This document shows positions 1 through 64,000 of a stretch of 64,000 nt of DNA, piece by piece. Positions within the stretch are counted from its first letter, which is position 1, and each line of letters opens with the position of its first letter. Source of the DNA: Rhodosorus marinus CCMP1338. Taxonomy: Eukaryota > Plantae > Rhodophyta. The translations under genes were made by a program, and so were the position numbers. The notes under the pieces are model-generated. The model was not told the DNA's origin. It did no database searches and worked only from the letters and a program-made list of their open reading frames with translations. The stretch lies in contig JAMWBK010000001.1 in NCBI GenBank assembly GCA_029953675.1, positions 496,001 through 560,000 on the forward strand. The letters are read 5' to 3'.

Positions 1-102
1 ATACAGAACAACCACCTTATCATAAAGAACCTCCTCAGCCTTCACATAGCTCCCATCCGAAGCCTCCAACTCGTTCCCAACAACATCCTCCCACCACTTC
101 AT
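1..102 (-). CDS. Nucleoredoxin/tryparedoxin-like thioredoxin-fold protein, 5' part (runs off the window start)
   Basis: Minus strand from ATG at 102 reads MKWWEDVVGNELEASDGSYVKAEEVLYDKVVVLY, matching the nucleoredoxin N-terminal pattern (V.AEE.L..KVV.LYFSA.WC). The active-site motif would lie just outside the window. Confidence 0.55.
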   Translation of the reverse strand, partial: MKWWEDVVGNELEASDGSYVKAEEVLYDKVVVLY

Positions 103-371
103 CCTTTCCCAATCATTGAAGACTTCCACCAAAACACACGTCACAAACAAAACTCAGCCAGCCACCCGCACCAGTCACAGGTGACCTACCACGAGATACC
201 TGCAAAAAACTCAAGCTCGTCTTGTCCGAGCAAGTCCAGTATATCTTGACATCTACTGGCAAGCTCCAACCCCTTAACCCCTATTGCTGTCCCAAAAAGC
301 CGTCCTTAAAACGCAGATCGTTTAGTGAAAGGAAAACTTTGCAGAGAGCGACGCAGTTGAATCGTATCTAG

Positions 372-711
372 ATATTCTCTGGTCACCCGACCCGTTGTGA
401 AATCCGCCCGAATCCTGGCTCCGAAGAGGATTAGGTTGATGCCGTCAAACCCCCATTGAGAGCTTTCTCTGTTCAGTCCCGGCGCAGTTGGGATCTTGCC
501 GGAATCAGCTGAACGAGATTAGTTGATGTCAGATGAATCATCTAAAGAGCTTTCTCTGTTCAGTCCCGTAGCCGTGGGGATCTTGCTGAAGTCCGTTCGA
601 GCAAAGCTAGTCGATGTAGGCAGGTCTTATTAAGATATTCTCACGTATAGTCACCGGGGGAATTTTCACCCGAATCAGCTTCGAACAAGAGCTTAAGGTT
701 ACAGCTTTGTC
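372..711. repeat. Nested degenerate direct repeats
   Basis: gagctttctctgttcagtccc...ggatcttgc occurs at ~458-507 and ~546-593. gatattctc...gtcacc...cccgaatc occurs at ~372-446 and ~634-711. Confidence 0.7.
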
Positions 712-2665
712 CTGGATGTGGTCAAGATTCGGGTAGGCTGATGTTAAGCGGATGCTCCTTGGACACACAGAGACACAGAGCTGAGGCTTCATTGGGTGGG
801 TTCCCAGTAACTCTTTTTCTTCGGCACACATCAGCTGCCGAAATCAAACTTATTTGCTTGCCTCTCCTACTTTTCGCTTCTTTTCGGCGTGGGCCTGGGC
901 TAATGCCAAAGATGTAGACGACAGGCTTCTTCGCTGATTGTTTTCGCTTGTGAACGACCTTCCAAATACTTTTTTGTATACTCGTCGTACGGCTTCGAAT
1001 CTAAGCGAGATAGTTTGGGTTCAACTGGTCGTATCTAAGAGTTGAGAGGCACTACCTCCAGAAAGTACTCATGGAAACGTCTACCCTACGTAGTCTTCAT
1101 CGCAGCAGCTGTTGCTTCGCAGAAGAACAGCAGGTCCTTATGAAGAGATAAAAAAATCTTCGGAAGCCGATACCTATCATACGATCTCAGAAGACAACAA
1201 ATATTAATGCCACAGCCTTGTATCCATATATATATATAATCAGACCAGATGCAGCTTCATCAGAGCTTCTCCTTCTAGTCCGCTGGATGTGCAGTGCACC
1301 ACGGCGCGAAGTCCTCGAAGAAACTGTCCATACTCGGTCTTCTCCACCATTCAGGAGGAACGGATCGAGCGGGTGTTAATGATTACTACTAATGGAAAGA
1401 GCAACTTGAATGAGCGCTTATAGGTTTGCCAATTGCCATCTAGCCGTGTAGGTTTGACACCAGGCCCGATCACATTGAAGGCTGCTCATCACGAAAGTGA
1501 TCTATACAGTCCGTGGAAGAGGTTGGAGGATCGATCCCTAGTCGACCGCTCCAGGTGAGATTTGACGTACACTGGTTGGCTCCAAATGGGATCAAGAAGG
1601 CGCTTAGTGTTCGCTTAAATCGAGCCTTTGCGGCTCCTTGGGGTGAGGGCACTCTAATCGAAGATCAGAGCTTCTCGGTTTCATCCATCTACCAAGAAAT
1701 CTGGCTTTCGGCTTTTCCAAGGACGGCGAATAAGGCTTAGCAATCGAAAACCGGCGCAAACTACAATTCTGTGATCACCGACTGGAGGAGCTTTATCTAG
1801 CCACAGAGCCAGCTACGATGGAAAGCCTATCCAGAACAAGACTCACCATAGAGGATTGCCACCTGATCTTGTAACCAATCACGATGAAGACAACGGTTAA
1901 AGCTGTATCTGTCGACCTCAAAAACAGCCCAGCAGCTTGGAATATCACAGCTTAGAGTATTTTTACGCCACAGAGTACTCTACTTCGCAAAGAAGAATAC
2001 GCGGTTACAAATCAGCAATGATAAACAACAAAAACACCCTAGCCCTTCCATTCCCTCCACTTCATCGCTCGTATCAACTGACTTCGAGAAAAGCTCGTCA
2101 TCCCCTCCCCTCCCAAATCCTCCAAAATCCTTCAAAACCCTAGAAAACCAATCGATCCAGAAAAATTTCCTAATTAATACAATATTTTAAGAAAAAAAGC
2201 GAGTCACCAATCCCAGCACTGAGCTGGATTCTATCTCTTATACTATTGGTTAATTTATTAACGGATTTTTTGCTTTTTGATTGGAAACGAATCTTCAACT
2301 ATAAAATAAACGAAATTCGTGATCTTGCAAAGCGGATTGCGGGCTTAGGTTGGGTTTTGTTTTTCTTTACATTTTACAATGGTAGCATTTTTAGTGTTTT
2401 TTTTGAAACGGTGAGAGGTTGCGATGTCTCCAAAAGAATGAAGGGGTTTTGCACTGAGGAAGAGGGTGTATCTTGCTGGTTAGTTTCTTTTGGTGAATCG
2501 ATTTCTAGACGTCTACACTGAGAAACAAGTCTATAAGGACTAAAGCATTAGATAATTATACCTGGCTTTTAAGCATTAGATCATTCCGTCTGGTTTTTTG
2601 GGGGGGTATTTTCTTGCGTTGTTTCTAGTGTACTTGTTTCTTGTTGGGGTGGGGGGAGAGTTGAG

Positions 2666-4332
2666 ATGGACTCGATGTACTCGGCTCACCGGGTGAACTA
2701 CCAGCTTCGCGCGCACAGGCGGGACAGCTTGATAGAGTTTATTAAGACCTTGTTGCTGCCTACGATGGTGATGTACGCTAAAGGTGAGAGGAAGATACGG
2801 TTTGAACAGTATCTTGGGGTTTTTAGGAGTCTCGAGCAACTGGTGGATGAGCATCGAGAGCGGTACGAGCTGTTTATTGGGAAGGCCCAACAAGGAGTCT
2901 TCAGTTCAAAGTTACGGGATCTGGTCCCTGAGGTGTGTTCGTGTTAATATTGCATGTTAACATCAAAGGCGTTTGTTTAAGAAGAGGTGCAATCGAGGCG
3001 GAACGTTGTCCTGGACTTACCGAGGAATCCCTTTGTTCTGCGGAAACTTCATTTACAGGTTGGTATTTTCTTTACGCCCTTGCCTTTGACCATAGCGTTC
3101 TCAATATACGACGAGCAAGAAGCTATAACTGCGAGAAATTTCATTCCACCGAGCTTCAATGATATTCGTCACGTGCTTAACATTGCACAACTTTACGCGC
3201 TGAGGAAAACTGTGAAGCTCATAACTTTCGACGGTGCGAGCTATCAGAAGCTGCTGCTAGTCTCAAATCAACCTTGCTCTGAGATTGTCTATGGGCCATC
3301 GCGCAGGTGACCAAACGTTGTATCAAGACGGAGGAGATTTCCTTCCGGACAGCGCCCTGGTAGTGCACTTAATCAGCCTCCTCGAGAAGGGGGTGTTTGT
3401 TGCATTGGTTACAGCTGCGGGCTATGAGAACAACCCCAGAAAGTATGAGTCCAGGCTTTCTGGACTTTTAGCAGGCTTCAAGGCCCACAATCTGTCGGAA
3501 GTCGCAGCATCAAAGTTCTTTGTGCTGGTAAGCTGTAGAAGCACCTGCTTATGCTTTTGAGTTGATCAGCCGGCTCACGCGCGAGACCTTTCCCCTTCTA
3601 TCCCTAGGGCGGCGAATGCAACTTCCTGTACAAGTGCAAGGCGGACTACCAGCTGGAGGTTGTCAGGTTCGAGAGTTTCGCCACGGACGAGATGCTTCTG
3701 TGGGGGTCGGATCAGATAGTGAAAGTACTGGATATTGCTGAAGCGAGTTTGAGGAACGGTGTTGAAGAGATGAACCTGAGCTATCAAGTGCTTCGAAAGG
3801 CAAGAGGTGTAGGACTTGTATGCAAAGGTCGATCGGCCGGTAAGCTTCACAGAGGAAGGTTGTGTTCCCGTGCACCGGTCTAAAACGTCTAAAACGCTAA
3901 CCTTGACTTAACCTGACTCCTGGAAATAATGTGAGTGCAGACCGAGAGCAGTTGGATGAGCTAGCGCTCAGGGCCAAGCACGACGTGAACGAAGCACACC
4001 TGAATATTCGGGTATGCGCATTCAACGGGGGACAGGACGTGTGGGTTGATATTGGAGACAAACTGGTCGGTGTACAGGCACTTCAGGGCTTTCTTCAGGT
4101 AACGTAGCACAATAGACTCACTAGATTCCGTGAAGTCTCTCTCAATTGAGCCATGCATTTCAACGTCAAGTGCAAGCCAGAAGAAACCCTCCACGTTGGT
4201 GATCAGTTCCTGTCGACTGGTAACGATATCGCTACTCGACGAGCGTGCTGCACGGTTTGGGTTAGCAACCCAGAGGAGACCGACAAAGTACTGAGTCTGC
4301 TTGAGGAGCTTTCAAATCTGGAAGGAGAATGA
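2666..4332 (+). CDS. ISN1: IMP-specific 5'-nucleotidase (ISN1 family, HAD-like), multi-exon
   Basis: N-terminus MDSMYSAHRVNYQLRAHRRDSLIEFIK; spliced LVPE|VGIFFTPLPL; PPSFNDIRHVLNIAQ; HAD motif TFDG|DQTLYQDG split by an intron; DVWVDIGDKLVGV; C-terminal TLHVGDQFLSTGND..TRRACCTVWVSNPEET; stop at 4330-4332. Confidence 0.93.
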
Positions 4333-4540
4333 GATGAGTGAGATCCATCGCAATTTTTGAATCGCGATTGTTTCGAAAGCGGGATGGAGGGCGGTGTTCA
4401 TATGCTTCAAGCCGGAGTTGTTCCTGGGGACTGTTTCGGTGACTCTTCTGCCGGCTTTCCAGGTCTCCACCGGAGACAACTGATTAACGATACTTGTTTA
4501 AATGATTAAGTTAAAATTTTTACAAGAGACAAGCCAAGGT

Positions 4541-5728
4541 TTAAGGTAACCCAGCCTCAACATCAGCGGCGGTTAGTCCGTGCTGGTTTCTCATATGCCG
4601 GAAGTAGTTAGTCCTCCATACAAACTTCACTCCACACTGTTTACACTCCAAACTCTCCCGTTTCGTATGAACGTTCTTGGTATGAGCGACGAGATGTGAC
4701 CTCTGGCCAAACTTTGTCCCGCAGAGATCGCAAGCGTGTTTCTTCTCTCTGAAGTGTACCCCACTCAGATGTCGGTTCAGGTGCGACTGCGATCGGAACG
4801 CCGACCCGCAAATTTCGCAATCAAACCTCTTCTGTCGATCAACCCCAGCGCGGTTTCCCGCGTTAGCATGCCTTTGTTGTTTCAAATCTGGGCTAGACAA
4901 GACATCATTCTCTCTACTGGTAGTAGTTGTAACCGAGCTCAACGATTTATCATCCTTTTCATTGAAGAGCAGAGTCTTCCAGCTTTCAAACGTCGACATA
5001 ATATGCTGTACTCTTGGTGTCACAGCATCGGATGATGACAGCGTGTAAGCTCGTATTCTTGACTTGTCGGGGAAAATTACCCATGCGGGCCCCCGTCGGT
5101 TCTCTATCGCAGCTATCCCCGCGTGCCACGCATCCGGAAGTTCAACAGGTAAGCTCGCTTGGATAAGTCGGTCTCGTTCCTTTAACCTCGTATCGCATTC
5201 ACACGAATCCCCTCTCACAATACAGAAGGAGCAGTCTCGATCAATTATCAACCGTTGTTGGATTCTAAAAACTTTACACCCACTCCCCGCGTAGCCAACA
5301 ATAACTCCAACCCGGTTGAACGCTTCCCTTCTGAAGCTAACCGACGCCCGCAGCATCACCCCACCGTCCTCCATTTGCACCGCAATCAAACACACACTCG
5401 TCGTCCGCTCCTCGTTTATCGCAAAGATTACCCTGTCCTTCAACATTCGCGAGTCCTCAAACTTCAACATGTGCCCAAACGCTACATTTCCCTTCTGATG
5501 AGACAGTACATTCAAGCTCTTCCGGAAAAACAGCGTCTCACGAACACCAGCCTGCGGCCCCGGCTCCACCTTCATGAAATCGAAAGGAACCACATGTGAC
5601 GGCGACGGCAGCTTAAACGAGTCTTTATTATTCCCACCCAGCAGCCATTCCCCCACCGCCACATCATTGAGCATCTCCCTCATCAGCTCATAGTCCTCTC
5701 CATATTCCAGCCCCTCAATAATCATCAT
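4541..5728 (-). CDS. Intronless protein with 3 C-terminal C2H2 zinc fingers and an uncharacterised N-terminal domain (paralog 1)
   Basis: Open ORF with ATG at 5728 and three fingers: CEIC..HLSGVH, CDLC..HTKNVH, CKQC..HMRNQH. Confidence 0.9.
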   Translation of the reverse strand: MMIIEGLEYGEDYELMREMLNDVAVGEWLLGGNNKDSFKLPSPSHVVPFDFMKVEPGPQAGVRETLFFRKSLNVLSHQKGNVAFGHMLKFEDSRMLKDRVIFAINEERTTSVCLIAVQMEDGGVMLRASVSFRREAFNRVGVIVGYAGSGCKVFRIQQRLIIDRDCSFCIVRGDSCECDTRLKERDRLIQASLPVELPDAWHAGIAAIENRRGPAWVIFPDKSRIRAYTLSSSDAVTPRVQHIMSTFESWKTLLFNEKDDKSLSSVTTTTSRENDVLSSPDLKQQRHANAGNRAGVDRQKRFDCEICGSAFRSQSHLNRHLSGVHFREKKHACDLCGTKFGQRSHLVAHTKNVHTKRESLECKQCGVKFVWRTNYFRHMRNQHGLTAADVEAGLP

Positions 5729-5875
5729 GCTCAACCCCTCAACAAGTGCGCAAATTCATAGATGAAGAAAATGCCCTTTCACAACCTTCGCTCATTCATG
5801 CATATGTACACATCATCCCAGCAGCAAAAAACAAAGCCCCGTTCCCCTCCCTCCTGGGTAGTCTTCACCACTTGG

Positions 5876-7176
5876 CAACCGCAACTTTCAACTTTTCCAA
5901 GGCACGAACGCGTATACGCACATTTACGAGTCGCAATCCAGGAACGCCTCTACGGATGGCACAAGTTTTGGTTCCTTCTATGTATACAAAGCTCAAAACT
6001 TCTCACCTCAAACCACCAAAACCGGGAGAAAAACCTTCGCCCTTCCTCCAAACGCGCTCCTTCCAATACCAACTCAACTACCTCACGCCGTCAGAATGCC
6101 TCCACATAAATCAGAGCACCAACAGAACAATATCGGTTTGCTCGAATCCACTCTTTTAGGCTTCCACTAGTGTTCCTTGTAAAAGAATAAGCCAAGCGTA
6201 GCCTTGTCACCTTCCTGCCTCCCCCCCCCAAATACCGCTTCTCACCCAAATACTAACCAAACAATGAGCCAAAGAAACGATAAACGAGCAGATAGAGATT
6301 AAGCTCTCCTCTTCATGTTTCACTCACCAAATCTTAAAAGCTCTGCCCTTCCTCCTCAGTGAGCGACTAGAAGCCAAGTTTAGCCTCGTAGAAACCAGAC
6401 TAACGTTAACCCCCCTCCCTCTTCCCCCTCCCACCACTCTCACTTCCTTGTTCTCCTCCAAATACTTCCAAACAATTTGCAAAAGAAATGAGCATAAAGT
6501 AGATGGAGATTATGCTCTCCTCCTCATGTCCCAATCACAGACTCCAAAAGCTCCGCCCTTCCACTGCGGTGAGTGCTCGAATGAACGAGGCAGCTTCTTC
6601 GTACTGTTGGCGGATTTGTGGTTTTCTGGAGAAAGCTATCGAGGTTCTACGACGTTGAGAAGGAGAGGCCACGAGCGTATACACCAACCGCAAGCGAAGC
6701 GAATACTCATTGACACTTTGTGCTACCAACGAATTGCCCCTCCATAAAGGGCAGTTCACCATAGAGGCCCTCTTTCGAGGACGAACAACGGTGAGAAGGG
6801 AAAGCTACACTCGACGTAAGGAACTACCCCAAGAATCAGGGGGCTGAACTCGAAAAAGAACAGGGCCGAACTGAGAGCATATTGGAAGCGTTACCAAAGA
6901 TCAAGCTGAAACCACCGGCACTGACGTAAGCAGCGCGGTTCCATCTGTTTGAAGTATTGTTAGCATTCTTGACTGCGGGACAAAGTCGGGTTGATAGTCA
7001 ACAAAGCATTCGTCAGCTTTGGTGGGTTGAAGGGGGGGGGGGCGGAATACTGTTGAGGTTTTGTCCGCATAAAAGGAAATACAGCCTTGTGCAGCCAATG
7101 ATGCGTTTCTGAACTGCGACTCGTATATGTGCGTATACACGTGTACGCGGCTTGAAAAAGTTGAAAGTTACTGTTG
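5876..7176. repeat. ~125-bp degenerate inverted repeat pair (5876-6000 / 7051-7176) enclosing a ~125-bp direct repeat (6247-6372 / 6459-6582)
   Basis: caaccgcaactttcaacttttccaaggcacgaacgcgtatacgcacatttacgagtcgca aligns with the reverse complement of 7051-7176 (caacagtaactttcaactttttcaagccgcgtacacgtgtatacgcacatatacgagtcgca). The inner repeat is agat(a/g)gagatta.gctctcctc.tcatgt...aaaagctc.gcccttcc. Confidence 0.8.
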
Positions 7177-7760
7177 ACCACGCAGGGAATCTGAGGAAAC
7201 GCTCCACCCTCCCGCCTAGGCCTTTACTTCCATTCAGAACAGCTCGTCAACACTGCTCAATGTCAAACTTCTTATGGAAACGACAAAGGTAAAGAAAAAA
7301 AAAGCAAAAATCAAAAACTAGTTTCGGGTGTGTTCTTATTGTCTATTTTTGGTAAGCCTTCTATAAAATTAGAAAACAACATGTTAATGGTAGTGACGGG
7401 CGGTTTGGGAGTCGCACGTCTTGAAAGAGTACGCCTTTTTTTTTCTGCCTTTCTAACGTAACCCCAAAAGTAAAAGATTTTCAGAAAGGAAAGTTTTTAA
7501 TGAAAATGGGGAAATCTCGTCTGTGTGCAATAATATCAAATGGGGACTTGTTTGTTGGTATACAGACCGTTTACTTCAGCTACCGAGAGTACCTGTAGCC
7601 TTTACTGGGTAGCTGCTCGTGTAATGCAGCGCACCACGGCGCGAAGTTAAGCGATTTCCGGTTTGTCTTTCTAAAAACAACAACAAACTTGTTCTTGCTC
7701 AGGATAGTTGGACTCTGAGTAAACCAAGATTTCCTAGCAAATGCCTGCCAGCGAAGCTCT

Positions 7761-8500
7761 TCACCAAAACACTTGTTCTTCGACGAGCATCATATCAGCG
7801 CCTTCGATTATTCTTCTTAGGCTTGTTAGCCTCGGACTCATCGCTTTCTCATAAAGCGCCTGCGGGTGAAGCTTTGACCAAAACAGTTCGCCTTGGAAGC
7901 CGATGTCACTTAGGCCTAAGGCTACTTCGGTGGCAGGAAACACTCAATGCAGTGTTTCGACAGAACCTCGACAGGTATCGCGAGGATTGATGCTATCGAA
8001 ACGTTGTGGTGGTTGTGGTTGAATCGAATAAACGCAGTTGATAAATGCGCTTGTCATGCACTTGGTGAAAGGGATGACGAGGAAGCGAACGCACAAATTC
8101 AAGGAGCAGTATAAGCTCCTCGTAGGAGTCAAGCTGGGCCTTCGCTGTGGCATTTTCGTCAGCCGACACGTCATAATTCATCATGTGAGGGGCAGGTCAT
8201 GAGGAGCTAAATACATTTATGTTTAAGTAAAGTTTATTGCTGGTTTGTATTTTATTTCCAGCTGTTTTCCGAATTCGGAAAAGCTTACAATGTATGGAGG
8301 CGGAAGCTGAATTTTGATGGGTCTACGAGCAGCGAACTGCTCGCATATGTGATCCATTTGTTAACAATAACCACGCCGAATCGGCATTGTGTCTTCTCGT
8401 TACTTCCGACGGTGCAAGATGAGCGTAGGTGTGCAGTAGCCTCGGTGAAAGGACATGCAGACTGTAACAAGGCTAGGTGCAACGCCTTGTTGCGCCTCTA
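7761..8500 (-). mobile_element. Decayed hAT-family transposase (C-terminal part including dimerisation domain)
   Basis: Collinear interrupted motifs: LLQSACPFTEATAHLRSS (cf. L.PF..AT..LS), SSSLLVDPSKF (cf. A.LLDPRFK), AKAQLDSY, FR*HQSSRYLSRFCRNTALSV then frameshift FPATEVA (cf. W...YP.LS..AR..LS.PATS.A), MSPRLTSL..IIE..MML. Contains stops and frameshifts. Confidence 0.55.
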
Positions 8501-8698
8501 CCTTCCAAGATCAGGTTCTACAGGGCCTCGAGTATGACTTTGAAGTAGCCGAACCTGGCTACTGGGTCTCCAACATTCTACTGGCGATATTTTGATCACG
8601 TATCTGATCGTTTCGGGTGGCTTCTCCACCGATACGTGTGTTTAAGTTACAAAATTAGAATTAGTATTCGGGACAAAGAATCAAGACGCTTGCGCTAT

Positions 8699-9847
8699 TC
8701 ACTCAATCGGCAGATCGGTTTCTCCGTGCTGGTTTCTCATGTGCCTGAAGTAGTTGGTCCGCCACCTAAACTTGACCCCGCAGTAGTTACACGCTAATTT
8801 CTCCCGCTTCCCATGAACAATCTTGATGTGGGCGACTAGATGCGAGCGCTGACCAAACTTGGTCCGACAGAGATCGCAAACGTGCTTCTTCTCTCTGAAG
8901 TGTACCCCACTCAGATGTCGGTGAAGGTGCGCCTGCGATCGGAACGCCGACCCGCAAATTTCGCATTCAAATCTCTTTCGTTCAGTCACAACCACCTGTT
9001 TCTGATCAGGGGAGTCCGAATCAGTTCTAGGAAAGTTTTCACTACTCGTAATACTGCTTAACGTTCTGTCATCATTTTCATTGAAGAGCAGAGCCTTCCA
9101 GCTTTCAAACGTCGACATAATTTGTTGCACTCTTGGTGTCACAGCATCGGAGGATGACAGCGTGTAAGCTCGTATTCTTGACTTGTCGGGGAAAATTACC
9201 CATGCGGGCCCCCGTCGGTTCTCTATCGCAGCTATCCCCGCGTGCCACGCATCCGGAAGTTCAACAGGTAAGCTCGCTTGGATAAGTCGGTCTCGTTCCT
9301 TTAACCTCGTATCGCATTCACACGAATCCCCTCTCAAAATACAGAAGGAGCAGTCTCGATCAATTATCAACCGTTGTTGGATTCCAAAAACTTCACACCC
9401 ACTCCCCGCGTAACCAACAATAACTCCAACCCGGTTGAACGCTTCCCTTCTGAAGCTAACCGACGCCCGCAGCATCACCCCACCGTCCTCCATTTGCACC
9501 GCAATCAAACACACACTCGTCGTCCGCTCCTCGTTTATCGCAAAGATTACCCTGTCCTTCAACATTCGCGAGTCCTCAAACTTCAACATGTGCCCAAACG
9601 CTACATTTCCCTTCTGATGAGACAGTACATTCAAGCTCTTCCGGAAAAACAGCGTCTCACGAACACCAGCCTGCGGCCCCGGCTCCACCTTCATGAAATC
9701 GAAAGGAACCACATGTGACGGCGACGGCAGCTTAAACGAGTCTTTATTATTCCCACCCAGCAGCCATTCCCCCACCGCCACATCATTGAGCATCTCCCTC
9801 ATCAGCTCATAGTCCTCTCCATATTCCAGCCCCTCAATAATCATCAT
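8699..9847 (-). CDS. Intronless C2H2 zinc-finger protein with uncharacterised N-terminal domain (paralog 2)
   Basis: Open ORF. The N-terminal ~255 aa are nearly identical to paralog 1, followed by three C2H2 fingers. Confidence 0.9.
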   Translation of the reverse strand: MMIIEGLEYGEDYELMREMLNDVAVGEWLLGGNNKDSFKLPSPSHVVPFDFMKVEPGPQAGVRETLFFRKSLNVLSHQKGNVAFGHMLKFEDSRMLKDRVIFAINEERTTSVCLIAVQMEDGGVMLRASVSFRREAFNRVGVIVGYAGSGCEVFGIQQRLIIDRDCSFCILRGDSCECDTRLKERDRLIQASLPVELPDAWHAGIAAIENRRGPAWVIFPDKSRIRAYTLSSSDAVTPRVQQIMSTFESWKALLFNENDDRTLSSITSSENFPRTDSDSPDQKQVVVTERKRFECEICGSAFRSQAHLHRHLSGVHFREKKHVCDLCRTKFGQRSHLVAHIKIVHGKREKLACNYCGVKFRWRTNYFRHMRNQHGETDLPIE

Positions 9848-12169
9848 GCTCAACCCCTCAACAAGTGCGCCAATTCATAGATGAAGAAAATGCCCTTTCA
9901 CAACCTTCGCTCATTCATGCATATGTACACACCATCCCAGCAGCAAAAATCAAAGCCCCGTTCCTCCCTCATGGGTGGTCTTCACTAATCTCCAATCCTC
10001 CCGCCCCAAATGCTCTGCTCTACTTCTGTCCTTTAGTGGTTCTTGAACCACCAAAAAACGAAATCCTACTAATAACTAAACTAAATTTCTACCGAAATAC
10101 TATGAACTCACACCAACACAAACTGCGCTGCAATCTCCCCGCCTTTCCACCCTTCCAAAACTCCCACCCGCTTCAGATCTCTTCTCATCCGCCCGGACTC
10201 GAATTCTGGGATGTTGTTTTCTTGAGAAAGACGTTCGCAATGCGTTGATTCACAATAAAGGGTCTTACGTCCGCTCTTGACAGCAAAAACGCCCATTCAG
10301 TACGTCCTAAAAAATTTCAGAATCTGCGCCCAGAAAAGTTTTATTATAAAACATATATTATTCTAATATACCACGCGCGTTGAAAACGTGGCAAAGTACT
10401 CCGTTTCACCAATTTCACGCTTGGGTTCAATTTGAAAGTGACCTTTTTATTACATTATTCATCATTTGTGCAATTTTTCACGATGTTCACCCACCCCTAA
10501 CCGTCGAAGCTTTTGGTTTGGGGTGGGGGTAGAAGGGTTGCTGACATTGGCCTAGTGATAAGTGGAGGGTTGGATCCTTCTCTACACTGAGAAGCGGATT
10601 GGGAACTGATCAGTTTAGGTGCGCGGTTTAGTGGCTTTTTGTTTGAGAATGGAGATGGAAAGGATCACATTACAGCGGGGTCGGGCGATAGCTGATAAGG
10701 ATCTCGTGAACCGGGGGATGTCCATCGGTGTAGAATTCCTTCTGGGGGAAGTCTGCACGGGCCTTAACTGCGAGTTGGGGAGAGGTCGCGATCGTCTGAG
10801 GGGCAAATTGTCTTAAGGCTGGAGTAGTTGATTGTTTTTTTTTGGGGGGGGGGGGTGGGAAGAAGGGGGAAGGCTGAAATATATTATTGACTTCTTTGTA
10901 GAGCTAGTGCTCTAGAATAGTTGCAACAGCCCTACGTGCACATATTCCCCAGTGCAGGCGAGGGATCGGTGAGTTCTAATCTTGAATTCCAAGGTGGTGC
11001 CAACAAAACCCAAGCTCGTCTCTACGCTGATGAATATCATTTCATGCTTTTCAAAGCGCGGGCACGTTGAAGAAAACATCCAACAAGCGAGGACAAAGTT
11101 TGATCTCCGCTCCTTGGTACTACTTCGTACTTTTTCAAAACGTTTCCTTCCTATTTAACATTGTATATACCGTCACCAAACATCCTACACATCAAATAGG
11201 TCAACTTGTCGGCGTAGAAAAGTTGGACATGGTTCCAGGTCCACCTGTCTACGTCTGATCTGTACCCCCTGCTGTGAAGAATACAACATCGAGCACATCC
11301 GAGTTTGCTTTTCTCAAAAATCGCAGTTTTAATCGGATGATGCGTTCTTCCTGCTCCCGCTTGTGTCATTCCCCTTGAAGCGACCAGTCACCCAACCTCG
11401 GCACAAGAGACTTCTACAGCCCACTCACATCACTGGCTTCCGAATCATCCCGGAAGTGTAATCGCATCCACCAACCTCTAGATCCTCATGTTCTTCTATT
11501 TCTCCGTCAATCCACCACCAGCTCCTCACACTACACCATAACGGCGATTGCCCCAAAAACCTCTGCTCTTTCGGTCAAGATGATTTGCAGTCAAGTGACA
11601 CCGTTCCAGAATTAACCTAACAACTCCACATGACCCAACAGGAACAGTTTTTTTTAGCCAATGATCCTCGATCCGCGCGCCCAAAATCCCAAGTGACATC
11701 CACAAAACGGTTTTCTCCACCCCCAAGAAGAGATTCGACACAAAAACGGTGCTTCTCCGCCAAGCGAGGATTAAACTAAAATTCCATATTATTAATAACG
11801 TTTTTATTTTTATTCTTATGAAAAGAAGAAACAATTGTAGAAAACCATTCCTTTTGCTTACAGTGTCCAATCATCCAATTATGTTTCCATCAAAAGCATC
11901 AAAGAAACAGACGAAAAGGATCCGGCGAACAGGACTCTTCTTAATCGGAGTAATTAGTTTTGAAAAACAGTGAAATCTATGGACAATCTAATTAGATTCT
12001 AATACGATAAAAAGATTGTGAATAGTTGAAGAAAAGTTATTGGTTTGAGGACTGGAAAGATTAGGCGAGGAATGCCCGTGCTGCTTTCGTTTGATTTGGG
12101 AGCCGGAAGCAAAGCGGAAATTGTTGAGCACGCACCCCATCTGGCCGGCAGGCTTGTCAGAGTGACCGT

Positions 12170-12342
12170 CGAAATACAAGAGTTTGAGTGATTTTGTGTG
12201 CCTGTTCGTTTGCTGAGTTGCATTCGGATGCAAAACAACTTGCAGTCCAGCGGCGCGATCCGAAATACAAGAGTTTGAGGGATTTTGTGTGTCCCGTTCG
12301 TTTGCTGAGTTTGCATCCGGTGGCAACTTGCTAGTCCAGGGG
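12170..12342. repeat. Two-copy tandem repeat, period ~91 bp
   Basis: cgaaatacaagagtttgag(t/g)gattttgtgtg..gttcgtttgctgagtt starts at 12170 and at 12261. Confidence 0.85.
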
Positions 12343-12687
12343 CTCGTGCAAGAATGTGCCCCTAATTTTCCAGCGCTATTCAACAAATCGGAGGAAAACT
12401 GAGCTTGCGCGGCCGGCCGGAGCGGTAAATGTGACTTCAAAGCATCAAGCAAATAGTGTTTTGCGACGTCAAGAGGGTTTCCGGGAACCGTTGCGAATAT
12501 GATTCCATGCAGGAGGGCACGATGCAATCGTTCACCGCTTCGCGAGGCCAGTCACCATGCTTTCCTGGAGATCCGAGTTGCCGAGTACCTTTGGGCATGA
12601 ATTTAGGCTATCGGCTATCGCTTATAACCCTCAGTTTAATTTTCACAAAGTTATTAAATACAAGACACTCTCAAGACTGGCCATTGT

Positions 12688-13833
12688 TCACTCAACCGGT
12701 ACTCCGGCGTCCGCGTGCTGTCTTCTAATATGCCGGAGATAGTTAGTTCGCCATCCAAACTTAGCGCCGCAATATGTACACTCCAGTTTTTCGCACTTCC
12801 CATGGACGTTGTTGACATGAACAAGGAGATGTGACCTCTGCCCAAATTTACTCCCGCAGAATTCACAGATGTGTGTTTTTTCTCTCAAGTGAACGCCCGC
12901 CTTGTGCCTCTTCAAATGGGAAGAGGATCGAAACGATGACCCGCAAACGTCGCACTCAAATCTTTTCGGTTTCCGTGATTTGTAGAGTGTCACAACCGAG
13001 TCCGAGTCAGCTCTTGGGACAAGTTCAAGACTGGGCACAGAGCTTGATGACCTATCGTCCGACTCTTTGAACAAAAGCCTCTTCCAACTGTCAAGCAAAG
13101 ATATAATATGCTGTACTCTGGGCGTGACCACATCCGAAGTTGAACTAGTGTGAGCTCGTATTTTGGAGCCATCAGGAAACACCACCCAGGCAGGACCTCG
13201 TAGACTCCTTATGAAGGCACTGCCGACATTCCATGCAGTCCCGAGTTCATCCGATAAGGTTTGCTGGACGAACCTGCAGCGCTCCTTCAGACTTCCATCG
13301 CAGTCACAAGGTTCAGCTCTCACCATGCAAAAGGAACAGTCCCGATCAATTGTGAACCGCTGTTGAATATGGAAGCACGTCGAACCACTGCTCGCGTAAG
13401 TCACTAACACTGTGACTTTGTTGAACGCAAGCGTCCTCGTGGAAAAGGACGCTCGCAGCATGACACCACCATCTTCACATCGAACTGCAATCAAGCAAAC
13501 AGATGTCATCCGCACCTCATCAACAGCGAAGATCAGTCGATCGTTTAGCATCCGCGAGTTTTCAAACTTCAACACGTTCGCAAACGCCACGTTTCCGATG
13601 TGATGAGACAGCACCTTCAAGCTCTTCCTGAAATACAACGTTTCACGAATTGTGGCCTGTGGTCCGGGATCCACCTTCATGAAATCAAAAGGGAGGATGT
13701 TTCTCGCATCCACCGGCAGCTTAAACAAATCCTCGTTGGTTCCGCCAAAAAGCCAGTCCTGGACATCGATATTGTTCAACATCTCTCGCATCAGCTCGTA
13801 CTCCTTTCCATGTTCAAGGTCCACGACAATCAT
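12688..13833 (-). CDS. Intronless C2H2 zinc-finger protein with uncharacterised N-terminal domain (paralog 3, more diverged)
   Basis: ORF from ATG 13833 (MIVVDLEHGKEYELMREMLN...), collinear with paralogs 1 and 2 along its whole length, with three C2H2 fingers. Confidence 0.9.
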   Translation of the reverse strand: MIVVDLEHGKEYELMREMLNNIDVQDWLFGGTNEDLFKLPVDARNILPFDFMKVDPGPQATIRETLYFRKSLKVLSHHIGNVAFANVLKFENSRMLNDRLIFAVDEVRMTSVCLIAVRCEDGGVMLRASFSTRTLAFNKVTVLVTYASSGSTCFHIQQRFTIDRDCSFCMVRAEPCDCDGSLKERCRFVQQTLSDELGTAWNVGSAFIRSLRGPAWVVFPDGSKIRAHTSSTSDVVTPRVQHIISLLDSWKRLLFKESDDRSSSSVPSLELVPRADSDSVVTLYKSRKPKRFECDVCGSSFRSSSHLKRHKAGVHLREKTHICEFCGSKFGQRSHLLVHVNNVHGKCEKLECTYCGAKFGWRTNYLRHIRRQHADAGVPVE

Positions 13834-15358
13834 TCTAGATCCCCCCCCAAACACCCCAGCACTTTAGAAACAAAAAGCTAACAGCCCACCGAACAAAAAG
13901 ACCTCTCCCACCTCAAGAAAACGTCAAGAAACACGAGGAGGATTCATAGCTGAAGTGGAGCCCACTCCCGTCGCCTCACTTATCTCAACATTCCCATCTA
14001 TCTTATACTTGTCAACCTAAGCGCACACAGAAAAAAATAAACCAAAAGTGAACCTGTAAAAATGCCTCCTCACAAAGCGCGTCCCTCCACCAAACAACAC
14101 TGCCCTAACAACCCCCTCAACCACACCCTCCCAACAAAAGTCCGAATTCCTTTCGGAGAGACGACTATCGACATCCCATCAATCTGTTCGAAAATCCGAC
14201 CAACACCATCCGAGCTACAAACACGCCACCCCAGAAGCGGCGGAAAAAGAGTTCCCCCCAACAAACCATCCCTCGTCCTCCTTCGCGAAAGTATCAGTTT
14301 TTCTCCTTCATGAGCGAGGATTTTTCGCCCAACTTCTTCGTACAAAAAAGAATTTAAAAACAAAAACAAACAGAATCATTCTGCCCTGAAACCAGATGTT
14401 TCCTTTCACGACAGGTGTGACTGTGTCGGTTTAGCACCGATTTTTTCCGCTCCCTGACCCAAACTATTTTTAAAAAAACAATATCACACCATCCAAAACA
14501 AAAACAAAAAATTTGATGTAAAAAAAGACGGCAGGAAAAGAAAAGCGTTTTCCAAAACCGAAAAAAAATTCGGGGTGGCAAGGAGGCCATTAAGAAGTGA
14601 TCGGCAAAAAAAAACTTGCCCTTCAGATAAATCGGTGTAATTTATTTATTTTCTCTCCCAAAGAAAATGAAAATTTTCCGGAAATCCTCAATCACCAATA
14701 ACCCCAAAAAAGGATTATTTAGACGAACACGTCAGAATTTTCTCCGTCGTCTACTCCTAAACGGAATCCGTATTCTGTATATACTAAATATTTAAGAAGA
14801 TTACATCGGCAACGCAGGATCCTAGTTAAGGGATATACATCCAAAAATTGCTGAATTGAAATATTTATCGAAAAACATTTATTCAGGCGAGCGGCGAATA
14901 GCTCTTGCACCGAAAAATGATTGATTCGTTTTTTGGATTGAATAGGATTTTGTTGGCATGTCAGCCTCTTGGGTTTGAGGGATCGTCGAAGTGGCGAGAG
15001 CAGGAGGCGGCTGACGGTCATCATGATGGAGGTTCTTTCCTGATTAGGTTATGTCTTGCCAGTAGCGAAGAAGCTGAGCTTTCGCTTCTTTCTTTCTACT
15101 GCAATTGTTGTTCCGATTTCCGTTTTCCTCTTTGCTTTCGGGCAACATCGTTTGCAAGTTTGTTGCTGCGTCAGGTTCTTTCACCCAGTTGATGTTGAGA
15201 CCACGAGAGGATCGTTGGAGCGGGACCAGGTGACGGAACTCGTTTTGGTTGACGTCGCTCGCGAGGTAGTCCTGGATGAGGTTAACGGTGATTGGAGTTT
15301 CGAAAGTTGTACCCGGTACGATCGACGCTGTTGCTGGTTAGGCTAGTTGGATATCGGC

Positions 15359-17121
15359 ATGACCTCAGAAGCAGATGCAGATCTTCCGAAAGGTCGAGGT
15401 ACCTCGCAGAAAGGGTACCAAACTCGCACAGAAAGGCACATGCTCTCAAACACCGGGGATAGGAAGGTGCGTTGAATATTTTTTTCCCCCTTCGCATCCC
15501 GATGTGCTCATCCGAGCTAACGTGAGTGTTTATCATCCTAATTCAGACGCTCACCGCCTCTGAAGCGCGTTCCAGACTATCTCCAGATGAGATTGTTCAG
15601 GTCACGTTCCTTCTCAGAATGAGAAGCGATCGTGGCTTGTCAGAGGTAGAGGCACAGGAGCTGAAGGAGATTAGCTTCAAGGTTCTAACGGACAGAGATC
15701 CGGCTGAACTGCTGGAAGATGCGTGCAAGCCCGAGAGCAGTGCTGGTGAGCACCGGATGGTATGATCTTCGAGACGTGGCTGGTTGCACGCGTCCATTTG
15801 CTGACATCTGTTTTGACCAATTTCCTAGCATCTGGATGCACTGGGAATATCGGAGGAGGAACTAACGGAGCTCAAAAGAGTTAAGAAGAGTAGCCAGATG
15901 GGATCAGTAACCAGGCGGGAGCTCCTGCACATCGAACTTTGCAAGCAGAAGCTCATCGATCATTGCTTCACTGAAAACTGGAAGTTTATCAAGCAACTAT
16001 TCGACTTCGAAGAGACCACCATGGTACCAAAGCACCTCGGGGTAAGGTCGCTCGACACATCGAGGTCGGCAGGTCTAGGAGATGGTTGCTGATGGATTCA
16101 TGCCCGTCCCTTATTTGCAGGTGCACGGAACTGAGATTGCTGTTCCAGAAATATGTCTTGCTGAATATGGGAAAGACTTTGCCTCCGACGTGTTTAACAT
16201 AATCTACAACGGAATTTTGAGAGAAGCTATAGACCTCTACGCAATTCTCGCCAGCTTGAAGAGAAGAACTGTTCTAGTTGATCCTGAGGATGTACGAACT
16301 GACCGCGGCGGGCTTAACGACTCGCATGCACATAACTGAAGCCATGCTCTCCGTCGTTTGTCGTTTACAGGTCCATGCGGTCTTTTCGTGGTGGATCGAT
16401 TTTCGCATCTTTGTAATCAAATCTTTTGAAGTTGAAGACCAGTTCATCTTGCCCTGGGTGACAAGGAGAGTGAACGTCAGCAAGACAGTGATGCAGCAAA
16501 CATGCCGGAACCTACGAAGATCTAGAATAGCTTTCAAATTGCTTAAGGTGCGGACTGCTCAATTCCACTGGACACAGAATGTTCCACACAATGCGAATGC
16601 GATTCGTGCGTTTCGTTGCTGAGCAGCCATTGCCGCTCAGGTGTCCAATACAGAGGAGTTTGAGGGACGAATGCATCCCGGAGAGGTGATCAACAGATTC
16701 CACTCAGCTTGGGAGAACGTTTTTCTCGATTTGAAAAGTTATTTTCAAGACACTCACCGTATTCTGGTGCCCATGGTCGCCCGTGCGTACCAAGCAACCG
16801 ACAAAACGAAACTGGAAAAGGAGATTTTCAATTATTTGAAAGGCAGCGACGAAGCGGATTTGGTATATGCTTTCAATCAGTGCAACTGGATCTCTTCGCA
16901 AGACTGACACGTTCGCAACTCCCTCGTCACAGGTTGCGGGGCTCTGGGTAAGATGGATGACCTCTGCTCAGAGGAAATCTTACCGGAAAGGTTTGGTTGG
17001 CAATATCTTCAACCTGAGGGCTTCTCAGGATTTTAAGAACCTCGAAGCTAAGTTCTCGCATAGGGAACATATACGTATCCCTGAAATGATTATCAAAAAG
17101 GAAGCGTTGCTTGAGGACTAG
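15359..17121 (+). CDS. Multi-exon hypothetical protein with degenerate hemerythrin-like helical segments
   Basis: Coding-like exons are joined by GT-AG introns (GDRK|TLTASEAR..., VHGTEIAVPE..., VHAVFSWWIDF..., VSNTEEF..., VAGLWVRW...EALLED*). The patterns YNGILREAIDLY and SFEVEDQFILPW resemble the HHE motifs H.AIRREL and HH..EE..LFP. Confidence 0.6.
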
Positions 17122-17705
17122 CTCAGAGCAACCCATCCGTCCAGACCCGCCACAAACGGACCCAACGGGAACACGGTCCGAGATTCGCGCGAAAGAAACA
17201 TGTCCATAGATTTTCTTGAATGCATTCCTATTCCTAATTCTTTCTTTTCGCGGGATAATATATCATTTTATTCATAAAAATTAATCATATATGTACATTT
17301 TCTAAATATTCAATAGTAAATTGATACAAACGCGAACCGACGCTCGTTCGTCTACTACTGAAAACTAACACCCTTCAAGAAAATTCATTCGATTTTAAGA
17401 TGAATTTAGAATGAAGAGCATATTTGTAATGATTTTTCAAAGATATATTAACTGAAATTTGAAAATATTTGGGACTTGTGCTTGGAGAGCTAAACGTCAA
17501 AAGGCAATGAAAAGAAACGCTTGTGCAGGGCAAGGTTTATAGTAAAGAGTATTTATTGGTTCGTGGGAGAGGGGTTTGTAGGTGTGCATGTTTGGAGCGG
17601 CTTGGGTAGGGGAGCGGGGTAGGGGGGCCCTTTGACGACGGACGTTGCGATTTCACGTAAGGAACATGTGTGGGAAAGCTCAAAGGAGAGAAGTGTGACA
17701 AAAAC

Positions 17706-20700
17706 ATGTCCGGGCAGGCTGTAAACCGGAAGAGGATTCTTCCTCCTGTGAGCAGGCATGAACTCCTCGAGGAGGAACATGAAAAGTTCGGTGGTGAGGA
17801 TGCTGTGGGTGACATCGAGGACGGATATCTGAGACCAACGCGGAAGGATCTCGAGCTCAGACTGAGGCGGCTTCTTAAAATTTTGAAGAAACATCCTCAA
17901 AGGTTTTCGAAAAAAAGTCTAACCTTGTCCGCATCGCCCAGTGCTCTTCCCAAATTGGATTTGGATCTACTGGCGAAGATGCTTAGTCGTGATTCGTTGC
18001 TACGGCATCAGAACAGACTGGTCAAGATGCTCGTGGCCCGTAATATTGTGGAACTTCTGAGAATATTTGCTCCAGATGCACCCTACGGAGAGGACAAGCT
18101 CGTCGACGTGTTCTCACTTTTCTTGAGGCAAGTATCGTCTATTGGCAAAGTTGATGAGCTCCAACCAGAAAGGGTTAAGTTTCTGGAGAGGCTCGCTCGC
18201 ATTCAGGCTTTTTGTCTGGTGCGATGCGAAACTGATATCCTCGAAGAAGCGATACTCTGTTTGCAGGCAGCCGTCGTACCCACTTCATCAGAGGCCTACA
18301 GGTCATCGGTTGTATCCTGTCTGACAACGATTGCGTCTGAGGCTCCAGAAATTAGTTCCGTAAGCTGTTCTTCGACATCTCTGAGGCTGTTCAAAACGCC
18401 GTGCGGAGATAATCTACAGTCGTAGACAGTTTGCAGGACAGCGACTAACAAGGCGAACTTAATTCTCCCAGGAAATGCTTGAGAAGCTCTTGAGCCCGCT
18501 CCACAGCCCGGGCAATGATAAGGCAAGCTCCGTCGCTCTAGAGGTTTTCCGATCTTGCGCTGCGCAACTTGCAGAACCTGTTCAACACCACCTGACGCGC
18601 ATTGTGAATAAATCCCGTTCCAACGGAGGAAGCTTTGAAACTAAAGGGCAATGGCGAATGTTCTTGGCACTTGCGTGTGAGGTTCCGAACCTGGAAAAAG
18701 ACGCACTTCAGTCTTTAGCAGACGATCTGCGGTCGACTGAGTGTCAGCTGCGCAAGCAGAGAGTACAACAGTTCGCAGAAATTTTTTCCCAACCAGGTTC
18801 GTTCAGCATTTACGGAGGATGCAAGGACCTCGAAGACCCAAAGCGGCCAGGGAAACCCGTTTAAAAGCTAACGTTGCCCTGGGTCATTCTGGGCTCCGGC
18901 AGGTTCCAAAACCGCAGAGTGCTTGCCGCAAACCTACGAACTATTCCTTACGCGGTTTTTGGACGCAGATTCAAGTATTCGATGGACTTGTTGTGACTAT
19001 GGCGGAAAGATTCTCCATGAAGCTGTGGAGAGTGATGCTCTCAAAGTTGCCCAACAGCTGAAAGGCAGAGTCCTTGACACAGACGAGCAAGTACGGGCAG
19101 CAAGTGTTCGATCAATCTTCCAGGAGATACAGTCAGATCGGGTAGACCGGGAAACGCTTGTCTCAGCCTTGAGCAGACTCCTCGACAGGAAGCCCTCGGT
19201 AAGAAAGGAAACAGCGGAACAGGTTCAGAACTTCTTCCGATGCCAGGTATGATCGTCCAACATCCTCGCTTTCGTTGGATACGCGTAAATCAACGGACTC
19301 TAAACCTTGAAATCCCAGGCCTTGAACCCGGAAGAGTGGGCTGGCCAGAGAGTCAGGATTGTTCTCAGCGAAATCTGCTCGTTCGCGCGCGCGTGTCCGG
19401 CTGGAGCCGGTAGCTTGGAGGCGCTGATTGACTGTTGGATAGTCAACCATGCAAAGCTCGACCAGAGCGGTCAAGGCTCGGACAAGCAGAGTACTTTGAA
19501 CCGAGTCAAATGCTTCTTTCGAAACGTGAGAGGTCTAAGCGACTATGCGCTTACTACCATAGGGTCTGTGGTGAAGCGTAGATCAAGTTTGCGAAATGGC
19601 ATTCTTCTGGCTATTTCAGCTCGTTGGGTGAGTAGAGAATTGTTTCAATCGACACCGGCTGTCAGGATCCTTCAGAAAGGGTTTCTAACAGAACCTCCGC
19701 CTACCGCCGCGCCTATGTCTCCGTTCTCGCAGGACAAGGGGCCTGTACCGCAGAGCCAACCTGGGAACACGCCATCGACAATGCTGGAACTAGCTGAACA
19801 GCCGATAGGTCCCAAGCGAAGTTGCGCGAATCACGTGAACAAGGACAATTTGAAATTACTTGATTCTCTGTGCCAACTACTTTGCGATACCACCGAGAGA
19901 AGCAGGCGATGTTTATCCGATGTCCTGAACGTCAAGGACAAACTGGTTTTATCAAGAACAGTGGAGGGATTGTCACTGGAAAGATCTCTCCAGGAGATCG
20001 AGGATTCGTGTTCCGATGCGGTGAAGCGAGTGGGGTCCAAATCGCCTGCAGGGGACTTCCTTCGAGGAACCTTGTTTCCTCGTTCCAGACCAGCAATCTT
20101 CACAGCCGAGAATGTGGCTGAAGTTCTGCGATCATTTCCAGATGGTCGGACTGTTCCTTCAATTGGCGAACGAGCCCCTGTCCACTCCTGGAGCTATGGA
20201 TCAGGTGTTGAGAGGTACCTGAGATGGTTCCTTGACTTGACGGCGGATTTTTATGGCGACGTTTTCGAGGACCTCAGAGATGAGATTATACGAATGACAA
20301 GAAACCCGAGTACACGCCTGACCGCGCTACGAGTCCTCGCTCGCAGCTCGTTTACAGAAGCTTGCACAGCGCATGGATCGCACCTTGAAGAACTGGAAAA
20401 GTTCTGCGGCATGCCGTACTCGGCTGCGGAAGCGAAATTTGCGTCCAGGTCCATTTTGAGACTCAGGGGGGTATCCCCAGAGCGTGTCAACTCTGCTCTG
20501 GAAAGACAGAAATGTCGGACGTTAGAAGCTCTTGGTACGCCTCCTTCGACTTTAGTGAGCCTCCCTTGCCATCCCAGCTTTATGGAGTATCTGATTCTGC
20601 GCTCATTTCTCCAGATGAATTTGACATAGAGGCGTTACCTCAAGCATTTGCGGTGTGCGCTGAACTCGTACGGAGTTCTCCGGAAGACGAGCAGAGCAAG

Positions 20701-21943
20701 AAGATTGTTCAAAAGCTTTTCTCAGTTTTTTCGGAGATGGCGATTGGTAAGCTGTTCTCTGATGGCGACCCCGTAGAAGCAGTTATGATCTCCGGCATGT
20801 CGGCCGTATCACAAGTGGCAAAGCTGCCGAGCAGGGACGCATGGCCCTGGCATGGGAAGCAGGATTCCGACTCTCACCATCCGACAATGAAAATGATATT
20901 GAAGAGGGTTCTCCTGAGGGACACACCTTTATTTTCCCTCCTCAACGAGGGCGGAACTGAAGAAGAGGCTTTGCGGACGCACGCGGCAAAACTGTTGGTA
21001 AAACTGTCAAGGACTGGTGCTTTGTCCACCAGCGCAGACAGCATTTTGATCGTTGCGCGCTTCGTGAAGACAGCGAAGCCCGAGTTGGCGGAGAAATTGA
21101 GCAGATGGATTTTCGAAGGGATCACGCGGAAGAAGACGCCGTTCAAGTGGACCTGTGTAGTATTATTTGCAAACTTTGATGGAAAAGCTACTCTTGTTCG
21201 GGTATGGACTCAGTCCTTGGGGGAACCGAGATATCAACCAGCGTCTTGCCTATTTTCAACATCTTACGTGTTCAGTTTCCTCCTGTGTTCTTTAGACCCT
21301 CATTGCTTCACTGAGAGCCGCTGTAGCGCGAATGCAAATTGACGAGGCTCAAATGGACAGCGTTCACTGCACATTACCTTTCCTGCCTGAAAGCGTTCTT
21401 CCTACACTCGTATGGGTCTTAGCCAAAGATGCGGGCGAAATCCATTTGCTGGATAGAAAAGGCAGCCCTTTGAGTTCCTTTTTGTCGGCTCTCGTAGAGA
21501 ACTCTGAGCACGCGTCGCTGACGAAACGCGTCCTCGAGGTAGGTTGACTAGAAAGAGCTCCTTCCAGAGAGCATTCAGATGAGTTGTTGAATCCAATTGG
21601 ACTATGAACCCCTCCTGATCAGAATCTAGAAGCAGCGGAGGATGCGGGGAACGATCCAGCTTTAACAGAACGAATCCGGGCAGTTGCAAAGCATGGTCTT
21701 GATCTACTAAACAGCAAGATAGACGCAGAGAACTGGGAAGTTGAGAAGCTGCTTTTACCGCTCGGCTTACCACATTCTTTGTTCAAGGCGAGGAAGACAA
21801 CGAGGGTACACGCATATACCCTTACTTGTTGGGCAAGCTGTGTCATGTCTGAGCGTGTTTTTTTTCGTTCGCAGTCCGAGAAAGGCTTAACGAGCAAATC
21901 CGAAGCCCCAATGACTAAGAGAATCCGAATGCAGGCAAGATAG
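17706..21943 (+). CDS. PDS5: Sister chromatid cohesion protein PDS5 (HEAT-repeat), multi-exon
   Basis: LLRHQNRLVKMLVARNIVELLRIFAPDAPY is the PDS5 N-terminal signature. Also seen: RVLDTDEQVRAASV, RLLDRKPSVRKE, HCTLPFLPESVLPTLVWVLA and VLE|NLEAAED. The last exon ends at TAG 21941-21943. Confidence 0.9.
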
Positions 21944-24900
21944 CACGTTCGACAAAGGCTACTAGTCCACTGCCGGGCGAGCGGTCGAGGGCTACACGAA
22001 ATGCTCTGCTAGAGCACCTAATCCTACGTTCCCTTCATCAATATGCACATACCGAGGACGACACTAATCAAGGACCGCCAATCCAAGTCATCACAATGTA
22101 ATATAGAATGAAATGCAAAGGAACTATCAAAACGAGCAATCGAAAAGAACTCAGAATCCGTTCCGTACGGATATTGGATCTGCTTGCACGAAGTCGCTGT
22201 TCAAACAATGGAAAGGTTTTTTCCGCGTGTCTTCGGTGAACGGGTTCACGCCAGCGAATATATTATGGAAAGCACTCCTCAAGCATCAGGAGGGGGGATC
22301 AAGTTCGGGGATAGCAACTAAGTATTCTGCGTGTCCCTTGTCACCCCAGACGTGTAGTGCTTGGTCCAGCTTGCGAAACGCAATATCCAGTGAAACCACG
22401 CGGAAGGAGACCTGACTGTCGACAGCGCTTTCGTCCGCGTAGTGTGGTCCGTGCACGTACACATTGGCCAGAGAGCAAATCTTCTTCGGACTAGTGTTTG
22501 AGGTGGAAATGGGACGTTTTTGATTTGGATGATATTCACCAGAAAGTAGAAGCTACGACCTGCCCCGCACTGCTTTCCTAAATTTCCGTTGAAAACCAGG
22601 AAAACCTGAAGACTCGATCCGCGCCTAGAACCGGCCACTCTATATCTCTGGGATACCGAGTTACATTTAATACTCCTTCACCCCTAAAAGCGATACCCAA
22701 CAGAGCGAAATTTGACAGGGGTTCTAATCGGTTTTGGTGCGATTCGAGAATCAAAATATTTTAACCAAATCCATTGGCGGGTTTTCTTTGGTCCAGAAAG
22801 TTGACCAGGGCTTGGTTTTGATGATCTTCATGTTGGGGCTGACGCTCTAAAAAGTTCTATTGAGTTGATAGGGTGTCTTCGAAAAAAGGCGCGGAATTTT
22901 TAGAGCTTCGCATAGCCCCTCTCAAGACATCATGAACTTCATCCTATAAGTTCGGCTTCTGAAACACGAAAGTGGAGGCGTCCACCTTGGCACTGTTCTT
23001 GCAACTCTTCGGTAAGTGCCATGTTAGCTTGGTTCTTGGAAGAGACGAGGGACAAGAGCTTGTGGAGTTGTCAGCCTTTTCGGCTTTCGTAGAAACGTGG
23101 GCCCGCCATGCTGATTGCCTAGGAATCAACAAATGCCATATCGAAAAAATTCGCCATCGGAGGAACGCCACATCGTTCTCAGACAACCGGTATGAAGTGA
23201 TAAAGTTAGCTATAGTGTATAGTGTTATCATTTATATCATTATCACTTCAAACTTCATCACTTCATAGGGTTCTTCAAACCGTGAACTACTACCTGCTCA
23301 AGTATTGATTGTTGGCTCTGCCGGTCGAAGCAGGGCCTTCCTAAACCCGCGAAGGAGGGGGGGGGGAGGGGATTGAAAATAAACTCAGCGTCAAAACGTC
23401 TGATTGATTATGGGGGTTACGGAAACAAGGTATCAAAACCTCTTCGAGCACGAAAGTCCTTGGTAACCTGTTCGGTCAGGAGCCAGGATGCTCCTTCGCC
23501 AGACGTGCTACACAACCAAATCAATAGGTGACTGGAAACTTCCTATTTGTAGCCTTTTGATTGGTATCCAGTCTTTTTTGAACAGGCACCTAAGCCTTCG
23601 AAACATAATATTTCTTCTGCAATACTATCTGTTTCCAATCTCCGCTGGGGAGACGCGATCGAGTTTTATTGTATTTCTTGGTGTTTTCGAGGAAACTCGA
23701 CTACGCACCAATCCGCGACACGGAACCCATCTACAAAAAAAAATTCAATGCAAATTCTTAGGTTTCCGAGCCTACAGATTTAATTGGATGTTAAGAGGAT
23801 GTTTTTGGTTCCGGCTCCGAAAGTATCAACGAATCACCGGAGAGATCGACTAATGGCCCCTAAAACAAAACAAAAGGTAGCCAGAGCCACGATGAAGATC
23901 AACAAAACTCATCCAACCCCTCCTACTCCAACCATTGCAAAACCACTGCTAGAACTAGTGAAAGCCAAAAACCTGCGCCAAAATTCCATTTTATTGAGAA
24001 GTACATAAAAGGTTCGACAAAGTCGAAGGGGTGGTATAGTCCGTGTTCAGGAAACTGCATGAACCACAAAATAGGGGAAGGGGTAGGGTAAATACGAAAA
24101 CATATTTGGCACAGTTTGCGCTTCAGAGAAAATCTTTTCGGTCCAAAGTGTCTGTGCTGTGAGATACTCTATCTACCACATACCCCAAAACATCTTCAAA
24201 AATTACCTGATTCACTACAACAATTTAAAGAAATAGGATGATTTTGGCTAAGCTTGGGATACGTCAACTCTGATTGCTGGAATAGGTATCCAATGACATA
24301 CCAGTTCTATGACAAAGGCCAGTCCAATGACAACTGTCACATCCTTTTTTAATCCATTAAAGGAAAGGTACCCAATGCGCCAATCCATTGACTACAAGGC
24401 AGATAGCTCGAAAGATTTTCAATATTCAATTTTGTGATGTTTCTCCTTGCTTTCCCTTGCGCAGCATTTCGGGGGTTGGACGGACTATCTCCCAAAATCG
24501 CAGGGAGATATTTTCCAGGCCTTAAGAAAATCTTTTAATTTAATCCGTTATTCATAATATCTACGACAAAAAAATCTATGCGTAATATCCCCGTCCGTCT
24601 TGCTTTGGGGCATAAGCTAAGGATTTTAACATCGTGCTGTAGTTGACGGTTCTATTTTCACACCATGAAAACCAATCCAAAAAAAACTCCCTGGGTTTCA
24701 GCCCTTCAATAAGTGTTGTTCAATATACGTAAATTTATTGAGTCTTTTGACAGATCAATTTATTGGTTGTCTACCCCTCATCGTTCTGGGAACGTGATAC
24801 AATTCCGGGACCACCCCCCAACCTTTCTTCGGGCGGAGCAAAGAATGAGGTCCATTCGCTATATCCGTCCCCTTTTTTTCTTCTTTCGTTCGAAGTGGTT

Positions 24901-25414
24901 TTTAGGACAACGTAAAGTTCCATACCACAAAAGGAAACCTAGGGGGTTACAACCCCTACAATAACTTCCCAAAAGAATTGCAACCCTTCGTTTCGCCGGA
25001 ATTTTGCCTCGTATTGCAAGTCGACGGAATTCCAAGTAAAAAATGGTAGGCGGGGTATTTTGTTTGCACTCCCCGGATGGTTTCCAAGCCCCATACAAGA
25101 ATTCACTGTTTTTTCGAAATAAAATATTGTCCAAAATCGATGCCCATTGTTCGTTTAATCGCCTTTTTCCCTTCTTGAGCAAAGTATTTTGTCTACTTTC
25201 TTTCGCTGACAGGAGACGGTTTTCACATCTTGCACGGACATTCTTCATAGATATATAGCTGAGCTGAAGCCCTGCATCAAACTGCAAATTGCGGGGTCGA
25301 GTTGTGGAGGACGAGGAAGCCGACAGTCCTTGGATTGGCCTTTTTCTGTGTACATTTTAACTAATCTGTTTGGTTTGGGTTGTTTGATCCTCTTGGAGGG
25401 GTGTTTTGTGAAAC

Positions 25415-26347
25415 ATGGGAGAAGCAATGACTGAAACCTGGAATGATGAGCTCAACATGATCGGCGGAGCTATGGGCGTGAAGAGCCCGGACGAGCTCGT
25501 CTCTGTGAAGCGAAGTATCTTGGACATTGTGGTGGTGCAGCAACAGAAGAGAATACTCGAGCTAGAGGAGAAGCTTAGTCGGACCAAGCAGGAGATGATG
25601 GACCTTGAAAGACAAAAGGAGAGGAAATGCAAGGATGTTGCAGCCAGTTCGCCCAACGTGAAGATTTGCACAACGAGCTCCACACCAAAGCTGAGCGAAA
25701 GAAAGCATGTCGAGGTACACGCTTCCGTTTCCACACCAAAGGTTGCGAATCCCGCCATCTCTAAGGGAAAGAGCAAGAGCGCCCCCCTGCGTTCCCCAGT
25801 GTGAGTCCTATTGAGTAATCTCGCAATTTTTTGTTATCGATTTCTGACGGCACCCTTTGCCCACAACAGGCTTAGTATGCTGCCGAGATACTGGACAGAG
25901 GAGGAGCACAGAAAGTTCTTGGAAGGGAGGAAGCTTTATGGCCCTAAGAACTACGCTGCGATATCCGCCGTAGTTGGCACAAGGACACCCAAACAGGTCC
26001 GAACTCATGCGCAGAAATACGAGATGAGACTAGTGCGTGAGAACGCGATGAGGAACTTCATGGGTTCTCGCCAAATGTTCCAGAGGCAACAGACCCAGAC
26101 CCAGACCAACCAGAAGCCACCACCGGCTGCCTACCCGCAGCCCCCGGAGAGTCCACCATGTGTCGTCCCCGAAGCATCGATGCCGCATGATTCGTTTGAC
26201 GATGCGGAGGAGTTCGACTCAACAACAAATAGTTTTTTCGAGGACCTACAAGAATCTGAAATTCCGAAGGCTCATCACGTGCTAGATGACCTAGACTGCT
26301 GCTACCTTGGAGACGGCTTCCTCGACGATGAGAAGACCTCCATGTAG
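25415..26347 (+). CDS. MYB-related transcription factor, SHAQKYF class, with N-terminal coiled coil
   Basis: Exon 25415-25800, intron 25801-25869 (GT..AG, frame preserved), then YWTEEEHRKFLEGRKLYGPKNYAAISAVVGTRTPKQVRTHAQKY. Confidence 0.9.
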
Positions 26348-26656
26348 ACGTCACAAAAACCCAGCGCAGGGAAACCAATTTTAATTTCTTGGTCTACAGA
26401 CAATTTGCGAAGCATTTTGCAATATGCGGATAATACTGATCCCGCAGTTTTGTTTGGTAATTATTTTTAGCCTACCTAACAGTCATTCTGTAGAGTGGGG
26501 ACACTGGCTCTGCGGAGCAGATGTCCCCACAATCTAATTCTTACTATTCCATTGGGAGTACCTTATTAATGATTTAAAATATTTCACAACAGTCTCGTTG
26601 CCAGCCACCGCCAGAAGAATCTGGAACTTCTTCCGAACATCCTTTTCACAGACTAC

Positions 26657-26764
26657 CGAAATGACAAACTGGCTTGCGGCGCCGGGAAGGAGCTGGCATT
26701 CCTGGAAGCACGAAATGACAAACTGCCATGCGGCGCAGAGAAGGAGCTGGCATTGCTGGAAGCC
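26657..26764. repeat. Two-copy 54-bp tandem repeat
   Basis: cgaaatgacaaactg(gct/cca)tgcggcgc(cgg/aga)gaaggagctggcatt(c/g)ctggaagc starts at 26657 and at 26711. Confidence 0.9.
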
Positions 26765-26782
26765 TTTCGAAAGACAGTTCCC

Positions 26783-28862
26783 CTATTTATGCCTTCTGCT
26801 TCGTAGCATTCTTACACAGAGCCAAGGTCTATTGTTGGGGACACGATCGTTTACAGGAATGTGCCAATAGTCCTCCGCCGCGTCGCTCTGCAACTTTTCG
26901 GCGTAGTGTCCTCCTCTGGCGTTCATTTGCATCTGTCAACGAATATGAGAGGGACCTTGTTCAACAAGACAATTTGTACGGCCAAGGCTTCGTTTCCCCG
27001 CAGGTCTACTCTTCTTGGGTAAGTTCAATCGTAGGACCACTTACTACATTCACTGCACGATCCTCATGCGAAACGCACGCCCTCGCCTTCCACTTGGAGA
27101 ACGGCCTGCTATCGACCGTCTTGGACATGTGCTCGACTACGTCGCGAAAGTTGTCGTTTGTGACAACCTTTCCATGGGAAAACCTTTGCAGTTGCCGGTG
27201 GCTCCAAAGGGCTATGTACCTATCGAACGAAAGCCACCGAAAGAGCGAGAAAAAAAATCGAACAGGGGAGGTGAGCCTACGCTGCTGCAAGATTAGATGA
27301 TTTATGTGAAGGTAGGATTTCGCTTACAGAATAACGGAATCATCATTAAGCTGTGAAGGAACGTAGACCACGGACTTTCCGGCGTCTATCAAACGTCGCA
27401 TAACCGGGTTCATGCCTTCGCTGGCAACAAAACAATGCGACTGCCCGTTCGCATCACACTGAATAGAGATCATAAACAGTTTGTCCACATTGTTCTCAGT
27501 CTGTTTCTCAAAGCCTTTGTCGTAGCAGACGTTCGCGGAGTCAATCACTACTTCAAATGGCCCAACTGTGGCCAACCACTTGTCAAGATTTTCAACATAT
27601 GTCCTGAGAAGTTGACCTGTACCAAAGAATACATAGCACTCTGCGTGCTGAGCCGACAGCAGCTTTGGCGCGAGTTCGTGTGTCCTACCTCTGAACGCTA
27701 CTTTCTTCAGCGCGTCGATGAACGCATCGAGATCGCTCGTATCAACTGCCTCTTCGGCAAGAGCCGTGCTACACTCTGGACATTTTCCAGCCAGGCCCAT
27801 CTCGCTGATGAATTTGACCTCGCAAATCTTCGAGCGCTGCGCTGCAGCGAGGATGTTCAGAGCCTCGGCTCTGGAGAACAGTGGGTTGTCCGCAGAGGTC
27901 TTCAAGTCACGGAGATGACGAAACAATTTGAGAGTAGCGGTGCTGTTCTCAGACCGAATCATGCTCAGCACGAACTCAAAGTAGTCTCCTGCGGTGAATT
28001 TGACTCCGGCGTCCGCAGCGTTCTGTACAGATGAAAAGCAGCGGGCACAATGTGAGCCTAGCTGGGAGGTAGTTGAGATTCTTCTTCGGATGGAATACTT
28101 CCATCAGACCTTCAAAGCGTCGAAAAAGAGCACGGTATTTCCTGCTTCTAACGAAGCCTCCAGAACCGGTAGGTACAACCGGCGCTTGATCGTTACGCCT
28201 TCCTCCCTCAAGAGCTCAAGAGTGTCACTTGTAGCTTTTGCTGAGCTATGCTTGGCTGCAAGTTGTATGAGGATCGTGTTCTCGGCATCACCAAACTTTG
28301 GTAAAGTACGATTCTCCTTTGTTGCGTTCTTCACCTGACGGAGGCGTTCGGGTGAGGAGCAAACGATCTGATCAGAACTCGGCGCAAAAAAGTTAAATCC
28401 ACTGCTGGATTACCTTCATCGCTTCCGTGAAAGCCTTGGGCTCATCTGCTGTCCTTAACGCCACCATGACCCTGCGCAGCCCCCAACCCTTAACGCTGCC
28501 CTCTTCCGTACTCCTCCAGAACGCGTCAAGGGCCTCTTTGACATCTATCGTGTGTGCAAGGTTCCTGGCCTCACGCGGAATACCCTTGACAGCCTTCGCA
28601 CGCATGTTGGTGAGCAAAAAAAACCTGAGTATCTCAACGCATTCCTCTTGCATCCATCAGAGCATGCATCCTCGTCGAAAGTGGAAGATACGAGCCGCGG
28701 CAAGCAAAGTTTTGACCAGATCTTTAAGAATCCAGCAACGATGAAATCCAAACTCACGCCTCGCTTGCTCTTTTTCCGAAACACACGACAAGCGGATGCG
28801 GTCAAACGTGTTCCACGGCCGAAGCTCCTTGCCTCAACTCGATCAGCATCGAAGACGATCAA
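26783..28862 (-). CDS. PRORP: Protein-only RNase P (PRORP): PPR-like helical region plus NYN metallonuclease, multi-exon; 5' end uncertain
   Basis: Spliced motifs in order: KCPEC (Zn), FEVVIDSAN, LNDDSVIL|YIAL, KVVTNDNFRD, FSKWK, and terminal exon DYWHIPVNDRVPNNRPWLC ending at TAG 26783-26785. Helical repeats lie upstream (27971-28653). Confidence 0.85.
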
Positions 28863-30115
28863 TTAGGGTTTCGAACACCAGACAGCATCCAATACGGGAT
28901 CTAATTCTAATCGACAGAAATATCCGAAACGAAGCTCTACCACGTGATGCCTATGGCCTGTCTTCACCTACAAGTACCGCCCTCCCCACCAGGATCGAAT
29001 CGTTGCAAAACCGTCCACCGCACCTATGGAGTTGATTACCGGTGTCCATTTCGGAATGTCATTTCTGGTCCTTGGTATGGATCTGTTGGAATCGAGAATA
29101 TTGTGCCGTCCATCAAAGGAAGTCCAAAAGTGCAGGGGATTCAACAGCACGTTCACGTCGGGGAAACGGCAGCCTTTGCTCGACTGGCAATGAAAACGAG
29201 GGGTGTTGATTACACTCAAACTCAAATAAAATTATAAGCTTCACGCACTTTTTTGAATAATTATTTTCTCTATTCATAGGCCCCGCAACATGATTACGTG
29301 CATTCATTGGCTTGTCTTATTTTTTTATCCAATTATCATATGTACGTATCTTTGGTAATATTTTATTGGATAGGTCCTATTTCTGTTAGCCAATGATGTA
29401 CTGTAGAGGATGGTTTGACGTTGTGCGAGAGGAGCATTGGAAAGCTTTTTTTCGACACTGGATGGGGTTAGCGGAGGACAAGATTTGAGAAGACGAATAA
29501 GAGTCGCTATAATAGCTCATTTCCATCCGCAAATGGCTGGAAACTTCAGGCCAGGGTCTCACGGAAGGTGCGGTATGCATCCTCCCTGCGGGTGGATGCA
29601 TACCTCACAATTCTTTGTGGGAAACCCGTAAACTGGAGACAATCAAAGCCATGATAGTCCTCTGGAAATGTGCTAACATCCAAAGAGGCTCAACTTTGTG
29701 AAACACACCTTTAGGTTGTTCTGTGCAAGAGCTGAGTTCCCTCCAATCCGAGAGACGGAAACGGTCCTTGTCGCCGACGGACCTCCGCCCAGTTAAAAAG
29801 CATAAGTTTGCTTTTAATAGTAAAGAAACTTCTATTCGGCCTACAGCACCTCAAAGAAAGTCATCTTGCTCACATATTGGTTTGCATATAAATTACTCGA
29901 TGCGGGAAGCAAAGAGCTTTCAGGTTCATCTTCGAGCCCACATCAGCTTCGCCCATGCGGGGTTCTTCTCGTGCAGCGAATCTCTCCAAGTCTCGAAACG
30001 GTGCAACCTTTTGAGAGAAAAACTTTTTTTGTTTTCGTTTTCGACTGCTCTTGTGTTACCATTCAATGTGGATTTGCGTTCGAAACGAATGCTCCGCGGA
30101 ACGAAACGGGAATTG

Positions 30116-30592
30116 CTAGTGTTTCTCCCCCACTTTCTGCTTCTTCGGGGCGCTGCCTCCTTCCAGCTTCGATATTCGCTTATCAAGAGCCAGAACAACC
30201 ATCTGTAAAGCTGTTATCATATTATCTTGATCCAGTAGATGTCCCTCACCTCCCTCCCTGGATGCATCACCCAAACGATATATTTGAATCGCATCCAGGT
30301 CCAGGGAATACAAACCCTTCAATAACTCGACCTCTGTCGGGAGCTTCAAGTACATCTTCCCAACATTCAGAGAACACCTCTTACACTTGAGGTCATTGTA
30401 AGCTGCGCCATCCTCCACTCCTCCCTTTACTATCTTGACTTGTTGTACAGAAATTTCCACCGAGCTCACCCTTTTCAGCGCCAAGCGACGATTCTCAGTG
30501 TCCGAAATTGTCAATGTAAGCGAGTCCCCCAGAATCTCACGACATCCAACACACTGATACACACAAAGCGTCCTCGTCTGTGCTCCTACCAT
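30116..30592 (-). CDS. MIS18: Mis18/Yippee-family centromere licensing protein
   Basis: VYQCVGCREILGDS ... LKCKRCSLNVGKMY gives two CxxC pairs, followed by a C-terminal coiled coil and a basic tail (PKKQKV). Confidence 0.8.
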   Translation of the reverse strand: MVGAQTRTLCVYQCVGCREILGDSLTLTISDTENRRLALKRVSSVEISVQQVKIVKGGVEDGAAYNDLKCKRCSLNVGKMYLKLPTEVELLKGLYSLDLDAIQIYRLGDASREGGEGHLLDQDNMITALQMVVLALDKRISKLEGGSAPKKQKVGEKH

Positions 30593-31552
30593 GATCTACC
30601 AACAATGAACAAAACCTCTTGCCCAATACGGAAAGAAACCCTCCACCCCCCACAGCACAACAGCCCTCTCCGCAAAGCCTTTCAAATAGAATATCTGACG
30701 AGGCAGTCTTCAAATCATACCCGAGACGATAATGACGGAGACAGTCGCCAAAAAGAAAACAACGAGGAGCTCGCAAAAGCAACCGGTATCCAAGCGGGAA
30801 AAGCCTCCTCGAACTGGAAACCCCAATCCCATCCCCAACCTTTAATCCCTCAGCGCTCTACTGGCAACCACCCCACCGATTGTGAACTACATGACAGCCT
30901 TTGCTACTGAAGAAGGTCGATATGAAGGCCGCAACCCCACCTGAACGAAACCTGCTTGAAGAAGATAGAGCACCATGTAATTCTGTCCCGCCTTCAAATC
31001 GTTACTGGTGGGTAAAGTTTTAATGGACATGCTTAGGCTGGGGGAGTGTGCGGGGAATTTTGTCCCTTTTGTTACTTTAGTTTTCACAATCCTCTGAGCC
31101 TGGCATTACCTCTATGGCCTGTTCGAAAACCCGTGACACATCATGAACCAAGGCGAGAATGTATGTCTCAGTAGGTTCCCTTGCCTGTCGCGTGGATCCA
31201 TCATATTCAATTCAGCGAAGCTTTTCGGGTTCTCTGTTCTTCGATAGATAATGGAAATCTACAGGTGGAGGGGACTCCTGCAGCAAAAGCGACTAAGGTT
31301 GGTTCTGGCGGAGCCGAGTTCGGGTTCCGCTGGTTCCTTTTTAAGGCGTTACCCACCTCTCGTCCTAATCCGAAAATAGTCCAGAGTCGGTATCCACATC
31401 TTGGTATCTACATGTTAGTTTAAGAGGACCCGTCGAAACCCATCAACGGGTTGCACAACTCATTGACTGGCTCTCGATACGCATGCTCCGGGCTTTAATG
31501 GAGGGCACAGGTGAATAAATAACTAGTTTGAGTCCGTGAATTCGGGCATTGA

Positions 31553-33136
31553 TTACTGTACGAGTTGGAGCTTCGCAGCGAATTCCGGTGGAGGCCTCGT
31601 TCTCGGTGGCTCTGGGCGTTGTCCCAACAGGCCCAGTTGACCGCATGCTGCCATCTCGTCCGGCCCTCTGCTCGATCGATAGGTTGTAGCAACCCCTAAC
31701 TCTTCAAGTATTCCTTGGAGCTGGAGAGCTCGCTCATTGGGCACTGGTCTGAACTCAGACTTATCATGGGGATTGAACTGGATGAGGTTAACCTGATGGT
31801 ATTCGGCAACACAGCACCAGGCATCCAGTCAAAATAGGAAACGCCACAGAGAAGCACTGGTATTCTATAATCAACGCTAGCACACCTTTGAAGGGATCTT
31901 CTTGATGAGCCTCGCAATTCGAGTGGCGTCCTCATCAGCATCATTCACTCCAGCGAGGAGGACATACTCGAAGGTGACCAGCTTCTTATTCTCCCCGGAT
32001 GACGCAGCCTCCTCTAAGGCCTTCATGAGTACGTTAAGAGGATACTTCCTGTTAATCGGCATGATCCAGTTTCGTACTTCATCGGTAGTTGCGTTGAGGC
32101 TCACAGCCAAGTTCGCTCTACATTCCTTCAATACCATAAGAACCACAACTATGTGAGCAGACGAAAGAGTCGACGTCGATTTGCAAAGTGCTAAATGCAA
32201 ACGCGCCAGCAAAAAGCAGAATGGATGTACATCCAGAGTCACAACTGCTATTTTCAAGGGTGTTCAGAAAGTCTCAAGATTCTCATTTCGAGGTGAAGAA
32301 AACAAGAAACCCTCGAGGGATGGCCCGTGTAGACATACTTTGAAAAATCTGGGAATCTGTGACGCTACTCCAGAGGTAGATACCGTAACCTTCTTGTGGC
32401 TCATATTCAGCCCAGCCTTTGAAGTCAGTATGTTGCAGGCTCGAATGACGTTGTCAATGTTCTTGAAAGGTTCGCCCATTCCCTACAAAGCATTTCCAAA
32501 TTTTCGTCGCGCTTGAGAAGATCAGAGGGTTTCGTGATAGATCCTATTCAGCGAAATTTTTACCATAAAGACGATGTTGGAGATTCTGCGTTGGTCACTG
32601 TCAAAACGCCTCTTTGCGAGGATGGCCTGGTCAAGTATCTCGGCCAAAGTGAGGTTCCTCAAGAAACCCATTTTCGCTGTGTAGCAGAATTGGCAGTTGA
32701 GCGCACATCCAAGCTGGCTGGAGACACAAAGCGTCGTTCTGTCTTCACTTGGGATCCAGACCGATTCTATCCTTCCGCCCTGTCTCGGGTCAAAAAGCAA
32801 TTTCTTGGTCCCATCCCGAGACTCATGAACCGAGGTCAGTGAAATCTCACTCAATACAGTCGTCCGTTCTAGTTTGCTGCGAAGCGCCTTAGGCAAAGAC
32901 GTCATCGATTCAAACGAGCCCGCTAGAAGCTCAGGATTGTACATCCAGTCCCACAGCTGCTTTGCTCGAAACTTCCTCTCGCCCAAGGAAGTCAAGAACG
33001 TCCCTAGTTCTTCCCGGGACATATTCTTCAGCACCACTTTCTCGCCTGGGGTGCTCGATAACTCATCGCTCCTCAAAAACCGCTTGCTGCTGGCCTTCAG
33101 ACCACGCCAAGAAACTGTGGAGCTTGTAACTTTCAT
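31553..33136 (-). CDS. rlmN: Radical-SAM RNA methyltransferase RlmN (probably organelle-targeted), multi-exon; 5' end uncertain
   Basis: RAKQLWDWMY, DGTKKLL, TLCVSSQLGCALNCQFCYT (CxxxCxxC), NIVFM|GMGEP, VTVSTSG, LAVSLNA, VTFEYVLLAGVND, SRGPDEMAACGQL. Confidence 0.93.
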
Positions 33137-34325
33137 CTGCTCTCACCGCGACTCAGCAGTACCCAAGTCAGAGCATCATCGGCGGGCCCACCACTCACGT
33201 GGACAAAAGCACGAACGCAACGGGAGAACGAGATCAGTTATGCTCCCTTGGTTCAGAGCACTATTGCTAGCACCAAACTGGACACCGCCCTTGCTTTCTT
33301 AAAGGCCAGATTTCTTCCTAGTCCGAACCTAAGTCCTATCCTCTCCCACCCATCGTGCCAAAGAGCTTACGCGCATGCATATACCCATCAAACAGATAGA
33401 AACGGGATACAAATGCCACCCACCCAATTCAAGGCAATTTTCCCAGCCAATATAAGATGGCAACTGTTCCGGATCCTAGTCCACCAGATTTTCTGGCCAT
33501 ACCAAACCAGCTAATATTACCGCACTCAGTTCAACATAATTCCGGGGCAACACCGGGACCAATGCTCCAGACGGCAGGAAGCGGCGACCTCGTCTCCTCA
33601 TTGCTGCGGGGTCAAGTGAACCGGAGCCCGTACATGGCCCAGCTCACCGCTTTTTCCTCGCTAATGTTGTCGAACACGAGTCAGCACGGCGCTCTCGCTA
33701 AAATCGGGCCACCGCTCCGGACTGCAGATCGGTCTAATTCGGCGGCCAAAGCTGCCATTGTTACCCGGCCTCCCTGCAGTTGGCAATGTGAACAATCCTG
33801 CGTTTGCTTGAAACAGCAAGCTGCATATTGCTCAGCAGGACAACGGGTTCCAAGCAGTTCGTTTTTGAGCTGCATCATGCTAACATCCTACTAGGAAATA
33901 AAAAACCACCGGTTCCCCTGTGTGGAGAATGGACGGCTGGAGGCGGGCTTCGTCTGCCGTTTCTATTTCCTTTCACGAACGACCAGTAACCCCAGCCGCT
34001 AGTCGGACAGAAGGGTCGTCCTCGATTTCCGGTTTCTCCGTTCACAGTACTTGAGTGTCAAGCTAGAAAACATCTGTTTGTTGACGTCGTGTTCTTCTGT
34101 ACTCAACTGGGCGAGAGCGGAATAGATGACTTGCTCGGGTGCAGTGTTTACTCGACTCGTTCTCTTGATGTGGTGCACGCCACCCCAGGAATAAGAAGGT
34201 TAGGACGTGCACGACAATTCGACAAGAGACAGAAAAATACTTTCATGACGTAGGGGATACTACAAAGCAGTCATAGCGCAAGCAGAGCATGACCGTTGGG
34301 TGCTGTATTGAGCTGCTTCACGGAT

Positions 34326-36110
<1,785 letters not shown>

Positions 36111-38230
36111 TCTCAAACTCGTTATAGCACTGCTCTTAAACCTGAAACCCTTCCTCTCCAACAAATTCACTAATCTGTATTCGCTCCTCAACCACTTCCA
36201 AACAGCTACCATCTTCCTCCCCCCCAACCGCGCCCACCCCTCCTGAAAGGGAAGCTGCTTATGTGCTCTTCGTCAGGCTGTGATGGTGCCAAAATACGCG
36301 AGTCTCCGCCGTGCCCTCAAAAATATTTACAAAATCAGGAATTGTTAACGTACCACCAAATCGCATCATTTTGCAGGATATTGGATTTTCAAAGGAAAAT
36401 TCATCTCCGTCCTCACTCCCTTTCAAATTCCCCCCCCCCCTTTCCGATCATGCACGCCACGATCATCGTGCCAGAAGATGTTTCTAAAAACTCTCAAAAT
36501 ACAATAGTTGACCACCACGGAAGCCCGTTCTGTAGCTGGTTGACCACCCCCCCTATCGCTATAGATAAATCCGACGATCCACAATAGGAAACTGCTTGAT
36601 TTCGATTTACAATTTTTTAAAAATTATTTTTGTCGTATCTTTTCGACGGATCTGGTTGGACAGGCCATGCTTTGGCTTGAATGCTAACGGAAAATTCGCC
36701 AGTATTTTTTTATGTGTTTTGAAGAGGTTTCCTTGCCCCCCTCTACCACGCCCCTTGAGGACTTCGATCAAATCGAAACGTCACAAGATCTACCCCTTGC
36801 CAAAATATTTAATCATCGCCTACCATATTTTGGGAAATAAATAGAACACGAAATCGGATATTTCTGTTAGAGCAAATTCGCGTTGAACAAGAAGTCCGTC
36901 CCTGAGGTGAACAGTTGGAAGCCAATGCGTGCTGCGCCAGCTGTCACAAATATTCTGATTCCGACGTGGAAGGACGGGAATGGGCTTTTTAGGCGATCTG
37001 TAAATGGAAACAGGGACTACAGCGGATATGAGGCAGCTGGTATAGGTAAGCTTCTCACTGTAGGTTGCAGGGGAACACCTGATAAGCTCAATACTTCGCT
37101 CGTTAGCACTGTCGTTGTTGACCGAGAATCAACCAACACCCCCAACCGTCTCTGGTTCACCTCCGCGGAGGAAGAATTGCTTTCCCGAGGAGCGAACATT
37201 CCGGAAAGCAATTCCAGACCAATGTGGATACGCCACGTTCGAACGCGGAAGCATAAAACTCAACGGAGAGAAGACCCGCGAATGATTCTCGCGATCGCGA
37301 AAACAGTCTCGAAATCCAAACGAGCGCCTGAACCTCTCAACAAATCGGAATACCTCAATGACTAGCTTCGCAAACCGGTGTGAAACAACGGGCTGCACCG
37401 TATTCACAATCGTGAGGTGCCTCGTGGGACACTAAAGTTCCGTACATAACCACCTTGTGGTGGCACATGACTCTAGCAAGCTGCGCAACCCTGATTCTGC
37501 GATTTTCCATCACTGTCTTTTATACACCATGTTTACAGTATTTCAGATATCTTAGTGTATAATCAGCAGTACTCGTGAGTTCAAAAAAAATAAAATTCAA
37601 AAACGGGCTTATATCGATAAACCGATAATATACGGATTATAAGAAGCAAATATTTCTATATTCATAAATTATACAGTATATACGTTAAAAATATATGAAA
37701 AACAGTAGATGGATACCATATTCTGATTTTTAGTGCGGAGGTTTAGGAAGACGAACTGAAACGTTTGTGTTTTATGAAGTTTTATACTGTAGTATAGAGT
37801 AGTGTGCGGAGTAAAAGATGATTAGTCTGCACGTTGTTGATCTTGTTCTTGAAGTTTGGGTTTGTAACAGTTGATGGCTGGTAGTGCTGAGGAGGGAGGT
37901 GGACGCGAGTTGGGTTTGGATAGGGCCTTTCTGGACTGTCTTGTGTTACTAAAAAATCTGTATTTGGTATCATTGGTTTTTTGGGGGTTCGTTTCTTGCT
38001 GTTCGGCCGTTGAACTCGAACTGAGGGAAACGGAGATCTGGAGGCTTTCCAAAGTCTGTGATAGGCGAACGTTGCCCTTTTTCGATGCTGCTTTGCTGCT
38101 GGTTGTATTTTGCGACTTGAACTGGAGGAAACGACGATTTTTTAGTCTTGAAAGTCTGCGACAGACGTGTACGTGCTTTTCTCGGTTTTGTGGGTTCGCC
38201 GACGTGGAGATTGGCTAGCTTTCTTTTGAA

Positions 38231-40113
38231 ATGGGTGCCGAGGACGCCTCGATTGAGAACGGTAGGACTTGGTTTATTTTTGGTATTGAGAGAATTGCCC
38301 TGGGGTGATGAATCTGTCTCAAAGGATAATTCGACGCTTCTTCTGTGAATTGCCGTTCTTTAGGTCCTCGGAGGAAGGAGATTGTTGTAGAAGACATTAG
38401 GGTGGTCAATGCTTCTGAGTCAGAGGATCCCAATGAGACGTTGCTGACGACTAATGTCGAGGGGGAAATGAGCATAAATTCGCTCGAGCCCGATGATACA
38501 GCTGTTTTGAAAGAGCTGCCTGCTGACGTGCACGAAACTATGCGGTCAAGTCCTCGTGTCAGGACGATCGACGCCAGCACTGAGTGGCTCGAAGACGATA
38601 TTAGAAAGAAGGAAACTTTGAGAAAGCGTCTTAAGGTATCTACCTTGACTGAAAATCATCTGTGTATGGGAAGAGCCTAGCAGTGTGCGCTGATCATGGT
38701 TCTCCTCACTCGTTTTTTTTCTGTGGAATCAAAAGCGCCTATGTGCTACTTTTGGGTGGTTGATTTTCATATTTCTAGGCGCGTGGACCGTGTTCTACGT
38801 CGTCTTCATGGTCTTCGTTTCGAAAGTTGACAACCTCGGCGCAGATGATTGGGGCTACTCGTTTGAGAAGAACGCCCCACCTGAGGTAAGGATCTTCAAG
38901 TACTAGAGGCTGGGGCTTGGCGTACGGGGAAGGGAGATCTTTCCCTCTGGTGCAAAACCTGCATTGCTGCGTCATTCACAACAATCTCAGCGATAAGTGC
39001 ACTGATCCCTTCACTGCCATGTAGTGGGCAAATCTTGGAGAGGCAAATGCAGAATGTGTATCGACAGCTCAAAGTCCAATCAGCATTTCGGTTTCGGATT
39101 CACTCGCTCGCGGGTCGAGCGCCTTTGAAGACCTCAGCAAAGTTACTAGAGTTCAAACGGGGCAATTTGAAGTGGAGTCGGTTGCTGGTAGGGGTCCTGT
39201 TTATAAATGTCTAGACACCGTTGATGTCAATGGCGAGACGATTATCTCCTGTGGAATTCTGCTATGGAAAACTGTGACCTATTACCTGTATGAGGTACGC
39301 AGTCAGCACGAAGAATAGATAACGATAAATTGAAAGGTGCCAGACCGTAGACCAGCTTATTGCTAACTCGGAATATTGTGCACAACAATTGCAGGTGAGA
39401 GCGCATATTCCCGGCGAGCACGTGGTGAGTGGGGAATCTCTTTCCTTTGAGATGCAATATTTCTTTCAGAACGAGGACGAAACTTTGAGAGCAGCAATAT
39501 CAACCCTCTACAATGCGTTTAATGCGCAGAACTTCACTGCCTTGAATCCGCTCTGGTACGTTCCGCATTTAGCGAGCGCGAGGGCATCAGTTGAACGTCA
39601 AGGCTAAGAAGCACCGTTTTTTTTTGGTTCAAACTTCGTTCTCTCTGATAAAGGTTTTCCCGGCTGAACGAGACTACAGTAAAGCGCTCTGACGAACGGA
39701 CTATCGAGAACATTCAGCTAAATTCTCTCATTGATCTAGACAGCGGGTATTTTCAGTACACCGGGTCGGACACGATTCCCCCCTGCGAGGAGAATGTTGA
39801 ATGGTTCATTCAGACGAACGTTTTCAGCGCGAGTCTTGACCAGGTATGAGATGAGAGATAATCTGAACCGCGGTCCTGAAGGAGCTGGTTGTGCACGGCT
39901 GCCGTTGTGGTTCGCCACTGAAACGCATGCATCTCTTACTTGGGTGGACCTACTCCTCCCGGACACTACTCAGCAAACGTGCTTCTTCTTCGTGTTTTCT
40001 AGGTCAACGCCTTCAGAAAGAGTATTGTGGGTTATCCCGGGAACCGCAGACCGCCCCAGCCATTGAACGGGCGAGTCGTCACGTTGTACGAAGAACTTGT
40101 AGGGGAAGGCTAA
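38231..40113 (+). CDS. Membrane-anchored alpha-carbonic anhydrase-related protein (Zn ligands partly lost), multi-exon
   Basis: Spliced by eye: acidic N-terminus, hydrophobic AWTVFYVVFMVFV, DDWGYSFEKNAPPE|WANLGEANAECVSTAQSPISI, YYLYE|VRAHIPGEHVVSGESLSFEMQYFF, GYFQYTGSDTIPPCEENVEWFI, GNRRPPQPLNGRVV; stop at 40111-40113. Confidence 0.85.
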
Positions 40114-43100
40114 GGATGCAAGCATTGAAAGGGAGTGGGAACTGCGCTCAGCCAAGTACTAACTAGGCAGCAGAACACGGCGAGACTAGAAAACTTGCTG
40201 TACAGATGACGCGTTGCTGTCACTGCAGGAATCTGACCACTGGAACCCATTGCATTGCAGATCACCCGCAATAGGACGATATCCGCATTCCTGCTCATAA
40301 ATGAGGAAATTCCCCCCCCCCGTGCGAGGCATGTATTCGTTCACTGTGTGAAGTCTTCTAGGAGGCATATCCCGGCTTGTTGAATCCTGCGTCGAAAATA
40401 TGCGGAGCTGCGTGGGGGCTACACTATGGTGTGCTCACCAGTCCTAGCAGAAACCTGAAAAAGTGAAACGGCAGTTTGGAAGCTTTGGCACAACGTGATG
40501 ATGGTTCATATGATTACCAGATGCTCTGAAGGAAGTTTGTTAGCGATTTTGATTAACTTTTAACTTCCATAGAAACTATTGAAATGGATAAAAAGTACTG
40601 GAGGAGTTTGCGAAGCTGCCAGCGATCAACATTCAGCCCTCCAACCTCCTCTCAGACGTTTGGAGAGGAAAACCCCGCAACCAAAAACGGTAGAACCAAG
40701 ACAAGAAAAGGCGAGGATCGCTGTGAACATTCAACCACGTTTCCAGGAGATCTCCATCTCTGGCCATCACTCCTGACCTGCACAAACGTGGAGAGGTGGT
40801 AGTTTCCAACTAGACAACATTTTTACAATATGGTTTGGTGAACTGTTTGCTTCATTTTTGTCCGATTTTTCTTCTGTTCTTAGTCCGTTCCTCACTGAAG
40901 AGCCACACGCTTACCTATCATCTCTCCATCACCGAAAAAAGAAGAAGAAAAGAATCCAGCTTCGGGCACCGAAACAAGTTTCCGAAAACAATTTACACGC
41001 CAATTGGCAAAATCCGCATTTGTCGTCTCCTTGTGGATTTGTTTTTGTGTTTTTCATGTCTCCGCCCAGTCCCAATTTTTTTTCTGATCACGAGGTCGAC
41101 CATTACCTTTGTCAGCAAACGAAAAAAAGAAAAATTGGCTGGGTGAGGATACGGACCCATATCCCTACCCCCCAATGCTTCAGTTTTCTACCATGCAATC
41201 CACAATATTTACTAGTCCACTATCACCACAATCGTAATTTTACTAGTCCACCGCCACTAATCTTTTAGATTTCCTAAATCTCTATCTCGAGACTAACCGC
41301 AGAGAACCCATCCCCACCAGTGGGATCTCATTCACTTTCTCAACTAATAATATTTTCACAAAAAATAGAAGAGTTCACTTCAGACAATACCCCTCCCACA
41401 AGCCCCTGTGATAACAACATTTTCCTCCAAGAAAGGTCTAGGTTTATACCATCCCAAACATTTCTGGGCACAAGCAGAGGGGACGGTACTAAAAACTCAT
41501 GAGAGAAATTTTCTTCGGTTAAACCAAAAACCAATATTACTAATATACTAATTTGTCAATATTTAATCCCGCACAAAAAATCAAAATATATTTTAGAGAG
41601 GATCTATTTGTTCACAAGACAAACGTTTCAGGTAAAAAAAAGAAGTGCAGAAGCGCAGGTGCTGGTGAAGAACCTCTGTTTACGACAAAGATGTGTCCGC
41701 GGCCCATTACGGCAGAGGGTTCCGCTTCTTGTAAGACGTCACACGTGTAAAAAGTCCTTTTTCAGCTTTCCCGATAGCCAAACTCATGAATATTGAATTG
41801 AAAAAAGTGTTTTTGCGAAGCTCGCATAACTTACAATCGGAGTTGACTATTTTTGCTAGAAACTACCCATCTTGTGCTAGAGCCTCCCTTACCTGAGACA
41901 AATTTACTAACGACATAATATTTTGAGAAATATTTACCGCTGGGTTCTTTTTAGCGATGAGATTGGACAAAAGTTGGATGAACGATAGAAAATTGTGATA
42001 GGTTGATTGGGTGATTGGTAAATTATTTTAGCTTAAGTAAATACAAAAATTAGCTTATTTTTATTTTACTGGCTATGGTAGGTTTTAACAAATAAAAGTT
42101 GGTTTGTTGTTAAGCGGAAGTTGCTATGGTGCAATCGGAAGCCTCCACAGACTTTTGACCTGGAAAAATTTAGAAAACTTCTGGACATTTGTAATACTAG
42201 CCAACAAAATGATACCCTTTTTTTCGGCTTGTTTGCCGGCTTTTTTTTTTTTTTTGCCGTTTCGTCTAGAGGAAGGTGCGTGTTTTGCGAGGCAGAAAAA
42301 AAACAAACAACGGAATCGCGGGATTGGGTATCATTCTATTTTTTTTCACTGCCAGTTGCGGGCAGTGTGACTCTTCGACGCGCTAACTGTTGTCAGTTAC
42401 GAAGTCCATCTCTCCCCATGACTGGAGGAGGTGAGCGTTTCATAGCGTTTCATTGGCGTTTCTTCGTTCGGTATCTTTCTTTTTTCCGTTGTGGATTTTT
42501 CTTTTTTGTACTCATGGGAATTTGGCTTATATACAATTTTAGCATTGAGTGTTCTATTGTTGGGACATAAGCGCGAAGCAATGGTTTTTCATTTGTATTA
42601 CTAAGCGACAGTTTCTTCTAGACAGGTCGTTCACTGATTTTCCAAGACGTTGTCGCAACCACAACCTTCGCAACCGCTCCCAACAACCCTTCGCTCGGCC
42701 TTCTCCCAACGTTTGGAATTCCAGGATATTAGGATAATCTCGATTTGCATGCAAAAAGAAGTTTCTCCACGAACGCGTTGAGAAGGAAGTTTCCTCTGTT
42801 CTCTTTCTTTTTTCGGAGGTGAGAACATGGAGCGCCCTGCTGCACGCACAATGTCGTGCAAGGAACCGTGCCGAAAGATCCTGAGGGTTAGAAACGCATG
42901 CCAAGCTGCTAGCTGGATTGGATAGAAAGGTGGCAAGCAATAGTTCAATGGAAATATAAAATAGGATTAGTTTACTGAACGGTGACAGCTCCTCCTTCAC
43001 TAAGGAAACTGATTCACAATAGATAGTACAGGGAATGATATGCGAAGCTTCGATCAAGGCGAAACACCAGTCCGGCTCAGCAGCGCTAGTGCTACCCTCA

Positions 43101-43163
43101 CCGGACTGGTGCGCGCGGAATCGGGCGATATGCCACACCAATCGATCTAAGAAAGTCAGTTGC

Positions 43164-43916
43164 TCACGATTGTGATGTAGGCAAAGACACTGTCTTCCCC
43201 TTCAAGAACCTTCTCGAGTTGGTCTTGGAGTAGTACCGACAAGATGCTTTCGTCGGACATGCTCCCGAGCAGTGCGTACATTCCCAGTTCACCAGTCTTA
43301 CTTCCCAGTCATCCCACTGACCGAAGATTTTCTCAATGCACGGTCTGCAGAAGACTTTTCTACAAGTCCCGTAGTTGATGTTTTTGCATGCTATTCTCTC
43401 TGCCTTAGGAAGCCTCCCACAGAAGTGACAGAACTTTGAAGGTGTAGCGTTCTTCCACCTCTTGAACTGTTTTCTCTCCGGAATAGGACTGAGCTCTGCC
43501 GTCCGGACTGGTTGCGGCGATAGTGCTTCTGGGGTTTCGTCACCCGCTGGAGGCGTCATTGCTCGGGGACTCACATCTTCCAATTCAAAGCTGGAATCCA
43601 TGCCGTCCAAACTTGCAGTTGAACCTCTCGATGAGTCCCCTGCGGAGAACATTGAAATTTTCTGAAGCACGGACGAGGTTGACTCTGATCCGAACAAAAA
43701 GGATTCTTCCTTCAAAATGTTCATCTCGTCCTTCGCGTATGTCTTTGAGGAGATCGACTCGGTGTCCAGTTCCAACTCCGTAGTGATGTCTTCCAGTAGT
43801 GCCGGCAGTATTTGAAACCCTGGCTCAGACAGAGTCCGCGGACATCGATCGACGTGCTTCTGAGGAAATCCAGTCCCGTGTAGAATCTCAGTTAACTGCT
43901 CCGCAAACAAATCCAT
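43164..43916 (-). CDS. Intronless zf-4CXXC_R1 (CDCA7-like) zinc-finger protein
   Basis: FCHFCGR..IACKN..CRKVFCRPCIEK..W..WECTHCSGACP...C follows a low-complexity Ser/Pro-rich N-terminus. Confidence 0.8.
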   Translation of the reverse strand: MDLFAEQLTEILHGTGFPQKHVDRCPRTLSEPGFQILPALLEDITTELELDTESISSKTYAKDEMNILKEESFLFGSESTSSVLQKISMFSAGDSSRGSTASLDGMDSSFELEDVSPRAMTPPAGDETPEALSPQPVRTAELSPIPERKQFKRWKNATPSKFCHFCGRLPKAERIACKNINYGTCRKVFCRPCIEKIFGQWDDWEVRLVNWECTHCSGACPTKASCRYYSKTNSRRFLKGKTVSLPTSQS

Positions 43917-46900
43917 CGTGTACCCGTTCCTTCCTCAACCAGTGAACCGATGAAAACTCCCACGTCTTCTTCTCCACTAGCAACCAAACATTTCAGCTTG
44001 GCTCTCCAGAGTCCTCGCCCACCTCCGCACCCCTCCCTGTCAAAGAGTTTCCCTTATGTAGTACCAGCGCCCTATCTGAAAAGCCGAGCGTGAGCTCAAA
44101 AAAAAAAAAAAAAAGGCGGCACAAATCGTGATGTCAGGAGAGTGTCCATCTGACGGATTTTTTTTTACAATATACAAACGAACCGGAGTCTCCAAAAACC
44201 CTCCCCACCCCTTTTTAGCTTCCGAACGAAAACTTCTGTTTCGTTTTTAGATGGGGGACAGATTTTCACGTCGACATTTCTAATGAGCCAAAACGGCAGA
44301 ACTTGATATAGGAGGGAGGGAGCCTAAAATTTTCCTCGGAACCGGAGCTGGGTATAAGTAGCAAAAATATTCGCAATAAACATGAACTATCGTTTTTAAT
44401 ATTTTACCCATTGCTACCACCCGAAATATTCACTTCAACATGATATCTTTTTCCATAAACATTTAACCGTTCTTTTACTTGTGTACTCTCCGAGGACCAG
44501 CCCCTACCCCCAAATAGAACCAACCCTGAGTCACAAGACCATCGAAAATCATGGATTTTCAGGAATGGAAGTTTTTGGAAATTCATTTGATTGGTGAAAA
44601 ACATGAGTAATGATAGAAACTGCAAAGGCTGTCTAAGATTAATAACAATTCAACTATATCGATCGCAAAATCCGGAAGCCATCTGGGCAAGTTTTCGAGA
44701 CCAATCTACTTGGGAGACCCTTTGAGCATTTTGTATTAGGGAACGATGGAAAAAAATAATTCATTTCCAAACCCCCCCCTGGAATGAAAAAGTGAAAATT
44801 GGGAGCATTGAATATTAGCAAATTACAATACTTTACCCCCTACTGAAAGTTGGGCTGTGAAAAATTATGTGTTCAATTGGCAATCTGCTTCAGGTTCTTT
44901 TCCCGTTGTTTTCATATTTCATGAGATAGAAAAATGCAAAACCCAACCCCCCCCCCGGGACAGATCCGTCGGATGTGAAACGTACGTTTTTACAAGAGCC
45001 GGATTTATGTCCATGTAGACCTCTCACGTTTAACGCATGGGACGGCGGGGGCCGGTTTGTGGGGGGGGGAGGAGGGGGGGAAGGGGTTTTTAAAACAAAA
45101 CAACTCGACCTGACTACAAAGAATATTTCCTTTTACAGGAATTTTTGTTGAAGTAGCGGAAAAAAAATGTTTTGGGGGTCCGTGAACAATAAATGAAGAT
45201 ATCATCGAAGTTTTGAAGACTTTCATTCAAAAATTGTGGGACATGCACAAAATTTTCGTCCTCGGCCAACACTGAATACGAAAATTTTGCCAACGGAAAC
45301 GAAAATGTCGTTTTCGTCCAATATCTCCGCTGCATTATTTATCGACATTATCCCGCTTTCCAAAAATCGAATCATGATGACGGAAAACACTTATTCTCAG
45401 GCCGTGGATCGGCGCAACTGCCTGAGAATTTTGTGCCAGCTCTCGCGGCAAAAAGCTCTTCGTGGACAAGTCGTTGTATATTTATAAACTATTCAATATA
45501 TCTCATCCCTCGAACTACCCAAATATAAAATAGAATTTGAACTTTTTGGGTTGGCCATCATGCAACCCCCCGCCCACTGAGGTTCCCTCAGATGTGAAAC
45601 TTACTTTTTAGAATTACTTGGATTTCTTTGGTGAATGGCGACGCAGACATGGAGGACGCATCTCGTTCACATCCAAACTGACAACTTACAGGAAATTTTA
45701 CAGATGAGTCGATGGAGGGGGGGTTGTTAGGACGAGAGGCCCCGCGTCTCTATGAAACCGAAAAAAGGATGAACGGACAATTCTCTCGTAATTGTAAACA
45801 CTAGTCAGTGCGGCTGCCGACTCACTTTCTTCCTTTTTTTTACGGTGCTAGTTGCAAAATGCGGCCTAAAAGCTTTGTTCCTCCCATGCATGTGGGGGGC
45901 CCTCATTCAATTTTTTTTCTGGGGTTAGGTTCGGCTGGTCCCAGCAAATCTCGTGAAAACTCATAGAAAATATCAATTCATGCCAACCTTTCTGGTCCAG
46001 CATTTAAGGATAAACCAAAAACACGATCAGTGGTGGATCCGATGTAGACGACTGGGAATATAATACTTGGGCGTGTGTCCAGTCGATTTAGACTTTTTGC
46101 ACCTGTTTGGGGTATGGATATGCATATGCAAGCAGTAGTAGCAAATTGGGAACTTTGATCATGGGTTTCCCGCGTTTGCGTTTCCCCAAAACGTGTGTTA
46201 CGCATCATCTCGATCAACTCCAAGTGGAGCGACTGCTCTTCTAAACCTTCGACCAACTCCAAGTGGATCTATAATTTTCCCAAAATTTCGATCAACGCGT
46301 GAGAAATGCTCAGCGCTACAGTGCTGGGTTAGGTTCTCGAACCCGGGATGATCCTAACCCACGAAGGCTTCCTTCTGAGGATAACTTGATCGTCCTTGCT
46401 TCCAACCTGAGGGGCCGAACCCGATTGCGGAAATCAAACACCGCTGTCCTGTGCCGGGACCATCAGAATGGATCCCTTCTAGCTCGAGCTGATCTGCAAC
46501 TTGCATGGCTTACCTTTTCTATTTGCAAGCCATTAAAACTATTGATTGGGAGGTTTTGGAACCCATTTTCATCCTCCCCTGTTTTGTGATAGCAAACGAT
46601 CAGCGTCTCGTCCTTGCTCGCAATGGGAGCGCGGTCAGAGATGAAACCGAAAAAGTCCATCATAGGGAACTGGACACGTCCATACGGCACATATTCCGAG
46701 AAGTCAAAAATGCTAATATCGTGAAGATTCAATGTCAAAACGGAAGATCATAGTTTTCGGGGGTTGTGTGACCGCTGGTTGTTGCACCCCCTATTGCAAC
46801 ACCCCAAAAACTCAAAAAATAAAAATATATTCATTCATCAACAGCTAGACAAGCAAAAAAAACTTTCCGAAGAAAAAAAAAGAAGAAGAAGGCAGAGCCC

Positions 46901-49086
46901 CCCCCCCAAAAAAAAAAATATTTTCGAGGCGAAAACGATGCCCTTTATTCACCAGTACACATCAGACAGATCTTATTCTACAACTTGCAAGAAACATTTT
47001 TTTCATATAAGCCCTATTCGGGACAGAAAAACCCTTTTCTTGATGAAATAAAATCACCTAACGTTTTCATTCGCTCTCACCGTTTTTTAATTAATTTTCT
47101 CCAGATGGACGCCCTCTCGCGACTTGGCCAAAATTTACAAAATTCACCTTTCTGATATTTCGTCCAAAAAGAAAAAAAATTACCTCGCGACTCTTGGGAA
47201 CAATTCTTCCGCGGTCAATTATTTTTCGTGGACTTTTCAGTTCTACAATTCCCTCAGTTCTATCAATTTTTACCATTGGGGCCGTCCGGCAGGAGCCAAA
47301 ATGTCTTTTTTCCGCACCCATATGCGTTTCGTAGCATGCCACGAAACCATGTTGACCTCCACCAACCAATTTATTAGGAGGCCTATTTCTAGATGAGAAA
47401 TATATCTATTTCTATGAGAATTTCTAAATATCTTATAATTATACAATATATTTCAATCAAAAATCCTTTATGATGAATATTAAGATCACTCCGTATTTGA
47501 ACATGGTTTTAATCTGTGTTGGATAGATTATGAAACCATCCAGCACAGATCCTAACCATATTCATAGTACGGGGCCGGAATGGCTCTCAAACTGGAAATA
47601 GAGAAGCAATTCGTGAATCCGATTCGGTTTTTTTAGTAGCTTCCGGTACTAACAGTTTATATAAAAATTCAAAAAACACATATTTTATTGCTCGAGATTA
47701 GATGCTGATTTGGCGGGAGCTCTGATGCCTTTGACAAATAGTTATCTATGAAAAACAATGGCCATGGCTTACTGACCAAGAAATGAATCGTTACCGTACT
47801 GGGGATAAATTCCTGCCTTTTTCCTTGCTCACTGATGTAGAAGTGTATTTGAGAGAATAGTGTTTTTGGGCTTTTAGAATCTTTAATGAATATAAACGAA
47901 CCTCAAGCAATTGCGAAAAAACTTTGGAGCTTTTTTCGCTTTGGGAGGCCATCCCTTCTAGGTTTTTTAGATTTTTAGGGAACTTTTTTTAAAAACTTCT
48001 CTGCAACCCTTTGGGTCCGACCGAGTTGTTCAAAACGAATGTCAAAGCTTGTGCTTGGTTGGTTTTTAGGGGGGCGCGTGTCTTGTAAGTCGCCCGACAG
48101 TAAGCATTTTGCCGTTTCGTGTATGCGGTTTTCTTTCTTCAACGTGATGGCTGTAACGGCTGCTGTGAAGGTGAGAAAATTTCGGTTACGGTTACGTAAA
48201 ATGTATCGACCTTTCGCCAAACTCTTCGAAAGGGAAGCGTCAACTCCACCCTTGTGGGAGTTCCAAGGACAATAACTACATAGCATATGGAAAAGGCTGT
48301 TCACTACTTTCCAATTCCCTACCCCCCCCCTCCCCCCTCGTGCGGAAAACCGGTGCACTTGTCGAGGAGGGTTTCTTCTCAGAGAGGTGTTGGATTTTGG
48401 TCGCGGCCCCCAGTCTCTGCCTGTTGTGGAGAGAAGACCTCCACAGTCTCCTCGACGCCTCCAAAACAAGAGTGGTTATTGCTAACAAATGGATCCCATA
48501 TGCAGGCAGGGATAACCCCCTTGTTTACCCTGCTCCTATCCAGCTATCACGGTCAGCCTAAACGAACCGTCCTTCGTCCCGGCCTGCTAAGAAGAAGTCA
48601 TTCTATCTTCCCTTACTTTCTATCCCGTAGCGTAGATTACTCTACCTATTTCTATCTGGTGAGGGGGGGTTGATCGCGCAAAATATGCTGATGGTCAAAC
48701 ACGGGAGTGTCCCCTTCGGAAGCTACCCCTCTTACAATCCAATCCTCGAGAAGCCCAAAATGCGGACGCAACCCTAGAATGCTGATGGTCAACAGCTATC
48801 AAACATCAAGTGTCCGAGAAACGTAGCACGGACAATCGAATCAGTAAAAAGAACCTTAGTGCAATCGCTTTTGGTGAATACAACTTTTTGTTAGCGACCA
48901 CGATGCAGCCGCGGAAAGTGATGTCGAAGTCCACCCTTCTTGTGGTCCATACATTTACTGAGAGCTATAGCACGACCTCGTTTCGCACGAAACAGGGCCC
49001 AACTAGGGACCCTACGTTGCGGCTTTTAGGCCAACCATTTGCTTCACTACCGATTTTAGGATCCAAGTCATATATGAAAATATAAA

Positions 49087-49305
49087 GACCCCAGGGCCGA
49101 ACCCGTGCGGAACACACAAACACCCCTCAAACACGCACAGATGAGCAGCAAAAGCGACCAACCATGAAGTTCATAACCGACTTTAGGAGCCAGGCCATAA
49201 ATGAAGAAATACCAAAAAAAAAGACCCCCCCCCCATGCCGAACCCGGCCGGACACACAAACATCCCAAAAAGCATCCACGGATGAGCAGCAAAATTCGCA
49301 TCGAC
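49087..49305. repeat. Two-copy degenerate tandem repeat, period ~135 bp
   Basis: gacccc..gccgaacccg..cgga.cacacaaaca.ccc..aaa...c.c..gatgagcagcaaaa occurs at ~49087 and ~49222. Confidence 0.75.
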
Positions 49306-51599
49306 CGTTTCTTCTTTTGTTTTGTTCGTCGTTTTTTTGCCTTTTCTCATCTGTCATTCTCTCAAAACTAAATCTAAATGAATATGAGGGGGTGGTGGAG
49401 GGGGTGTTTTGTGACGATCACGATCTTCCTTTTTCTCTTTTTTTACAACCGATGATTCAGTTGGTCCGTCGCCAAAATGCTGAGCAACCGTTTTTTTTGT
49501 TCTTCTGCAGGTCGAAGTTGATTAGGTTGTGGGAAGAAGAATACGAAAACATGATATCGATCCCTCCCTCCAAAATATGTATATATATGTATTCCCTTTG
49601 GAGAGAAGGGGAGTGAGATGATGGGAAAGAGCGCGAGAAAAAGGGGGTGAGGGGGGTATCCTTGTTCTAAGGTATGCTGGTGATCTGGCCTTCCTTTTTT
49701 ATAAAGTTCGATAAAAAGAAGAAATCTACAGTTTGCTTTTTGCCTACCACGATTGCCATCTCGTACATCTTCTTTGATGAGGGTGAGAAAACGAGTGGGA
49801 ACCGCTCGTAGAAAAACCTAATTTGCCGTTTCATATCGTAGGGGGGTAGTAAACGATAGATTAGATTGAGGATAATTGAGAAAAAAGAGAATGGTCGATC
49901 GAACAAAACAAAGCTTGATGAGGATTGAATTGCGCAACATAAGAACGCGTTACCCCCCTCACCCCCACCCCCCCAACCCCCGCCCCCTTCCTTGCTTTGG
50001 TCATTCGCTAACTAGTCCCTGAGCAACCCCCCGCATCTCGATAACCAAAACTCCTCTTGTAGCTGAGGTTTCAGCTTTCGTTTTTTTGTTGTATCTTGGG
50101 AATGTGGTAAAACTTTTTTCTTGATGGAGAAGTTTGTTTGAGTCGATCGAAGAATGTGTAGAGGATGATCCCGAATACAAACTTAGTTCGGTCAAGCAAA
50201 CACATTTGTGGTAGTAGATCAGTTGAGATCGGGCGCCTTTTTCTTCTAAAAAGATTAGGGTTGATCGCTCTGGGCGGCTTAGTTATTTTGCTCGCTCCTA
50301 ACAAATGCCCAACAAAAAGATTTATTCGTGATGAGATGTAAATAAGTTTTTTATGATTCACAAAGCGCGAGTCGATCGAAAACACGTCTCCAGCCCTAAT
50401 TGCTCGTAATGTTGATCGCATTGGACAAGTCTTGGCAAACAAAAAGTGGCCAGATACAGTTGTTGCTATGATGTCACCAGATTCGAACAAGTGTTTAATG
50501 AGAAAATTTCCTGGAGCTTACTCACACCAAACTCATGTTCTTGAAGTGCTTGATCTACCCTCCATGAGTTAAACCTTGACGTTTCTGTGGCCTAGAACGA
50601 AGACACCTTCGCCAGGTTCACTCACACGCTTTAATGTGCTGGGTATGTCCAACCTGTGATTTGGGATTTCGCGGAGACAACCCTTCTTAGGCACGCGCTG
50701 TCGAGGGCGACGAGGAGCAGCACATTTGTTTGGAATGAGTTCCATCTGCGCAAGCCACGCGCAGGGGACGAGGAGCGATCGTTGGCTAGCTTTCGATCTA
50801 CCCTGGCAGATTATGAAAAGATATCAAACGTAGCTCTTCATCTCCTCCACGATAGCTGTCGTGTACCGGAAGGAATTCAGTAGCTCCCGGTGGTCATCCG
50901 GTAGTCCCTGACCCTTTTCGGATCAGGCCTCCGGCGCGTTGGACGGATGTCTCCTCGGTTAGGTGGACGACCGTCCTCCTGTGCCATGTGCACCTCTACC
51001 ACCACCTTGAGAACGGGGCACTTCGACCTTCCCCAGTCGGCCATTTGGAGTCTACCCACCTCATCGGCCATGACATCGCCCCGTCTCCGCATCAGAGAAA
51101 GCGATACCTTCAAGTTCCACGAACGTACATTCGATAAGGGTTTCGTCTGGCTACCTGTGCATCATTTCGCTTCGTTGTGTGGGCTCAGGATCCTGCACCG
51201 GGCACTGCATCCAACTACCTACGTCTGCGCGGCTGATCATGCTGCACCAGCGCCCTGCCAGTCACCGTGGACATCTTCACGAGGTCTGAAGTGTTAAGCA
51301 CAGCTCGCAAATGTGGGTTGGAACCTCGCTGGTCAGGATTGGGCCGCTTTAGACTCTGAGAGTGCGAATACTGCTTGGGTTTCCCAGCAGGTCCCTGTCT
51401 GTACAAACTCTAAGCACTGGCATTTTTACACCACGGGTTCCCGCCATTTTCCATCGCCTGTCGCGACAACAGGGCAGGGGTCACAATGACAACACGAAAG
51501 CAGGTCCAAACGTTGGATGTCAAGCGCACACAGCACTGAAGAGCAACTACTAAACAAACCTCAACGGTCGAGGTCATAGTCTCGCGAACATTGCGAATC

Positions 51600-52613
51600 G
51601 GACCACCCACCCCAAGCTCGTTTGACACTCAGCAGATCGGTGCATTCGGCCTCCTATCTGAACCTTCAGAACACCTCGAGTGCTCCCAACGGACCCATGT
51701 GGCAGAAGGCGCACATAAGCATCTCAATCTCCAGACGCCTGAGCTCGCAAGGGTCTGATCGTGGGTTGCAGTTTTGGCAGGGCTCTCAAAAGAACCTGGC
51801 GTTGTGACTAGCGCTAGGAAGAAGAAACTGCGTCTGGGGTGTCAACGGTCACCTTTCAAGTGGAGCCAAATCGTGTTCATTTGAAGAGCTGGTATATATC
51901 GTACTGCACAAGGGCTCCATGCGACACTACTTGGTGAGAAAGTGTGCTATTTGACAAGTTGCAGGCAAGGGAGGAGGTGATCAAGACAGCTGGTGCCGAC
52001 TTCTGACTTTTTCGTCCACGAATCAGAATCTGTTCTGTCAGTCCATTGCGCCTGGAAAAGAATGCCGGGACATTCACAGACGCAGCCAGTGCAGAGCAGC
52101 CGACCTGCTTGCATCAGGTCCGACGTGTTGCCGGGCTTCAAGGAGCTTGGCCTCCGATGGAGAGCCTCTAAGTAAAATTTTGTGTACGCCTAATCCGGGG
52201 TCCGGAGGCCTCCGTTGATCAGCAAAACAGCTCGCTCTCTGCGGAAGGATGATGAGCTGTTGCTCTTTCAAACGTCTGTGGTCGAGAGTGTACGGGATTG
52301 TAGACACCGTTGAATACGACTCAAAAGTTCTGAAATTCCTTATAGTCCTGAAGTTCCTGACGGTCCAGGTAAAAATGCAGCGGCAAGTTTCCACTCGAAA
52401 GCGACGCGAAACGGTGGCAAAGGTTCCACCACGAATCAAAGAAGCAAACAGAGCCGCTCTCTTGCACCGTCTTGCGTTTAAATTATGTTTTAATTTCAAG
52501 TATTCGTCTTTTTTCCTGTCCGTCATTTGGTAACGAAACGAGTCCGGGATTAAGGAAAAGCTGGTTGACCCTCTACAGTTTGCTAGTCTTCGCATAAATC
52601 CATGAGGGAACAC
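51600..52613 (-). mobile_element. Decayed non-LTR retrotransposon (LINE-like) RT C-terminal remnant
   Basis: Interrupted frames read ELLSRIQRCL ... ERAVLLINGGLRTPD*AYTKFYLEAL, resembling the LINE L.LP..EGGLG.P....Y.A motif. Many stops; boundaries are approximate. Confidence 0.35.
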
Positions 52614-52744
52614 GATTGCGGCTTTTTGAAACTTTGCACCGCCACTCTAGCAATTCGCCTCGTTAACCTATTCACTTTTTGGCGTTTTTCGTTACATATG
52701 ATTTCCATCAGCACAAACCCCCCCATGGCTGACGGTTTCTTCGT

Positions 52745-52930
52745 TCACTTTTCCTGTTCAGCAACGAACTTCTCAAACGCCGCCAGCTCTTCCGCGGTCA
52801 ACTCCTGAGCTACCTCGGCATCCTCAACTTGCTTATCCGCTTCTTCAGCAAAGTTCTTCATCATCTCCTTCTCAACTTGCTGCTCAAGCCACATCGACTC
52901 CGCCACTGTCAGATTGCACACTTCCGCCAT
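52745..52930 (-). CDS. Small acidic helical hypothetical protein (61 aa)
   Basis: MAEVCNLTVAESMWLEQQVEKEMMKNFAEEADKQVEDAEVAQELTAEELAAFEKFVAEQEK has protein-like composition, with GAG/GAA/AAG-rich codons standing out from the AT-rich flanks. Confidence 0.55.
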   Translation of the reverse strand: MAEVCNLTVAESMWLEQQVEKEMMKNFAEEADKQVEDAEVAQELTAEELAAFEKFVAEQEK

Positions 52931-54399
52931 CCTGAATATCTCACCCAAACTCCAACCAAAATATGCCAAAAACCAAATCTTCAGATTTCCAAATGTACTC
53001 ACCGCAAAAAACAAGCCAATTAAACAGATCACAAACTCCTTCCCGTTCTCTCCCTCCGACCCTTACTCCTCCCCCAACTCCCTCCGACGCTCAAGAACTG
53101 TTCACAGCTATAAGAACCCATCACACCGCTTGAATCTTGACATCATGCACTTCATCATCAAACGTCTTCAGGAGCTTAAACCCTCCAACTCACCCCTCTT
53201 CAACATACACCAACCACCCCAAACTCCTGAATTAAAACAAAAATAAGCCTCCAACAAACCAAACCATAACAAACCGATTCTGATAAAAAAACTTTCCCCC
53301 CCTTGGTGCCATCGTTGTACCCATTCACTGTGATTTTTTATCATCCATCTCGAATTCAAATCCCGTCTTAGACTGTTCTATTTTAGTCGATGTCACAAGA
53401 TTCTACAATCTCAATACCCCTCCTTGACTTGAAGATTGTATTCGAGTGGTCAGATTTGATAATAATGAGGAGTCTCACCCACAACCCCCCTTTAACATCA
53501 TTCTTCTATTTTGGTTCGCAGATATGACTCTCGTGTTGAAAACGAAAAGTTTTTATCTGGCCAAGTTGTTCAAAAAGGAATCTGAACAATTGTGGGCTTT
53601 CACTGCCAGCTGCTTCCACCTCCATTTTTCTACTTTATTTCTTCATTTTTACTCGGTCCTGTTATCCATTCTCAGCACTCCCTGTGCTTTTTCGGGTGTC
53701 TTAGCCGCAGATTTTTTTTTGCTCAATTCCTTATAGAAAGGGATACGTTCGCAGAGGCCAAGTACTGAGTACAGACGCCTTCCCGTCAAAAAAGAAAAGT
53801 TAATCATAAGTTCATCGTTAGGATTACATGTGACGGGGTAGGAAGATGTGAACTGAAAATGCACGTTCATGTATTATGTTACATTCTGAGTTATTTTCGA
53901 ATTGCAGAGCTGCAGTGTTTACCCTCTTTCCATGCAGCTAGCTGTTTCAGATATTCAGTCAAGCTTCAATCATTTTCATCTGCTGTGACGGGAAAGGTGG
54001 GGGGTTGGGGTCGTTGTGAGGACAGTTTAGAATTTTAGAATAATACATATTTCGACAAGAGCCCTGTCATACTTTCGAAACCCCCTCACATTATGGAGAG
54101 TAGTGGAGTGAACCAGGTATACCCCTTAGGACGGAACTCTTTGAACGAAGAAAGTTGATATATGGAAGAAAATGAAGGCTTTACACATGGAGTGGTGAGG
54201 GGTTAGCCCTGCCTCTCATGGAGAAATTTGATTATCTACACACAAAACCGTCAGCAAATACTACATATGTGTACATTTGTACATTTGTACAATAAGTAAT
54301 GGTTGAAACGGCCTATATCCCATTTGCTGTCCAGTCTGCTCAGGTTGAAGGGGTTTCAGTTGTGGTGAGGAACGACACTGAGGAGCGCGCTGGGCATCT

Positions 54400-54780
54400 T
54401 AATAATTCTCGACAAGATGTTATCGTGACTTTCCTTTGCTTGCACTCAAGTGTTTCGCCCGGATGGATGCAGAATGGATGATCGAGGTGCCCCAGATGAG
54501 CAACAGGACAATACGCGATCAGCTGTTTCTGTACAAGCAAAATTCGACAATCTTTTGGAACCACATAGTTGCAGACTTCCCACTTCCCCTGCCTGTACGC
54601 GTGGATGGGCCCAGGCTCGTCCCAGAGCCAGCTCAACGCTTCATTTGCAGGCAAATGCTCAAACTGGCCCCTGAAGTAGCGGGTTCGCAGAAAACCCAGG
54701 AATCTTCGCAAACACAACACACTACTCCGCTTACGAAACGGACATCCATTCTTCCGTCGTGGATACCAACCAACCAGTGA
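54400..54780 (+). mobile_element. Possible decayed hAT dimerisation-domain fragment
   Basis: IRDQLFLYK...IFWNHIVADFPL, then PRASST in a shifted frame, gives a weak match to W....FP.L...PASSA. Confidence 0.25.
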
Positions 54781-54998
54781 AACTGTGCATGTACTGCATT
54801 CGAAATGCTCATCGTAGGGGTGAGAGTGCATTGACGATCAAGAATTGAACGAATGCACCCCAGTCTCACCTTCAGGCAACTTATTGGTTAAATTAGAAAT
54901 CTGTGATCGCTTATCTTTACAAGACGAGTTGCAGCATCATGTGACCCGCCGCGGATGTTCGGCGAAGTTGTATGTTGTGGTAGTTAGCCGTATGCACC

Positions 54999-55862
54999 TC
55001 ATACTAGCATAGTCAGTCCTATAACGCAGCCTGAGGCCAGGAAGAACAGTCCCCCAACGAGACTAACCATCCGTTCTGAAATTCGAGCAGCCAGGAATGC
55101 TCCACCAAGAACTGCGACTACAGTACAAAATGTCTGACCTAGGATACCGCCTAGGGCGATACCATAGGCATTCCGCGATGCTGCCAGCGTGACGGTGGTA
55201 AGCTGGCTTCTGTCTCCCCATTCTGCAAGAAAAGTCATCCAGAAGCACCTACGATATCGGGACATTGGCAAGCAATTTCTTCAGAGCTGATAAGGGGAGA
55301 AGTCACCGGTGTCAGCTACGCGGCCTTGGCTTCGTAGACACACTAGCACACTAGATAACACCCACCGCAAGATATTCAACTTGACCTACCTCATCCAGAG
55401 CAACAAACTACCAAGCCGCGGACTACTACACTCCGTGTCTTGGGGTTTGAGCTCCTTCTTAGTTTCCTCGAAGGTAGCTCCTTGGCCTGCTCGAGAATTC
55501 CACCACTCTAGCATCATCTGTACACCGAAAAACATAAACAGTCCAAACGCCAAAATGGTAGTATACCTGAAAATCGTCGAACGGTCCGGTTAGATCGGCT
55601 CAAGCGCTTGAGGCTTGGTTTGAAAAATGATGGAGCAGGGACAACACGGCACTTACGACGGGTCAAGTACAGTTGGAATAAATCTCCCCGCGAGAGTAGA
55701 CAAAACAGTCATCAAAATCAGCGCCGTAAGCGATCCCAAGAGCACGAAAACCTTCGAATGCCTCATCGCCATGACCACGCTCATGAAGAACGTCTTATCT
55801 CCAAGCTCCGTCACCAGCGTTAACAGAAAACACTCAATGGTTGCCCTCCAAAACCCGTTCAT
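54999..55862 (-). CDS. GDT1: GDT1/TMEM165 (UPF0016) Ca2+/Mn2+ transporter, multi-exon
   Basis: Two family motifs, TELGDKTFF and FLAEWGDRSQLTT, each followed by hydrophobic helices; ATG at 55862. Confidence 0.93.
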
Positions 55863-57537
55863 CTTCAAATAACCTCCCTCACAAAAATAACTAAAACAAA
55901 AACAAAAATCCGTTCCAACCGCGAGCAAAACACACCTCCACCTCAACCTCAACTCACCTCCCCCTCAAAGCAAACACAGCACCTCCACATCCTAGCATTC
56001 TCATATCCCTCTGTCCATCGTCAAACTTTCCGCCTGTAAACCTTCTCAGAAAAAGACCACCAAAGCTAGCCATTTCTCCATACCACACCCCAAAGACAAA
56101 GCCATGTACAGATCTGTACCACCATTGCCAACAGCTCCATCTCTCTCTACCCTTCAGCCCTCAAAGCCCCCCCTATCCCCTCCCTCCGTAACTCCTCTTC
56201 CCTCTCCCCCCCCTCCTTTCTCCCCAGTACAATAATGACCTTCTAAAAAAAACATAAACGAAATATATTCCCATCGAATATCTCCTTGAGAACCCCCCTT
56301 GCTGCTCTCTTTTCTTAGGCTCTTTCCCGTCCGCGTAGAATCAGTCAAAATATTGAGATGGGAGCCAAATGTTTTCACCCAATCTGTTTTATGTTGATTG
56401 TATCTCAATCAAGAAACGCGTTAGTCCTCGGGTGCCAACGGAAGTTTATCCGTAGGTGATGGGGTAAAGGGGGGGGGTCAGTGCGGGTTTAAAATGGTAA
56501 ATGTATAGTTTGGAAATATTGCGAGGGTGGCTTATGTGTGCAATATTAATATGATAAGATTACAAGATTTAAAAAGGATCTGTTAAAGAACGAGAGTGGC
56601 GTTCTGTCAGAGACGATTGGAGCACTATTAAGGGCTGGTTTTCAAGATGCGTAGAATTTGTAGGCTAAATGCTGGGCAGTGGAATTTTTCTTCGGGCAAA
56701 TTAGGGAAGGAAGGTTTTTCGGAGGGAGTTTGACACTTGGAGATGCTCTTGGCTGGACTTGTCTTGAAGAGGACGGGCCTGGAGGACGTCTGCATAGTCT
56801 ACAGGGCTGGTGCGAGATTTCCCTCACCACATCCGCTCATTCTCCCCACCCTTGCGTGTTGTTGTTCGAACTGGTCTATTTTATTTTCTTGTTGGCCCAC
56901 AAGGGTAGTTGGAGTAGATGTCACAGCTGGGGTGTGGCATGGTCCAGTTCGTTGAAGATCTGGTTAGATTAGACTCTCTCGTTTCTTTCTGTGTGGCTAG
57001 TCAAGAGAGCGAAGCTTGTGCTCGTGGATTGCAATCATGGTGAGCACAAACAATAGCCGAACTCATCCCGATGGGGGGAGGAACCAGACCACAACCTTAG
57101 GGCCACAGTAGCGAGATGGCTGATGGTGACTGATTTTCAAATACAGCCGAGTCGAGTCAGTTGAGCAGTACCTTAGAAACAATTCGACAACGAGGCTGAC
57201 TAGGAGACATCGCGTGGCTTGCATACTGTTCTGCTCGGAGCAGTTTTCAGTTTCATAGCTCGAACGCATCAGCAGAGGCCGTGAGAAAAGAGCTTATTCA
57301 ACTGAAGCACTAACTCTCTGAACCGAACGAGCGTCAATCCCATTTGGTTGGCGTCGATAGTGAAGTTTCGACTCCCCGGAGGGAACATGAGCGAGTAGCG
57401 GAAGCTTCCTCTGGCTGACGTTTTCCGCTGTTTGGGTTGAGCGAACTCGGAAGCTGAGATATTGATGTGCGAGTATCTTGGCTCCTGTCGTGTGGTGTGA
57501 TTTCAGCGCCGGGCGGTGTGGAGAACACACCCTGGTC

Positions 57538-59627
57538 ATGGAAGATCAAATAATCTCAAAGGTTTTGAGGGAGCTCTCACTCGAGGACCTTGAATGCAAA
57601 GCCGGTGAGGTTACTTTTTTTGGATGTGCTGTATTGCAGCACTTCATTGGGGTACTGAGATGGATTTGCTTGTTTGCGGCAGCAGGACGAGTCTCCGCAA
57701 AATGGCGGGTTCTTACGAGAGACGAACTGGCGTACCGAGCGTTGCAGATGGGCTGGATGGGCCCATATATGCATTGGCAGAGCTTGAAGACGAGCGACCT
57801 GGAAAATGCTGCCGGAGTGGAACCATTCTTGCTTCCAGCCGTCGTGGCCAGCTTAAGCTGTTTCAGGTGCAGAGAACTTCAGGACAACGAGCTACAAAAG
57901 AGCGGAAGACAGTCCACGGCATGGCTCAAGATACAAGAAAACGAAAAGCTGTTTATGGAATGGCTGGCACGCACTGAGGAAATTATTTCAATAACATTGC
58001 ACGAAGCGACAAATCATTCCAGGAGCACGTTATTGCCAATTTTTCGAAGGAAATCTCTCAAGATTCTCAGAATCCACGGTTCGAAGTGGACGTCGCCGTA
58101 CAACAACTCGTTTATCCCACCGAATCCAAGCGAAAATCTTCAAGTTCTAGAACTCTGCCGTTGCGATTTTCTTGGAGCAGACTGGGGCGACCTTCGAGAC
58201 AAGTGCTTGCCAAAGCTGGAGAAGCTAAGCATAACTGACGGCCTCATCACCAGAGAAGGTGGGCAACCATCCCATACGTTGTTGAATTTGAGTCGATAGT
58301 TAGGAAAGTCCTCTTCAACAGCCAAGCTCAAATCTATACCGCACGTGAAAACGCATCCCGCTCAGGTGCTTCGATGATAGTGCAGCTCGAGCTTCCTTCA
58401 CTGCGAGAGCTCACGATCTACAACCGCCAACCCAGGTTCGCAACGGAGGAAAAACTAAGCCTTGCAGATCTCGCCAAAGCCAGCTTTTTTCGAAACCTCA
58501 CCGCCTTGCGCCTCTCGGAGATCTGTGTCGAAGGGTTCTCTTTCTCAGAGCTCCCGCGAACGCTGCAATTGCTGTTGTTCAGTAATAAGGATGCGGAGCC
58601 AACAGCAGTACCTAATGCTTCGAACTTCGGTCACCTTTCAAACCTGAAGGAGCTGAGAGTCTGTGGCGCAGGTATCAACGGATATCTTCCCCTGCCAAAA
58701 CTGGAATCGCTTTCAATGTACTCTGGAATGGATACGCGCTCATTCGTTTCCAGTTACGGACAAACGCTGAGTTCCCTGAAACGCCTGACGATTTCCCATA
58801 GCACCCTGAACCTAGATTCAGCATTGGACATCGCATCTTTGCCGAACCTGGAAGTGCTTAAGATCGACGGTTGCTTCCCGAGCTTTGCCAGTGTGGAGCC
58901 CATCTTTGACGGCAAGTTCGCCAGCAAGTTAAGGAGGTTGGAGATAACAGGAACCCCACTTGCGGCTAGAGGTTTGCGACGCCTTGTACGGAGCTTCAGG
59001 AACCTGGAAGAGTTGACTGTTGATGGATGTTCCCTAGACTCGTTCCTCCTGGGACCCCTGACTGAGCTCAAGAAGCTTCGCTGTCTCGATGTTTCTAGCA
59101 ATAGTCCACCCCAGCTTATCGCTGCGGATGAACCTGGAGACCAATCCGCAGACATCCCAGAGCATAACACGCAGACGATTCTTTGCACAGACCTGGAGAC
59201 CTCATCAGGAGGTCCGGGCAGAATAAGTTCTGTGTTTCCTGGAGTGGAAGACTTGAACGTCTCGCAGTGTTCTCTTCTTGACATGCACATGTGGAACATC
59301 GCCATAGCATTTCCACGACTGCGCCGTCTGCAGGCAGGCGGAGGATGGTACACCCACTTATCCCACCTCAAACCTCTCGCTGGGACGCTGAAGGAGTTGG
59401 CCGTGTTTAGCAATGAGGAGCTGAACGCCGAGAACATCCTGGCTTTGCCAAAGTTGAAGGTGCTGCACACCTACTCCATGAGCAACTTCTTAAAGCTGTT
59501 GGAGCACGAGAGCCTTGTTGAAGTTTTCGTCTACTGCACCGCGGTGCATTCAGACAAGCATGGCGCCCACAACGTCGATGTTCACCTCAAGTTTGAGGAA
59601 GCTGGAATCCACCTCGAGTTCAGATGA
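57538..59627 (+). CDS. F-box-like / leucine-rich-repeat protein, multi-exon
   Basis: N-terminal IISKVLRELSLEDL...GRVSAKWRVL is F-box-like. It is followed by repeated LxxLxL units (LPKLEKLSI, LSNLKELRV, LPNLEVLKI, FRNLEELTV, LKKLRCLDVS, FPRLRRLQ). Confidence 0.8.
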
Positions 59628-59699
59628 CGGCGAATCGCAATATGAAGAGCACCTAAAACAGTCGCCCGAAAGAATACGGGCGGGGAGGCAGGCACAGAA

Positions 59700-59960
59700 G
59701 GGAGATTTCTGGCGCTTGTCTCCTGGCCTCACGCTTGCGAGCCTGACAAACCCGAAAGGACCGCCAAATGCACGGGATTCCTGGGAGTTTTCCACCAACA
59801 CCACCGGGTTGGTATGATCACCTGGTGGGCACTCGTCGTGGAAGTGGGGCTTGACACGTAGGTGGAACTCTCCAAGATCTTTCGGGAGCCCGCAGGAAGC
59901 GGGAAATGTTTCCTCATGTCTTTGGAGACTAGAGGTGAACTTAACCCGTGTCCAGTCTCC
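59700..59960 (-). mobile_element. Possible Ty3/gypsy RT N-terminal remnant
   Basis: FPASCGLPKDLGEFHLRVKP ... TNPVVLVENSQES resembles the gypsy FP.VF..LG...HL.LKP and SP(V)VLV.K.DG motifs. No downstream YxDD was seen. Confidence 0.3.
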
Positions 59961-60258
59961 TCCGTTGAGAAAACATGTCAGAAAATTCCAGGAGCTGGGC
60001 TCTGAGAGTTGAATATAGAGGAACAACCGAACAACCGACGCGGAGGGGATAACTAGATAGAAGAAACGCAATGCAATTGCAATTCTGAAAAATGCCTAGT
60101 TAGTTTTTTTCTTGAAGGTACAAGGTATCATTTCCAGACCGCCCCCACATCATCTGGTGATGGAAACGTACTGCACAATACTTATGCCCAAATACACAAG
60201 GAAAGAGAAAAGGAAAATTGAACTGATCATTCAAGCAAATCGATCATGGGTGCTCTCT

Positions 60259-62201
60259 TCAGTGAGTCGCCTTCAGTTGCTTCTCAACCACTTCGGCCGT
60301 TTCAACGCCCCACAGCACGCAATCTCCAAAGGCAACTCCGCTGACGTAGTTCCCTCCAAGAAAGAGACCTGGGAACTCCTTTCTCGCTTCTTCAACATCG
60401 TTGAGGATGCTCTTGTAGCTGGGACAGCGGGGAATAGGCGATAACGATACTATTCATTCAGGCAACATTTTTCTCCAGGGTCCAAATACTGAAGCCAAAA
60501 AGGGTGCAAAGCGTAAGCTGTGGTTCTCCCCTCACCCCAAGTTCGCCTGCGGAATGGCGCGTTCCCATTTTCGAACTCCAAGGACCACGGGCTCGATGTC
60601 AGGGTCATCCTTCAAGAGGATATTCTTCACGTCATTGTGGACCTGAGCGCAGACTTCATCAGCCGTTTGCCCCGCAATCTTGTCATTCTGTGCACCACCT
60701 GCGGATATCCCGAGATAAAAAAAAACGGATTGAACTAAATACATGGAACTCTTCCGGCATGTAGAAACTGCAACAAGCCATGCTCTCACCTATGTAGGAG
60801 AGCAACAACTCCATACCCTCCGGAGCTCGACCAGGGAAGAGACAGGAGCTCCAGATGGTGCCCAATGTGGTGATACCCATCGAACGCGGAATCAGGTTGC
60901 CGAAGCCCTTAAGGGGTGTCTTGAAGGCTTCCTTTCGATACCCCAAGTTGACGGAATAGACGCAAGGGTAGTTGATCTCGTCAAGTCGTTTTGCTGACGA
61001 ACCGATCAGAGGTTCCAGCAACCCACTGGCAATATATGCCGGGGCAGTCAGAGCAACAGTCTTGGAGACAACTGTCTCAGGACCTGAAGGCGTCTGGAAC
61101 TTGGTGACAAAGTTTCCATCCTCGTCCGTCTCAATAGATTCCATCTTCCACTCCAGTTTGACATTATCGGAGCCTATCTTTTCAACCACCGCCTTCGGGA
61201 GGGAAATAAGCCCGTTCTTGAACGAGCCAAGGGCTCCGCCTACGAACGCAACAAAAGGTGTTAAGCTGTTTGTTGGAAGGATCACAGCGCGCCGGGTAAC
61301 ATTGAAAACGAGACAAGTATAGATCGGTACCTTTGTAGGTTGGTAGTTCTGGATCCGGTGGTGGGGCTTCCTTCTTCCGCTGCTGAAGGCGGATAATACC
61401 GCCCTCAATGAGCCCGTTGGTTGATCCCAACTGCTCCAGCGCAAAGATCTTTTTGAAGGCAGACGACATGGAGAGCGACATGGGGTTTCCAGCGTACACG
61501 CCGCTTACGAATGGGTCAATGATGCGCTCGTACACTTCCTTGCCGAGATGTCGAGATACGAACTCCTTCACAGACTCCTCTTTTCCACTGGTGTTCGGCA
61601 TCACCAGGCCAATAGCTCCGAGCCCGGCGCGAATGAATCCCCAAGGTGACAGAAGCCTGAAATTGGGAATGTCGGAAGGTCCAAGAGGCAATGCGAAGAG
61701 CTTCCCGTTCCAGTACACAAATCTTGGAAGGGTATGGTCAGCAAGCACAATATCATCTTTTAACCCAAGATCGACAGCCATCCGCATGATGTGCGGCGCT
61801 GGTTGGAATGTGTTCGGCCCCTCTTCCCAAGTATATCTGTATAGGACAAAAGATACGCAATCGTCCATTAGCACAAAACATCAGATCCAATCCGCCGATG
61901 ACCACTGCCTCCATCACACAATATCGCCTTACCCATTTTCCTGTTTCGTGATAACGTTTCCACCGATCCTATCCCTCGCCTCCGTCATAAGCACATTCAC
62001 TCCCCTCTGATGCAGCGCAAATGCCAGAGAGCTTCCGGAAACCCCACTGCCAACTACAAGGGTGTCAGCCTTCTTCACGTTGCTCCCATCCGTCGCGGCC
62101 GCGCATACCACGACACCACCTCTCCACGAGCGACGACCATTCAACACCGGCCTAGGGGGACCCTTCAGGTCCAGCCCAACCGAGACCGTAAACCCAATCA
62201 T
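60259..62201 (-). CDS. PPOX: Protoporphyrinogen IX oxidase (HemY type), plastid-targeted, multi-exon
   Basis: Transit peptide MIGFTVSV..., FAD motif VVGSGVSG...[70 protein letters not shown]; stop at 60259-60261. Confidence 0.96.
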
Positions 62202-62619
62202 CAGAAAACAACAAAAAACAACACAACGAAGCAGATCGCCCAACCGCCCGCCCCAACCCCACCCCACCCAGCTCACCCCTCAAAAAAAAAAAAAGGCTCG
62301 TCACTAACCAAATCCTTACCTCCCAAGTATCAACGGACCCACAGAACAAAAAAAAAACTGTCACAGATTTACATATACATACTTGCTCATAGATCATAGA
62401 CTTCCAATATCTCCAGTAGCACTCCAACCTCCCCATTATCAGGAATGCTATCAAACCCGCCTTCGCTCAGCCCGCATCACGATGTTCACGGCCATTTCGC
62501 TCAGCCCTAGCATTGATAACAAACCATTTCTACCCCAGCATTAGTACACAATGGAATAAGTTGTAGTAATAAGAACTAGTACGTATTAGTACAGACGTGC
62601 TCTGTTCGTTTAACTGTCA

Positions 62620-63630
62620 TTCACCTCGAGATCATCATGTTCAAAAGTTTCGTCTATACAATATCCGTGGATGCTTCGGAATCAGTTGGAATCGAGGAAT
62701 CGATCATTGTCTGATGATAATTTTTAGTGGGGGTGATGCTTAGAGGCCCATTTTGTCGCGATTGCCAGATTTTAAGGGGGGGTTGGGTTAGGAAATGGAT
62801 TGCAATAAAAAGGATGATTATCGGGAACTTTAATGCGAGTGGTTGTGAACGAGTAGGGGGAGGTCCGGTTAGGTCCTGTTCATAATGACTGAGATAAGTC
62901 ATTTTCAATTTGTTTGGTGAGTCACGTGCCCTTTGATCCGAAATATTTGCACCATTTACAGTTTAACCGTCCGATATCCTGTAGCGCGGAGAGCATGCAA
63001 AGGCAGCCTCGATTGCCACCTTCCGATTCTTTCTCGCATTTTCAGGAGTTTCCTTTGGGGGAGTGGCTCGCCCAGAGCTCGTCTCGCTCGATTACGCCCA
63101 AAAGTCTCTATCTTCTGCTTCCAATGCTTAAAGGCGGGGTACCCCTTCTCCCTACCTGAAAGGATCGGGGGCGACTGAACTGTCCTCATGTCGACCGTCG
63201 ACTTTACCCCCCCTAGCTTAATTGTCTATTAAACATTCTACTGGTCTGCCCGCAATAGATCCTGCTGCGGTAAGCGTGTTACCCCGTCGTCGCAGCTCGA
63301 CGGTGGGTGGGATGCTAGTTGTCTGACCCTTGGACGGCATCCCTCGTCCAGAGTCGCCTAGTTTTCCGCAACGCGGGATACCCGCTCTACCTCCGCCTGC
63401 AGATAGGCAAGCCGCTGTGGGCAGTCCTTTTGCAGGTGCCCTTCCTCGCGCCATCGGTAACATATCAGACGCCGTGTATAGGGTCCTTGTGACGTGGAGG
63501 GTGACCCCATGCTGCGCGCATGTGGTCGACGCGGTGACGCTGTGCGGGGCTTGCAGTTTTAACATGAGGCTCGTTAAATCGTCGCAAACTGACCAACAAT
63601 GGGGGAGACAGGGTGAGGGAAGGAGCAAAT
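62620..63630 (-). mobile_element. Decayed Ty3/gypsy LTR-retrotransposon gag-pro-pol fragment
   Basis: In canonical order: degenerate zinc knuckle (PRCGKLGDSGRGMPSK), aspartic protease (TLTAAGSIAGRPVECLIDN*A) and RT-proximal LTGPPPTRSQPLALKF (cf. LPGLPP.R..H.I.L). Contains stops and frameshifts. Confidence 0.6.
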
Positions 63631-64000
63631 GTGACTGTTAAAGTAATAATGCTGCAAATACATGAGAACGCTTAAAAAACAAGGGACAAAGCTTTTCTTG
63701 GATATCCAGAATTTTCTCAGGGGAACGAAAAAAAAAGCTAATAATTTTATTCGAAATAGAGGATTGCTCATTGTCGTAGGACTGGAGACTTGTTTATTTT
63801 TATTTTTTTTCTGGCAACCAGCAGAGAGTTTGCTCTCAGCGTTTCCTAAGAGATCGCGATCGGATCCTCCTTTTTTTTTTCCGTTGAGAAGATGAGCAAG
63901 TCATTCATTTTGAGGCTTAGTTGTTAAGCTCAGCTGTTCAGCTTAGTTAGGGTTTGGATCGATGAGGATCAAGTGGATTGGGGTGGATGGATAAATGCCC

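Follow-up and report, generated by a model that had tools for sequence, protein, structure and literature searches.

An undescribed N-terminal domain on a five-gene family of C2H2 zinc-finger proteins in the red alga Rhodosorus marinus

The presence of lineage-specific accessory domains on zinc-finger proteins is a well-known pattern. In the ZAD-C2H2 proteins of insects (zf-AD, PF07776) a linker connects a lineage-restricted N-terminal domain with four cysteines to a C2H2 array at the C-terminus, the genes often lying in tandem clusters, and the Rhodosorus marinus proteins described here share that layout. The ZAD contains a metal site and acts as a dimerisation module, and by analogy a dimerisation role would be favoured for the Rhodosorus N-terminal domain. 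Yet the two are clearly distinct. The ZAD comprises ~75–90 aa with the pattern C-x2-C...C-x2-C, whereas the Rhodosorus domain is ~255 aa in length, is predicted to be beta-rich and carries C-x2-C-x6-C-x-C; ZAD genes number dozens to hundreds, compared with five in Rhodosorus, and zf-AD gives no Pfam match in the paralogs. The KRAB-, SCAN- and BTB/POZ-C2H2 proteins of vertebrates similarly place an N-terminal interaction or effector domain before C-terminal fingers and have expanded in tandem. The Rhodosorus proteins differ from these in having three fingers each, with contact residues that are conserved rather than diversifying, and in lacking an association with transposons. The KRAB box (PF01352) is absent from the paralogs at both E<=1 and E<=10, and neither SCAN (PF02023) nor BTB/POZ (PF00651) gives a Pfam match at the N-terminus.

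If the N-terminal domain were to bind a ligand, a further parallel would be the plant HD-ZIP III/IV factors, in which a homeodomain is fused to the START domain, a lipid or small-ligand sensor. Those factors use another DNA-binding domain and arrange their domains in another order, and neither sequence nor fold searches linked the Rhodosorus domain to START or Bet v 1. C2H2 proteins are the most abundant class of transcription factors in mesophilic red algae (PMC12567131). What distinguishes the present family from generic red-algal C2H2 factors is the extra ~255-aa domain, absent from every other protein of the collections searched. The reading that we favour, and consider probable, is that the genes studied here belong to a five-gene, Rhodosorus-restricted family of C2H2 transcription factors in which this domain is the regulatory half.

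The locus and the gene family

The window is a stretch of 64,000 nucleotides of contig JAMWBK010000001.1 (assembly GCA_029953675.1). Between positions 4541 and 13833 its minus strand encodes three intron-free paralogs of 395, 382 and 381 aa, in each of which a variable linker joins the ~255-aa N-terminal domain to three classical C2H2 fingers. A bacterial ORF caller places the reading frames at 4541-5734, 8699-9853 and 12688-13854 on the minus strand, with TTG or GTG starts that belong to the caller; the real ATG starts lie at 5728, 9847 and 13833, and match the deposited gene models (395, 382 and 381 aa). The features are as follows.

4541..5728, minus strand: copy 1, complete CDS, 395 aa (ATG at 5728, stop TAA at 4541-4543); transcript contig L003 is collinear
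4964..5728, minus strand: copy 1, N-terminal orphan domain, residues 1-255; without Pfam or PDB match, omega 0.14 versus copy 3
5195..5242, minus strand: copy 1, Cys cluster DRDCSFCIVRGDSCEC, residues 163-178; invariant positions in 8 family sequences
4826..4963, minus strand: copy 1, variable linker, residues 256-301; basic immediately ahead of the fingers, 43% identity with copy 2 and 28% with copy 3
4580..4825, minus strand: copy 1, three-finger C2H2 array, C-x2-C-x12-H-x4-H with 7-residue inter-finger linkers
8699..9847, minus strand: copy 2, complete CDS, 382 aa; N-terminal domain 9083-9847, Cys cluster 9314-9361, linker 8972-9082, fingers 8726-8971
12688..13833, minus strand: copy 3, complete CDS, 381 aa; N-terminal domain 13069-13833, Cys cluster 13300-13347, linker 12961-13068, fingers 12715-12960
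4937..5868, minus strand: gene-conversion tract, copy 1 side; 97.7% identical to 9056-9985, and 100% over 5280-5725
9056..9985, minus strand: gene-conversion tract, copy 2 side; partner of 4937-5868

The initial annotation had described three same-strand, intronless tandem paralogs, and this is upheld by the ORFs, by the deposited models and by a transcript contig from another strain that runs collinear with window 5872-3807, confirming a coding region free of introns. Two segments downstream of copy 1 that are absent from transcript isoform L004 had the appearance of 3′UTR introns, but their GT...AG boundaries lie on the plus strand and assign them to the convergent ISN1 gene. The other two window copies share 89% and 61% whole-protein identity with copy 1, far above chance. 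The succession of a variable linker and three fingers is equally as first described, with linker identity of 28–47% among the copies and three Pfam-significant PF00096 units in each.

Copies 1 and 2 are mosaic in their divergence. Their dS is 0.023 in the N-terminal domain but reaches 0.58 for the fingers and 1.5 for the linker, and the homogenised tract spans the N-terminal domain plus ~140 bp upstream. Recent gene conversion has homogenised the N-terminal domain and proximal promoter of these two copies, while linkers and fingers stayed diverged. The mosaic is a neat illustration of concerted evolution acting domain by domain.

How large is the family? It comprises five genes in two clusters, the window trio and a tandem pair (NDN08_007673/007674) on contig JAMWBK010000002.1, with housekeeping genes in the flanks. 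Their annotation goes no further than ‘C2H2-type domain-containing protein’ or ‘hypothetical protein’. The family is transcribed, since transcriptome proteins or contigs exist for three of its lineages: MMETSP proteins cover three, transcript contigs are collinear with copy 1, and transcripts were seen for copy-1-like, P0004-like and P0012-like genes. By exact look-up a contig was recovered for P0011 and none for P0002. Expression is thus established for three or more of the five gene lineages. Separate transcripts for copies 2 and 3 were not found among this evidence. The family is real, conserved and tandem-grown at two loci.

The N-terminal domain

All of the motifs quoted for the N-terminal domain in the initial annotation were found again, and the DRDCSFC-x6-CxCD motif is invariant in all three window copies. 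The view that the domain belongs to no named family has also stood. Even at E<=10 the N-terminal ~255 aa are not covered by any Pfam family, and a PDB search with sequence profiles gave no match at the same threshold. An exhaustive HMMER search of 1.84 billion representative proteins returned the Rhodosorus paralogs only, plus one spurious repeat protein, and a profile search of 5.8 billion clusters returned family members alone. A scan of metagenome contigs gave 268 pattern matches, none of which was confirmed. Two candidates were rejected: P0006, a repetitive bacterial protein of 2111 aa, matched the profile at E 5e-4 and proved on reading to be a low-complexity artefact, and DUF6603 (E 0.1–0.2, copies 1 and 2 only, far below cut-off) is noise. 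The domain was never found without fingers in the representative-protein and cluster searches. The proposal of a lineage-specific family is therefore borne out, with members in Rhodosorus marinus only across the protein, cluster and metagenome searches, although sparse genome coverage of the Stylonematophyceae could be part of the reason why the family seems confined to one genus. The domain is an undescribed, genus-restricted accessory domain on otherwise ordinary C2H2 transcription factors.

Comparison of copies 1 and 3 gives dS 1.83, dN 0.26 and omega 0.14 for the N-terminal domain, which evolves under purifying selection and is conserved as a domain in its own right. The Cys cluster has the pattern D-x-D-C-x-F-C-x6-C-x-C, and D163, D165, C166, F168, C169, R172, C176 and C178 (copy 1 numbering) are invariant in all eight family sequences, though paralogs share only 31–33% identity. 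This putative zinc-knuckle-like C-x2-C-x6-C-x-C cluster probably stabilises the domain. AlphaFold modelling with an alignment of four sequences (A2) gave a mean pLDDT of just 33, while eight sequences (A4) yielded a moderate model of an antiparallel beta-meander (mean pLDDT 58, pTM 0.62). In the A4 model about eight long antiparallel strands succeed one another across residues 46–164, with a short strand and two helices before them and helices again after them; residues 167–196, the region of the Cys cluster, fall below pLDDT 50 and are its least confident part. The model suggests that the domain is a beta-rich globular module. When this moderate model was searched with Foldseek against the PDB and viral predicted structures, as had been proposed, no known fold was matched significantly.

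Could the domain bind a small molecule? A beta-barrel or helix-grip fold, calycin/lipocalin-like or START/Bet v 1-like, would make the proteins one-component, ligand-regulated transcription factors, comparable to nuclear receptors or to the START-bearing HD-ZIP factors of plants. The run of long strands in the better model is consistent with this, and the weak Foldseek matches are nearly all to ligand-binding up-and-down barrels (lipocalins, anticalins, avidin, nitrobindin), together with a phage bilin lyase. However, these matches to calycin/SRPBCC-type folds (E 0.02–0.4, TM <=0.26 normalised to the query, for a model of mean pLDDT 58) include none that is significant, the best having E 0.023–0.037, and the model is mediocre; the resemblance to lipocalins or a bilin lyase was not accepted as an assignment. 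Moreover, the lipocalin, START, Bet v 1 and CpeT Pfam models match no paralog at E<=10, and a ligand pocket leaves the Cys cluster unexplained. We regard ligand binding of this kind as unlikely. Slightly less probable again is that the domain is a new fold, or a metal-, redox- or small-ligand-sensing module born within the Stylonematophyceae, such that the five proteins would be one-component sensor-regulators switched through the C-x2-C-x6-C-x-C site.

Zinc fingers and spacers

Each window copy contains three PF00096 units (E 1e-10 to 1e-12, 39–45 bits against a cut-off of 25.2), with the exact pattern C-x2-C-x12-H-x4-H three times and the canonical inter-finger linker of seven residues from the last His to the next Cys. 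The best solved relatives are the DNA-binding arrays of ZNF568, PRDM9, CTCF, YY1 and TFIIIA (E down to 1.7e-29), and by sequence the three C-terminal fingers are of the classical DNA-reading type. Helix positions -1, 2, 3 and 6 are almost identical in the alignment of the five paralogs: S/T-x-H-R in finger 1, Q-S-H-A/V/L in finger 2 and W-T/A-N-R/K in finger 3. Finger-region identity among paralogs is only 44–50%, yet the contact residues are kept, and the omega of 0.18–0.20 shows that the fingers are under purifying selection. On the Zif268-type recognition code, which is the ground for inferring both DNA binding and shared specificity, all members would read much the same ~9-bp site.

C2H2 fingers can also bind RNA or proteins, in which case the family would not be one of transcription factors. 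The H-x4-H spacing of all three fingers and the unusual Trp at position -1 of finger 3 might be taken in that sense. Set against them are the canonical seven-residue linkers of the tandem array, the DNA-binding arrays that are the closest solved relatives, and a basic, apparently NLS-like stretch just ahead of the fingers in several paralogs. RNA or protein binding in place of DNA binding thus appears distinctly improbable.

The initial annotation described the genes as interspersed with transposon debris, and this we could not confirm. Within the window no dispersed repeats fall in the spacers (5735-8698 and 9854-12687), the ten longest stop-to-stop spacer ORFs give no Pfam match, and no spacer sequence is common to the spacers of the second cluster. 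A single pair of imperfect inverted repeats, ~80 bp in length (5873-5950 / 7100-7180), is all that resembles a transposon there.

The parallel first drawn with KRAB, ZAD and SCAN families holds for the layout only and is not supported for the function. KRAB-ZFP-like proteins would be fast-evolving repressors that track transposable elements, the N-terminal domain recruiting silencing machinery. The N-terminal accessory domain, C-terminal array and tandem clusters are indeed similar, and copy 1 has the TIR-like inverted repeat pair immediately upstream. But the family numbers just five genes, with three fingers apiece; the contact residues are conserved despite the divergence around them, at the low omega given above; the spacers hold neither transposon-protein remnants nor dispersed repeats, and the flanks are housekeeping genes; and KRAB, SCAN, ZAD and BTB give no Pfam match. 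Such a role is very unlikely. The idea that the N-terminal domain is a captured transposase or mobile-element remnant fused to fingers, as a domesticated transposon gene, which a Cys-rich motif and intronless tandem genes, common in domesticated transposases, might bring to mind, is scarcely credible given that there is no transposase Pfam match, no homolog in other organisms among the 1.84 billion representatives (transposases being normally widespread and multicopy), a predicted all-beta meander rather than an RNase-H-like alpha/beta fold, and a domain always found together with the fingers.

A probable lineage-specific regulatory family

We return to the reading of the five proteins as a Rhodosorus-restricted transcription-factor family with its own regulatory domain. 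Here the finger triplet would recognise a ~9-bp DNA site, much alike in all members, and the Cys cluster would hold the beta-rich N-terminal domain together in the manner of a zinc knuckle. That domain would be the regulatory half, most likely a protein-interaction surface through which paralogs self- or cross-associate or a cofactor is recruited. Tandem duplication at two loci enlarged the family, and recent gene conversion evened out the N-terminal domains and proximal promoters of copies 1 and 2.

The suggestion that the locus encodes an undescribed system stands in part. The N-terminal domain is undescribed, but the genes that carry it form a transcription-factor family of an ordinary, lineage-specific sort. 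Lineage-specific accessory domains are already well known from zinc-finger proteins, so no new kind of system is revealed. To our knowledge almost no red-algal C2H2 factor has a known partner domain or function. The N-terminal domain thereby offers a concrete handle on gene regulation in red algae, and could enter the domain databases.

Gene structure and transcription of the paralogs

The initial annotation proposed three intronless paralogs on the same strand, and three minus-strand ORFs are present, each in agreement with the contig's recorded gene model:

4541-5734, minus strand: copy 1, true ATG at 5728, 395 aa
8699-9853, minus strand: copy 2, true ATG at 9847, 382 aa
12688-13854, minus strand: copy 3, true ATG at 13833, 381 aa

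The TTG and GTG starts at the outer ORF ends are the product of a bacterial ORF caller, and are not true starts. At the protein level copies 2 and 3 share 89 and 61% identity with copy 1, respectively. All the motifs quoted in the annotation are found, including the invariant DRDCSFC-x6-CxCD, and Pfam confirms three significant C2H2 fingers per copy (PF00096, E 1e-10 to 1e-12).

Window positions 5872-3807 are matched collinearly, at 88.6% nucleotide identity, by a transcript contig of 2.2 kb from a different strain, and thus the coding sequence of copy 1 is transcribed and free of introns. MMETSP transcriptome proteins are known for three lineages, like copy 1, P0004 and P0012 (the latter two being further R. 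marinus family members), and at least these lineages are therefore expressed. Downstream of copy 1 lies a convergent gene:

2666-4332, plus strand: ISN1 (IMP 5′-nucleotidase), stop codon 209 bp from that of copy 1

Two segments (about 3840-3940 and 4099-4170) are absent from the transcript isoform L004 but retained in L003. Their GT...AG borders read on the plus strand, which makes them ISN1 introns, spliced in L004. L003 and L004 are unstranded merges of the two convergent mRNAs, and therefore do not define the 3′UTR of copy 1. The MMETSP proteins P0002 and P0011 share ~88.6% DNA and 90% protein identity with copy 1 of the genome strain, so that strains under the name Rhodosorus marinus are quite divergent. 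At several positions of the N-terminal domain (N-domain) the MMETSP ortholog has the residue of copy 3, unlike copies 1 and 2.

The N-terminal domain

The first ~255 residues could not be assigned to a named family by eye, and this stands: Pfam gives no match there even at E<=10, and profile searches of the N-domain against PDB sequences return none. Between copies 1 and 3 dS is 1.83, near saturation, while dN is 0.26 (omega 0.14); on this sequence evidence the region is a real domain. It is constrained at least as tightly as the fingers (omega 0.18-0.20), with the linker much freer. Across paralogs sharing only 31-33% identity in this region 46 columns are invariant, including a dense block VPFDF..[ED].GP...RET..FR.S..V.SH and the motif D-x-D-C-x-F-C-x2-R-x3-C-x-C-x3-L-K-x-R. 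The four cysteines of the latter are the only invariant cysteines of the domain, and the cluster presumably resembles a retroviral-type zinc knuckle in size (13 residues) and spacing.

AlphaFold failed with a four-sequence alignment (mean pLDDT 33); with eight sequences it gave a moderate model (mean pLDDT 58, pTM 0.62). A short strand and two helices precede some eight long strands in antiparallel order, spanning residues 46-164 (pLDDT 65-80 in their core). The Cys cluster falls in a low-confidence region (residues 167-196), beyond which are more helices and two short strands. Foldseek with this model, the check suggested at the outset, finds no match at E<=0.001 in the PDB and a viral library. 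The best matches (E 0.02-0.4, query-normalised TM <=0.26) are weak and of a generic up-and-down beta type, comprising lipocalins, avidin, porins, nitrobindin and a phage bilin lyase. These would suit a ligand-sensing barrel or helix-grip domain, a function that we regard as rather unlikely, and we take a calycin-like or helix-grip ligand-binding fold as no more than a lead. That the domain is a domesticated transposase remnant is scarcely credible.

Predicted DNA contacts, spacers and gene conversion

The fingers follow C-x2-C-x12-H-x4-H throughout, with inter-finger linkers of seven residues. Their best solved relatives are the DNA-binding arrays of ZNF568, PRDM9, CTCF, YY1 and TFIIIA, which makes RNA or protein an improbable target. 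The contact residues (helix positions -1, 2, 3 and 6) were taken from the paralog alignment:

Finger 1: copy 1 S,S,H,R; copy 2 S,A,H,R; copy 3 S,S,H,R; P0012 S,Y,H,R; P0004 T,Y,H,R
Finger 2: copy 1 Q,S,H,A; copy 2 Q,S,H,A; copy 3 Q,S,H,V; P0012 Q,S,H,L; P0004 Q,S,H,V
Finger 3: copy 1 W,T,N,R; copy 2 W,T,N,R; copy 3 W,T,N,R; P0012 W,T,N,K; P0004 W,A,N,K

Finger modules of the two gene clusters are only 44-50% identical, yet the contacts are almost fixed. Under the Zif268-type recognition code the five proteins are predicted to recognise nearly one and the same ~9-bp site.

Near-fixed contacts run counter to the KRAB type, whose arrays diversify, and a KRAB-like, transposon-tracking family is very improbable. 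Nor is the 'transposon debris' of the initial annotation evident: the spacers between copies have no dispersed repeats within the 64-kb window, none of their ten longest ORFs matches Pfam, and no sequence common to them and the spacers of the second cluster was found. The sole transposon-like feature, without a second copy in the window, is an imperfect inverted repeat:

5873-5950 and 7100-7180: inverted repeat pair, ~80 bp, 82% identity, enclosing the ~1.3 kb immediately 5′ of copy 1

It sets in at the very position where the copy 1 locus ceases to match copy 2 and the 5′ end of the transcript; the latter goes on matching sequence upstream of copy 2. The pair may mark a MITE-like insertion, bounded by TIRs, in the promoter of copy 1. 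The spacer of copies 2 and 3 holds a tandem duplication (12170-12254 and 12261-12343, ~85 bp, 85% identity); other small tandem repeats of the window are at 459-586, 26657-26763 and 49089-49294.

Positions 4937-5868 (copy 1) and 9056-9985 (copy 2) are 97.7% identical, and 100% over ~450 bp inside, while the finger regions are 84% identical and the linkers hardly alignable. Between these copies dS rises from 0.023 in the N-domain to 0.58 in the fingers and ~1.5 in the linker. So large a jump is beyond the reach of protein-level selection and indicates recent gene conversion, over a tract spanning the N-domain and ~140 bp upstream and ending near the N-domain/linker boundary.

Distribution and relation to known families

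Database relatives of the N-domain are confined to Rhodosorus marinus. Among 1.84 billion representative proteins, searched exhaustively with an HMMER profile, only copy 3 itself and the more distant paralogs P0004 and P0005 (E ~1e-32) matched, along with a repetitive bacterial protein that was judged spurious. A wider profile search, of 5.8 billion clusters, contributed P0012 but no protein from outside the genus, and a metagenome contig scan gave no confirmed match. P0004 and P0012 correspond to neighbours on JAMWBK010000002.1 (L001), on the same strand and 3.5 kb apart:

L001:6536-7675: NDN08_007674 (P0012)
L001:10001-11140: NDN08_007673 (P0004)

Thus the genome-wide count is five genes in two tandem clusters. 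The N-domains of this pair are 46% identical, and either is ~32% identical to the window copies. Every member has the layout of N-domain, linker and three fingers, and among family sequences the N-domain was never found without fingers. Both clusters lie among ordinary genes: PDS5, a 430-aa unknown, ISN1, a peroxiredoxin and a G-patch protein in the window, and a La/RRM protein, a tetraspanin, a GT28 glycosyltransferase and a GDP-mannose pyrophosphorylase-like gene at the second. The 430-aa protein gene (15359-17121, plus strand), between copy 3 and PDS5, has no Pfam match on record.

The parallel drawn with KRAB, ZAD and SCAN families holds for the general layout, which BTB-C2H2 proteins also share; ZAD is the closest analogy, having a lineage-specific N-terminal module with four cysteines. 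It fails in that the contacts are not diversifying and transposon association is unsupported. The defining domains of ZAD, KRAB, SCAN and BTB are absent (Pfam, to E<=10), and therefore the family belongs to none of these.

We favour, with moderate confidence, sequence-specific DNA-binding regulators whose three fingers would target a motif common to the family. The N-domain would be a beta-rich regulatory module stabilised by zinc, probably serving as a protein-interaction surface. A literature search found no description of it and a single general survey, in which C2H2 factors dominate red-algal transcription factor repertoires (PMC12567131). Since the Stylonematophyceae are poorly sampled, the genus-only range may become class-only with more genomes. 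As it stands, the family consists of otherwise ordinary C2H2 factors that carry an undescribed accessory domain restricted to one genus.
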